A stretch of DNA of 63,481 bases, counting the filler, from Globobulimina sp. (Eukaryota): the NCBI GenBank assembly GCA_003354225.1. It is 36 parts of 36 records of this genome, joined end to end, with 100 filler letters (N's around TTAATTAATTAA, not from the genome) between each part and the next. Parts side by side here need not be neighbours in the genome. Positions count along the whole stretch, not along the records: positions 58,288 to 59,952 come from PIVH01013419.1; 35 more parts are not named here. One strand, given 5' to 3'. Under the pieces are notes generated by a model, which saw only the letters and a program-made list of their open reading frames with translations, ran no database searches and was not told where the DNA came from. Positions 1 to 63,481 of this stretch are shown here, piece after piece. Both the position numbers and the translations under genes were made by a program. Within the stretch, counting starts at the first letter, position 1. Each line of letters opens with the position of its first letter.

Positions 1-1037
1 AGTAAATCACTGTTTGAGGCCATAGAGTTTTTTGGAACAGAAATGGATGCAAATATGGCGGTATATCACGGACTTAACAAAGTTATGAATTTTGAGCGTT
101 TCACTGCATATTTCAACCAACCAATTTCAACCACATTGAGTGTAATCACAGCGTTACAATTCACGCAAGGCCATGGCATATATTTGACGTTTAAACGTGG
201 TTCGAGCAAACAATCTGATGCTTTAATTCCGAAATTTTTTGATGTGACGTGGATGTCGCAATACCCGAATGAGGAAGAAAGGTTGTTCTATGGCGAAAAT
301 ATAGTATTTGAGATATTTGATATTTATGAAGCAAAAGCACGATTATCGCACAAAACTGAACTAAAAATGCTCAATTTATTTCAAAGATGCGTCCGGAACA
401 AACAAGTTAAATGGAAATCGACTGCAAAAGAAAAGAAAATGATACAGGATTTAACATATTTGATTGATAAATGTCAATTTGATGATAGTAATAATGAAGA
501 AAAGGAAGAAAAGAAGTATGAAGAGCAAATACCACATTATGTTACAGAATATGCATGGATTTATTCTGTTATTTTTGTCAGAATGTATCCACAAAATGGA
601 TCTGTATTAAACAATACCATCAATTTCCAATATTATTAAAGAAACATTTATTATATAATGAGGCAAATAAGTTATCGTTTATTAAATTATCGACACTGTT
701 TCCTTTCGTAGAAACAATTGTTTTGAATGAATTAACTACGAAACAAATAACCGAAGAGTCGATTGATTATATCAATGCTATTAAAGAGTATATAAAATAT
801 GTAAAGTCAAACAATAAACAGCATAATTTGCGAGAGATAATATTTGAAACTAAACCAGAAACAGATGGCAAACCGAATTCAATTTTAAAAAAACTCGCAA
901 ATAAATGTCATGATCAATTGGATGGACAATGGAATATTGCATATAACTTTAAATTAGAAAGTACTCATACTTTAGCCATATCATATACTGCATCAACAGC
1001 ACAAACCATTCAAAAGCGCATATTGGGAGTAATGTAA
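1..1037 (+). CDS. ADP-ribosyltransferase-like family protein, 5'-partial, with a frame break near 553
   Basis: Frame is open from base 1 (SKSLFEAIEFFG). Motifs VYHG...PISTT...MSQYPNEEERLF resemble the YRG/STS/ExE pattern of ARTs. Coding continues in the -1 frame (MDLFCYFC...). Similar to the product of 46242-47597. Confidence 0.55.
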
Positions 1038-1667
1038 ATGGAATGTTTGAGGATGTAAATACTGAAATTTGCTAAGCCGTGTTTTTTGTACGTTTTGTGT
1101 TTGTTGTAATAATTTATATAAAGTCCTGCAACTTGTTGTAAAGCCGTGAACTTCTGAAGTAGTTAGGATGCACGCACTCGAGGTTTTTTTTATAAGTTTG
1201 CCACAGTTTTTTTCTGAAAAACTAACTTGTGAAGATTAACGTGATGGACATTCCTTTACCAACCTTAGAAAAACAAACCGAAGACACGGACACGAACACA
1301 CAACAAACACCACATAATGATGTCACTCCAAAACAATGGATTGATCGAATAACATCCCAACAAACACTAAACAAACAAAAAAGAATAAAAATGTACAAAC
1401 CAAAAGTTAAGCCATTAATTACATTTATAAATAAACCCAAAACACATCCTCTTCCATGCTGCTTAAATGCCTAAAACGACACACAACGTCGAACCTTAAA
1501 TTGCATGCACTCTGATTTGCACAATGCGCCAATTCATAATAAAAAATTAATTAAACACACAAAAATACAAAAATAAACAGTATAAATTGACTCTATGGGA
1601 TATTCGTGAAGTTTACGACTGTCGCGTACGACTCAAAGATGGTCGAAATGAGTTGCTGTTCACCATC

Positions 1668-1767
1668 NNNNNNNNNNNNNNNNNNNNNNNNNNNNNNNNN
1701 NNNNNNNNNNNTTAATTAATTAANNNNNNNNNNNNNNNNNNNNNNNNNNNNNNNNNNNNNNNNNNNN
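1668..1767. other. Artificial contig spacer (first of 35)
   Basis: 44 N + TTAATTAATTAA (stops in all six frames) + 44 N, recurring every 1765-1767 bp. The intervening contigs fall in length from 1667 to 1664 bp, which indicates size-sorted concatenation. Confidence 0.99.
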
Positions 1768-3434
1768 TTAGCAGATCTGTCAATGTTCTGTCATATCCAT
1801 TGCAACCATATAATGCATTATGTGATGGCGGTGCATGCCCAACAATGTGCGATGGTGCTTCTTACAGTCGAGGCACTTGTTATGGCGCCTGCTGTTATGC
1901 GACTAATATTGATTGTAACCATGGTACCATTGATAAAGATAATGGCAGGAATATATGTGCTGTTACACCGTATGTATCAGAATACAATATTTGTTAATAA
2001 AGAAAAACAAAATATAATAAATAAAAAGGACATCTGCACCAACCATTGATCCCACTCTCGGACCGACATTATCCACAAATGTTAAGCGCGGACAAACGTT
2101 ATACTGTTTTTGCGTTTTTTATGTTCTTTGTTGCAATGTATATACAAATTAATACAGGATCCAACAATCAATCCGCATACCGATCCAACAGTGGAACAGA
2201 CGCTGATTCCAACCTATAATCCAACAAAAACACCCACCGATTCTCCCACGCACTCAACATCAACTCCACCTTCTATGACTCCAATATCACCAACTCCATT
2301 ACCAACAACATTATCACCACAATCTCCTACCAATCAACCAACACATTCACCCACTGGTAACCCAACACCTGCACCGACCACAGTTACCACACAACCTACA
2401 CGTAACCCGACACCTTCACCTACAAATCTGCCGACACCAAAACCAACACTTCGTCCAACACCTCGTCCATCATTTGCACCCACACCGTATGTAAGAAATA
2501 TATCCATCTCGACAGCACAAAAAAACAAACGCAAATGTAATAAGTGCCCCAACATCGGTTCCTACGATTAATCCAAGCTCTGCACCAACATCGCGTCCAT
2601 CATTTCCATCATTTCCCAGTAATTCACCAACAAAATTACCGACTAACTCTCCATTGCATGGCTGCACTAGTACATTATTGCTGGACTTGGTAATTATTTT
2701 AGATTCAAGTGGCTCTGTTTATGACAGTGGTTATAATAATTGGCAGGCCGAACTAGACTTTGCTAAAGCAATCATAAATTCTACTCTCCCCAGCCAATCA
2801 AGAGTGAGTCTCATCAATTTTAGTGGCTGCGCTACTAGCTATACAATGGAAACCTGTATGGAACAGAATAGATTGAAAAAGATGTTTGGATTTACCGATT
2901 ATAATTTATCCGTTGCATATGATAGAATTAATGAAATGGGAGACGCTGATTTTAATGGGGGGTATACGTGGACCAACGAAGCATTAATAATGGCGTTGAA
3001 TGAATTTACATATAATTCGACTGCGGAGAGGACCAAAATGATTATGCTTGTTACCGATGGTGAACCATTTCCGCCCGATGCCACACCACCGCATGAACCT
3101 TGTATGCAATCCAATGGATATATATCACCGACATTACAGCAATTACGAGCAATGAATGTGACAATGCTTGCTGTTGGTATGTGGATCTAATGCATACACA
3201 TTCCATATAAAACACACATATATATATAACCCATGTACAGGTATTAATGTTGCTCAATCAACAATTGATGACTTTTTTACATGTGTCTTGAAGGATTTTG
3301 ACTCTCAGTTCTTTTTTTGTCCTAATTTCACTGACTTGGCACAAACAGTCAATGCCATCAAACCTTCGATATGCATTCCTCAAACACCAACATCTGAACC
3401 AACCAACAATCCCACTCTTGAACCAATTACAACA
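1768..3434 (+). CDS. Extracellular protein: Cys-rich module, Pro/Thr-rich (PTxx) stalk and von Willebrand factor A domain; partial, 4 introns
   Basis: vWA MIDAS motif LDSSGS and VTDG. GT-AG introns 1970-2028, 2081-2157, 2487-2544 and 3177-3240 join the ORF pieces in frame. Confidence 0.85.
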
Positions 3435-3922
3435 NNNNNNNNNNNNNNNNNNNNNNNNNNNNNNNNNNNNNNNNNNNNTTAATTAATTAANNNNNNNNNN
3501 NNNNNNNNNNNNNNNNNNNNNNNNNNNNNNNNNNTTCTACATACTCTGGTCCAAAGACCTCGCTTCCTATTTTTACCCAAAACATATCCTGTTCTTTGTT
3601 TCAATTCTATTCTCCGTTTTTGCCATGTTTGGAGTCTCATTTGCTTTGAATTTAACTGATTAATTCTAATGGTATAATTATCACCTTTTCTACAGATTCC
3701 AAATGTTATATGAGAAACTTCCTCATCCTCATCATCAGAAGCTTGCAGAGCATTTTTTCTGCGTTTACCGAATCTCCCACTGATTGGCCATGGTTTTGCC
3801 ATTGTGATGAAATGAAAAAATGGCACGAAGAAATGGTGCGAGGATGAAATGAAGAAAATCACTAAACATCACCATCTTCAATTTTTGACGCGCTATATTC
3901 CCTGACCATTGATGATTGGAGC

Positions 3923-4201
3923 AAGGCTTTTTTTATTTTCGTGATCAGCACCATTTTTCGGGTCTGTATACATCTCACTAATGATATTTATCAACCATAC
4001 ATACCAAACGACTTATTTTTTTGAATCCAGAATTGATATACAAAATACATATAAATATAACTGAGATAACTGCCTGAAATTATAGACTTTTAATAATACT
4101 CTCAAATAAGACTCGTTTCGCCGGTATGGTTGATAAATATCATTAGTGAGATGTATATAGACCCGAAAAATGGTGCTGATCGCGAAAATAAAAAAAGCCT
4201 T
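3923..4201. mobile_element. MITE-like inverted repeat (about 78-bp arms, about 123-bp spacer)
   Basis: 3923-4000 is the reverse complement of 4124-4201 with a few mismatches. No TSD identified. Confidence 0.6.
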
Positions 4202-4510
4202 TTCATCACGATCGATGGTGATGAGTTACTTGCGATTTTCCGAGAAAAATGTCACTCCACAAAAACTTTACATCTAAATGATTATTTGTTGAATGGCAAC
4301 TAGCCAAACAAATATGATATGAATGGCAAGAAAGAGGCACAACACAGACTGCTCAACAAATATCGAGCAAAACTGCGAAAACCCGACGACCAATAACTAC
4401 CCAAACTGGCGACCAAAGACTGCTCAAGCGCGACCAACACAGACTGCTCAACGCGACCTACACAAACAATGAGGAATAATGGCATCGTATACCAAGGTGG
4501 TAACAATGTA

Positions 4511-4637
4511 CATGAAGGTGGGACATGAAGGAGTTGCTACGAAGGAGTTGCTACGAAGGTGGGACATGAAGGAGTTGCTACGAAGGTGGGACATGAAGGA
4601 GTTGCTACGAAAGTGGGACATGAAGGAGTTGCCATGA
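4511..4637. repeat. Minisatellite, 27-bp unit GAAGGTGGGACATGAAGGAGTTGCTAC (about 4.5 copies)
   Basis: Direct tandem copies are visible, including one internal 14-bp duplication. Confidence 0.9.
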
Positions 4638-5029
4638 CGGGATAAAGTTATGTTGCGTTACATGTCCTACCCAGATTTTATCTGCTTTTCTTTATGATGA
4701 GTGTGCATATCGACACTGTCACATTACATCCATGATCCACACATATCGACATATCATACATGATCCACAGACACCGCACTGAGGTCCGCAGGGACCCTTT
4801 ATGTCCTTATGGTGCCTTGCATGCTGATGCAAACCATGAAGAACTAATGCTTGTTGTTTGTTGATATAACATACAGGCATTATCACGTAAAGTCATCATG
4901 GCGCAGCACAGGTAATGTACTCTATGTTTTATATTGCTTTTGTCTGTGAAACATTGAACAGATATAATAATAATATACAAATATCGAGCAAAACTGCGAA
5001 AACCCGACGACCAATAACTACCCAAACTG

Positions 5030-5201
5030 GCGACCAAACACTGCTCAACGCGACCAAACACTGCCCAACGCGACCAAACACTGCTCAACGCGACCAAACA
5101 CTGCTCAACGCGACCAAACACTGCACAACGCGACCAAACACTGCTCAACGCGACCAAACACTGCTCAACGCGACCAAACACTGCCCAACGCGACCAAACA
5201 C
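5030..5201. repeat. Minisatellite, 20-bp unit GCGACCAAACACTGCTCAAC (about 8.6 copies, truncated at contig end)
   Basis: Tandem copies with C/T/A variants at one position. The lead-in sequence and degenerate units also occur at about 4358-4458. Confidence 0.92.
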
Positions 5202-5310
5202 NNNNNNNNNNNNNNNNNNNNNNNNNNNNNNNNNNNNNNNNNNNNTTAATTAATTAANNNNNNNNNNNNNNNNNNNNNNNNNNNNNNNNNNNNNNNNNNN
5301 NCACACATAC

Positions 5311-5605
5311 CATAGGTGGCGATGCTGTATAAATCTTCGAATTTAGCAAGTTTGGAGGTGGCGAATCTTTCACAGAGTAATGGGAAATCCTCTGGTAATA
5401 TGCCGCCGCCATTGTCTTCTATTCGGAGTTCAGTGATACCGCCGTCACGCAAAAAAATTCTAATTTGCGTGGAACCGGCATCTAACGCGTTCTCTAACAA
5501 TTCTTTCAAGGCATTCGACGGTCTCTGAATAACTTCACCTGCTGCTATTCGATTAATTACATCCTCACTCAATTTAGTGATACGTGATGCTTGGGGTGTT
5601 GACAT
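5311..5605 (-). CDS. MLH1: DNA mismatch repair protein MLH1, first exon
   Basis: [37 protein letters not shown] and CERFATSKL (MutL/MLH1 GHKL ATPase). Ends at a GTATGT donor after IATYG. Confidence 0.92.
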
Positions 5606-5781
5606 GTAGCAATGTAAGAAGATATAAAGTTTTTTTTGATGTGTACGAAAAACCTCCTTCTCACTGAAAAACCTCATTCTCATCCGTGAGTCAGTAAATT
5701 TTTCCAAAAAGCAAAAGTGTGTTTATTTATTTTAACAATAACAATAATAATAATATCTAACAAAAACACACAAAGGAGAAG

Positions 5782-6968
5782 ATGAGAAGGTATATTTTAG
5801 CAGTAACCTTATGTTTTTGCCTATTACAAGCACAGTTCCCACCGCAATGGGGTACAATTGAATGCGATGCATCGTTATCGGACAGATTCCTCCCCACTAC
5901 GAGATATACATATTATGACCGTTATTACACCTTTACCGCAGAATATGCCACCGATATTCGACGCGATGTAAAAATCAGTACATGTATTGAACAGTCACCA
6001 TATACCGTTTTGGCCTTTTTCGAGACCACCGGTGGCGACGCCTTTCTTCGCCCCATAGAAAATCCGACCGATCAAACTCGTCAATCCTACGACGGCTATT
6101 CTTGTGACGAATCTGGCGAAACTGGCCGCACCTTCTTATTCCATGACGTCCCCGCTGGCGACTACGAAGTGGGTATCTTCAATAGCGATATTGATGGTGG
6201 GCGCTATAAATTCTCTGTGGAATGTATCGAGCCAAGCACACCGGCTCCAAATGAACTGAAATCCAACAATATCACCACCAAACTCGACCTCACCTACCGA
6301 CAAGAATGGAACCGCGGCGGCCAAAAAAAGATCTCCTGCAATGCCAACGCCTTTGGCCTGATGTCCGATGGCACCAACGGTCCGTTACGCGACTGGTATC
6401 AGTATACGGTGACCGACTATGCGCAGGAAATCGTGTTCACCACTTGTTATCCGGAGACCGCCTTCGATGATCCCGGCTCGTTCTATAACGGAGTGAGTAT
6501 GGTCGACCATTACTTGCAGTTCGAATATTGGGATTTTGGCACCACTTCGGGTACTCGCTGGTGGCGAACGCAGACTGAGAACAGTTGGAGCGGCTCCTGT
6601 GAGACAATGGTGATTGGCGATGCGTATGATACGGGCAGTACCAATATATTAAAGTTGTCGCCTGGCACTTATTACATTGGGGTTGGAAGGTACAGTAACA
6701 ACACGGCATCGTCGTACGTGTTGTCCATGCTTTGCTGGGACAATGATGCTGTGGAGGATGCAGTGGCGGGCACGGATTACGACGAAGCTACGTTTAATCC
6801 CACGCAGAGTCCCAATACCTTCGCGCCTACGCCGTCGCCCACCGATGGCGTGAACACCACCTTGAACCCCACAACGTATCCCACCGTAAAGTTCGACGGC
6901 CCCTACGATAACACCGGGAGGACGCTCAACAAAGGCACCATATCGTGCGGCATCCATCAGCACGATAA
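5782..6968 (+). CDS. Secreted multi-domain protein with repeated Cys-containing beta-sandwich (PPC-like) modules and a PT linker, 3'-partial
   Basis: N-terminal signal peptide. Two similar modules (I.C...YY.F...STC/TTC...PG.Y.(V/I)G...Y.(F/L)S..C) and the start of a third. Head-to-head with MLH1 across 176 bp. Confidence 0.65.
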
Positions 6969-7111
6969 NNNNNNNNNNNNNNNNNNNNNNNNNNNNNNNN
7001 NNNNNNNNNNNNTTAATTAATTAANNNNNNNNNNNNNNNNNNNNNNNNNNNNNNNNNNNNNNNNNNNNTTTATTAGATTAAAAACACTACGGATTTAAAT
7101 GAAACATGCAC

Positions 7112-8710
7112 TCAAACAGTCAGCAATGATGGCAAATCCTCTATATCTTCCCATAAATCTTTGAAAGGTATTTTGTAAATTCTCCCAGCGTATGGTTTAC
7201 CAGGTTTTGATTTTGATATCCGACTACTTTCATCAATATCCCCTGTTAACTGATAATGATGATACAATATCTGCGTATATGGCGCATGCAAATATCCCCT
7301 CAATCTCCCAATATACGAAGAAAATGTCGACTCCTTTGTTCCAAAAAAGATCCTCCCCATGGCACATATCACCATTTCAACCTCACCCACCAACTTGCCA
7401 GGCACTGCTATATTTTTAGTAGACTCAAACTGTGCATCTGCGCCAAAAAAATCCTTCCATTGATACACTTTCCGTTTGCCATTCTCCTCAAACACCTTAA
7501 AAAAATCAGCTTTAGCTTCATCCGTTGCTATATACAGCACCTCATTCTGCCCAACCAGTCCTTGAATATGCTCGTAACTCTCCTCTCCAGTACACCACAC
7601 ATATTTATATTGCAACTCATTCCTTCGAATATGCAATGATGAATATTTAAATACTCCCAATAAGCTGACCACCATCGCAGCATACTCCATAATCTCCACA
7701 TTCAAATGAATATGATCCCGCAGTATCTGCTTAAATTTCCGGTCCATATCCACAGTGTCAAAGGCAACGGACCTCGCAATCTGTCCCAAATATCTGTAAT
7801 CCGCATCCTTGCCCGGCAGGCCCTTCTCGCAAGCGGCGAAATGAATAAATGGCTGTTTTTTCAAGTGTGCAGTATAGCTCTTACTCTGTCTGCCATCCAC
7901 CCACAAAGCATCGACCATGTCGCCATTCTTTGCGGTGACTTGTTGCTCAGAGGGCCAATATAGCACATTATCCAATTGTGCCCACGGCAAATTCACTGCC
8001 AATTCCGTAGCTTTCTCAGTCAACCACCGCACGAAAGTACTGCCAACATTGCCATCCTGATTCACCACATCGCCGCCATAGTATTTATGTGGTATATCCA
8101 AGTTATCATATTCTCGCCGGATGAAGTCTGGAGCAGTGATGACTGGAATAGCTATACTCAGATCATCCAAATCGAACCATATGTCAAAGTTAGAAGTGTG
8201 GTCTAAGCGCGCTGCACTATTTGGCCATGCTATTTGATTGTGTGTATACATGCCATTTTTGCCCCGAGTTATGCCGCCACGATCAATTAAATACCATTTG
8301 GAGTCTGGGGGTAATACTAATGTCCGATTGGTCAGCCATGCGATCATGGCATGATATTCAAAGCCTTGCCGGATGTTATTGAAACCACCGCAGTCTGTGA
8401 GAAATGTGACATATTTGTTGGTGATGGGTGGCTTGGATTTGATGAGAGATACTCCTTTGCTCCAATATTGCATATGATGTAATATGCATTGTTTGTTGTT
8501 GACTGCCGAGGGGAAACAGGACATGCTCCATGTTGATGGATATTGGATATCGGTTTCTGTGTTGCTGGTTTTGCTATCGATTATTTTGTGTTTTTTGTTT
8601 TTTGGGGTTTTTTTGAGCTTTGAAAAGTCAATGTCTTCGATTCCTTCCTTGTCAGTAATTGTATTTTCTATATTTTTTGGTATGTTCGGATACCAATATT
8701 GTGTAAGTAA
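7112..8710 (-). CDS. GDP-fucose O-fucosyltransferase family protein (O-FucT, GT-B fold)
   Basis: Motifs GGFNNIR, RTLVLPP, SLHIRR, LYIATDE and ICAMGRIFFGTKESTFS. The frame is open upstream of the annotated ATG until an in-frame TAG at 8711-8713. Confidence 0.85.
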   Translation of the reverse strand, partial: LLTQYWYPNIPKNIENTITDKEGIEDIDFSKLKKTPKNKKHKIIDSKTSNTETDIQYPSTWSMSCFPSAVNNKQCILHHMQYWSKGVSLIKSKPPITNKYVTFLTDCGGFNNIRQGFEYHAMIAWLTNRTLVLPPDSKWYLIDRGGITRGKNGMYTHNQIAWPNSAARLDHTSNFDIWFDLDDLSIAIPVITAPDFIRREYDNLDIPHKYYGGDVVNQDGNVGSTFVRWLTEKATELAVNLPWAQLDNVLYWPSEQQVTAKNGDMVDALWVDGRQSKSYTAHLKKQPFIHFAACEKGLPGKDADYRYLGQIARSVAFDTVDMDRKFKQILRDHIHLNVEIMEYAAMVVSLLGVFKYSSLHIRRNELQYKYVWCTGEESYEHIQGLVGQNEVLYIATDEAKADFFKVFEENGKRKVYQWKDFFGADAQFESTKNIAVPGKLVGEVEMVICAMGRIFFGTKESTFSSYIGRLRGYLHAPYTQILYHHYQLTGDIDESSRISKSKPGKPYAGRIYKIPFKDLWEDIEDLPSLLTV

Positions 8711-9132
8711 CTAATCCATTTCTTCGACAGGGATTNNNNNNNNNNNNNNNNNNNNNNNNNNNNNNNNNNNNNNNNNNNNTTAATTAATTAANNNNNNNNN
8801 NNNNNNNNNNNNNNNNNNNNNNNNNNNNNNNNNNNTATAAAATATTAACTCTAAATCTTGTATCATTGTGTCTTTGTCGTTGACTTGATTGAAAAAAACC
8901 AATTCCAGAGATTTCTGTTTGGAAGAAATATTTTTTTCGAATTACGAGTAGAAAACTTAATCGCTATCAATACTTAGAGGTCAATTCAAACAATAAAATG
9001 TATATTTGAATTGAATATGAATAGTTTGATGCAAAAACAATAAACAACTAAAAAAAGAGAAAAGTAAAAGCATATACATACACATCTTCAATTCACATTT
9101 ACTACAACCACTACAACACACACACACACAAA

Positions 9133-10341
9133 TTATTGCTCATATAATGTTCGACATTGCCAACAATACCTTTTTTTATTTGCGCCATAATGAATTACTA
9201 AATTATTTTTTATTAATTTTCCATTATTAATTTGAAATATTTTATTAATTTTATCGCTACCAATTTTAGTAATTTTGCTATTCAATTCTAAATCCAAATG
9301 ATTGATGGTCGATGGCATATTTTCATTCATGTTTTTTACATAAAAATTTAATATTATACAACATGACAAATCGCCCAAATGACATCGCCGAAAATTCAAA
9401 TGTAATAAATGCGGTAATGATTTTTCAATTCCTTTGAATAAAATATCAATATATTTATCCGATATGTTATTATTTAGAAGCAATAAGTATTCCAATTCAT
9501 TCAATGCGGTATTTCTTGCTAACAATGCTTGCGATAATTTTAATAAACATTCATCATTTAATCCAATATAATTCAAATCCAATATCTTCAAACAACTTAT
9601 ATTTATATTATGTACAAGCGGTGCATGAAAACAGTGAAACTGCAAAATATCAGACATCCAATCAATATTTGCATAGCAAGTATCTACTGACGAATTAAAA
9701 AAGGAAATTCTTGTCATTTTAGTAATATTTTTATCATTTTGCATTTGAGGTTTTATCATTTTTCTTTTTTCTTGTTGGCATTCTGCATTTTTCTTATTGT
9801 ATACGTCAGTTAATAGATTCTCAATGTTTCTATTAAAAATAACAAAATATTTCAATGCTATTTGTTGCTGTTTTGTTAAATATGATAACTTATTATGTCT
9901 CAAATCTAAATAACTAAAGTAATTTGGTGATATCTTGTAATATTTTGAAAATGTATGGTTTGTCCAGTACGTTATATCCGATTCAATGGAAGATAGTAAA
10001 ATATTTTGCGTTTCTACAAAAATATCATTAAATTCACTGCAAACTGTGCGTAGTTGAAATTTTTCAAAAGAATAGAAATATGGACATAATATGTTATACT
10101 TCAGCACATCTTTGGGTATTTTTTGAACCAATGATTGTTTATATTCTGCAGTTTCTGGAATTAACATTAAAAAAAAATCTTTATCCGTTTTCCGAACATT
10201 ATGTATATTCATGCTCTGTTTCATACTTTTAATATAATTTCGTTTCTTTATTTTCTTCGATTTTTTTCTAATCACTTTTATTTTATGATTTTTTTGATTT
10301 CTTTTCACGAGATACAGGATTTGATGCAATCGAACGAACAT
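9133..10341 (-). CDS. F-box-like / RNI-type leucine-rich repeat protein
   Basis: IPKDVLKYNIL...LRTVCSEFN (F-box-like). LRRs LKILDLNYIGL, LEYLLLLNNNI, LLHLNFRRCHL and INHLDLELN. True start uncertain. Confidence 0.7.
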   Translation of the reverse strand: MFVRLHQILYLVKRNQKNHKIKVIRKKSKKIKKRNYIKSMKQSMNIHNVRKTDKDFFLMLIPETAEYKQSLVQKIPKDVLKYNILCPYFYSFEKFQLRTVCSEFNDIFVETQNILLSSIESDITYWTNHTFSKYYKISPNYFSYLDLRHNKLSYLTKQQQIALKYFVIFNRNIENLLTDVYNKKNAECQQEKRKMIKPQMQNDKNITKMTRISFFNSSVDTCYANIDWMSDILQFHCFHAPLVHNINISCLKILDLNYIGLNDECLLKLSQALLARNTALNELEYLLLLNNNISDKYIDILFKGIEKSLPHLLHLNFRRCHLGDLSCCIILNFYVKNMNENMPSTINHLDLELNSKITKIGSDKINKIFQINNGKLIKNNLVIHYGANKKRYCWQCRTLYEQ

Positions 10342-10602
10342 TCCATTTTTGTAGTTGCGCTGAGTCTTTTTGTTAATTTATCATTGTAAACAAACGTGGA
10401 AAGCACACAAAATATGCATTCGAAGTAAGCGCGTCTATATACCTGAAAATAAAATATTCCTCCAATCGATCCATTGTTTTTACCACCATTTTTGCTATTT
10501 TTNNNNNNNNNNNNNNNNNNNNNNNNNNNNNNNNNNNNNNNNNNNNTTAATTAATTAANNNNNNNNNNNNNNNNNNNNNNNNNNNNNNNNNNNNNNNNNN
10601 NN

Positions 10603-10878
10603 CATTGTATTGATAATATATTGATCCTTGTCGGTATCACTTATTTTTTGATAGATTGCAGTTGCTTTTTGAATTATTTCCGTGCAGTCTTGTTTAGTAT
10701 CCATTTTATCATAATTTGAGTAAAGAGCTTTTATTGATTGGACAGGATTGTTTCGGGTTAATTGATGCTTATTTCTTGTACATAACTGCAACAACTTACA
10801 TTGATTAGAAATCTGTGCTTTTATTGGTTTTCTATGTTTACGAAGAAGAGAAATTACAAGAATCTTCGGTCCAAACAC
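10603..10878 (-). CDS. 5' end of a helical-repeat (PPR-like) protein
   Basis: Basic N-terminus followed by KATAIYQKI...KDQYIINTM, which is PPR-like. Truncated by the spacer. Confidence 0.4.
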
Positions 10879-10911
10879 GCACGCATTTAAGGCTTACTTG
10901 AGTAGAAACCT

Positions 10912-12135
10912 TTATTTATCAAGTTTTCTGCGTGTATCATCAACTTGAATCCAGTGGTTAGCAATCCATTTTTCTCCCTCTATGATAGGGCATCCAGTGT
11001 GCATTGAGTATATATCGCAATCACCAATCCATCCCACCTCTTCATCCAACAAATGGTTGAACCAAATCAATGCTTTACCTTTGACAGCTTTCACCTTTAC
11101 ATTATCATTACCTCCCTTACAATATTCCTCTGCTAAATTCTTATCACTCATTCTCCATTTCAAACTGTAATATTTCTCCATTTTATCATCCTCCGAAAGC
11201 TCCTCAGCTGTTTTAAATGCCGCTTCGTTAAATCGCTTCTCTAAATAATATTTATTCGCCAATGGAAATGCAGTGTCTCCGCCACGTTCCACGGTGTTCA
11301 AATAATATAAAACGGTCATAAATCTGCACGATTTACATGGTACATTCACATTTTTCTCTTGTTGTGTTTGCATAAAACAACATTTAATGTTTTTGTCGAC
11401 GTTCTTGCGCTTAAATGCAGAGTCAAAATGCGCATTGTATTTACCTTTTTTTTTATAATGCACGACTTGCAGAGGATAGCTGTCATCGGCAATATATTGC
11501 GGAATGGAGTATATTTTAAATAAATCATACAATCGATGATGAATGCTTGTAATTGTTTGTGTGTAATCATCGGGATAGAAAAGCCATGCTTGCTTACTTA
11601 ATCGTGAATGTTTCCATGGCTTAGAAATTAATAATTCTTTTTCAATGTAATCCGCCAACATATATGGACTAAATTGCTGCAATTCCTTTTTAGATAGTTT
11701 ATTGTCATTATTTTTATCAACATCCAATATTTTATACATTTCAATGATGTCTTTATCATTCAGATTTACGTCGTGATTCTGTTCCAATGTTAGTCTCATT
11801 TCACTCAAATTTAAATGGTTATCATGATCAATATCAAATATCTGATATCCGGTCGTTTGTTTATTACGTTCTGTTATGCTCGATTTTAGTCCTTTTCTCT
11901 TTGCGACGTTGATAATTTCAGCACATTCTTCATCTGTCAAATAATTAGAGATTTCAAAGGCTAATGGTTCAATACTAAGTGTTTTTAGTTCATATTGGTG
12001 AGATTGCAATGTTATTTCTTGTATTTCGCCAACTGCGCTTGTTGAAATGCGATGCAATACAGTTTCATCACAACTGTCATCACAAATTACACAGCAAATC
12101 GAAATCAAACAAAACAGCAAGACTGAGGGTGCCAT
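10912..12135 (-). CDS. Prolyl 4-hydroxylase with an EF-hand pair inserted in the catalytic domain (P4HTM-like)
   Basis: Signal peptide. EF-hands DIDHDNHLNLSE and DKNNDNKLSKKE. Fe/2OG ligands in HFD...MHTGCP...EKWIAN. Intronless and complete. Confidence 0.85.
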   Translation of the reverse strand: MAPSVLLFCLISICCVICDDSCDETVLHRISTSAVGEIQEITLQSHQYELKTLSIEPLAFEISNYLTDEECAEIINVAKRKGLKSSITERNKQTTGYQIFDIDHDNHLNLSEMRLTLEQNHDVNLNDKDIIEMYKILDVDKNNDNKLSKKELQQFSPYMLADYIEKELLISKPWKHSRLSKQAWLFYPDDYTQTITSIHHRLYDLFKIYSIPQYIADDSYPLQVVHYKKKGKYNAHFDSAFKRKNVDKNIKCCFMQTQQEKNVNVPCKSCRFMTVLYYLNTVERGGDTAFPLANKYYLEKRFNEAAFKTAEELSEDDKMEKYYSLKWRMSDKNLAEEYCKGGNDNVKVKAVKGKALIWFNHLLDEEVGWIGDCDIYSMHTGCPIIEGEKWIANHWIQVDDTRRKLDK

Positions 12136-12369
12136 TCTTAAAAAAAAAGTGTTTATTAATAAAAACTCATCTTAGAAATGACAGAATCAAATGTATAACA
12201 TCCTTTGCGCATTTATTAAACACCGATATCTCATCCTTATAATGTCCAATCCAAATTAATCTTTCTTTTNNNNNNNNNNNNNNNNNNNNNNNNNNNNNNN
12301 NNNNNNNNNNNNNTTAATTAATTAANNNNNNNNNNNNNNNNNNNNNNNNNNNNNNNNNNNNNNNNNNNN

Positions 12370-12488
12370 AACCAATTGCAAATCTAACAGATGTTTCTGT
12401 AATTCCAATGGACACAGATAATGAAGATGACCCTGATTTATTTTTTACAAAAGGAGGTGATTTTGATATGGCCGAATCATGTCCTGAT
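12370..12488. repeat. 119-bp exact direct repeat at both contig ends (second copy 13918-14036)
   Basis: AACCAATTGCA...TGTCCTGAT is identical at the start and end of the contig. Confidence 0.97.
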
Positions 12489-13514
12489 GCGATATTATAT
12501 GGTGTTGTTGTATGCGATTTATTGTTGGTTTATCGTTTGCATTTATTTCTGCAGCATCCATTAAATTTGCATCAGAATACGTACCAAATACAAATAAAAT
12601 AACATCTATTATATCTATTTTGCATTATTCATGGCCGCTTAGTACAGCTATCAATATAATCGCAGGGTATGTACTGTATCACTATCAGATGTATACAATC
12701 ATCAGTAATCAGTTTGGAATTCTACAGTTATACTATTGAGGACAGCTGGATGTTGGTGTTTGTATTTACTGGAATTGCATTAATTTTCATGGCTTTTTTT
12801 GCAAAACTCATGTTTTACTGTTTTAAGTTGCAAAAAACAGAGAGAAACACGGATGGTTTGGATATTTTGGAAGAAGAAGACCGACGCAATGGACTTCGGA
12901 TCATTTTTACAGACTTAAATTCTTTATTAATTATGTTGGTATCTTTTTTTATGACATTTAGATCCAGGACTATTTACATTGTTGCTTCTTCATTGTGGAT
13001 GGAAACTATTTATAACTTAACGCCATCTGCTGTTGGCTGGACCACTTTGTCTGTGGTTATTGGTGAAGTTTTAGGATTGTCGATAATGAGTACGATATCG
13101 CATAAATTTGCATTATGGATATCTGCTGTTGGTACATTATCACATCAGTTGGTGTTTGGTGCGTTATTATTTATCTTAGCCAGGATTTATGGTAATGCTA
13201 TACCATTGGCAGCCGCGTTAATATTAATTGGATTATTAACAATGGGACACGAATCATTTTATGTTGTGCAGCAATCAAATGCTATCCATTATGCACCATT
13301 ACCAAGATTAAAATTGGTATTACTTTTAGGTGAAAGAATGGCACAAGAAGCCGCATCTATCGTTGCAGTAATTATTACTGTTATGTTATGGGATGATTTG
13401 GCCAATAATTCTGTACTGATATTCAGTGTTTTATGGATTGGTGTTACATTCATTGAAAGTTTTATTTTATTTGTGTATGCAACGCCAGCCACAATAAAAC
13501 ATGGTTTTACGTGA
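12489..13514 (+). CDS. MFS-like multi-pass transporter, 5'-truncated, 1 intron
   Basis: Starts at a TM4-like segment IIWCCCMRFIVGL. Intron 12667-12727 (GTATGT...TACAG) joins the ORFs in frame. About 9 hydrophobic helices with a central loop. Confidence 0.7.
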
Positions 13515-13889
13515 TTGTATTCTTTGTGTTTTGTATGATTTGAGTTAAATTTTATGCTTATTTATTTTATGCTTATTTATTGGTATTAAATATAATATAA
13601 TATAACATTATCCTACTTTATTTTATTGATAATCTACATAAATGTATGATATTCCTATTTCCTTGACAGATTTCCTTGGCAGACTTCTTAACAAGAGAGG
13701 ACTGTGACTGTTGCAGAAGTGACTTATTTGAATCGGAATCAACCGGATTTATCCAACAAACAAAATGTTACAAACTCTTTGTACTCTCAAATCTCAACCT
13801 TTAAGTCTTTCACTCAAAACATCAAATAACCTTTGTTGCTTTGCATCACTAGCTCGTCTCTCTCAGTCTTATTCCATCCAGAACAGCTA

Positions 13890-14036
13890 ATGAGTAACAA
13901 AAAAGACAATAAAAGTAAACCAATTGCAAATCTAACAGATGTTTCTGTAATTCCAATGGACACAGATAATGAAGATGACCCTGATTTATTTTTTACAAAA
14001 GGAGGTGATTTTGATATGGCCGAATCATGTCCTGAT
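13890..14036 (+). CDS. N-terminus of a protein (MSNKKDNKSK...), 3'-partial
   Basis: ATG follows an AT-rich intergenic region. The frame is open to the contig end. Confidence 0.5.
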
Positions 14037-14325
14037 NNNNNNNNNNNNNNNNNNNNNNNNNNNNNNNNNNNNNNNNNNNNTTAATTAATTAANNNNNNNN
14101 NNNNNNNNNNNNNNNNNNNNNNNNNNNNNNNNNNNNATGGATTATTTGTTATGCTGAACAAAAAAAATAATGGTTTTACACTTGTTTAATATATCTCACT
14201 AATCTCAGACAATCAGTACTGACATGTAATTATGAATAATTTCATTAAGTATCATTTTCATAATTCTATGACGAACTAACTACGCTAGGACCGTAGTGGT
14301 CGCATGACTAGTAGTGAGAGCATAT

Positions 14326-15803
14326 TCAGCCGGGGTCATAATCCGGCTCCATGCTCACCGATTGCTTAAACATCCCGGTGAGGGAATTGATTTGGCTAAA
14401 CGTAACCCCATAGGGGAAACGGAATAGTTTGTATTTTGCATATTGTGTTGAATTGAAGTTTATGATAATTTGATTAGAATTAAGCGGATGAGATCTACCT
14501 ACATCTGCCAGAACATCTGCTACAGCATTAAAGGGTTGTTGTATTGGCTTTGTGTGGGATTTAACTTTCCATAGTATGGCATTAATAGATTTGATGTAGG
14601 ACTGTGTTTGTATGAACAGCTCTGAATTCGTCATTTTGGTGATATTCCTGGGTGTGGTGATTAAAGGCATATAATTACACAGTGAGTCAGTAAAGATGAG
14701 GGTGCGTCTATTTTCTGTGCTGATTTTAAGGTGTTTTATTAGATAATTTGATTTAAGTATTGCATAGGATTCACCAAAGTGGTTGGATTGTGGACCGATC
14801 GGTTGGGCGAAACAATGAATTTTATTGTGGTTTTTAATGAATATTCCAATTCCCGTGAGGTTGGTGTTGGGATCATGGGAGGAATCAGTTGCGATTATCA
14901 GATCTGAATCCCTTATTTTATACTTATAATTATGCCAATCAATGATGGTGTCATTACGGATATGGAATATCAGGGAGTTGTTTGGGACGATATTGTATTT
15001 TCTGCGCGTGCCAGGGATTGTGGTTTTGGAGCTGTTTATATTGTAGACATGGTAGAGCCACCTATGGATTTGGGAGATGAGGTTACGGGATAATGTGTTT
15101 TTATTTGTGTTTATATTTATGGTGTTGTGGTGATAGATGAATTGGTTAGTATTAACATCATAGTAATTGGCGCCGCAAATGACATTCCAGAATTGGGACT
15201 TATTTATGTTGACATTGGTGCAAAGTTCGATGAGTCTTTGCATATATATTTGGTTATGTATTCGGTCAATGCTCGCTCCACTTTTGGCGAAGGTGAGATT
15301 GGCATAATTCCAATATTCGTGTCGTAAAGTGTTTAGGATGGGGCATAATACTGCTAAATGTATTTCAATTGGTTTGGCAGTTTGGGCACCACACAAGTTG
15401 CAGTAATTTGTTTTTTGGTTAAAATTATAGAAAAGTTCTCTATAACAGATTATCATTTGGTCGTTTACATACTCCGCCAGTTCATTATTTTCATATATAT
15501 TCATTGGTCTGTAGTCACTGGTGATGTGGTTTAAGATTCTCAGAGGATGGTAGCGATTCAATTGATTTACAATGTGCGTGTGTTGGTTGGTTACAATAAT
15601 TGGACGTATCTGGAAGGGGTGTTCGACAGTGTCATATGGGTCAACTGTTACGGGTCCATTCGGAGTATGGTGAGTTTGGGGCGGCAGCCATTTATTTTTA
15701 AGTATGATATATTGATTGTATAGTTTATAATGATGGATATGGGGTAATTTGGACCATTTATGCATATGCGAGATGTTGCCACATCTCAAGAGTTTATAAT
15801 AAA
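14326..15803 (-). mobile_element. Non-LTR retrotransposon 3' region: CCHC zinc finger followed by RNase H, ending in DPG
   Basis: CNLC...IEIHLAVLCP zinc finger. RNase H acidic residues in IATDSS, FGESYAI, FTDSL and KVKSH...NAVAD. Strong strand compositional skew, as in the RT contig. Confidence 0.8.
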
Positions 15804-15903
15804 NNNNNNNNNNNNNNNNNNNNNNNNNNNNNNNNNNNNNNNNNNNNTTAATTAATTAANNNNNNNNNNNNNNNNNNNNNNNNNNNNNNNNNNNNNNNNN
15901 NNN

Positions 15904-17048
15904 TAGCAGTGAGTGCAGATTGTAGCCTTCCACCAGCACCAAATGGTTTATATGGAGACTCTGCGAATCTTTTAGATGTTTGTGTGCCTGTTTCAGGAAT
16001 GGGAAGTATGAAATATGAATGTGATAATAACATTGCTAAACTTTCGACGTGGCTTGGTAATGAAATATGCGAAGGTGCACCAATACAGGAGACAAGTGGC
16101 GAGGTGAATGATTATATGGCATGCGATGTGGATGAGAAGATATTTGTTCTTGAATGTTGTGGAACTGCAACACCAACAACTGTAGCACCAACAACAGCAT
16201 CACTAACAACTACATCACCAACAACTGCATCACCAACAACTGCATCACCAACAACTGCATCACCAACAACTGAATCACCAACAACTGCATCACCAACAAC
16301 TGCATCACCAACGTGTATACCAACAACAGCAATTACAATATCACCAACAACTATAGCACCAACAACTGCAACATCAACGACTACATCTCCAACAACAGCA
16401 TCACCAACAACACCATCACCAACAACAGCAGCACCAACAACTACATCACTAACAATTGCATCAAATGGTTATTTATATTGTGTTGGAACCGGACAACTGC
16501 AAGATGTACCTGGTATTGGAGATTGGTGTGAACTAAATTGTAATCACAAACCATCATTTTGTCCTCATTGGCTTTGTTCATGTAATGAACTACTAACAAC
16601 CTCAAATACTGCAGCACCAACAACAACACGACCAACGTCTGCAACACCAACAACTGCCACACCAACAATCACAGCATCAACAACAACATCTCCAACAACT
16701 GCATCACCGACAACTGTAACTCCAACAACCACAGCACCAATAACAACATCACCAACAACTGCATCCCCATCAACTACAACACCAAATACTGCAGCACCAA
16801 CAACCACATCACCAACAACTGCAACACCAACAACCACAGCACCAACAACCACAGCATCAACAACTGCAACACCAACAACTACAACACCAAATACTGCAGT
16901 ACCAACAACTGCATCACAAGGTTACTTATATTGTATTGGAATCGGACTACTGCAAGATGTACCTGGTATTGGAGATTGGTGTGAACTAAATTGTAATCAT
17001 AATCCATCATTTTGCCCATCTTGGCTTTGTTTATGTGCGAATTTGTAG
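15904..17048 (+). CDS. Mucin-like Thr/Pro-rich protein (TTASP 5-aa repeats) with two Cys-rich putative carbohydrate-binding modules, 5'-partial
   Basis: 15-bp tandem repeats. Duplicated module C.G.G.LQDVPGIGDWCELNCNH.PSFCP.WLC.C. Confidence 0.8.
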
Positions 17049-17405
17049 TGTAATTTATTTATTTTGTCGTTAGTTAATTAGATTTCGTTTCATCTTTACT
17101 TAGGTAATCCTTGCATTTGAAGTTGAAAACCACTCTAGCTAACCTAAAAACATTGCTAATCGTTGAAACGAAACTGAACGAAATTTGCAGATTAGCAACA
17201 ATGTTGGTCGATGTTTATTTGCAATATGTTGATTATGTACATTATGATTCTAGATATGGTTGATTCATAATCATAATCATGATAATTACACAAAAATAGA
17301 TAATTACACAAAATTTAGAAACTAAAAATTGAACTAAACACATTAACACAAAAGCATAGCATCTCAATCTCAATCAACAGTTATATTAAACTACCCAATT
17401 GAACA

Positions 17406-17570
17406 ATGATTAAAGTATTAAAGATATCATTAGCAGCCGCAGCATTATTATCAAGTACAAATGCGATTGTTGTAAGTCATTGTGATCATGTAAGCATTAC
17501 CATGGGACCAACAATTTTCATTCAGCCAACTGGTGTATGTTTGAGCAGAAAAGTAGATGAAGGAAATGGT
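17406..17570 (+). CDS. Secreted protein N-terminus, 3'-partial
   Basis: Signal peptide MIKVLKISLAAAALLSSTNA followed by Cys-containing sequence. Confidence 0.6.
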
Positions 17571-17961
17571 NNNNNNNNNNNNNNNNNNNNNNNNNNNNNN
17601 NNNNNNNNNNNNNNTTAATTAATTAANNNNNNNNNNNNNNNNNNNNNNNNNNNNNNNNNNNNNNNNNNNNTGGATATCTATGCCATTGAACATGTGCATG
17701 TGTGACATAAAGAGGTACATATCGCAATATATATTGTCGTATACCTTCTGTAGTTTCTGTCGTCTGTGTAGTGGTAGACATGCGTAGCATCACGAAAATC
17801 TTAATTATAATATTTTTCATCTGCTTATGGTTGAGTTCGATCAAATGAAGCTGGCAAACAATATTAGTAATGACTGATTATGGATCATAATTCGGATTAT
17901 AATTTCTATATAAATAGAAGAATTAATTAAATATCTCATTTTCCAACAAAGGTAACAAATC

Positions 17962-18696
17962 ATGCATCACAACACAAACGATCAATATGTCCAACCAAAT
18001 GTTCACCAAATAGTTGATGAACCTCCACAGAAAATTGTTCATGGAATTGGTATTCAAACAGAGAATCCGAATACACACAGTTATACATCCAACATGGCAA
18101 TAGACCCAACATACAATGCTGTTGTTGCACAGTCCGGAAGTGCTTCAATCGGAAATATGAAGACATGGCTGGCGTTATCTGTGATAATATTGGTTATTTG
18201 GATATTTTCGATTGTGGCTGCAGCATCAAATGAGGACGGTTTAATTTCAGGTTGGCGTTATCGTTTTGGATCCGGCACAAAGTGGATTTGGCTCGGATGG
18301 CAAAAGTGTAGCAGTAGTTATTTTGATGCAGTTGGTTTGGACACTAAACACTGTGGTGAATCACTGGAAGGTCCAGGGGTTTTATTTGGTGCTATGTCTA
18401 TATTAGCCTCTGTTTACATGCCTTTTGTGCTCATTGCAGCAGTGCTACAAAGCGGATTGATTTCACATAACATGAGCGAAGGAAAAAAAGCAAAGTTGTC
18501 AAAGGGAATAGTTGGTCTGTGTACATTCAATATGATATTTGCAATGATGTCGGCATTCTTGTATCTAGCCATAATGTTCGACATTGAAGATGATTTTGAT
18601 TTGGATGCATGGGGACCAAGGTTTGGGCTGATTTCGCAATGGATTGGTTCGGTGTTTGATATTGTTGTGATTGTTGTTATAAAATTCTATCTTTAA
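17962..18696 (+). CDS. Four-TM claudin/PMP22-like membrane protein
   Basis: Four hydrophobic helices. First loop W...LGWQKC...C resembles the W-GLW-C-C signature. Last helix has the pattern GP.FGL..W.G. Confidence 0.6.
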   Translation: MHHNTNDQYVQPNVHQIVDEPPQKIVHGIGIQTENPNTHSYTSNMAIDPTYNAVVAQSGSASIGNMKTWLALSVIILVIWIFSIVAAASNEDGLISGWRYRFGSGTKWIWLGWQKCSSSYFDAVGLDTKHCGESLEGPGVLFGAMSILASVYMPFVLIAAVLQSGLISHNMSEGKKAKLSKGIVGLCTFNMIFAMMSAFLYLAIMFDIEDDFDLDAWGPRFGLISQWIGSVFDIVVIVVIKFYL

Positions 18697-18890
18697 ATTC
18701 AACTTACAACAGATGTAAATAACTGACTAACGTGTTTATAATAAACGAAACATCACGAACAACATTCCACTCAAACTGGTCAATTTTCAATTGATTTATT
18801 CCCATTACTTGTGTGTAAACAAACAGAGTTCATACATTACAGTTTATCCTTAAAGTACAACAAGAAACGAAAATATATAAATGGGTGCTT

Positions 18891-19337
18891 TCAAATGTCA
18901 ATTATTATTCGTGTTTCATTACATCCAGGATACATTTCAAGTATTTTTTCATCTCTATAAAAATAGTAATTTGATTTAAATAATAATGGTTTCTTCGCAT
19001 ATAATGGCTGATTGGCATGATAGGCATCATGGACCCATAAACATTGATTATATCTATTCAATCCCCATAAATAATATTTGTTATCCTCTGTTTTAACAAT
19101 ATTATGATTTTCACCACATTTAACATCAATAATTGTTTCCCTTTTTAATGTTTTATTTGGTTGTGGTAAATATATATTTATAGTTGAACCAGTTCCACAT
19201 TGATACCACCGATTGTATCCAAAACAATATACTTTCTTATTTAATGATAGTAGTACATTATGTGCACCAACCCACCCTATTTTACGAATTTTAATATTGT
19301 TTTGAATAAAATCTTCCATTCTTTTGGCTAAATATCT
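18891..19337 (-). CDS. RCC1-repeat protein, C-terminal part
   Basis: VYCFGYNRWYQCG, VKCGENHN and YLWGLNRYNQ. Confidence 0.85.
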   Translation of the reverse strand, partial: RYLAKRMEDFIQNNIKIRKIGWVGAHNVLLSLNKKVYCFGYNRWYQCGTGSTINIYLPQPNKTLKRETIIDVKCGENHNIVKTEDNKYYLWGLNRYNQCLWVHDAYHANQPLYAKKPLLFKSNYYFYRDEKILEMYPGCNETRIIIDI

Positions 19338-19437
19338 NNNNNNNNNNNNNNNNNNNNNNNNNNNNNNNNNNNNNNNNNNNNTTAATTAATTAANNNNNNN
19401 NNNNNNNNNNNNNNNNNNNNNNNNNNNNNNNNNNNNN

Positions 19438-20885
19438 GATTACGCTAAAATCATATCTTAATTATTATGCAATCCGTCATTCAAATGCAATGATATCATC
19501 TGAATGGAAAACAGTGATCAACCCATCAACAATTCAAAAAAATTGGTTCATACAAAATCGATCACGTTATGGTTCGTATACGTTCTGGAAACCGTATGCA
19601 TTTTTCAATATTCTTCTAAACTTATTTCTTTGTTATATTTGGGAGTTTACTCATTTCCAAAACCGGCCAGCAACACTGATGTACCTTAATTATGTTGGAA
19701 TCTGTAACGGTTTTATCTCAGTTACAGCATTGTTTTTGATCCGTGGGAAAACACCGAAATTTACAGATGTATTTCATCAAAGAGATGAACTCCGGAAAAT
19801 TATAGTATTTGCATCGATTGCAATGATATTAAAAATATGCATTCATGGTTTACATTTTTTGCATGCCAGTGTTGATATACACCATCTTTTTTATATCACA
19901 GAAGCGTGTATATTTTCAACATTGTCTGCGTACATTGTGTACGTAACTACTATTTGGGTGATAGATATAAATAAACCTTTGTTACAATCATCATTGCAGC
20001 CACAAACTCCCCTTCCTTCTATTCATGATAATACGTCAAACAGTGCTAAAAATGTTGAAATGTATAAAAAAGCGGTGAAGAGTCTTGGTAGACAACGTGC
20101 AACATCAAATATTCCGCAATCACATAGTTCTGCTACAATTGGTTATATATTATCCATTGATAAAGGATTTGAAGCATTGTTAGCACATTTTGCGCAGGTT
20201 CTGTTACATGTTTTTGATGTTTTTTGGACATAGTTTTGATCTTCTTTTTATTTTTAGGAGTTCTCAACTGAGATTATTTTATGTTTGGTAGAGATGACGC
20301 AATTTCAAAAATTGGTATATCAATATTATACAAATAATTTTGAATTTGGGGTTAACGGTATTATGTTAGATAAAACGCAGTGGTTAAATCTATCACCGTC
20401 TGTTCCGAAGAGTTTAATTGTTTACGGTACTGCGACCATATCAGATGAAATTATAATTGTTTACAACGATGGGACAGAACTTACAGAAGTTGAAACAAAG
20501 AGATCCGATAAAGTTAAATGTCAAAAATGTAAAGAATTTGTAAAAAAAGCAGATGAACTTCGCCAAAAATATATAAAGAGGTACGGTACTTCTATATGAG
20601 TTTTTTTTTCGATATATCAATAACCAATGTTTCAGAGGTAGCGAATTAGAAATAAATATATCGTATAAGGTTAGAACCCAATTAAATACAAATTTGTTGA
20701 AGTTATCCATGTTGTATGATAACGTAAATTCTGCTGTTTCTGAAAAGGTGAAAGTTGAACAAATTTATAAATTATTTCTACCAACAATGAAGACATTACG
20801 CGTTTTTTTAATGGGAACATTTGACAGGTTTACAAAGAGTGCATTGTTTGAAAAATTAATATTGGAAACAGATCATAGCTTATAA
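19438..20885 (+). CDS. Multi-pass membrane protein fused to a C-terminal RGS domain (7TM-RGS type), 5'-partial, 2 introns
   Basis: TM helices, then GFEALLAHFAQ|EFSTEIILCLVE and QKYIKR|GSELEINIS. Introns 20198-20257 and 20581-20635 restore the frame. Confidence 0.8.
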
Positions 20886-21493
20886 TAATTCGTTTGTTTT
20901 GTGTGCATTGGTTTTGCGTGTATATATATGTGTATATATATATATATATTTAATTCGACTCGTTAACTTTTATTCCATCCTCTCCCTCGACAATCGCTAT
21001 TGTACTTTTTTTTTTGATTTGAAGCACTTTTAATCTTGTAGAAAACTTTAGCCTTCAGCAAAAATACAGCATCGTTAATAATAACATCTAACAAGTCCTT
21101 AAACNNNNNNNNNNNNNNNNNNNNNNNNNNNNNNNNNNNNNNNNNNNNTTAATTAATTAANNNNNNNNNNNNNNNNNNNNNNNNNNNNNNNNNNNNNNNN
21201 NNNNATTGGAAAAAAGATTTAGCAACAAAACGCCTTTACAAAATTTACACCCAATCACCGCACTCGAAATCATGTCAGCTCATGTGAACTCTGACTACTT
21301 CAGAGTCAGATAAATGCCAAAGATTTATCATTCATAGCCTGTGTAAAAGGGATCTTCTAATTTGAACATTGCACAATATACATGTACAAAAAAGTCTACT
21401 GAAGAATATAGATATAAAAAACCTTAATTCCACACATTTTCAAGTGCAGCATCACTTCTGTCTCCTCTAAGTTGTGTAACATCATTTGTGCTG

Positions 21494-22060
21494 ATGGCTT
21501 ATGATAGCAGCTCTGGTGATCGTGAGAAAAGACTCAATTCAAACATACGAATATTATACCATCAAACAGACAAAAACGCGGCAGATTCAATATTAAATTC
21601 GGGTTATATGAACAGGGGATCATCGGGTTTAGCTGGAGCTGGCATATATTTTGCTACTTCTGTAGAACATACAAATCACAAAGCGCAGAAAAAAGGAGTT
21701 GTCTTACGATGCCGAGTCAAATTAGGAAATATTAAAAAAATTTCAAAATATGGAAATTATAATACAACTTATCAGGGTTTATTATCTCAAGGATATGATT
21801 CTGTGATGATACCAAGAGATAATGGAACTGAATATGTAGTTTATAATTGGGATCAAATCGAAAGACTTGGCACCGAAGTTGGTTATGCAAAAAAATCATA
21901 TGATTCGACAGAAAATAATAAAAAATATCAAGTCACAAAAAAAACCGTAGATGATATGGTTAAAGGAAAATCGCTGTTGGAATATGAAGAGTTAGATAAA
22001 GATGATAAAATAGCAATGTCCAATCTTTTATTATTGTATCATGACCATCTTTTACAGTAA
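21494..22060 (+). CDS. PARP-fold ADP-ribosyltransferase, Gig2-like single-domain protein
   Basis: H-Y-E triad context: LYHQT, GAGIYFA and GYDSV...EYVVY. Confidence 0.75.
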   Translation: MAYDSSSGDREKRLNSNIRILYHQTDKNAADSILNSGYMNRGSSGLAGAGIYFATSVEHTNHKAQKKGVVLRCRVKLGNIKKISKYGNYNTTYQGLLSQGYDSVMIPRDNGTEYVVYNWDQIERLGTEVGYAKKSYDSTENNKKYQVTKKTVDDMVKGKSLLEYEELDKDDKIAMSNLLLLYHDHLLQ

Positions 22061-22202
22061 AATATAATAATTGTATACTTTGGAACATGCAGTGCAAGGA
22101 TAATGTATACAATTTCAAACAAGTCAAATTCTGAAAGCTTTGTTTCTATCTCCTGCCAAAACCGATACTTCTTCAAATACGCTGTTTGCAAGCTTGCATT
22201 AG

Positions 22203-22622
22203 ATGGCAACTTTTAAACAAAAATTAGCATCAATCGGCACTCTTTTAATGCCTATTGTTTTGATTGGAATTTTTTTTGGAGCAATAATGGTTCCAGAAAT
22301 GGGCGAGAAAAGCTTTGGTGTTACAATTCCGAGCAATAATAATGAAATGAAATATTATCCTTTTTTATATGCTGCGGGGATCAGAGATGGAGCTTTTGGT
22401 ATTCTTGGATTCATGATTCGTTTTAAATATCCACAAGCTTTGGCAGATTTTTATTTTGCTGTTTTGCTAATCCCTATCGGAGACTTAATGGTTGTCGTAT
22501 ATTACACTGGATCACTCATACACGGAATAGGTCATATTATTGGTGGATTTGGTATCTTTACGTTGATTCTATTGATTAGATCTTGCAACAATAGTAACAC
22601 ACTCAAACTAAAAGCAGTATAA
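22203..22622 (+). CDS. Small 4-TM membrane protein, DUF4267-like
   Basis: Motifs P...FG, GIRD..FG, IPIGD and a His in the last helix. Confidence 0.6.
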   Translation: MATFKQKLASIGTLLMPIVLIGIFFGAIMVPEMGEKSFGVTIPSNNNEMKYYPFLYAAGIRDGAFGILGFMIRFKYPQALADFYFAVLLIPIGDLMVVVYYTGSLIHGIGHIIGGFGIFTLILLIRSCNNSNTLKLKAV

Positions 22623-23113
22623 ATAATGTGTTTGATACATCTCATAATGATATTGGTAATTGACTTATTTAAATGTTACAAAACAAAAAAAAAACAGAAA
22701 AATACATTTTCGTATATTTTTTTTGTCCTTGCACAAGAGTTTTTCACTGAAGGTGCGAATTCTTCAAAACACTAAGAAATCAATTTTTTAAAAAGTATTG
22801 CTGTGAAATACATACATCTAAAATCTGACAAATTGCCTTTTAATTATAAATACAAGTACGGCAAAGTAAGTNNNNNNNNNNNNNNNNNNNNNNNNNNNNN
22901 NNNNNNNNNNNNNNNTTAATTAATTAANNNNNNNNNNNNNNNNNNNNNNNNNNNNNNNNNNNNNNNNNNNNACAAAATGATGATTTCGACGGGCATGATT
23001 TCGATGATAACATCGAAATCGAACTTGACAGTGTTGGATAGTTGCATGTGTCTGCTGTGACAACTTTATGGAAAGACAGGATTGTATTTATCGTATTTAT
23101 CATATGCAATTAT

Positions 23114-24638
23114 TTAAAAATTGTTTGAATGAGAACAACAATGACATTTTTTTTTGTCTTCTGTCATATGATACGATGTAAAACATGTCGATTGTGGTTT
23201 ATTTTTGCGTGAAAACATACTCAATGATTTATTGGATAAAATACCGTCAAATGAATTGTTTGGTGAATCTTTCTTTTCATCGTCAAACTCACTGTTTATA
23301 ATCGACAAATTATTTTTATCTATGGCGCCATACAAATTTCGCTCATTTTGGTTTGGGTTTGGTGCGTTTTTATTACTTTTTAGATTTAATAAACTTTTAA
23401 TTGCATCAAAACTTATTATAGAATGTGTTTGATCGTCAGATTTTTCATCCGTTTCATCGGTTTTATCATCAGAATCATCACTGGATACATCGTCTAGAAA
23501 TTGTTCTCGATATTGATAAACGTTAACATTTTTTTTATGATTTGGAGCTAACAACAATTGTTTTCGAAAATTTTTCGAAGTTCTGGGTTTTATGTTCATT
23601 TCGGCTCTTTGTTTTTTAAATTTTTCATGAATATTTCCGAGTGAAACCACAATTCGCATATCATGTTTTTTATTGGTTACAAATTGAATTAATTTCAAAT
23701 CAAAATATTGCAAATTAATAATGCCCCATTTCACATATTGTGGGGTTTCCTCGTTTTGGGGGTCAGGATTGTGTGACATGTAGCTTTGCCATGAAATATG
23801 ACATAAAAAAATCGCATTTGATAATTGAAAATCGTGTTGGTTTTGTTTGATTTTCTTATTTGTCATAGGTAGATACATAAATGCAACCAAGTATACATAG
23901 ACAGAGACAACAATCAAAGTACTTATGCTTGTTTTGCGTGTATCCACTAAATAAAATGGCGAACCATTAATATAAACATTATAAATCTGGATAATTAAAA
24001 TATACACTATCACTAAAAAAGTGTGGTGCTTGAAATATCGTAATGATAATTGCCGTTCTCGGGTTTGAATATATGGCAATTTATTTAGTTCATGACTCGC
24101 ATTCCATAGCGATTTGAATAACCAAACAATGAAACACAAACAACAAAAGAACCATATAATACCGCTTAAGGTGATTAAGTAAAGTGAAGTCATGCAGACA
24201 TGTTGGGAACTAAAGTAAAAACGTCAAGGAAAAACATTATCTTTCAGTTTCCAGCATTTCTGCACCATGACAACAAACAGGAGACAGAGGCATACCTTAA
24301 TAGCACCGTGATAAACAATGTCGAGTTGAAATTATTTTGAAAATAACTGTTATAACTTTCATTTTGCGAATTATTTTGAATCATAAACTGCGTACAACAT
24401 ATAAATGTGATCGCAGATGAATAGCTAATAAATATTGCAATTAATTTGCCTCTATAAAATTTACAACCAAATGTGACCCCCACATCAATTAAATTTTTGA
24501 TTTCTCGAATACTGTCAATCATTAACGACCAATAAATCATAAATAAATTCACCGAAGTCGCAAAAAATACCGACGACACTAAAATATATGTTTCCACATA
24601 ATCATTAAATGCGAGTATACCAATTGTCAATGGATCTT
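23114..24638 (-). CDS. Multi-pass membrane protein with a soluble C-terminal region, partial, at least 1 intron
   Basis: Intron 24210-24295 (GTATGC...TTTAG) joins ORFs 24244-24630 and 23114-24193 in frame. Several TM helices. 3' end unclear. Confidence 0.6.
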
Positions 24639-24738
24639 NNNNNNNNNNNNNNNNNNNNNNNNNNNNNNNNNNNNNNNNNNNNTTAATTAATTAANNNNNN
24701 NNNNNNNNNNNNNNNNNNNNNNNNNNNNNNNNNNNNNN

Positions 24739-26405
24739 TTATTTAATAAGTGCTGGCATACTATGTATGAAAGTGAGTTTAGTTTACTTGTTTTAGTTTT
24801 TGTGAAGAAACATAGCTTCATTAGATCTATTCTATTACTTATTGATAGTAGGCAATTTACCGCTAGTATTGTTTTGTAGTCTGTTTCTTTTGGCAGTTTT
24901 AGGAGTTTTTTTAACGCATTTTCTTGTGCATATTCTAGTTTTTTCCGCTCAGGGTTATTATAATTAATTATGGCTGCTCCATAGTCAATCTGTGATCTTA
25001 TCACTGTTTTATATATCAGTAACCTATGTTTTTGGTTTAGATTTTTTTCATCACAGTAGTGTTGCATCACTGCTAAATTGCTATAAAATTTTTTGGTTAT
25101 ATGTTTGTAGTATCGATCAACATCTATTCCTGTTTTCGTTATGGGTATTCCTAAATATTTATAATATTTTTGATCAGTCTCTTTAAGGTTTTTTCCTTGT
25201 ATTTTCATTTGTATTTTTATTTCAGGTTGTGTTGTTAAGGTATTTGATTTTTTTGGGTTAAAGTGTAGGTCCCATTTGTTTGCCCAGGTTGAGCATATGT
25301 TTAGTAGGGTTTCTAAATTTTTTTCGTTTGTGGTTGCTATACATATGTCATCTGCAAACAATAAGTTGTTAATTAATAAATTTCCTATTTTTGCTCCAGT
25401 TACATTTTCTGTTTGGTTCAGTTCTTTTATTAGGTCATTGATAAAGTAGTTAAATAGGATTGGACTGGATAGGGCTCCTTGGTGGACTCCTCTGTATGTT
25501 CTAAATGGGGGGCTTATTTTATTACTTGCTCTAGTTACACTATATGTGTCAGTATACCTTGCATCTATTAGGTTTATTATGTTTGGGGCAATTTTATATG
25601 ATTTTAGCTTATGTAGCAATGTCTTCCTATTTACTGAGTCATAAGCTTTTTTTAAATCTAAGAATGCACAGTATAGTTGTTTGTTGTTATAGAAGAGGTT
25701 TTGTAAGATGAACAGATGTTCCATTGTACCTTCCTTTTTCTTAAATCCTCCTTGGTTTAGAAATATTATGCTATTTTGGTCATTATGTTCTTCTAAGTAT
25801 GTTTTTATTTGTCCATCTAGTATCTTGTACATACTGTTTTGCAGCGCTAGTGGTCTATAGCTTTTTGGGTCTTGTTTTTTTACTTTGCTTGCACTACAGG
25901 TATATTTTGGTATCGGTGATTTGATATCAATTTTTAGTATCCATGGTATTATATTATATGCTGTTAGTGTGTCAAACCAGTTTTTTAACATTTTGGTGAT
26001 TATTGTGTCTCCCCATTTATAAAATCTCATTGGTAGTGCTGTTATCCCTGGAGTTTTTCCTTTTTTTAGATGTTTTATTGTGGCTAATATTGTTTTTTCA
26101 TTTATTGTTTCTATGTTATTGTGGTGCATGTAGTTAGTATTATTTCTTACTGGGTTGTCTGGGTTATCTGCAGGCTTGCTCATGAGCACTTCACCCAAGA
26201 ATTTTGAGTATGCCATTTCTGTGTTTCTACAATTACCATCTCTATTTTTTAGTTGGTCTGGTAGTGGGTTTTTGTTAATTTTCTTAGCTTTAGTATATTT
26301 TTTAAACATTGTGTTAATCGTATCTGGTGTGTGATTTTTCCATCTTTCCGTGGTTTGTTCATTACTTATTTGTGTTATTCTTTCCGTTAGTTCTGTTAGC
26401 ATGTT
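24739..26405 (-). mobile_element. Non-LTR (LINE-type) retrotransposon reverse transcriptase, open across the whole contig
   Basis: KTPG, YRPLAL, QGGF, FLDLKKAYDSV, GVHQGALSSPILF, LFADD, FNPKKS and YKYLG. Confidence 0.95.
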
Positions 26406-26564
26406 NNNNNNNNNNNNNNNNNNNNNNNNNNNNNNNNNNNNNNNNNNNNTTAATTAATTAANNNNNNNNNNNNNNNNNNNNNNNNNNNNNNNNNNNNNNN
26501 NNNNNAGCTACCCATGGACTTTATGCAAACCATTCATCAAAGCATGTGTTTACACAGTCCATTA

Positions 26565-27055
26565 TCATTCGCATAGAATGGACGAACAGAAAGGGCAATA
26601 TGTGTTAAAAAATTGCCCGCGGTGAAAACAACAATTGGATGTAACTATATTGTCTGTTAAATCATAATCAAATAATATTGGAAAAGCATACCATATCATT
26701 GAATATATATTTATTGCCCAAGTAATTAAACCAAATGTAATTTTTAATTTAAACTGAAATGGCGACAGCTTGAATTCCTCACATTTCTGATATGCACAGC
26801 TTTCCTCATTTTTACATAAACAATACATCTGTAAATGGATATTATCGGTATATATATAATGAAAATAAATCAATGGAAGTTGGTACAAATTAAAATTACA
26901 AAACTATAATCCAAATATTTCTCTTGCGTTTCCAACAAACGTGGAGGATAATGTTTGATTTTTGTTCTGCTGTTCGTGTAATTGATTATCAAATATATTT
27001 TTAAAAATAAGATTGTAATGAGCACAGATGTAAAAATAAGATTGTAATCGTACAT
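26565..27055 (-). pseudogene. Membrane protein gene with a single-base frame break near 26888
   Basis: Hydrophobic ORF 26870-27055 continues in the -1 frame (ILI-LYQLPLIY) if one T is added to a T run. Confidence 0.4.
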
Positions 27056-27082
27056 TTTGATACAAAACTTCCATTTCTTATG

Positions 27083-28172
27083 TTATTTAGATGTTGGTGA
27101 CTTTGCCATAACATGCGATTGTATATCTTGTGTCAATATGTATGTATACGCAGCATCATTGTAATCGCTTTTAATTGTATTATTATCATTATTCTCCGAA
27201 TTACTACTCTCTAAAAAACATTTCATTTGTTGCCAATATGGATCATTTTGTTTCTCTTTAACATTAAATTCATATTCAATCTCTTTACAATCAACATTCC
27301 GATCACCAGAAGATTCTCTTACTCTCAAATAACAAATATCATGATACGGATTACTTAAATTCATTGCAATTCCATCGCCCCACAAATCAATATAACTCTC
27401 ATATTGCTTTCCATGCAGATGGATGCCATGCGATAATGAGATAACTGCTCCTTTACTGCTCTTCCAATTGGCACAAGTTATAATTTGATTCACAAATCCA
27501 TCCTCAATCTCATGCAACTTCACATCTTCATGCATCATATTCCACCCATTACCAGTTTCGCCGCCAAAATACACAGCATTTGCATGTAAAGTGTCAGTAT
27601 GACATTCGCCACATAAATATCTGGCAATATCAACAAAATGTGTGGCTTGTTCTACTATTGGACCTCCGCTTTGCTTTTGATCAAAAAAGAATTGTTTATT
27701 GATATGTGGATAGGCACACTCATATCTCATATTTAAATGCAAAATGCGTCTATCACCTAAAATCTCTCTCATTTTTTCTATAGCTGTGAGGTATCGAAAC
27801 ATATAACTAACACATATTATGGCATTACGATCAGGAAAGCGTTTTGATTTTATCTGTAGGTGTCAAGCATCACTGCTTTAATTGTTCACTTTTACTGTGT
27901 ACTTTAGTGATTTCCGAGTATATACTCACAAAAAGTTAAGAACCACCACAATGACAGCAATCTTACAAAATTAATTGTGCGCTTCTTAACTTTTTGATGA
28001 AATACATGTACACTGATTTAACACAGTAAAAATAAACAAATCTATCTATTTAACCTTAGTTTGTGCATCATTCAATTCGATTGCATATCTGATGAAATCT
28101 TGTGGGTCATCCATTGACAAAGGTTTTTCAACCAAGATATCATATCCTTTTTGAATGCATTTTAATTCCATG
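27083..28172 (-). CDS. Gfo/Idh/MocA family oxidoreductase, 5'-partial, 1 intron
   Basis: ILVEKPLS in the upstream exon, then SYMFRY and SGGPIVEQATHFVD. Intron 27854-28054 (GTTAAA...TACAG) restores the frame. Confidence 0.85.
27890..28031. mobile_element. Degenerate inverted-repeat (hairpin) element inside the intron
   Basis: Nested complementary pairs TTTTACTGTGT/ACACAGTAAAA, CAAAAAGTTAAGAA/TTCTTAACTTTTTG and CACAAT/ATTGTG. Confidence 0.65.
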
Positions 28173-28272
28173 NNNNNNNNNNNNNNNNNNNNNNNNNNNN
28201 NNNNNNNNNNNNNNNNTTAATTAATTAANNNNNNNNNNNNNNNNNNNNNNNNNNNNNNNNNNNNNNNNNNNN

Positions 28273-29917
28273 TCATTTGGTTTCCCGCAGAAAACTCATT
28301 TAATTCTGTTTTATCATCCTGATAACAGGCATTTTGATAATATTTGCTTAATTCATTTCTTCCTTTTTCTGTTCCTTGATAATAATTCTGCCATTCTTCC
28401 ATATATTCTAAATGATCCAAAAGACCACAGGCCTTTATTAATGGTCCCATATCAACAGAAATTAATCCTATTTGTGCACCATGAACAACAATCGAATCAC
28501 ATGTGGCAGTTAAACCGTTATCACATTTAAGTTTACGACATAATTTTAATAATCTTAAACGAGTGGCTCCAAATCCATAACACATTCCATATTTTACAAT
28601 TGCAGCTTGTTCATTCTTCGAAAATGTTGAAGAATGTTTAACTTTTAATCCCTTAGTTTCTGGATTAATAAAACATGCTTTATTTGCATTTAATAATATC
28701 CCTTTACATATTATTTCGACACTGTCAACATATTCTCCTGTAAATATATATTTTTGTGCACATCCATTCCAACAATAATAATAAAAAATATGCGATATCG
28801 GATTTTGAATGGCAATTAAATGATAAATATGTCCGAGCACACCACATAAATCGCATTGATATCCATAAAATTCCAAATCAATATTTCGATCACATTCTAA
28901 ATAACATTTGGGTGTTTTTTGATATTTCCGATGTAAATATAACGTTTGTTGATTACCAATTTTATCATTTTTTTGTTTTTTTAATTCAAATTCGTCATAA
29001 CATAATTGAACACCATTTATTTGACATAATTTATGATCTAAATCTATAACACCATCTCCAAACGGCGTATTATTAAAACATTTGGATAAAAAATCATTGA
29101 CAAAACATTTTCCATCGGAATGTGCATCATTTACGAATACATTTTCTTTTTTAATATTTATAATATTATTTGCATAATAGACAGTTTTGTCAAAAACGAT
29201 TTTATTTTCTTTTAAAATCTCATAAATAATATCTTTTTTGTTTGGAGTGCTTAATTTTGGTAAAGGTGCGTTTTTTATGTCTGTAATCATAAAAAATTGT
29301 GGATTATTTTGATAATTGTTATTATTATTATCATTATTTGCATATTGTTCATTTTCATATTCATAATTTGGCTCCAATTGATTTTGTTGAAAATCATTAT
29401 TTTGTTCCAATTTAAAAGCATTATTTAAAATGTCACTAAATTTTAATAATTTTACATTACTAAAATTATGTTTTTCCGCGTTGATAAATAATTGTCTTTT
29501 ACAAATAATATGATAATTAATAATACTGACATCAAATTGTAGCACATGTTCATATAAATCAAAGCCGAAATTATTCAAATATTTATTCGCTAAAATATAA
29601 ACATTATCTTTTTTAATTCGTAATTCTTTTTCTTGTTTATTTGATTTTTGTTCTTGTTGTTTTTCTTCATTATCTGATTCTAATTGTTGTGTTTCATCAT
29701 AATATTCTTGACAAACGAAAGCAAATTGTTTAATGGATTTAATTGTTTCAATTATAAATTTCTCGAATTCTTTTTTTTTTTCATATTTTTCATCTCTTTT
29801 TTTTTTACCTAGAAATTTACGGAAATATTCTTTTGTTTTAGTTTTGGCGCTCAAATTCTCCCAAAGGGATAAAATTGATACTCTCTGCCTAAAAAAGCGA
29901 ACACTTGACTCTCCCAA
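28273..29917 (-). CDS. Hypothetical protein, very AT-rich and intronless, with a Cys/His cluster
   Basis: Open frame of more than 540 codons. Cluster CYLEC...CDLC...H...CWNGC. No family recognised. Confidence 0.55.
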
Positions 29918-30043
29918 AGGGATAAAATCAATTATATTTNNNNNNNNNNNNNNNNNNNNNNNNNNNNNNNNNNNNNNNNNNNNTTAATTAATTAANNNNN
30001 NNNNNNNNNNNNNNNNNNNNNNNNNNNNNNNNNNNNNNNCTCG

Positions 30044-30185
30044 CGCCACATATATGTGGCGTTATAGGCACTTACGCCACATATATGTGGCGTTAGACAC
30101 AGCTGCGCCACATATATGTGGCGTTATTGGCACTCGCGCCACATATATGTGGCGTTATTGGCACTCGCGCCACAAATATGTGGAG
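30044..30185. repeat. Array of an 18-bp perfect palindrome CGCCACATATATGTGGCG with 13-bp variable linkers (31-bp period, 5 copies, truncated at contig start)
   Basis: Copies at 30044, 30075, 30106, 30137 and a degenerate one at 30168. Confidence 0.95.
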
Positions 30186-30224
30186 GAAGATGGAATCGAA
30201 GTAGATTTTAGCAATAAATAGTAA

Positions 30225-30445
30225 GGTATTATGAGAAAAAGTATGGTTTTATGAGAAAAAGATACAGTTTTGTAACAAAATTTCATGTGTTTTACAAGAA
30301 AAGTAGGGTTTTATGAGAAAAGTATGGATTTATGAGAAAAAGATACAGTTTTGTAACAAATTTCATGTGTTTTACAAGAAAAAGTATGGTTTTATGCGAA
30401 AAAGATATAGTTTTGTAACAAATTTCATGTGTTTTACACAAGAAA
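30225..30445. repeat. Degenerate tandem repeat of about 60-80 bp built from 20-bp subunits (about 3 copies)
   Basis: GTATGGTTTTATGAGAAAAAGATACAGTTTTGTAACAAATTTCATGTGTTTTACA recurs and decays rightwards. Confidence 0.85.
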
Positions 30446-31805
30446 CTCTACATTTTTGGTAAAATAACAACAGTTTTGCATTAAATAATCGATATTTTGT
30501 GAAAAGTACCTCAACTTTGTGAATATTTCTGTAATTTTGCAAGAAAAATATAAACTTTTTGTAAAATATCAAGTGTTTTTGCATAAAGTAATCAATATTT
30601 AGTGTAATATATCAAATTTTTTTCTAGGTTTCAGTATTTTGACATATTTTGCATGAAAACTTTAGCGCTTTGGTGAAATATCCATGGTTTTTGAGTAACA
30701 TCATCAACATTTTATGTAAAATATCGAAGAATTGCAAAGATTTTCGGATTTTTAGGAAGAACAGTTAACCTTTTGGAGGAATATTGTTGTATTTTACAAA
30801 GGAATTGGTATTTTTACATCCGTACATCCATTTTAAATGAGGCAACGACCAAAACCTAGACTGTTTTCACTCCGTTACCAGAGGAACCAGTGAAAGAACA
30901 TGTAATGCAATCTGTAATCGAACCAAAAGCAATGCAGAAAACACAAAAACTGCCAAGTAAATGGATAAAATGGTCAGACCATGAAGAAAAAGAAGTAAAG
31001 GTCAAGAAAAACAAAAACAATAATGCCATTAAACCTAAAAGCAGCTGAAATTAAGCAGAATGATGACGATAGTGACTCTTCTGATGAAGACGTTTATACA
31101 AAATTTGGCATCCGTCCTCAAAACAAAGCAAAACTAAAGCGCTTTACGGCTTTGGAATAAGACTAAAAATGGGTATTTTGATCTGTGTATAGGATATGTA
31201 TCATTTGTACAGAATGTATTATGTAATTATTATGTAACACCTTTGTATATTATGTAACACTACACTGATGTATAAAGGAAATTTTGTTGTACACTGAATA
31301 AAATATTTAATCACAGCCCCATTAATGCACTTAACGTACCAATAAACATAAGCTGCCTAAACAAACAGATGGCGTTCTTTTGTTTACCCTTGGTATTAGA
31401 GCAGGTGTTTTGCGGCCAATTCAAAATGCACCACACTATGGTTCAAAACAAATCGAGACCTGTTAGTGTTTGGTTTGTCTTGGTGAGGTGAGGTGGAGGT
31501 CTACTGTGAGAATATTATAATTATGGAAAGATTAACTGTTTGTTTCTGTAGTTTATTCCAACTTAGCTGTCTAAACTTGCACCATACTGTGGTACACGCT
31601 ATCTAACTGTGGACAATGTGGTGCAGTACAGGACAACTAACTGGACAACTATTGTGCCTCGCCGTGTTGATGGACATGGTAAGAACTTTAAATAATAATT
31701 TGGCGNNNNNNNNNNNNNNNNNNNNNNNNNNNNNNNNNNNNNNNNNNNNTTAATTAATTAANNNNNNNNNNNNNNNNNNNNNNNNNNNNNNNNNNNNNNN
31801 NNNNN

Positions 31806-31922
31806 ACCGAAGCATATATGGTGTCAATGTTTGAAGATACCAATTTGGCCGCTATCCACGCCAAACGCGTTACTATTATGGGAAAAGATATTGCTTTGGC
31901 GAAACGATTAAGAGGAAACTAA
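31806..31922 (+). CDS. H3: Histone H3 family protein, C-terminal end (not in ORF track)
   Basis: Translates to [38 protein letters not shown]. Confidence 0.93.
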
Positions 31923-31974
31923 ATCAATTTAAATATTTGTAAATATTAAATTCTATTCTTTTTATTTTTTACCA

Positions 31975-31990
31975 GGTGTTTTTCAACACC
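31975..31990 (+). promoter_or_regulatory. Histone mRNA 3' stem-loop
   Basis: ACCA-GGTGTT-TTTC-AACACC-ACCA: 6-bp stem starting GG, 4-nt U-rich loop, A/C-rich flanks, 52 nt after the H3 stop. Confidence 0.85.
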
Positions 31991-32307
31991 ACCAAACTAT
32001 ATATTGCTAAGTTCTTGACACTGTGGTACTTCAGAGGGAATCATGTAAGTCGATGGTTTAATCCTGCATTCGATGGTGATGTTTATTTTAAGATTTATTT
32101 CGCAAAATATAGAGGATTAATATAATGGACACAATATTTCGTTTTTAACTTGCACATATTGCATTAAGCGAAACCATAGCAAATGGCTTTTTTTCAAGTG
32201 TTTGTGATCCAGAGCATGCATACATATGTCCATTTTCCTAAATCAATTCCATATTTAGTTTGTTTGGTGTGTTTAATAGCGAATCCATCGAAAAATTTAG
32301 TTCTAGC

Positions 32308-33229
32308 ACCATCTCCTGTGTATTAAACCAATGCATTAAGCAATGTACAGATGGAAATCAATTTATAACAGAAACACTTACATTGACATACTTTAAACCA
32401 TAAAATAAAGATGTCCTAATACCATTGCATCCCTTTATACATTAGCTTTGGTTGAACGACTTTGTTGGCCTTGCTTGTGCCATGAAAAAAACAAACATTT
32501 ACACATTTTGTGTACAATCGTACATCGTGACCATGTCTACCAGGTGCAAGTATACATACAAAAAATGCAGCATTTATGGGCATATGATATAATTTATTAT
32601 TTTGAATAAAATATCCTTGCAAAAAGAAGTCATTACACAACATATACAGCTCATATCGCAACCAATAATATATGATTGATGTCTAATATATTATCATGCA
32701 CTTTTTCCTTTTCTTTTGTGCTTTTCTTTTGTGCCAAACCATACTTTTTCAACTTTTCACTCCATTTATCAATCCACATAAAAAAACAATATCAAAATAA
32801 TCACAAATATCAATCAATACCATATAAAATAACAACCAATGCATGACGCAATTCCTCCATGATTTTGTATTAAACCAATTAATGTCCATTTGTAATACTA
32901 TGTGTTGACATGCAATTAGAAATTGATTCAGACATTTATCCATTTCACGACAGACCTGGTAGACATGGTCACGATGTACGATTGTACACAAAATGTGTAA
33001 ATGTTTGTTTTTTTCAACAGAAAACACAAAAAAGCTCGTTTCAAGTAAGAAATCATGTCACAAGCAAGGCCAACAAAGTCGTTCAACCAAAGCTAATGTA
33101 AAGGGATGCAATGGTATTAGGACATCCTTATTTTATGGTTTAAAGTATGTCAATGTTAAGTGTTTCTGTTATAAATTGATTTCCATCTGTACATTGCTTA
33201 ATGCATTGGTTTAATACACAGGAGATGGT
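32308..33229. mobile_element. Large foldback / inverted-repeat element
   Basis: 32308-32545 is the near-identical reverse complement of 32954-33229 (one indel of about 38 bp, few substitutions). Patchy complementarity extends out to about 32060 and 33440. Confidence 0.8.
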
Positions 33230-34208
33230 CATAGGACAAAAGTTTTCGAGGGATTATCTATCGAACACATCAAACTATCTATTATAAAATATGGAATTGA
33301 TTTGGAAAACTAAAATTTTATGAAACCCTTTACACATCCAAATATCAATGCTAATTATAAATTGTTTCTTGAAGATTACCATCTCATTTCGCTCTCATGC
33401 AATATGTGCAAGGATTAATATTACACATTAAACAGGGATTAAGTGTAAGTAACTTCAATTTTACAGGAAATNNNNNNNNNNNNNNNNNNNNNNNNNNNNN
33501 NNNNNNNNNNNNNNNTTAATTAATTAANNNNNNNNNNNNNNNNNNNNNNNNNNNNNNNNNNNNNNNNNNNNATGGTATGGGATTAATATTTGCATCTGCA
33601 TTGCTGACTAGCTAGTGCACTTAAAAAAGTTTTTTTAACTGAACTAGTCATCAATTTAGTGGTTGGTAAACAATATAAAACCGTATACACAAACGCAAAA
33701 ACACACAAACACCGAAAACAGAGAGTTATCGAGCGGTTCTTTGGTCTGAATTCGCATTATTTCTCACAGGATGTCTCATCGCCTTTGTATTTTGGTCAGG
33801 GAACAAATGTTATACATTAACACAGCAAATAAACCAGCAACGCCAACAATTCGCAGCGATTACAAACCCTCGCAATTTCAATTAAAAATGATATTAAATC
33901 ATAAAAATAACTGAAGTTTAAACGTTATATAATAATTTCCGTTTATTCCCACCCAGACGAACTAAAACGCGCGAACAAAAAACACAAACCGAGTGACAAA
34001 AAAAAATCTCAAAATCGACAAGAAAAATCATAGAAATTCATAATTTTTTGTTGAGATTGAAAAGTGTTGTTGTTTTTTTGTCAAATTAATTAATAATTAC
34101 TAAAATAATTTTAATTAATCTAGAAACTGTCAGCTATTATAACAATATGTCAATTATAACAATGTGAATATAAAATTTGTGTAATGCTATAATTAAAATT
34201 TAGTTATT

Positions 34209-35047
34209 TCAAAAGGTAATATTGACGCAATTCCAATTTACCGTATCTTCCCATGGAGTGTGCTTTATTTTTATTTTAAATGTGTTTGGATTTGAAATAT
34301 TCGCATTTGTATTTTGTGGGTTTGTATTCGAATAATTCGATGTCTCAGCATTGATTTCGTGTATTTCTTTCTTGATTCTTTTGATTTTAGAATAGGATGA
34401 AACGGGCCACGATGCTCTCTGTTGATGCTTCTTTTTGTTTTTTGTGGAAAATGATTGTATTCGTTGCATTTGTAAATCTGAAATGGAATGAGAGCGCGTT
34501 AATATTTTATGGGAGATTATGATGCTATTTTCTTTTAAATCCATTTCATTCTCTTTGATATCATCCAAATCCATGGCATTTGTACCATTGTTATTGTTAT
34601 TTAATTGATTTGTAATTCGCTTCAGATCCGCATCAGTAAATATTGTGTCTTTTGGTTTCTTGTTGAATAAATATGTCTTATTTTGTGATGTTTTGTTGTT
34701 GTTGTGATTGTGATTAGAGCCGTTACCGTGAGAACGATGTAATTGTTGCGGTGATTGAGTCAATGAAATATTACATCCTTTTTTCACTGTGGTTGTGAGT
34801 GATTTCGCAAATGACATAGAATGTTGTATCCCAATGATCATTGGCAGAACTATTGTGTCAATGTAATGAAAGATGTAAAAGTTTGAGAGGTTTTTTTAGA
34901 GTATTTCGAATAGTTAATTTTGAGCATGGCACTGACAAATAATTCGTCACGTTTTTTAAGAGTACTTAATAGATGTTGTTGTCGGTTGAATGTAGACATA
35001 TTTGCAGCCTTTTCATCAAACAGACATTTTAATTCAACGGTAAACAA
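34209..35047 (-). CDS. Hypothetical low-complexity (Asn/Lys-rich) protein, partial, with a frame break near 34856
   Basis: Two adjacent ORFs join (FITL-T-TIVLPMIIG) if one base is added. Confidence 0.45.
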
Positions 35048-35678
35048 TGGGCAATATTTTTGTTTGTTTTACGATTATGTTGACAATATATTGGAGAAAA
35101 GAACACCAATAAGACCGGCTCATTTTAAATTTATAACAGGATATGTGAATGACGGTCGATGTAAATTAGGTGGAGCGTTTGGTGACAATTTTGATGGAGC
35201 TTTGATTGTATTTCAATGTAATGATGTTTCTGAAGTTNNNNNNNNNNNNNNNNNNNNNNNNNNNNNNNNNNNNNNNNNNNNTTAATTAATTAANNNNNNN
35301 NNNNNNNNNNNNNNNNNNNNNNNNNNNNNNNNNNNNNACTAAAACTATAAAAATCCGCAAAAGTCCAATCACTCCCCGAAAAGTTAAATGTGCGGAAAAA
35401 TTATGCGAATCGAACTGTGAAGAGTATAGCCCAGACTTCTGCAACATTTAGCCGTCACTTATTAAGCCGTCGCTTTAGCTTTAATAACAATATTTAACAC
35501 TTTTTTAGGTAAATTTAAATTTAATAATATTCAAAACCAACAAGAAAAAAAATCAAAAAAAAAAATAACTTCATCACGAACCAAAATTCAAATAAAAAAA
35601 TGACAATACTAATTACTAAAAAAATATTGTTACAATCATGACCTTAACAGAAAATAAAACAATAAACAAAACAATCTG

Positions 35679-36702
35679 TTACAAATCAGTCAAACTTTGA
35701 TCACGAGAAACATCGATCCGATCAATAGCTACACTCGACACTGAGCCTACATTCCCGCCATTATGCACACCATTATTCACAGAGGCACCGCGGCTAAATC
35801 TCCATTGTATATAATCTTCACTGTCAAACACACCGCCACCACCACCACTATTCGCTCTCTCCTGTTCCACTAAGTGCGGCCACTCTGACGAAGTGGAAGA
35901 AATCCGCTGTGGAAATTGCCCATCAACTCCAGGCAACAATAAGTTGCCAACGTTGCTCAACGATAAATTTGGCGCTCGCGTGACTGCATAAATATTATTA
36001 ATATTTATATTGTCACAGTTCTGCATCTCATGAGTCTGCCTCGTGTTATACGTGTCTGTCGCAGACGATTGCGAATGCACTGAATTTATACTAAACGCAG
36101 GTGAGCCCACATTCTGTTTCTGTTTGCCTGGCGAGGTGGAGGGCAGATTTGTATTTATATTGACAGTGCGTGGCTTCAAATTAGTAGAAGGTGTAGCTAC
36201 TGGTGTTACTAAGCCAGGGTTATAAATATATTCATCCACAAAGATTTTATTGATAGTCCGGCTGTCTTCCAATAGGGCGTGCTCTGCCGCAGTCATTATA
36301 TCTTCACTGCTCGCACGTTGTCTGCCGGCGCTACGTTGTCGCATAAAGGCAGCTGTGCAGTGCGAGGATATATGGAGGAGTTAGGTGTTAATGTACAGAT
36401 GGGCATATTGTGTAAACTCAACTGTGATTTGTGTTGTTATTAATATCTGTTGGTGGTGGATGTGGTGGTTGTGTGGTGGTCGTAGGTTGCATTGTATCTT
36501 CATCATTTAATGGGATATATGTCTGTGATTTTCTATTTATAATAACTGCTGGTTTTGGTTTTGGTTTTGGTGAAGGTGTACACATGTCGTATTCAAATCC
36601 AACATCTTTGACACTGGATAACGATTTTGGTCGTTGTTGCATGTTGGATGCCTGAGGATTGTCCTTGGATCGACATATTTGTGCAGCTCCACACACTCCC
36701 AT
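35679..36702 (-). CDS. Hypothetical disordered protein with an N-terminal acylation-like motif (MGVCGA), 1 intron
   Basis: Intron 36353-36422 (GTTGAG...CACAG) joins the two ORFs in frame. Confidence 0.65.
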
Positions 36703-37639
36703 TACAACTATATACTTTTTTTTTTTCAACTAAAAACTTTCTTCAGTTCCGTGGTAGCACATAATACCACCGTCAGTCCTCTACAATCTCAAGTTCGACA
36801 CAATTCATTTAATTTATCAATATTCAATAACTAACACTACACTCACCACCCAGTTTAGTCCAAATCCCAGCCACAAAAAAGTGTACGTATACATATAGGT
36901 TGCACCACTTGCAAATCACATAAATATATAAAAAATACATCCGCTATATACCAGGCTAACAGTACCCAACCAAACAAAAAATACATACAATACATATACC
37001 ACTNNNNNNNNNNNNNNNNNNNNNNNNNNNNNNNNNNNNNNNNNNNNTTAATTAATTAANNNNNNNNNNNNNNNNNNNNNNNNNNNNNNNNNNNNNNNNN
37101 NNNATTTTATGATATTTTAAAGGAACTGCAAGTAAAACAACCAGCAGATTTAGATAATTTAGAGTTACATATTGAACAGAATCCAGATCCAATGGAGTCG
37201 ACAATTATTGTGACCAATGAATTAATGCATAAAAGTTTTTGGGATTTGATACTTGAATTTGGAATGTTTTCATTGTTGAAATTTAGTGTGATTACGAATG
37301 CTATTGAATTAAAAAAAAATTCATTACAAGTTCAACATAAAAATGCTAAAAAAACAAGTATTTTTAAAAGATTCAAATCATCCAAAAAAAGTGCTGTTTC
37401 TAAATGATGAATTTATTTTTGTTTATAATTTTCTTTTTATTTTTTATATTTACAGGATAATTTTTTGTTGTTTTTTTCTATTCTATTCTATTTTTGTTTT
37501 TTTCTTTAATGCTAAATCTGTTTCAAATGTGTTGAAAAACACATTCATTGGTTGCCATGTTGTACATGTTTTTAATGTGTTACTGAGGATATCTAAAAAA
37601 CTTTCTTTCATTTCAACTTGTGATAAAACAGTCAACACC

Positions 37640-38720
37640 ATGTCAGGTGGCCATGACTTTCCAACCAAATGTGAATTAAAATGTACAGGATGTGCGTTCA
37701 TACTCTCCCAAATATTACTCGGTGTTGCATGGTTAATGCATTCAATTGATTACAATGCGTACGACGTAGAAAACGAAGAACAAGTTGTTGAACTTCATGA
37801 AATTTTATCATCAACAAATCATAGAACAGAAATTGAAATCGCATGTGCCTGTGTTTGGATTTCGTTTCCATTTTTATTAATATCCTTATTTGGTATAAAA
37901 AAATTTGCATCTTCTGTATTTTATCAAACTCCCGCTGAAATGGTCATATATATGGCCGAAAAAGCATACATTATATATATTACCGCTACAACCATAATGT
38001 TGCCCGCTTTAAGTCTTGTACAAGTATCATATGAATGGTCATTCCATGAATATACTGCGGAACCGGATGTTATTGCCACTGGATATTATATCCAATTATA
38101 TGCTTTGACACTTGAATTAGAGTTAATTGATTGTATTGCCATCGCGGATGCTACCTTTATGATTTCAATGTCACTTTTACCACGATTTATTTTATTAGGT
38201 ATTGTATATATACACAATTAACACATATATCTATATAATATATGTAGGTTCATCAGCGGCGGGCAATCCCAAATTTAAACAGTTTCGAACTATCCTCCAA
38301 CCCGCTTGCTGCACGGAGAGGAGCGTAATGTCCAAATGTTTCTGTGAAGTATTTACAGTGTGTTTGACCTCAACATTATTCATTATATTTTGTTTAGTAT
38401 TATTTGAGTTTGCAGCATCTGGATTTTTTTCACCGGTCGGCTATGCAAAATTTTTGGTCGGTTGGTCATTTTTATTAAAAATGTTAATAGGCGTTAGATT
38501 TCTTTCCATTGCATACAGTGACAAATATGGAAAATTAAAGGAAGTTTTTGGTGAATCACAGCAAGATATACAAGCAATATTAGGTGGACAACGTAATAAT
38601 TATCAAATGGGCACTGTCAATCTTGAACCACAAACATCTGCCAATGCACATCTTCAAGCCGGAACAAATGAGAATGAGAATGACAATGATAACGAGAATG
38701 AGGAGGATGCTCAATTATAA
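37640..38720 (+). CDS. Hypothetical multi-pass membrane protein (about 6 TM), 1 intron
   Basis: Start MSGGHDFPTKC. Intron 38199-38247 restores the frame. Acidic C-terminal tail. Confidence 0.7.
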
Positions 38721-38869
38721 GCTACAATAAATGATACTGCTTTTTTAAAATAAATAATAATACATTATANNNNNNNNNNNNNNNNNNNNNNNNNNNNNNN
38801 NNNNNNNNNNNNNTTAATTAATTAANNNNNNNNNNNNNNNNNNNNNNNNNNNNNNNNNNNNNNNNNNNN

Positions 38870-39807
38870 AAAAAAGAAAATAATGAAAGAAGTATTGATT
38901 GAAAAAAAGAAAACCAGCGACAAATTATGCGACTCGGGGCGGAAGTCGTGGATCAAAGACGAAATAAGAAATATTAGCAACAATGGTATGATGCCATGGT
39001 CGCAAATCAATAATATTATAAAATATGATAATAATACGTCTAAATCCATCCCAGTTTGGTATAACAAGGATGGTACAACGAATGCAGTGAAATCAATTGA
39101 AAAAGCCAAGAATTAGAGCGATGAAGACGAAGACGAAATAGAGAATGAGAGCGATGAAGATGACAGAAACGAGGCGTTTGAAAAAATTATAAAGGATTAC
39201 AATGCGAAGAATAAAGCCAACTTTGGCACCGATGCACATATTGCCGAGCTGAAGGAAGTAAATTCAATTTTAGCTTATTATGTCGTTTAAAAAAGGCAAA
39301 GCGAGCAACAGTGATAAATCAAATTATGTTTTGCTACAGAATGGCATTGGAATTCTGAAACAGGGACTTTATCTCTGTTATAATGCGTTATTTATATTAG
39401 GAATCAGAGAGAAATCAATGAACATTAGAGATATTACAGTGATTTTGAAGTCAAATAAACCGGCTAAGTACATTATCGAGCTGCAGCAATCCGTATGACA
39501 AATGGATGGCGTCTAAGTATCTAAAATACGCAAATCAAACCCGATGAGAATAATCAAACCCAGGCACTTTGGCTTCATTAAAGGGTTAGGCTGTACCGAT
39601 ACGATTGCCTACCTTACGGAGATTATTTGGAACAATAGAATCAATAACAAGGTGACGCATGTTTTGTTTATCGATTTTAAAGCTGCGTTTGATACATTGC
39701 AGCATAAAATTATTATTGAGTGTATGCGAATTAATATTGGTATTAATGGCTTTGCGTTGGATTATTTATACGTGGCATTGGAATATAGGTGGGGCATTGG
39801 AATATAG
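38870..39807 (+). pseudogene. Degenerate non-LTR retrotransposon RT fragment
   Basis: HFGFIKGLGCTD and LFIDFKAAFDTL (early RT motifs) with upstream stops and frameshifts. The match ends before the YADD-type motif. Confidence 0.8.
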
Positions 39808-40392
39808 ATGCTGCAGAAACAAAAAAATATATCATCGACAAAGAATAAAGTGTTTTTACGTATTTCACCTTGCTATGATTGATTGTCATTATTTAAGTAT
39901 GAATTTGTTATGTTTTTTGTTTTTTGTGTGTGTATGGGTCAGCTTAAGGCTGTTGATCGTCCTATATTGCTCAGGCAATTTATCAACGTGAAAAGGATGT
40001 ATTCAGCTGTTGACCTATACACAAAGTGTTCATTACAAAGTATTTAAAGTTATATTCAGATTATTTCCCCCCCTGTTCAAAAAAAAAATATAGAGTCATT
40101 AATTATGATGATGTGCATGCACTAACTCATATTCATCCATATCTTTCTTTTTTTCACTTTTTCTATTTAGTGCGTGATATAAACAACCACTTAATTCTCC
40201 TTCTTTTTTTTCCAGTTTTTGTCACGTTTTCTGTTTTCTTTTCCCTTGTTTTAATGGTAGTGGCTATCACCACCAAATTCTCTTTTTTTTTCTATTCAAA
40301 TTTCATCCGTTTGGTGGTGTTGGATCACCACAAAATTCCTTCTTTTCTATTCAAATTTCCTCGATTCTAACTAATCCATTCCGTAAAATGAT

Positions 40393-40462
40393 TGGCTGTC
40401 GCCACAGGAGTCGAACCTGTATCTTCTGGATTAATGCAGTGCTCTGCTTGAGCTATGTGAAC
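40393..40462 (-). pseudogene. tRNA pseudogene or tRNA-derived SINE head
   Basis: The minus strand has A box TAGCTCAAG and T arm ACAGG-TTCGACT-CCTGT, but a shortened anticodon loop and a mispaired acceptor stem. Confidence 0.65.
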
Positions 40463-40857
40463 ATTATCTAAATTTTGCGTTGTTTGTTGTTATGATGATG
40501 ACGATGCACTAAGCCATCATCATAACAATCCAATANNNNNNNNNNNNNNNNNNNNNNNNNNNNNNNNNNNNNNNNNNNNTTAATTAATTAANNNNNNNNN
40601 NNNNNNNNNNNNNNNNNNNNNNNNNNNNNNNNNNNGGCAAATCCACAAAACATGTACAGATTGAAACGTCAAAGTAAACCTAAGAAAGATTGCTAATCTC
40701 ATCTTATTTTTTTGTTTCTATAATTTAAATACTGTCATCAGAATCATCATCCTCACCATCCAGATATATACGCACTTAATTAACATTTGAACAAAAAAAA
40801 AACTACTTCAATCTGAATCTCTGAAATAATAATCTGAAATTTAAGTACAAATAATAT

Positions 40858-41673
40858 CTATTTTGCTTTTACCACAAGTTTATATTTTGATAATTGTTGA
40901 TAATACGGCATAGCTTCTTCAATCACATCAAATACAATTTGTGGATATTTATCATCGTATTCGATATTCTCTTTTAAGATAGTTTTGCTTTGACTTAATC
41001 GGGAATGAGCTGTTGGACTTTTATTCCAGACTCCGTCAATATCCTCACTCCAATCCAACATATTCTCCATATACGGCAATCCCGTCATTTTGCAATACAT
41101 TTCCATCATTTCCTGCGGCTCTTTCATCAAATCAATTGCATCCATGATAATTGCTTCTTGTTTTAACTCATTTGTGACAATTTCAAATAGCTCCAATATC
41201 TGTTTCCATCCAACATACAGAGGATCAAAATAATTGGATCCACCCACAAGCTCTGCCATTGTATGCAATCGATACAATGATTTTATCTGATTCTCAGGAT
41301 TCCGAATCATGAATGTATTTACGTACAGATTTAATACTGATTTGGGTATAAATGAATGTTGATGAATAACGTGATGTGCATGGCTCCGAAAAAAAACTGC
41401 ATCATAATCAGCATAATCATTCACCAGATCATAGGTTACCTGTTCAACATTTTTGTGACTGCGATATGCATCCAAAGCTGGAGGTGTTTGGAGTGACTCA
41501 GTATTGGCAGTGAATCGATCAGATATCTGCTTCTCGCCAAAATAAAATGGCTCCAAATATGGTTCACTATAGGTTTTAATGTTAATATTTTGGGAGATGC
41601 ACCGACCAAATGCAGTGCCACAGCATCTTGGAACTGTCCAAAGAGCAATCCTCGTGGTTGGACACACAGACAT
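40858..41673 (-). CDS. Sulfotransferase-like P-loop protein (type found N-terminal to BCAT-like proteins)
   Basis: IALWTVPRCCGTAF, YSEP, TFMIRNP and DLMKEP...YC...GLPY...MLDW. Confidence 0.75.
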   Translation of the reverse strand: MSVCPTTRIALWTVPRCCGTAFGRCISQNINIKTYSEPYLEPFYFGEKQISDRFTANTESLQTPPALDAYRSHKNVEQVTYDLVNDYADYDAVFFRSHAHHVIHQHSFIPKSVLNLYVNTFMIRNPENQIKSLYRLHTMAELVGGSNYFDPLYVGWKQILELFEIVTNELKQEAIIMDAIDLMKEPQEMMEMYCKMTGLPYMENMLDWSEDIDGVWNKSPTAHSRLSQSKTILKENIEYDDKYPQIVFDVIEEAMPYYQQLSKYKLVVKAK

Positions 41674-41739
41674 TCGGAAAGAAAAAAACTTTTTGAATAA
41701 ATTGTAAATTAACAGCATGGCAGAGTCGACTAACAAAGA

Positions 41740-42301
41740 AAACCCAGGGATCCGGAATTAAAAACGGAAAAATCAGTGCCAAATGGAAGCAAAATTGATA
41801 TGGAATATCCTCAATACAATGAGTAATGATTGCATTCAATGCACGAATGCAATTTCTTTTTATTCAATGTGAGTAAAACCCAGATATTGTTGAGAATGGT
41901 ATATCTGATTCATTACAATACCAATATTGCTCACAATGTATAGCTTTTTTGAACTATTTTTTGAATTCGAACTCTGTTCAGTCCGTCCAATGCTTTTTTG
42001 TTCTGGTTAATTTTAAGCAATTTTTGATAATTTTCCAATGAAATGAGAGAGCTCTGCGATAATTATATAATAATAATGAGATATTACAATTGTGAATGCA
42101 TAAAACAGGCATTTAATGCAATTTTATTTAATATTTCTTTGGGAACATATTTGGAGTCTATTTTGTTCATCTTTGGGAACATATAAATTTTTTTTCCATA
42201 TTCTGTATTGCTTTTTTCTTTAGTTTGTGTGATTATTCCATATCAATTTTGCTTCCATTTGGCACTGATTGTTCCGTTTTTAATTCCAGATCCCTGGGTT
42301 T
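41740..42301. mobile_element. MITE (562 bp) with 68-bp terminal inverted repeats
   Basis: 41740-41807 and 42234-42301 match at 66/68 positions. Ends are AAACCCAGGG...CCCTGGGTTT. Interior is non-coding and AT-rich. Confidence 0.8.
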
Positions 42302-42401
42302 NNNNNNNNNNNNNNNNNNNNNNNNNNNNNNNNNNNNNNNNNNNNTTAATTAATTAANNNNNNNNNNNNNNNNNNNNNNNNNNNNNNNNNNNNNNNNNNN
42401 N

Positions 42402-42816
42402 ATGGAATTAATAATGGTTTATCACATAGAACACGAATATTATCATGTATTGCAAATTTTAAATAAGGTTTTCTTGATCGGGGATCAGTTGATATTATCA
42501 ACGCATCCAAATTATATGATTTTAACTCATTGAAAATGTGCTTGTTATTATTGTTTGATATATATAGTTGTGTTTGTGGTATTATATCATTTATCCAATT
42601 ACCATTATTTAATTTTTCTTGTTCAAAAAACGTATCTAAGTCATGCTGTTTGTCACTGGTATCAATTAATACAGGAATCTCAAATGTGTGGACGTTATTA
42701 TCGGTGCATGAATTTGATATCATTGCCAGTTTTGAGAGGCATTTCCAATGAACTCTCTTTGAATGCAATCCAAATCCAATCAATCCAACCCTCAATTTTC
42801 GTCGCAGTTTGCTCAT
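42402..42816 (-). CDS. Gfo/Idh/MocA family oxidoreductase, N-terminal Rossmann domain, 3'-partial
   Basis: VGLIGFGLH, DALIISTDP and VLCDKPL. Confidence 0.8.
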
Positions 42817-43651
42817 CAGAGTTTTTGCTTTTAGTGCACACAAAGATAAAGTAGAAAAATGCGAGTATATAAAATATCTAATGTATTGATTCATGTTTTG
42901 CGGCATCTTGCGGTATTTTTAGTTCCTCAGTTGTTAACCCGACAGCCATGTTTTGCAGGGACCTTCGTGTTGAAATATTAACTACAGTATGTTTGAACTT
43001 TATATAAGTGCAGTAATCTTGACAAAATATATTATTATCAATACAACTGAACCAAACTGAAATGCACATAAATACATATTGGAACAGAACATGTACAAAA
43101 CAATTAAATGTAACACAAAAATTCTTCATTTGCATATACCGCATTGAATTGTTTATAAACAGTGAGTGCAAAATAAAACGTATTGACACCTCCCAATAAT
43201 AGGTCCACCACAATGGAGACAACGAAATGAAATAAATATTTTTGGTCTATCAGCCCACTTTAGGGAGAGTGGGCACCAGAATTCAACTGCTAAATATTAT
43301 CAAATAAGCCCTCAATATTAGTTATCTCATCAATAGCATCGACAGAAAAACAATTACTTTCTCGCAATGTTTCCATTTCCTAGCTGTTTCATTCTATATT
43401 GAACTATTAAACCAAAGACGGCAAATGTTAAACAATTAAATATCTATTATGGAAGAACCAACAGATAAGCACAGCACAGCACAGCACGACTCTGTCAAAT
43501 ATTTATCGGTGATCATTGCAATTTGACATTGAATATGATACCTTGGAAAAGCGTTGAAAATGAAGGCGAATTTTTGGAAGTGTATATATGCATAAAATTG
43601 ATTAATTTTTAATTTTTAATTCTGTAATACATAGCCTAGGTTACCGATGTT

Positions 43652-44067
43652 ATGCTCGTGGTTTATTGGGCGATTTTAACACAAGGAAATAAAGATTGTA
43701 ATGGTGGAGATTTTTGGTGGGACGAGCATGATAATGATGATGATGAAAAAAAGAAGTGGAGCAATGATGGATGGTCATGGAAAAAAGATCACGTTGATGG
43801 TGGTTGTCAAGATAATAGAAGGCGATTACAAGAATATAATGATACAAATTTAGATAATGATACCATTGCAGTATTTTGCATGACTGATGAGGCAATGTCA
43901 GATTGCAACTGTTTTATCCGAATGCAAAGCTGCGAGCCACAGCAGATGTTTGTTGCAGTGATGTTATTGGTGGAACGTTTTGCGATAAGTTGGAGGCAAT
44001 TTGTTATGATGGCGATATAGAATTAATTGCAGATACAGTTGAAGAAATATTTACAAATATTGTAGAT
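43652..44067 (+). CDS. Hypothetical Cys/acidic extracellular-type protein fragment with a frame break near 43908
   Basis: Contains an RRRLQ motif. Continues in the -1 frame (LFYPNAKL...CCSD). Confidence 0.4.
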
Positions 44068-44167
44068 NNNNNNNNNNNNNNNNNNNNNNNNNNNNNNNNN
44101 NNNNNNNNNNNTTAATTAATTAANNNNNNNNNNNNNNNNNNNNNNNNNNNNNNNNNNNNNNNNNNNN

Positions 44168-44957
44168 CATATCCACCAGCTCCCCACGACCAAACACCAT
44201 AATTTTCATCAATTGCTAAGGTATGATAATATCCACAAGATATATCCTTAAATTTTATTTTTGTTTGAATTTCTTGAATATTTGGGGATGATTTAATATC
44301 TTTTCCTAATCCTAAACCACCAAAACCATAATCATTACCAGCAACATATATTTTACCATTTGTACTTAAAAATGTTGTATATCGCCCTGCTGTGGCTACT
44401 TTTTGAATCGATAATGATGTTTTAATTGGTGTCCATTTATTATTATTTCTTGTATTTGTTTTTATACCAAATTGATTATCATTATTCCATCCGACAGCAT
44501 ATAATTTATTCTCATTTGAAATACAAAATGAATGTCTTGATCCGTTTGGTGCTGCAAATATATTTTTAATTTTCATATCTTTTGTCTGATGCCATATATT
44601 AATATTATTATAATGCCCAACACCTAATACACCCTCTTCGTTATACCCACAACATTCATATGTTTCATCATCAAATAAAATGTATGCTGCTACACCACCA
44701 TAATCACCACAGCTAACAATATTTTTTATTTCTTTTTTAAATGTTTTTATTTTTGTTATTTGTTTAATATCTTCGTTTCCTCCATTACCTTGTTGTCCAT
44801 ATTCGTTGCTACCAATAGAATATAATAGCAATGAAATATAATAATGGAAGGCATGAATGATACTAATAATATCAGTATGGATGTATGGAGTGCTACAGTT
44901 TCTAACATATCCACTTACTAATAATTGTGATCGTCTTTTCCTGACAGCATGGTTCAT
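44168..44957 (-). CDS. RCC1-repeat protein, 3'-partial
   Basis: GSNEYGQQG, GYNEEGVLG, GWNNDNQFG and ISCGYYHTLA. Confidence 0.9.
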
Positions 44958-45249
44958 TTTTTCGTTAAAGATAGTAAAATTCTTAATTCAAAAATATTTC
45001 ACCAAAAAACTGCCCAAAGAAGAATTTCCCGGTATTTTTTCCCGTACATGTACAAACTGCACAATCCGTCTAAATCTGTGTATACTGAACTCTGAAAAAA
45101 AACAAAGCCGAAACGTTCTCAGATTTACAAAACAGAGCAATCTGATTATGATAGCTGTTTTGAAAAAAGTAACCTTGGGCTTTTTCAAAGTAATTAACAA
45201 AGAAACGCAAATGAAGAATTTCAGATTTGACAAATTCTCCATTTTTTCA

Positions 45250-45832
45250 GGTATCCCTTCCCCGTCAGAAAGATGGGTGGTTTTAAAACTTGCTTTCTAT
45301 TGGAAATTGACAAAAAATGACCCAATTTCCTACATGCATATATGGAGCAGTTTGCCAAACATACTCAATTACACATTATATAAACAGTACCATGACCTCA
45401 AAGCCAAATGGCTCCCAGACAAAATCCAATTAATTGAAGGCGCCTCCACCAATATTGACATATTTGAAATCGTTGCTGGTTGCGGGCCCCTCAGAATCGC
45501 GCCCGATCATTGTAAAAAACCAACATATAAAAATAGTAAATTCAAAGCCCGCATGATTCCGCTCTACCGAGAACTATTCTATTTTTACAATCAAAAACGT
45601 AATTTCTGCAAACTCTGTACCAGAGCCACAACCATCCCAATTGAGACCCACCTTTGCATCCAATGTCCGGTTCTGAGCAACCTTCGCTATGTTTATTGGA
45701 ATCATGCGCGTGCAGGGTTTGCCAGATTAGGCTCCAAAATCAACAAATTCCACAACCAACTCTTCATGCAACGCATAATCGAATTCTGTGAGGATGCATA
45801 TGTACGAGTCGATAATAACATGCTATGGAGAA
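45250..45832 (+). mobile_element. Truncated copy of the same non-LTR family as 14326-15803 (zinc-finger region)
   Basis: Shared blocks W..LP.I..Y.LY.QY..LK.KWLP, YRELFY..NQK.N.C.LC and PIE.HL...CP.L..LR..YWN.A. Confidence 0.8.
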
Positions 45833-46241
45833 NNNNNNNNNNNNNNNNNNNNNNNNNNNNNNNNNNNNNNNNNNNNTTAATTAATTAANNNNNNNNNNNN
45901 NNNNNNNNNNNNNNNNNNNNNNNNNNNNNNNNGATTTTTATTGGGGTAAGGTATAAGCGAACTGTTTCTGGTGACTGATAAAGGTAAAAATAATATAGGT
46001 TTGCCTTCGTTTCTCAGAAACAATAAAAATCTGACGCTGAAAACCGGATGCTCTTTGACAGTTTTTCCTACTGTCTTGAGTTGGAAATGATGGTTTTTTA
46101 CATTTTATTTTGGTAAAATAACAAAACAAATAACACATAACAAAACAAACAACCAAAACTAATCAATCACAAAACAAACAACACGCAAAAACTAATTAAT
46201 TCAATCTAATTTCAATCTTCATTGTCCATTTTCCAGAGCCT

Positions 46242-47597
46242 TCATATTTTTTCAATTACAACATGATCATTTTCTTTGCCTCTTTTAATATTCCAACCAA
46301 TTTTTTTATATATTTGCTGATAAATTTCAATTGCCCGAAATATTGATAATTGTGATTGTTTTGGTGCTATTAATAATATCTTATTTAAACAAAATATTTG
46401 TTTCCTACTTTTATTTTGCATTTTTTTGATATCCACAAATATTGTATCCAATAAATCTGTCGATAAAAATAATTTTGATCTTTTATAATTTACATCGTTT
46501 ATAATTTGAATTTGATTTAAATTTGGAAATAATAATAAAATTAATGAGAAATTTAAAAATGTTTCATCAGCTTTAATGAATATTTTTTGAATAATCGATT
46601 TAAAACCAAATTCATTCTTATTTTCATCATTCTGATCTTCGTTCCATGCTTTCCAAATAATTTTTATTTTCTCAATTGATAAAAAAAAATCATGCAATAA
46701 AATATTTATATATTTGGGTACGACTTGCAATGACATAAATGACTGCGAATACAATGATAACTCATGACATATTAGCTTCGAAATAATACCATTTTGCACA
46801 TTATTTAGAAACACATTTCTTTCATGTTCATTGCAAATAAAGTACCATCCACAAATACACATTTGTCGAATAATAAATAATGATTTTAAATATAAATGGT
46901 AATCATATCCCAATTTACAATCAATCACATTTTGTATTTCTAATAATTGTGCACTTCCTCCTAACTCGCCAGGAACGAATAAATACTCATTTTCGGCGGG
47001 ATAATCACTAAAAATACTTAATTTATATATTTTGGTGAACAAAAGAAATATTCATTTTCTTTCAATTCTAATATTAAACCATTATTGTCGCTGAATGACA
47101 CAATGCATTGATATGATGTTGAAAACGATAAAAATGAATACGTGGACAATATAATTCGATATGGTGTATTTATATTAATCCCATGATATAAGCAATCAAT
47201 ATATTTATCATAAAAATATTTCCGACTGCCATATTTATTAATAAGTTCCCGTAATAATCTGCTAAAATGACAGAAATTTGAATGTCTTTGTTTCAATGAT
47301 TCATCTCTTTCATTTATTGGTATTTTAAAAAATGTTTGGCGGAATTTACGTTGTATTGCATCACAATTTGTATAAACTAGCAATGAAATTAAATGTGGGA
47401 TGGTTACATCAGATAAAAACTGGCGAACAAATCTAATTTGTTGATATTTTTGAGATTTTAATTTTAAAATATTCCATTCTCCAAAAGTAATTTGTGATAT
47501 ATTATTAAACATCAACTCAGCTTTTAATGATTCATATTTTGCTGCAAAAAACCAATCAAAATATCGATATCCCAAATTACGAAAATCCATTTTCTCA
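46242..47597 (-). CDS. ADP-ribosyltransferase-like family protein, 5'-partial, with a frame break at about 47020
   Basis: LLVYTN, LYHG, SFSTS and FSDYPAENEYLF. Adding one T at AAT-TAAGT gives KYINLSIFSDY. Confidence 0.6.
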
Positions 47598-47697
47598 NNN
47601 NNNNNNNNNNNNNNNNNNNNNNNNNNNNNNNNNNNNNNNNNTTAATTAATTAANNNNNNNNNNNNNNNNNNNNNNNNNNNNNNNNNNNNNNNNNNNN

Positions 47698-47812
<115 letters not shown>

Positions 47813-47822
47813 TCAAATAACA

Positions 47823-47851
47823 CTTATATAAAGCTTTTTTTGTAAGGTCAA
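47823..47851 (-). promoter_or_regulatory. Putative sigma70-type promoter for tadA
   Basis: TTGACC, 17 bp spacer, TATAAG, ending 10 nt before the ATG. Confidence 0.55.
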
Positions 47852-47957
47852 ATCAATTCAATGGGTTTAGGGTCGGCTCAAAAATTAATTCACATTCTGT
47901 TTGCAAAATATCCAGTGTTTTAAGGGTTTTTGTAAACAGACTATGTGAAGTTATTTT

Positions 47958-49362
47958 TTAACGATCCCTTATTAAAAAATAGAGTGTAAATTTGTTGAGG
48001 TCTTTGAGATCTGGAATGAGGCAAAGTTTTTTGCATTTATTTAATCGTGTCATTATGAGAAAACCATTAAATCGATAGGCCTTGTATAATTGTAAAACTT
48101 GTTTGTCTTTCGATATGTTGTTGTATTCGGATACATCTTGTTCGTTAATTAAAATAGTTTGATTTTTTTGAGGGCTCTTGGTGATTTCAATTTTATGAGG
48201 ATCAATCATCACCATCCATCCCTTGCTTTCCAGTTTCATCAGGGAAGACTTAGATTGGGTAACCGATTTTTGAATATTATGATTTAGTTCCGATTCCCAG
48301 CCAAATTCAAAAAAAATGGGATTTTGAGTCAATTTTATTATGCGATTCATGAATTCAAATTTTGGATTATTTTCTAAGATCTTTTCATATATATTCGCTT
48401 GCCCATTTTCATCTTTGTTACTGGGCTTTAACGGTAATCCATGTGCCTGCAAACTAAAATTTGTAAGCCATTCAAATTCCATTTCATAATTTGCCTTAAT
48501 CCTGTTTTTTAGTACAACCAATAGGAATTGTGCCATTTTGCTTGTCAGGGAGATTTGATAGCATGCCTTATCTCCTGATAGCATACTTTTTACAAATAAA
48601 TGTTCCAAAAAAGAGCGATGAGAAAATTTGATTTCACCCTGCTTTGATTTATAGATAATAGATGAATCGTCGCTATTTAATTCAAAAAATTCAATTCCAC
48701 CCCAGGAAGGAATGGTTTTTAGGAGTTCTTCCCTGTCAATGGATTCCTTCCCCCTGGTATTTCTCTTTGTAAATAGATCAACAGCTAGTTTTTGTGAAAA
48801 GATTTCAAGTTTTGATTTGTCCGGCCATTGTTTTTCATTGCTGATCCAATTTTGAATAATGAGATCATATAAATCAGTCATTGAGTTTAAATGAACATTT
48901 CCAGCAATTAATTCTCGATAATGCCTAACAAATAGAGGGCTGTTTAGCAATTTAGGATTGGATTTAATCAACTGAAATACTTTTTTCTTTTGAGAAAATT
49001 CAAATAGTGAAAAATATAAATTTAATAGTTCTTTGACATCAATCTGATTCAGTTTTGAAAGGTAACATTTTTTATATTTGATGGGATTCTTTTGAGCGGT
49101 TACATCAGTTGCTATGTAGGATGCCTGACAAGTAATTAAAACCCGTTTATAATTCTTAGAGAGCGCCAATATATGTTGTAACCGTGCTGAATGGTTATCT
49201 ATATTATTGATTTGCTCATCAAGTCCGTCTAAGAAAAGAACATGGTTTTTATCTGAATATGTTTCTATACGTTGATCAACATCTTTTGAATTCATGGGAA
49301 TGAATACGATATTATGTTGTTCCTTTTTGGGACGCTGCAAGTTATATACAAAATAATTTATC
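47958..49362 (-). CDS. Bacterial-type NACHT/STAND NTPase, 5'-partial (Walker A not in contig)
   Basis: Walker B VLFLDGLDE, sensor-1 region VLITCQ, SPL and winged-helix FSHRSFLEH. Intronless and next to tadA. Confidence 0.75.
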
Positions 49363-49832
49363 NNNNNNNNNNNNNNNNNNNNNNNNNNNNNNNNNNNNNN
49401 NNNNNNTTAATTAATTAANNNNNNNNNNNNNNNNNNNNNNNNNNNNNNNNNNNNNNNNNNNNTGACGAATTTTAAAATTTTCTTTTTTTTTTGATTCTAT
49501 TTTTTTATTTTTCTGCTCTTTCTGTTGTTGATTATTTGTTGTTGTACGTTATTCATTTATCAATCTATCCAATTTCAGTTTCTTTCTTCTACAACAGTAC
49601 AACCGGTGCAGTGACATTCTAAACATGATTTACTATGATTATCGATGAGAATGTGAATATCACACTATTGGGTGCATGATATGAATCGTTTGTTATTACA
49701 GCTGTAAATAATAATGGTTTTTATAAACGTGTTAAGCAGCTGCAGTCCAGAAAAATCTCAATTTAATTTAACTCTTGACTGCCACTACCAATTGCACGCA
49801 ACCTTAGAACATTCCAATTACACGCAACGCAA

Positions 49833-51096
49833 ATGAAATTCCTATCATTAATCGCATTTGTATCTGTATTAAAAATGAGTGAGGTTGAAAGCGCAGCAGT
49901 AGCAGTAGCAGTGCCATTGCTTGGTCAAGCAATTAAAGCCGGGACTACTGTACTCACAAAACAAATGGAGATAGACGCAGTATATCAATTGCAAAAAATG
50001 CAAAACCAAATTGATGACCAATTAAATTTAATGAAAAATAAAGTTGGAGCGAGTCACATCCAAACATTAGTATCAATTGAGAATAAATCTGGTTACAGAT
50101 TAGAATTAGTGAAATCAGTGTGTGTGGAACATGGACAATTTGCGCATTGGTGTCCTCAAAGAACAATTGATCCGGGACAAGCATCAATATTTACCACCCA
50201 AAATGCAATGGGTACGACGACAACAATGACGTTAAGTCATGTAGGATCTGTTATTTATCGTGTAATTGACCTCAAGACATTTGAAAAAAAGTGTATGTTC
50301 TCTATACTTTACTAATGTACAATATTAATTTTGACATTTTTGTGAACAACCAGTTGACATTGAGTTTACATGGGTAGCGAAAATACCACGAAAAGCGGCA
50401 GCGTACCTTGGCACAGCTGGGGAATACCGCATCAGAGCAGAAGTTTTGCCCGGAGATAACGATGATAAGTATGATATATGTAAGTATGATAAATATAAAT
50501 ATGATGCTGTGGCATTAGATGGATATTCGTTGCTATGTTATCCTGCTGAACATGGATGTTGCACCAACAGAGAATGGTATCAAGATTTTGATGAAGGCAC
50601 AAGGAAACGATTTGTTGTATCTGGTTGTCATGGACAAGGTAAACAGCCAAGATTCAATTTCGAATTTGTTTCTGAAACAATTGAGCCAGTCGCAGCAGCA
50701 GCAGCAGGTCAAGGAAGAAGACTGCAGTTGCCAGATGGATGGGTAGCAGATGGAGCAGCCGGTGGAGCAGCCGGTGCAGCAGGAGCAGCAGGTGAATCAA
50801 GCAGCAGCAGGTGGAGCATGGCAAAACTGAACAGATTTCTAGAAGACTTACCAGATCAAGCAGGTGAAACTGGTGAATCAAGCAGTTCGTACAGATTGGG
50901 AGCGGCCGGCGGAGCAGCAGGTGATCATGAATCAATCAGATGGATCCCATTCCCGGTGGAGAATATGAACAGATTGATACAAATGGGATTTGACTCAGAA
51001 CAGGCAGAGGAGGCATTGTATGCAAATGAAGGTGATGTTGGAGCAGCAGCAGATTATTTATTGGAGCAGCATGAGAAATTCATGAGAGATTCATGA
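49833..51096 (+). CDS. Secreted protein: actinoporin/aegerolysin-like beta-sandwich, Gly/Ala linker and C-terminal UBA domain; 1 intron
   Basis: Signal peptide. VSIENKSGY.L...G....P..I.PG...VGSVIY. Intron 50293-50353 joins the ORFs in frame. UBA sequence LIQMGFDSEQAEEALYANEGDVGAAADYLL. Confidence 0.65.
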
Positions 51097-51227
51097 GAGA
51101 TTTGAGAAATTTGAATCTGGTATGAATNNNNNNNNNNNNNNNNNNNNNNNNNNNNNNNNNNNNNNNNNNNNTTAATTAATTAANNNNNNNNNNNNNNNNN
51201 NNNNNNNNNNNNNNNNNNNNNNNNNNN

Positions 51228-52272
51228 GTCCATTGTTTCAATGACTAATTCCATTTTAAATGATGATTATACGCGAATGCAAGAAGATAAATGGAAGAAA
51301 CATAAACAACGTTTGCCGCCAACCTTTGCCTGTTTTAAACACGCATTGGTACGCTTTGCAGAGGTTACATATCGGATTGGTTTGTTAGCATTGCTGTGGA
51401 CTGTCTGCGAAGGATTGACATTCGGTATAATATTAGCTATAGAATTATTGCTTATTGCTGTCAGAACCATATTGCTATTTTATGGTGAAATATGGGATTC
51501 AAATATAATATTATTGAATCTTAATACGTTGATAGTTATTCCATCCGATTATATGTATGGTGAAGAAACATTGCCATGGCATGAATACTTAGGATGTGAT
51601 GATCTTTCAGATGGTGAATATTACAGTTTTTTAGTGACTATTTGTTGCAATTGTTGTTTTTGTTGGGGTTTATTAGCATTATTATCCTCACTCTCTGCTT
51701 ATATCTGTTTTCCATATATGGAGGATGCTGATGTTGAAGATATCAAAATTAATTTCATCCCACTAACGAGAATATGTGTATCTTTCACTGAGTTTACATT
51801 TTTGATTTTGTGGGCATTTTTTGGTGGCAATGGAGAAAGAAAAGAGTTTTTGTTGTCTGCAGATTATGGATTGGCAATATTTATAACGACATGTGTATGT
51901 TTTTTGATATATACGCAATATTTGGTGTTATTTCCTGATTTCTCATTGCCACTCAATGTGAATGTACGGAGTAAATATGGCTATGCTTTTTCAAATGAAA
52001 TAACTGAATTGGAAAAAGTTAAAATACCTTTGAAGAAAATGCCATATAATAAAAGAATTGATTATGACAATTGGGAGGTGGAAGATGCGGCAACTTTTTG
52101 GGATGAACCTGTTAAATTTCACAAGAAAGACAAAACAAAACCAATAACGGCGGCTGCATTTGCATTAGCAAAGGGAAATTATGATATTGTTGAATGGTTA
52201 GAGGAACAGGGAGCTGTTCTTCATAAAGATGTTACCACAGCAATTGCAAAAAAAATGTTGAAAATGAACTGA
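51228..52272 (+). CDS. Multi-pass membrane protein with a C-terminal ankyrin-like repeat, 5'-partial
   Basis: About 6 TM helices, then ALAKGNYDIVEWLEEQGA. Confidence 0.65.
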
Positions 52273-52436
52273 ATTAAGCTATGCAATGTTATCTCGTATT
52301 TAACTATATGATATTTTTTCCATTACCAAATTGGATTGTTCTTCTATATAAATTATATTTTTGCTATACTTTTTTTGTTGTTGTATAACGGAAGCTTTGT
52401 ATGTTCGAGTTTTTTTTGAATTACATTTGTCAAACG

Positions 52437-52892
52437 ATGGGAAACTCACCAAAACGAACAGCTGCGCATGCAAGTAATTCCCGATTTTGTGACGAAAGTT
52501 TATACAAAGTGGTTCTCAAAGGACATTTCTCCAAAATATTTGGCATCGATATATACCATTTGGAAGAATCAAATACTATTCTTATTGTTTGTTAATTTGT
52601 ATATGTATTATTTAATGAACTTCCTTTTATATAATATGTACTAAAGGCATCAGTCAGTAAAGATGGTAACATCCTAATATACAGCTTTAAAGATCAGGAA
52701 ATAAACACTCTTTCAGCAAAGAAAAAATCCAAAACAGTAACAAAATCAAAGAAATATCGCATCCCATTAAGATCATCTTATGTCATGACAACATCACTTA
52801 CAAATTGCAAAGCATTAAATTCCACATTGGTTGCAAACGGCGGGTTGGATAATTTATGCATTATTCATAAGCTGGATTTACAGAACAGCACA
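52437..52892 (+). CDS. Divergent G-protein beta subunit-like WD40 protein, 3'-partial, 1 intron
   Basis: LKGHFSKI, ASVSKDGNILI, IPLRSSYVMT and VANGGLDNLC match G-beta blades 1-2. Intron 52587-52646. Confidence 0.8.
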
Positions 52893-53435
52893 NNNNNNNN
52901 NNNNNNNNNNNNNNNNNNNNNNNNNNNNNNNNNNNNTTAATTAATTAANNNNNNNNNNNNNNNNNNNNNNNNNNNNNNNNNNNNNNNNNNNNTGTAGGCG
53001 CCGTATTTGGAGTATTTAAGGTCGAATTTGTTATCTTTTGTATGGGAGAAGCCTTGGAAGAAGGAATAATATGTACGGTTTGACGCGTTCTTGGCATCAA
53101 TGTAGAAAAAATCACCGGCTATTAATATGGTGGAGGTTGAGTTTGACTATTACACTGATCTTGCGACTGAATAATTTGGTGATATTTTAGATGGATTTGC
53201 TAAATTAAGTTTAAATGGTTCTGCGATTATTGCTTCTAATTCTCCAATACAATGATTGGTTATGTTGTTAATATTACTTTTGTTAACTGAGTTACTTTGT
53301 ATTTGTAGTCCATTAAGGCATAAAAAAAAATACGCTAAAATAATAATCAAACTCGCAAACATTGTTTGATGTTTTTTTTGATTGTAGTTGAGAGTTTTTT
53401 TTGAATGGGAGTATTACAGTAATCATTAAGTTACT

Positions 53436-54657
53436 ATGTTGCACCATGGCAGGGCATCGATAAAAGTAAATTATTGTCGGAAATTTCAAAAAAAAACACA
53501 CACAAAAACGAGTTATCTATGTCTGACTGTATTGCATCGGTATTTGATCGCAAATAAAAGTACGATACATGATGGATGTCATCGATGTGGTAAAATTGGA
53601 CATTTTGCCAGAGATTGTAATGAACAAAGAAATAACAATACTTATAAGAAATACAGCGGATATCCATCCATATCATCCGGTAAAAAATACGGTAAAATTG
53701 ATGCGCAGATTGCAGAGTCAACGGCAAAATCATACACTTCATACTATGATTCAAAATCAACCAAACCTGATGGATACGAAAATAAATTAATAAAATCCAT
53801 CCAATCCAATGAATATAACAGCACCATCAAGATATTTCATATTATGATGCAGCAACATATTAAACTCAACAATAAATCCATATTTTGCTCCATTTTACAA
53901 GCCTTCAAATTATCTTCCAATAAGCAGCAGTTTCATATTTTAGAATTAGTTGATTTTATGAAATATAACGACATTGAATTGGATGCAAATCGGTTTGCAG
54001 AGATATTGGGGATTTGTGTGCATAAAAATGATGAATATTCCGCCAAACAAATCGCTTTGTTATGGTTTGAAAGCATGCCAAATTTCCCAATCTTACCATT
54101 GATTCACTGTCTATCCTCACAAACAAATAAAACCAAACAACACAAAGGTCATAAAATATGGCAATCCATAATCAATGAACTGACAAACTTATCTGCTTCA
54201 AATAATATCACTGACATTATAGATACGGACATACGGACAGATTCGACTGATAATAAACCAATATCAGCAACGGATTATATCACACAGCAATTGGCACAAA
54301 TTCAGGTAAATCTGACTGCACAAAACCATCAATTGGCCATCCAACATTTGCATGAATTGCACTCATTCTATCACGATAACATTATGCATCATAATGAGGA
54401 CACATTATACATTTACCAATGGTTATTACGGCAGGAATTAATGAATGGCGATGTACATACCATTGAAAGCAATGATACGTTGCAGAAATTGTATGATTTG
54501 GGTTTTCGAGACATACAGCAATTATATGATTATATGAGCGATGATATCTATGCATTAGAGAGAAGATTGGCATTTATGATTAAATTCATAGCCTACAACA
54601 CAGATATTGGCATCATTAAAGCTGACATAATAAACCATCATAAATGGATAAATAATA
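53436..54657 (+). CDS. CCHC zinc-knuckle plus helical-repeat (PPR-like) protein, possibly mitochondrial, 3'-partial
   Basis: CHRCGKIGHFARDC, a basic N-terminal leader and PPR-like helices. Confidence 0.6.
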
Positions 54658-54757
54658 NNNNNNNNNNNNNNNNNNNNNNNNNNNNNNNNNNNNNNNNNNN
54701 NTTAATTAATTAANNNNNNNNNNNNNNNNNNNNNNNNNNNNNNNNNNNNNNNNNNNN

Positions 54758-55309
54758 ACATCTGTTCGTCGAGGAAATATATTCCGTTTCTGTAAATATT
54801 ATAATAAATGTTGTAATTAATATGCATTGTGCTACTAGCATATAAGGGGCTTTTTTCACTATTTTCGTTGAGTATTTACCCATTGATTCCATTACCATTT
54901 GGCCTCGAATTATGTATAATGCCCAGGTAAAATTCTTTGCGATATTACGAAATGTGATGGCAATAATTGGCCCATATACACACATTGTATTAATATTAAC
55001 TGCATATTTGGCAATCAAAGAAAAAGAATCTAGTGACAATAAAAAAAATGTGGATGATATAATTGATGAGATCATTGATAGTAATACCATTAAATATGCA
55101 TGAGGTAATTTACTACATTTTACTGGTCGTAAAATCAATTCAATAATAAAAAAAATTAATAATAAGATATTCAACGCCCATATTAGAAAAGTAAAATGAT
55201 GTACAATGTTAATATGATATGCTATCGCTTCTTGAAACGAATGTAAAATGCAAAACATGACAGAAAAACCAACCAATCTGTTCAAGCAAACGATGGCATG
55301 GAGAAACAA
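54758..55309 (-). CDS. Multi-pass membrane protein (7TM-like) N-terminal part
   Basis: Four or more hydrophobic helices. Frame open to the contig end. Confidence 0.5.
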
Positions 55310-55504
55310 AAGTTAATATTTACAGTACGTTTTTTAAATTATTTATGCCTATCTATCAAGTATCAATGGAATATTCAAATTATTATTTGCAACGTGATTA
55401 CATGGTATCCATCGTTCCTATTTCTGTCATTATAAATCTGTTGTCAGCTACATTTTATTCTAATTTTGCAGCCCTATCCTAATTTTGTGCATTTCCTATA
55501 AAAA

Positions 55505-56239
55505 ATGTTTAGAAAATTATTTGGAATAAAAGAGGACAGTAATACTGCTCAGACAGCTCAGTCATCAACACCAGAATGTACAGATTTAAATGAATCAATT
55601 GCCGCTTTAAGATCAGCTCTTAAAACATTAGAAAAAAGGGAAGAGAATTTAGATAAAAAGATTGCAGCTTTAAGATTCGCAGCAAAAACAAAACAACAAA
55701 AAGGTGATAAAAAGGGAGCATTGTTTGAATTGAAAAAGAAGAAACAGTTAGAAGCACAATTACAATCCATCCAAGGTAAAAAAATGAACATTGAGACGCA
55801 GATAATGGCGGTGGAAGACGCTCATCTTAATGCTCGAACATTATCCGCAATGAAAACGTCAGCAAAAGTTTTAAAAACAACAATAAAAGAAAACGACATC
55901 GATAAAGCCGATGAAACCATGGAAGAGCTAAATGAAACTATGGAGCAAGTTCATGAAATGAATGAGGCAATGTCTAATCCTTTGGGTAATTGCGGCATTG
56001 ATGAGGATGAATTAGAAAATGAACTCGCGTTATTGGACCAATTAGAAAGCGACGAATTATTGAATATTTCCGATGATACTAAGAACCAATCAAAAGTGAA
56101 TGAAATTGTTCGTAAAGATGATAAAGATATGTATAAATTAAATGATTTACCAGATGTACCAACGAATAACTTGCATGAGAAAGAAAAACAGGAAGACGAA
56201 GATCAAGAATTGGCTGAATTGGAAGCAATGTTTAATTAG
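55505..56239 (+). CDS. SNF7: ESCRT-III subunit Snf7/Vps32/CHMP4
   Basis: MFRKLFG amphipathic start, KKGALFELKKKK, NIETQI, IDEDELENEL and C-terminal ELAELEAMF. Confidence 0.92.
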   Translation: MFRKLFGIKEDSNTAQTAQSSTPECTDLNESIAALRSALKTLEKREENLDKKIAALRFAAKTKQQKGDKKGALFELKKKKQLEAQLQSIQGKKMNIETQIMAVEDAHLNARTLSAMKTSAKVLKTTIKENDIDKADETMEELNETMEQVHEMNEAMSNPLGNCGIDEDELENELALLDQLESDELLNISDDTKNQSKVNEIVRKDDKDMYKLNDLPDVPTNNLHEKEKQEDEDQELAELEAMFN

Positions 56240-56522
56240 AGATTTTATTTTGATATTGTTCCATTCAACATCGCGTGCAATTTTCTGTTTGTTTTTTATT
56301 TGGAATGCATTTTTTATTTTGTTTCAACGATATTCCACTTATAACTTTGTTGGTTTTGGAGCGGCCTACACAAGTTAATTAGTCACTACTCAACTAGTCA
56401 ATACATAGTTATGTACTTTTTANNNNNNNNNNNNNNNNNNNNNNNNNNNNNNNNNNNNNNNNNNNNTTAATTAATTAANNNNNNNNNNNNNNNNNNNNNN
56501 NNNNNNNNNNNNNNNNNNNNNN

Positions 56523-56676
56523 TTTTATCAGGGTGATAATATTCATAAACACCATACTGTTCTTCAATTTCCTGGCGGGTGCTGGTGATTACGATATCTG
56601 CAACGCCTAGGGTTTCTTCTTCGGCTTCAATCCGTCGCGATATGTTATAGCGCTTTTCGATTTCACTGAGTTTCAA
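56523..56676 (-). CDS. Bacterial-type sucrose-phosphate synthase (GT4), internal fragment
   Basis: IEKRYNISRRIEAEEETLGVADIVITSTRQEIEEQY is a conserved SPS block. Confidence 0.8.
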
Positions 56677-57273
56677 ACGAATTTGGTACCGTTTCCGAGA
56701 TTACATTTTATGATTTCGTCAATGGCACCGATTGCTACAACGTTAAAATTAGAGACAATGAATGTTTCTGATACTAATTCGCTGGCTGACAGATGTTTTG
56801 ATTATAATAATTTCTTTGTAAAGATTGCAGATTTTGATGCGGAATGTGATAAATATATGGCAATATCTACAAATTTCTATAATGTGGGCGGCAAAGAAGC
56901 AAATGAAAGCGTGCAGTGGTTGAAAAGGAATGGGAAGGTGTCATTTGTTGAGTGGTGTCCAACCGGATTTAAAATTGGATCAAGATACCAGCCAATGCCC
57001 GTGATGGAGGATGATATTGTTGCATTTTCAAAGAAAAATGTATTTATGATTGGGAATAATACTGCGATATCCAGGGTTTTTAGTGAACGTATATCTGAGA
57101 AATGTGATTTAATGTATTCACAGAGAGCATTTGTTCATTGGTATGTTGCTGAAGGAATGGAAGAAGGGGAATTTGCGGAAGCAAGAGAAGATTTAGGCTT
57201 TCTAGAAAAGGATTATTTGGATGTATTAAGTGAACGAGCTACGGATGAGGATGACACAGACTCTGATGACTGA
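56668..57273 (+). CDS. Divergent alpha-tubulin (Retaria type-2-like), C-terminal half
   Basis: EFQTNLVPFPRLHF, FVEWCPTGFK and MYSQRAFVHWYV.EGMEEGEF.EAREDL. Divergent DKYMAIS, KEAN..VQWLK and LGFLEKDYLDV. Confidence 0.92.
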   Translation, partial: EFQTNLVPFPRLHFMISSMAPIATTLKLETMNVSDTNSLADRCFDYNNFFVKIADFDAECDKYMAISTNFYNVGGKEANESVQWLKRNGKVSFVEWCPTGFKIGSRYQPMPVMEDDIVAFSKKNVFMIGNNTAISRVFSERISEKCDLMYSQRAFVHWYVAEGMEEGEFAEAREDLGFLEKDYLDVLSERATDEDDTDSDD

Positions 57274-57383
57274 ATATTAATTATTCATTCATGTATTTCC
57301 CGTGAGACTTTTATTGTAATAAATTCGTGTTTTATTAATATCGATATCAAAGCAAAGATCAACACACAAAAAAAATAACATAC

Positions 57384-57456
57384 GGGGAACTAGCTCAATC
57401 GGAAGAGTGCAACGTTCGCAACGTTGAGGCACCGGGATCGAAACCCGGGTTCTCCA
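57384..57456 (+). tRNA. tRNA-Ala (anticodon CGC), eukaryotic type
   Basis: Cloverleaf: acceptor GGGGAAC/GTTCTCC with G3:U70, anticodon arm CAACG-TTCGCAA-CGTTG, T arm CCGGG-ATCGAAA-CCCGG (A54). No encoded CCA. Confidence 0.95.
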
Positions 57457-57669
57457 TTATGTTTCAATTTGGGTACACCAAGTTGGATATTGCTTTTTTA
57501 TTTGATAGGCAAAACTTGGTGTATTCAAATTTGTGTTATGCATGAAAAACACATATTTTTGATTGATTGGGTGCCAAAATAATAATATACTATTATGAGA
57601 CATTGAATATAATATGATGACAAAAACTAGTAACCAGTAACACCCTCTTTCAATTGTTGCATTTGGATA

Positions 57670-58187
57670 ATGGCTGAACCATATCGAGTAAACAGACAGC
57701 AAATCAGCGATGATGAAGATGAAGATGATGATGATAAAAAGAAATACGCACCAAACTATGATGCATTTTTAAGAAAAACAAAACCAAAATTAAAACAACG
57801 AATAACGAAGCATCTAACGATCAGAGAAAAAGAGATCCATATTTGTGCCAAAAAAGTTATTTTTGTTTTTGTGTTATGTGTGTTGTGTATCTTCTGTGCA
57901 AAAACAATCGATTCTTTTTCGACTGAATTTAGACAAAAATGTATATGGCAGAATTATTAGAAAAATTAGGAATCATTACATATGCATTTATCAATGGAAC
58001 ACGGGAGTATGACGAATCAATGATTGCTGGCATTACTCCAGAAATTAATAAATTTATTGATGAATGGAATGGACCCAAAATAGGCAAAAAATATAAAGCA
58101 AAATTCAATGATCCAAATGTTGAAATTAAAGCAGATGAATTATTTTCACATATGAAGAAATTTTATGGTAATTCAAGGAATTGGTTT
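57670..58187 (+). CDS. Hypothetical protein, 3'-partial, 1 intron
   Basis: Intron 57856-57932 joins ORFs 57670 and 57939 in frame. Confidence 0.6.
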
Positions 58188-58301
58188 NNNNNNNNNNNNN
58201 NNNNNNNNNNNNNNNNNNNNNNNNNNNNNNNTTAATTAATTAANNNNNNNNNNNNNNNNNNNNNNNNNNNNNNNNNNNNNNNNNNNNATTTGTATTACAC
58301 A

Positions 58302-58725
58302 ATAGAAAGTCATATGCATATGTATGTATATTATCCATATACATGTGTTCCACATATAGCTGCAGCGAACAAGTTAACTGTCCTACATGCTAGAAAGCCA
58401 TATGCATATGTCTATTATCTATGTACATATGTGTTCCATTAAATATTTCCACTTGGAATAAGCAAACATGTATATACTAACGCTTTTAACATGGCTACAG
58501 TAAGCAGGTTATCTGTGTTACATAATAGAAAGTTATATGGATATGTCTATTATCTATGTATGTACATATTCCATTAAATAATTCCCATATTTGTCTCCTG
58601 GAATAACAAACTTGTATTACACATAACATAGCTTGCAGTAAACAAGCTAGCTGTACTCTACATAATAGAAAGTCATGCACATATATATGTCTATTATCTA
58701 TGTACATATGTGTTCCATTAAATAA
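58302..58725. repeat. Degenerate tandem repeat (about 90-140-bp spacing, about 4 copies)
   Basis: Core TAGAAAG.CATATG.ATATGTCTATTATCTATGTACATATGTGTTCCATTAAATA near 58302, 58391, 58526 and 58666. Confidence 0.85.
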
Positions 58726-59417
58726 CCCAAATTGGAGTGCTTTTGTCCCTGTTCCAGATTAACATTTGATCATTATTATTATTTGCATTTTAAAACCTCT
58801 GGATTATAAACATAGTTTGTATATAGTATCACATTTAACATGGTCCCGCTAGTGTAGTGGGATTGTCGCAGTATACGCACATTAGGTGTACTACGTAATA
58901 GAAAACCATAGTCACAACTCTATTACCCATATTTAATAATTGCCATATTTAATAATGCGCGCGTAGTTGCCATATTTAATAATTGATATATTTCTCCCTA
59001 ACCCAGCATGAAGTGTTTTTGCCCCTATTGCAAATTAGCTTTTGAGAAACATGATTTTCTTCAACATCTGAAAGAAATCCACCAGACAAAGAGGTGCGGA
59101 AGGTGTGGATTGTCAATTGTCAACTTGCAATAATATAAATGTTTTGAAGAGTTATGTAAAAGCCTTATCAATGTTATCACTCGTTAGTCAGATAGTAGAT
59201 TAAGTTTGACTTTTAGAAAGACCGTCAGAGACAAATCATAAAAAAATGCAGTGCAAATCAGGTCAATCCGAGAAGTAGTTAATCTGTAAAAGCCTTATCA
59301 GTGTTATCAGATGACTATCAACAAAGCAAATGGGAACTTTTGTCACTAGTAGTGCTACAATTGATTGGTATACTTTTAAAGAAATAATAACATCTTTCAT
59401 TATAACAAATAAAATAA

Positions 59418-59952
59418 TCACATTCTAACATTTAACAGTGAAGGATAATTCTCATGTATGTAATCTGAAACGGAATCAAAGGTAAGACCACAGTCCCGAT
59501 TCATAAATGGATATATTTCTTTCAAAAGAGTTGGATCGTCTTTCAACTCTCTGGGATAGTCACAGATGGCGCATTTGAAATACCCCATTTTGGGGCAAAA
59601 ACGTCGAAGTCCTTTTTTTGTTTGTTGGTATGTTCTCATGGCATGATCTTGATCACTTCTGATCCCTCTGACTATGGGTCTTCTTTCTGTCTCGTCTTCA
59701 ATGTCGAAAACTGTGGAGAGATAATTTCCAAGTTTTAGAACTTCCAAGTTTTCGAATGTGTGTGAAATACCTGAAATATACACTATTAGACTTTCACGAT
59801 AAAAAATCGTTATCTAACCTTTGCATGCGATCTTGGCCGTTCCTTTTGTGCTGGCGATCTGATACGTTTTTGAGGCTAGACCAACAAATACCTCCCCCTC
59901 TTGTTCCAACTTCAGTAGCAATGGTTTGAGACTGTCGGAATCTTTAGTAACA
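59418..59952 (-). mobile_element. Protein-primed family B DNA polymerase C-terminus (Polinton/Maverick/adintovirus-like), with a 48-nt intron
   Basis: Spliced translation DSLKPLLLKLEQEGEVFVGLASKTYQI...KIACK|GI...YLSTVF...VRGIRS...MRTYQQTKKGLRRFCPK. Intron 59771-59818 (GTTAGA...TTTCAG) holds an in-frame stop. Confidence 0.7.
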
Positions 59953-60052
59953 NNNNNNNNNNNNNNNNNNNNNNNNNNNNNNNNNNNNNNNNNNNNTTAA
60001 TTAATTAANNNNNNNNNNNNNNNNNNNNNNNNNNNNNNNNNNNNNNNNNNNN

Positions 60053-60384
60053 AACCAGTCATATTATCATTGTTTACAAACTTAGAAAAAATCTTATTTT
60101 ATACAACTGATAGTGATGGTGGTCGTAAAACATTTCCATTTTTATTATCATCATTTTTTAGTTTATTTTGGGGAGATATTTTGTTTAAACATAAATCATT
60201 GAAAAGTATACAAATAAAAGCAACACATAAATATGAAGGAGGTCGTAGTTGGATTTATAATGAATATATTTTAATGAATAAAGAATTAAATCAATTAAAT
60301 CAAACACAATTTAAAATATCATTAAATATCACAAAAAATTCATATAATAAAAAAGAAGATACCTTATGTATTGACAGATTGTAA
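60053..60384 (+). CDS. C-terminal end of a protein resembling the ART-like family tails
   Basis: ILSLFTNLEKI...SLKSIQI parallels LLLFPNLNQI (46242 ORF) and STLFPFVETI (555 ORF). Confidence 0.45.
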
Positions 60385-60578
60385 TCTAAATTTTTGTTCT
60401 GGCCTATTACCATTTTTTTTGTTGAATTTGAAAAATGCCATTATTCTGACACTAAAAGCTGTTTTGCGAAAAAAGAAAATGACAAATTATATATAGTTGT
60501 CCATAATTATACAAATCAGTTAATAATATTGTGATCTTTATTTATTTTATATTTACAGTATGAATTTACATTAATTGA

Positions 60579-61717
60579 TTACATTTGCTTTGCTCTATTC
60601 GAGAATATTAGCGCCAAATAGGTCATCCCTCTGAACACGACTCCTATGACAAGCATACAAACCACATTGTTGTTATACACTGCGTCATCCACACTATATC
60701 CATAATATTCGCTTTGTGACGCTTTCATCGCATCAAACACTGCCGGCCATGCATTGATTTCCTTCATCCATAACGCTTCCTGCTGCCATCGAGCAAACGA
60801 CAAATTGGAAACAAATTTCATAATCGAGTTGAAACTGCTTAGCGTCGGCTCAAAGCCACACAAAAAATTCATAATCATCACAATAACAACGGACACTAAT
60901 ATCGATTTATTTGGGTCGACAATGACTGAAATGAATTGGCCCAAACCCTGCGCACAAAACATGCCTAAAACCAGCATCGAAAAGTAATAACGAAACAGGC
61001 CTCGCGGCAATGCCATGGGCCAATAAAATATGATAAATATCAATGGATGGAATAGGATCCACGGAGACGAAGCAACTGTGGCTCCCACATAATATGAGAA
61101 GCGGTTGATTCCCGACGATGAGAATCGCCAATACATAATTCTGTCATTTCCGAATGTCCGCAACGACACAATGCAGCCAACAATGGATGAGGTGATGATC
61201 AAATTGAATAAGTTCGAAGCTGCTTTGTCGAATGAATCTGAATCAGTGATATATCCAATGATAAATCCTATCAATGTTATCATAATAATGTCCGATATCA
61301 ATGTTGCTTTTTGCCTCCACGTTATTGTCACTGTCCGTTTTGTGCACATTGCAATTTGTTTGACAAAGGATATTCGAGTCCGAGCCACATATTTTGCATT
61401 GTCTTTGTACGTTTCCTCCAGAAAATTGCCACTAAACTCTGGGTTGACGTGCATAGTCCATTTGTTTTCGGTGTCCATTTCTTTCCACTTTTCAACTGTG
61501 ACAATGTACAAAAACAGAGATTGAATGCAATGAATAATTTAATAGCAAAAATGTACCTAAATCAGGTTGGTCTTTCTGTGCAAGGTCGACTGTTCCCGAT
61601 ACAATATCCATCATAAAATCTGCTGGATTCACTAAATCAGGTTTAACATATCCAAATTCTTCAAAATACGCCATTGCTTTCTCAGTATCTCCCATATAAA
61701 CCATCTTACCTTTAACA
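60579..61717 (-). CDS. ABCG-family half transporter, C-terminal part, 1 intron
   Basis: GKMVYMG...YF...NPADFMMD followed by an ABC2-type TMD. Intron 61496-61556 restores the frame. Confidence 0.9.
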
Positions 61718-61817
61718 NNNNNNNNNNNNNNNNNNNNNNNNNNNNNNNNNNNNNNNNNNNNTTAATTAATTAANNNNNNNNNNNNNNNNNNNNNNNNNNN
61801 NNNNNNNNNNNNNNNNN

Positions 61818-62378
61818 CACGTCATCACACAATACATTTTTGCTAATATCGTCCACTGCGGCCATTATTTTATATTTTCTTTTGCTTCGATCCATATTAA
61901 CATCATCTTGCCACAAACTACATTTTTTCAATGCATTTTCAATATTTTGCTCTTCTTTATTTATTTTATTTGATTGTGCACAAATTTCAGATTTCCTCTC
62001 CTTTTCAATGCTTTTTAATTGACGCAAAATTTCTTCTTTTTTTGCATCAATTCGTTGCAATAAATTGTTAAATGCTGACTCGATCTTTGCATGACAGGCT
62101 TTGATGTTTTTGGTCAGCGAATCATTGCATATTTTAATTTGTTGTTTATACTCTAATATTTGCGCCTTGTATTCATTTAATTTGTCGGTGGCCTCTTCCT
62201 CTTCTTTGCTGATATATATTCGGATTACTTTGCCTCTCATATTATTAATAACGGCACCGATTTGCTGTATTGCTGTCATGAGACTTGGAATAATATATGC
62301 TTTGCTGTGGAAATCTTTATCTGACATCAATTGAAAATATTCTGTTGATGTTATGTTTAATGCATAAATATTTGTCAT
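61818..62378 (-). CDS. Coiled-coil protein (B-box-associated coil-like), 3'-partial
   Basis: Heptad pattern KIESAFNNLLQRIDAKKEEILRQL. Confidence 0.55.
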
Positions 62379-62611
62379 TTTATGTTTCACCAATAACTGA
62401 ATGCTGCATCTGAACAATAACAGAGAATTATATATCAGTTTAACATTAGAGTGCAAACTGCAAACCTGTTGATAAAATGTATAATGTTAAAGTGAATGAC
62501 ATATATAGCATTGTTTGAGTGTTCATGTCGATAAACTGAAATTAGATGAAATTTCTAACTAGTTCGCTTTGATATGATTTAATTTGAAAAAAAAAAGATT
62601 ACAAAAACGCA

Positions 62612-63481
62612 TTACTTGGATTTTGTCATTGAATAATTGTAACCAAAATATAGCATGAACTGTTTACATTCTCTCAACATATAAGTAATGTGTTGCTGGT
62701 CCGGTGGTATTCGAACAGGATGGAGTCTTCCTGCCGTTTCCCAAATATTCATGTCACTGAAACGATTTATGAACGGCAGTATATCCAATGCCGTATTGCC
62801 ATTATTAAAAAACAATGAATACAATTTTGTTATAGTTTGATTAAATAAATCTTGTTGAATATTTTGGATAAATTCTTCTTGTTTCCATACATTGAATGTA
62901 TTCTTCTTGTTTCTATTGATTAAATATTGTAATCCATCCAATTGTTGCTGGCATATTTGATTTGTGTGGAATGCCCAATTGTTGTGGTGATAACTTAACC
63001 TCTTTCTTGATGGAATGTGTTTTATTGGATTTCTTATCAAATTTATAATTATTAAATTGGGATAATATTTCCATAAATATTTATATGACACATAACTATG
63101 ATAATGAATTGTTTTGAAAATTAAAACTTTTTTTGATAAACATTGGTCAGTCATATTACTATTATTATTATTTGCGAGCTGATTGATTGCCGTATTAATT
63201 CTAGAATGGATGGCTCTTTTTTGTTGGATTAAAAAGGTGCAATTAAACAAATTAATCAATGCAAAAGTTTGAATATCTCCGAAACTTATTGACATATTCT
63301 TTTCTGCATAAAAAGGTTCATATAAATGCATATTTCGAACGTGGGTCGGTTCAAACAAATATAAAACAGAATCCTTTCCGAAAAGTACTTCTCCGATAAA
63401 CTGAGAGATGTATGTTGTTCCAGAATGAGCATAGCCTGCAATCAATATGCGAGTAACATCACTTGTACTATTATTGTTAAC
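62612..63481 (-). CDS. Carbohydrate sulfotransferase-like protein, 5'-partial
   Basis: 5'-PSB AHSGTTY, YLFEP, 3'-PB INLIRNP and C-terminal C..FM..FGY. Confidence 0.8.
   Translation of the reverse strand, partial: VNNNSTSDVTRILIAGYAHSGTTYISQFIGEVLFGKDSVLYLFEPTHVRNMHLYEPFYAEKNMSISFGDIQTFALINLFNCTFLIQQKRAIHSRINTAINQLANNNNSNMTDQCLSKKVLIFKTIHYHSYVSYKYLWKYYPNLIIINLIRNPIKHIPSRKRLSYHHNNWAFHTNQICQQQLDGLQYLINRNKKNTFNVWKQEEFIQNIQQDLFNQTITKLYSLFFNNGNTALDILPFINRFSDMNIWETAGRLHPVRIPPDQQHITYMLRECKQFMLYFGYNYSMTKSK

Follow-up and report, generated by a model that had tools for sequence, protein, structure and literature searches.

A probable C-terminal end of a protein-primed-type DNA polymerase B with a putative 48-nt spliceosomal intron, resembling Polinton pPolB2

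INTRODUCTION

Polintons and Mavericks supply the described polymerases to which the locus reported here can best be compared. According to Jeong et al. 2023 (PMC10748475), the Polinton polymerases named 'pPolB2', which are linked to an integrase, occur in five invertebrate phyla and in two of unicellular eukaryotes, seven in all. In the same study, a VSR insertion marks one subgroup of pPolB2, whose named hosts are the marine nematode Trissonchulus latispiculum and the molluscs Batillaria and Elysia; Exo I-III and Pol A-C are mentioned, and the survey admitted ORFs of at least 900 aa that were uninterrupted and linked to an integrase. Nematode Mavericks, as presented by Widen et al. (preprint 10.1101/2022.07.12.499685), are likewise integrated virus-like elements encoding a type B polymerase. 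For one of them, the authors call the core genes, including the polymerase, intronless and describe only cargo genes as intron-bearing.

The present locus was found in a window, that is, the whole stretch of DNA analysed, of 63,481 nt. The window strings together 36 unrelated contigs, each ~1,665 nt long, with 35 N44-TTAATTAATTAA-N44 spacers between them, and the spacer map places the contig of interest (1,665 nt) at 58288..59952. The fragment on this contig looks like the tail of a protein-primed polymerase B (pPolB) from a sparse family resembling the VSR-bearing Polinton pPolB2, a known kind, and the intron looks to be its sole unusual trait. We first set out the gene fragment and its relatives, then the 48-nt segment, the selection acting on the protein end and the surroundings, and finally the type of element to which the gene may belong.

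STRUCTURE OF THE GENE FRAGMENT

The gene lies on the minus strand. Translation and alignment to relatives place the terminal part of an upstream exon, cut by the contig edge, at 59819..59952. Its 44 codons (59951-59820) read VTKDS...GLASKTYQI...IACK, the whole peptide being VTKDSDSLKPLLLKLEQEGEVFVGLASKTYQIASTKGTAKIACK, and include at 59870-59862 the string SKTY, a KxY-type motif; the extra base G at 59819 opens a Gly codon whose remainder lies in the next exon. Next comes a putative phase-1 intron of 48 nt (59771..59818, minus strand), which runs from GT to AG (GTTAGA...TTTCAG) and contains an in-frame TAG. The last exon, at 59418..59770 on the same strand, comprises the other two bases of the split Gly codon, 116 codons and the stop codon TGA at 59420-59418. 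In the frame from 59770 the split codon gives G, followed by ISHTF...VRGIRS...TYQQTKKGLRRFCPKMGYFKCAICDYPRE... up to the TGA; the exon peptide can be summarized as ISHTF...VRGIRS...TYQQTKKGLRRFCPK...CAIC...FPRE...YPF...C..., and the Cys codons of its C-terminal tail fall between 59597 and 59490. In total, the contig carries the last 160 whole codons of the gene. The initial annotation had described a split minus-strand ORF with this arrangement and these coordinates, and both the sequence and its translation bear it out.

Within the window, the locus stands by itself. No second part resembling 58288-59952 was found by blastn, and tblastn with three family proteins gave matches on this contig alone. 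GC along the contig ranges from 29 to 41%, the window mean being 33%, and Rfam gave 0 matches to the contig at E <= 0.1.

RELATIVES AND POLYMERASE IDENTITY

Neither the pieces of the fragment nor the read-through form (with X at the TAG) had a family match in Pfam, PHROGs, PDB sequences or phage records (tblastn), and the fragment did not match a PF03175-type family profile even at E <= 10. Rows for UBR4 (E 0.08-0.24) and for a Fis-family chain (E 0.47) were at chance level and were rejected. A HMMER search against 1.84 billion cluster representatives returned 16 relatives at E <= 1e-3, 8 of them at E <= 1e-10 and 3 at E <= 1e-30. Most of the 16 are C-terminal fragments from contigs of 1-4 kb, and each cluster has one member.

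The most informative relative is P0012, a protein of 1,305 aa, whose residues 1149-1278 align to the window with 36% identity (E 2.1e-10). The upstream exon aligns to its residues 1149-1188, and also to P0005 and P0006. For the last exon, identity is 93% to P0004, 68% to P0005 and 60% to P0006, and P0012 is aligned up to residue 1278 of its 1305. P0012 matches the Pfam family PF03175, DNA_pol_B_2 (DNA polymerase type B, organellar and viral), at E 8.2e-10 with a score of 38.6 bits, the cut-off being 25.8; the other seven of the eight relatives scanned, all C-terminal fragments, had no match in Pfam. Weaker support comes from the ESM Atlas, in which P0012 adjoins eukaryotic PF03175 clusters with a score of 0.95.

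A second copy of the gene is present on a public metagenome contig of 3,017 nt (L001); over 643 nt, L001 and the window contig agree at 93.6% of positions. L001 extends the gene upstream as an uninterrupted ORF of 434 codons that aligns to P0012 residues 764-1188 with 34% identity (E 5e-69). Read by eye, this ORF contains KAMLNTFFG (KLLGNSAFG in P0012), YATDTDS and SKTY, which we take to be motif B, motif C (YxDTDS) and KxY, respectively, as named in phi29-type enzymes. Strings of the motif C type are also found upstream in the relatives, namely YATDTDS in P0005, YATDTDT in P0006 and ACDTDS in P0012. As for the window lineage, motif C itself lies beyond the edge of the window contig and is seen in the 93.6%-identical L001. 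K and Y of the KxY-type motif line up, by eye, in the 12 relatives that cover SKTY; the list of invariant columns omits both. Strings resembling the Exo motifs and motif A were likewise read by eye in P0012 and in a more distant relative, P0020, in parts of the protein that fall off the window contig.

It is important to note that the 5' limit of the fragment is due solely to the contig edge at 59952, since the window is built from short joined contigs. A contig of run X1 has a loose end at 59948 that, translated by eye, reads FDQRYSDIFV where L001 has FDRRYSDIFV, so the gene continues beyond the window contig. The 160 codons present do not reach the Exo motifs, Pol motifs A, B and C or the Vsr-like domain described below, all of which lie off the window contig.

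The 16 relatives at E <= 1e-3 and the second copy at 93.6% identity make the fragment more than a chance resemblance. The path from the window to P0012 and on to PF03175, together with motif C in L001, supports the polymerase reading, and because the fragment alone matches nothing in Pfam, PHROGs, PDB or phage records, the assignment is transitive rather than direct. Through this transitive link, we assign the fragment with high confidence as the predicted C-terminal end of a protein-primed-type PolB. The same C-terminal pPolB reading had been put forward initially, and it is upheld by PF03175 in P0012 and by the upstream YATDTDS in L001 and P0005. A YxDTD motif was to be looked for upstream, and YATDTDS is present in the copy on L001. 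The proposed comparison with pPolB profiles came out divided: the spliced fragment had no match of its own, but its relative P0012 passes PF03175.

Based on alignment, the last exon is the predicted thumb-side end of the polymerase followed by a Cys-containing tail. Two features of this region had been taken initially as signs of divergence, and neither interpretation holds. The supposed replacement of a usual KR by KM finds no counterpart in the family, where every row has the K of ..PK, followed by M, V, Q, S, F, W or N, with R in 0 of 14 aligned relatives. The tail (C..C/H, FPRE, YP, C) had been regarded as an extra segment of ~45 aa with CxxC that may mark a divergent lineage; it is common to 14 of 14 aligned relatives, including the PF03175-positive P0012, and its columns include one invariant Pro and one Cys found in at least 90% of rows. 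Being found family-wide, KM and the tail are family features, not oddities. The Cys/His pattern of the tail suggests a possible small metal-binding module.

Structural comparison gave weak leads. The AlphaFold (AF2) model of P0006 is poor (pLDDT 60.6) and had no Foldseek match in PDB at E <= 0.001. Six of its eight BFVD rows at E <= 0.01 (E 3e-4 to 1e-2) are named DNA polymerases, from bidnavirus-like, MELD or densovirus-labelled viruses or a Bacillus phage, and they are weak, with TM ~0.25 and rmsd 13-17 A. That the bidnavirus-like and MELD (adintovirus-type) PolB are the best of these rows is a lead, not a placement. P0012 had 0 matches to PDB sequences at E <= 1. In word-based protein searches P0012 found itself alone, and the L001 ORF found P0020 alone.

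Compared with phi29-type polymerases, the family keeps the same succession, from motif B through YxDTDS and KxY to the thumb region, and P0012 matches PF03175. It differs in its size of ~1,300 aa, its C2H2 fingers, its Vsr-like insertion and its Cys-containing tail, and also in that P0012 lacks a PDB sequence match at E <= 1 and the P0006 model lacks a PDB fold match.

THE 48-NT SEGMENT

The case for an intron comes from several sides. Of the rows in the 15-row family alignment, 13 are relatives covering the junction; none of these has the 16 codons, and each reads ...CK-G-I... straight through, and the junction left after removal of the segment, ACK-G-ISHT, is the contiguous ACKGISHT of P0005. 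The 13 relatives are single-ORF calls, and a stop-bearing intron in any of them would have barred its detection. Because the relatives were found in this way, the 13/13 count shows a lineage-specific insertion and not a lack of introns elsewhere. L001 keeps both the GT and the AG, with 3 of 48 nt differing from the window segment; the translated 48 nt also contain the start of P0004, an ORF call made on L001. A variant contig from run X1 lacks 1 nt of the segment, at 59801, and has no deletion in the exons. In a coding segment such a loss would shift the frame, and it therefore counts for an intron. Among the run-X1 contigs, no DNA form without the 48 nt was seen.

As the length of the segment is a multiple of three, the frame is kept across it and the TAG alone stops read-through. 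A variant code in which TAG is a sense codon was considered and rejected, since TAG, TAA and TGA all terminate Pfam-positive ORFs in the window; for example, TAG ends the Snf7 ORF after its full domain. A crude scan of the other contigs found long ORFs linked by candidate GT..AG introns that measure 48-61 nt, for example at 2487-2544, 38199-38247 and 50293-50353.

The segment thus behaves as a spliceosomal intron, a reading supported at the sequence level, and it would be removed by splicing. An intron of 48 nt was already part of the initial annotation, and it stands on the GT..AG ends, the 13 of 13 relatives without it, the sites kept in L001, the deletion at 59801 and the use of TAG as a stop. 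No explicit report of spliceosomal introns in Polinton or adintovirus polymerase genes was found in the literature consulted, which is no proof of absence. Kapitonov and Jurka are said to have noted introns in some Polinton genes in 2006.

SELECTION AND SURROUNDINGS

Comparison of the window with L001 over the 160 whole codons shows 24 differences, distributed 5/5/14 over the three codon positions, and gives dN 0.021, dS 0.175 and dN/dS 0.12. The upstream exon differs at 1 of 132 nt and the downstream exon at 23 of 348 nt; in the latter, neither copy has a stop or frameshift. From these substitutions, the protein end is under purifying selection, or has been so until recently, and the gene would on that account be functional now or recently. 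A dN/dS of 0.12 would be compatible both with an active element family and with a gene retained by the host.

Downstream of the stop codon, a 3' flank of 112 nt (59306..59417, minus strand) is common to L001 and is probably a 3' UTR; the similarity ends near 59305. The repeat search and the L001 alignment delimit the adjoining segment, 59155..59310 (no strand assigned), which lies between two 25-nt direct repeats (59155-59179 and 59285-59309) and replaces most of a neighbour gene that is still present in L001. Summed contig depth is 204-293 at 59240-59351 versus ~11-12 nearby, and several loose ends fall at 59279-59311; the repeat segment beside the gene is high-copy in the sample. What is left of the neighbour is a convergent C2H2 zinc-finger gene remnant of 41 codons (MKCFCPYCKLAFEKHDF...) at 59008..59133 on the plus strand, taken from the ORF list and aligning to L001 2367-2440. 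In L001 the neighbour is intact, as a convergent ORF of 261 codons. It matches Pfam zf-Di19 at E 1e-4, below the cut-off of that family, and a word-based protein search with it gave no match. The 261-codon ORF is similar to the N-terminal part of P0020, with E 1e-4 in the fingers and E 0.04 in the 190 residues after them.

Diverged direct repeats with a spacing of 88-233 nt occupy 58295..58909 (no strand assigned) and run to the contig end. They are also found at the end of L001, with 78.7% identity over 558 nt between the two copies, and TRF gave them no score. The presence of these repeats at the end of each of the two contigs is probably why the assemblies stop there. The neighbour gene has been destroyed and a high-copy repeat inserted, so the locus is at least partly decaying.

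With regard to the host, it is a eukaryote with standard stop codons, 33% GC and short candidate introns. Other contigs of the window carry tubulin, Snf7, ABC-transporter and RCC1 genes and a LINE-type reverse transcriptase, whose neighbours in the Atlas are labelled Annelida (one record) or Nucleocytoviricota or bear no taxon.

RELATION TO POLINTON POLYMERASES

The link to Polintons is provided by the full-length relatives. P0012 and the more distant P0020 are 24% identical over 821 columns (E 1e-52). Both have N-terminal C2H2 fingers, and both have an insertion between motifs A and B that contains the string FEFHGC(F/W)(W/Y)HGC. Against the insertion of P0012, Pfam Vsr gave E 0.9. A model of this insertion has pLDDT 84-92 over residues 60-140, and Foldseek ranked E. 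coli Vsr first (1vsr, E 0.16, probability 0.77). VIA, which is independent of Foldseek, also placed Vsr first, as 1cw0_A with Z 5.3 and an rmsd of 4.4 A over 90 aligned residues; among 48,161 chains no other reached Z >= 5. Both scores are modest, yet the searches are in agreement. A profile alignment that included P0020 was also compared with PDB; its rows were dominated by C2H2 fingers and are uninformative on Vsr. In L001 the Vsr-like string is degenerate (FEFNGTVVHS versus FEFHGCFWHGC in P0012), and motifs B, C and KxY are kept. Among prokaryote genome contigs the sole match was L002, a 634-nt contig in a bacterial MAG with a Vsr-like stretch, and no relative was found among IMG/VR viral contigs.

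Other genes of a Polinton were looked for around the polymerase. No integrase (rve), double jelly-roll capsid, penton, packaging ATPase, adenain-like protease or TIR was found on the 1,665-nt contig or on L001 (3,017 nt). An ORF scan across the window's 36 unlinked contigs, covering 51 ORFs of at least 110 codons out of 60 listed, found no integrase, capsid, penton, ATPase or protease. As for terminal inverted repeats, the contig-end repeats have no inverted partner within the window, where one side of the gene is present.

The likeness to VSR-bearing pPolB2, drawn from the described architecture and not from comparison with labelled pPolB2 sequences, has several parts: P0012 and P0020 have Exo/Pol motifs and an insertion between motifs A and B, E. 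coli Vsr is the top, if modest, match to the modelled P0012 insertion, P0012 passes PF03175, and the hosts are eukaryotic. The differences are that integrase linkage is required there, whereas the window contig and L001 are without an integrase, and that the window lineage, as seen in L001, has a degenerate Vsr-like string and a putative intron. The difference from the nematode Maverick of Widen et al. lies in the polymerase, intronless there and with a putative intron in the window; with the Maverick core genes described as intronless, this intron in the window polymerase is a notable difference. Since the family seems to share a Vsr-like insertion with the pPolB2 subgroup, a Polinton/Maverick origin is the most likely reading, judged from this one feature rather than from a tree.

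We consequently favor, with moderate confidence, the following interpretation. The gene fragment would be the C-terminal end of a pPolB with one spliceosomal intron, most likely the replicase of a Polinton/Maverick-type element or a remnant of one; the anatomy of the sequence, its family and its conservation are shown, and splicing, element type and activity are what we infer. The fragment would cover the palm end with the KxY-type motif, the thumb side and the Cys-containing C-terminal tail. In the sparse family behind it, full-length members would combine N-terminal C2H2 fingers with the Exo and Pol motifs, motifs A and B being separated by a Vsr-like nuclease, an arrangement already described for Polinton/Maverick pPolB2. 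One 48-nt spliceosomal intron would have been acquired in the window lineage. Without splicing, the product would stop at the TAG that follows ...ACKG and lose the last 116 residues, so that the full-length enzyme would need the host spliceosome. The gene would serve as the replicase of a self-synthesising Polinton/Maverick-type element, or would be what remains of one.

ALTERNATIVE EXPLANATIONS

The rival that survives best is a solitary, host-retained and possibly domesticated pPolB: an old Polinton-like capture, vertically inherited, with host-like expression and not mobile. We consider it unlikely, although several observations would suit it. The putative intron was gained in the window lineage only, dN/dS is 0.12, and the Vsr-like signature is degenerate with motifs B, C and KxY kept. 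No integrase was found in the scanned ORFs of the window, and the core genes of the nematode Maverick are called intronless by Widen et al. (preprint 10.1101/2022.07.12.499685). The two copies also have in common a 3' flank, the neighbour remnant and the repeat array, a pattern to be expected of orthologous or homeologous loci. However, purifying selection and common flanks are equally expected for two copies of an active element family, and the common flank may itself belong to the element. One sample contains at least two variants, and the contig shows no linkage to a host gene, context being missing on both sides.

A broader departure from the Polinton/Maverick replicase, which we hold to be quite improbable, is that the gene is not a classical Polinton replicase. 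It would then be either a spliced pPolB that selection maintains in an invertebrate or protist host lineage, or a component of a compact pPolB element of a type not yet described. In the compact version, a separate convergent gene would carry the C2H2/N-terminal (terminal-protein-like) module, with ~135-nt repeat arrays at the ends. Such an element is hinted at by the resemblance of the 261-codon neighbour in L001 to the P0020 N-terminus and by the fact that both copies end in the same array.

Another pPolB carrier co-assembled with the host, that is, an exogenous adintovirus/MELD virus, a bidnavirus-like virus or a linear plasmid, seems very unlikely to us. The best BFVD rows, which are polymerases of bidnavirus-like, 'parvoviridae sp.' and MELD viruses, point in this direction, but their TM-scores of ~0.25 come from a model with pLDDT 60.6, and no relative was found in IMG/VR viral contigs. 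The shortness and lack of linkage of the contig and the metagenomic source of L001 also speak for it. Against it, the GC of 29-41% resembles the window mean of 33%, the putative 48-nt GT..AG intron matches the size of candidate host introns, and a high-copy repeat of the sample is inserted beside the gene.

Finally, a dead pseudogene, in which the 48 nt would be a lineage-specific insertion of 16 codons that gained a stop, would agree with the segment length being a multiple of three, with the frame kept, and with the decayed neighbour gene in the window, but we give it very little credence in view of the exact GT/AG ends and T-rich acceptor conserved in L001, the dN/dS of 0.12 in the flanking exons with the downstream exon intact in two copies that differ at 23/348 nt, the variant's 1-nt deletion inside the segment rather than in the exons, and the 434 upstream codons uninterrupted in L001.

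BIOLOGICAL IMPLICATIONS

With the Polinton/Maverick-type replicase as the preferred reading, the 160 codons without context serve as a pointer to a locus and are not yet a result. They indicate a conserved, selected copy related to pPolB2 with a putative spliceosomal intron, a type that a survey of long ORFs may miss: a survey such as that of Jeong et al. 2023 (PMC10748475), which needs ORFs of at least 900 aa, may pass over polymerase genes split by introns. If the gene is spliced, the replicase of a virus-like element would depend on host nuclear RNA processing. This would matter for the site and mode of expression of such elements, and for the length of time that the lineage has resided in a nuclear genome.

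Composition of the window

The window (positions 1 to 63,481) is built from 36 contigs, each about 1,665 nt long and unrelated to the others, which are chained by N44-TTAATTAATTAA-N44 spacers, and adjacency across these spacers is therefore meaningless. Elsewhere in the window, one contig (24741–26405, minus strand) carries a reverse transcriptase of the LINE type (RVT_1, E 7e-37). Long ORFs on two further contigs (14329–15801, minus strand; 44857–45831, plus strand) were seen by eye to have a YRELFY..NQK.N.C.LC stretch in common, and this shared motif may mark them as members of a single retroelement family. Some other ORFs seem atypical of an animal genome (56467–56676 and 27086–27862, both on the minus strand, and 49779–50312 on the plus strand); they comprise a glycosyltransferase-like fragment recognised by eye, an ox_reductase_C domain and, scoring below its cut-off, a Nakanori-like protein. 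Foreign genes or a mixed origin of the contigs could account for this.

Copies and relatives of the polymerase gene

The same sample (run X1) also contains a second variant of the gene for pPolB, the protein-primed type B DNA polymerase, differing from window 59716–59831 by eight letters and a 1-nt deletion over 116 nt, at a depth of 8.65 vs 4.93. With two variants in one sample, there must be more than one copy or allele of the gene. A 634-nt contig filed under a bacterial metagenome-assembled genome (L002) encodes about 100 residues with 35% identity to the Vsr-like insertion of the full-length pPolB relative P0012, and it is probably eukaryotic or viral DNA that was binned into a bacterial genome.

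Surroundings of the polymerase gene

Diverged direct repeats reach the contig ends in both copies, that is, in the window (58295–58909) and in the related metagenome contig L001 (2466–3017). They are spaced 88–233 nt apart, are 60–89% identical to the reference copies, and could represent satellite DNA or an element's end region. At window 59155–59310, a pair of 25-nt direct repeats, TGTAAAAGCCTTATCA[A/G]TGTTATCA, lie 130 nt apart; in run X1, summed contig depth is 20-fold higher in the area of the second, where there are also many loose ends. A small mobile element of high copy number has probably inserted here, at the site of the zinc-finger gene of L001.

That gene is a C2H2 zinc-finger ORF of 261 codons (L001 1732–2517, minus strand), which is convergent with the polymerase gene and adjoins its stop; a remnant of 41 codons (59008–59133, plus strand) is placed likewise in the window. 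The ORF resembles the N-terminal region of P0020, a more distant pPolB relative, both in the fingers (E 1e-4) and in the part that follows (E 0.04). Judged by this resemblance, it may represent the N-terminal module of such a polymerase, either separate or truncated.
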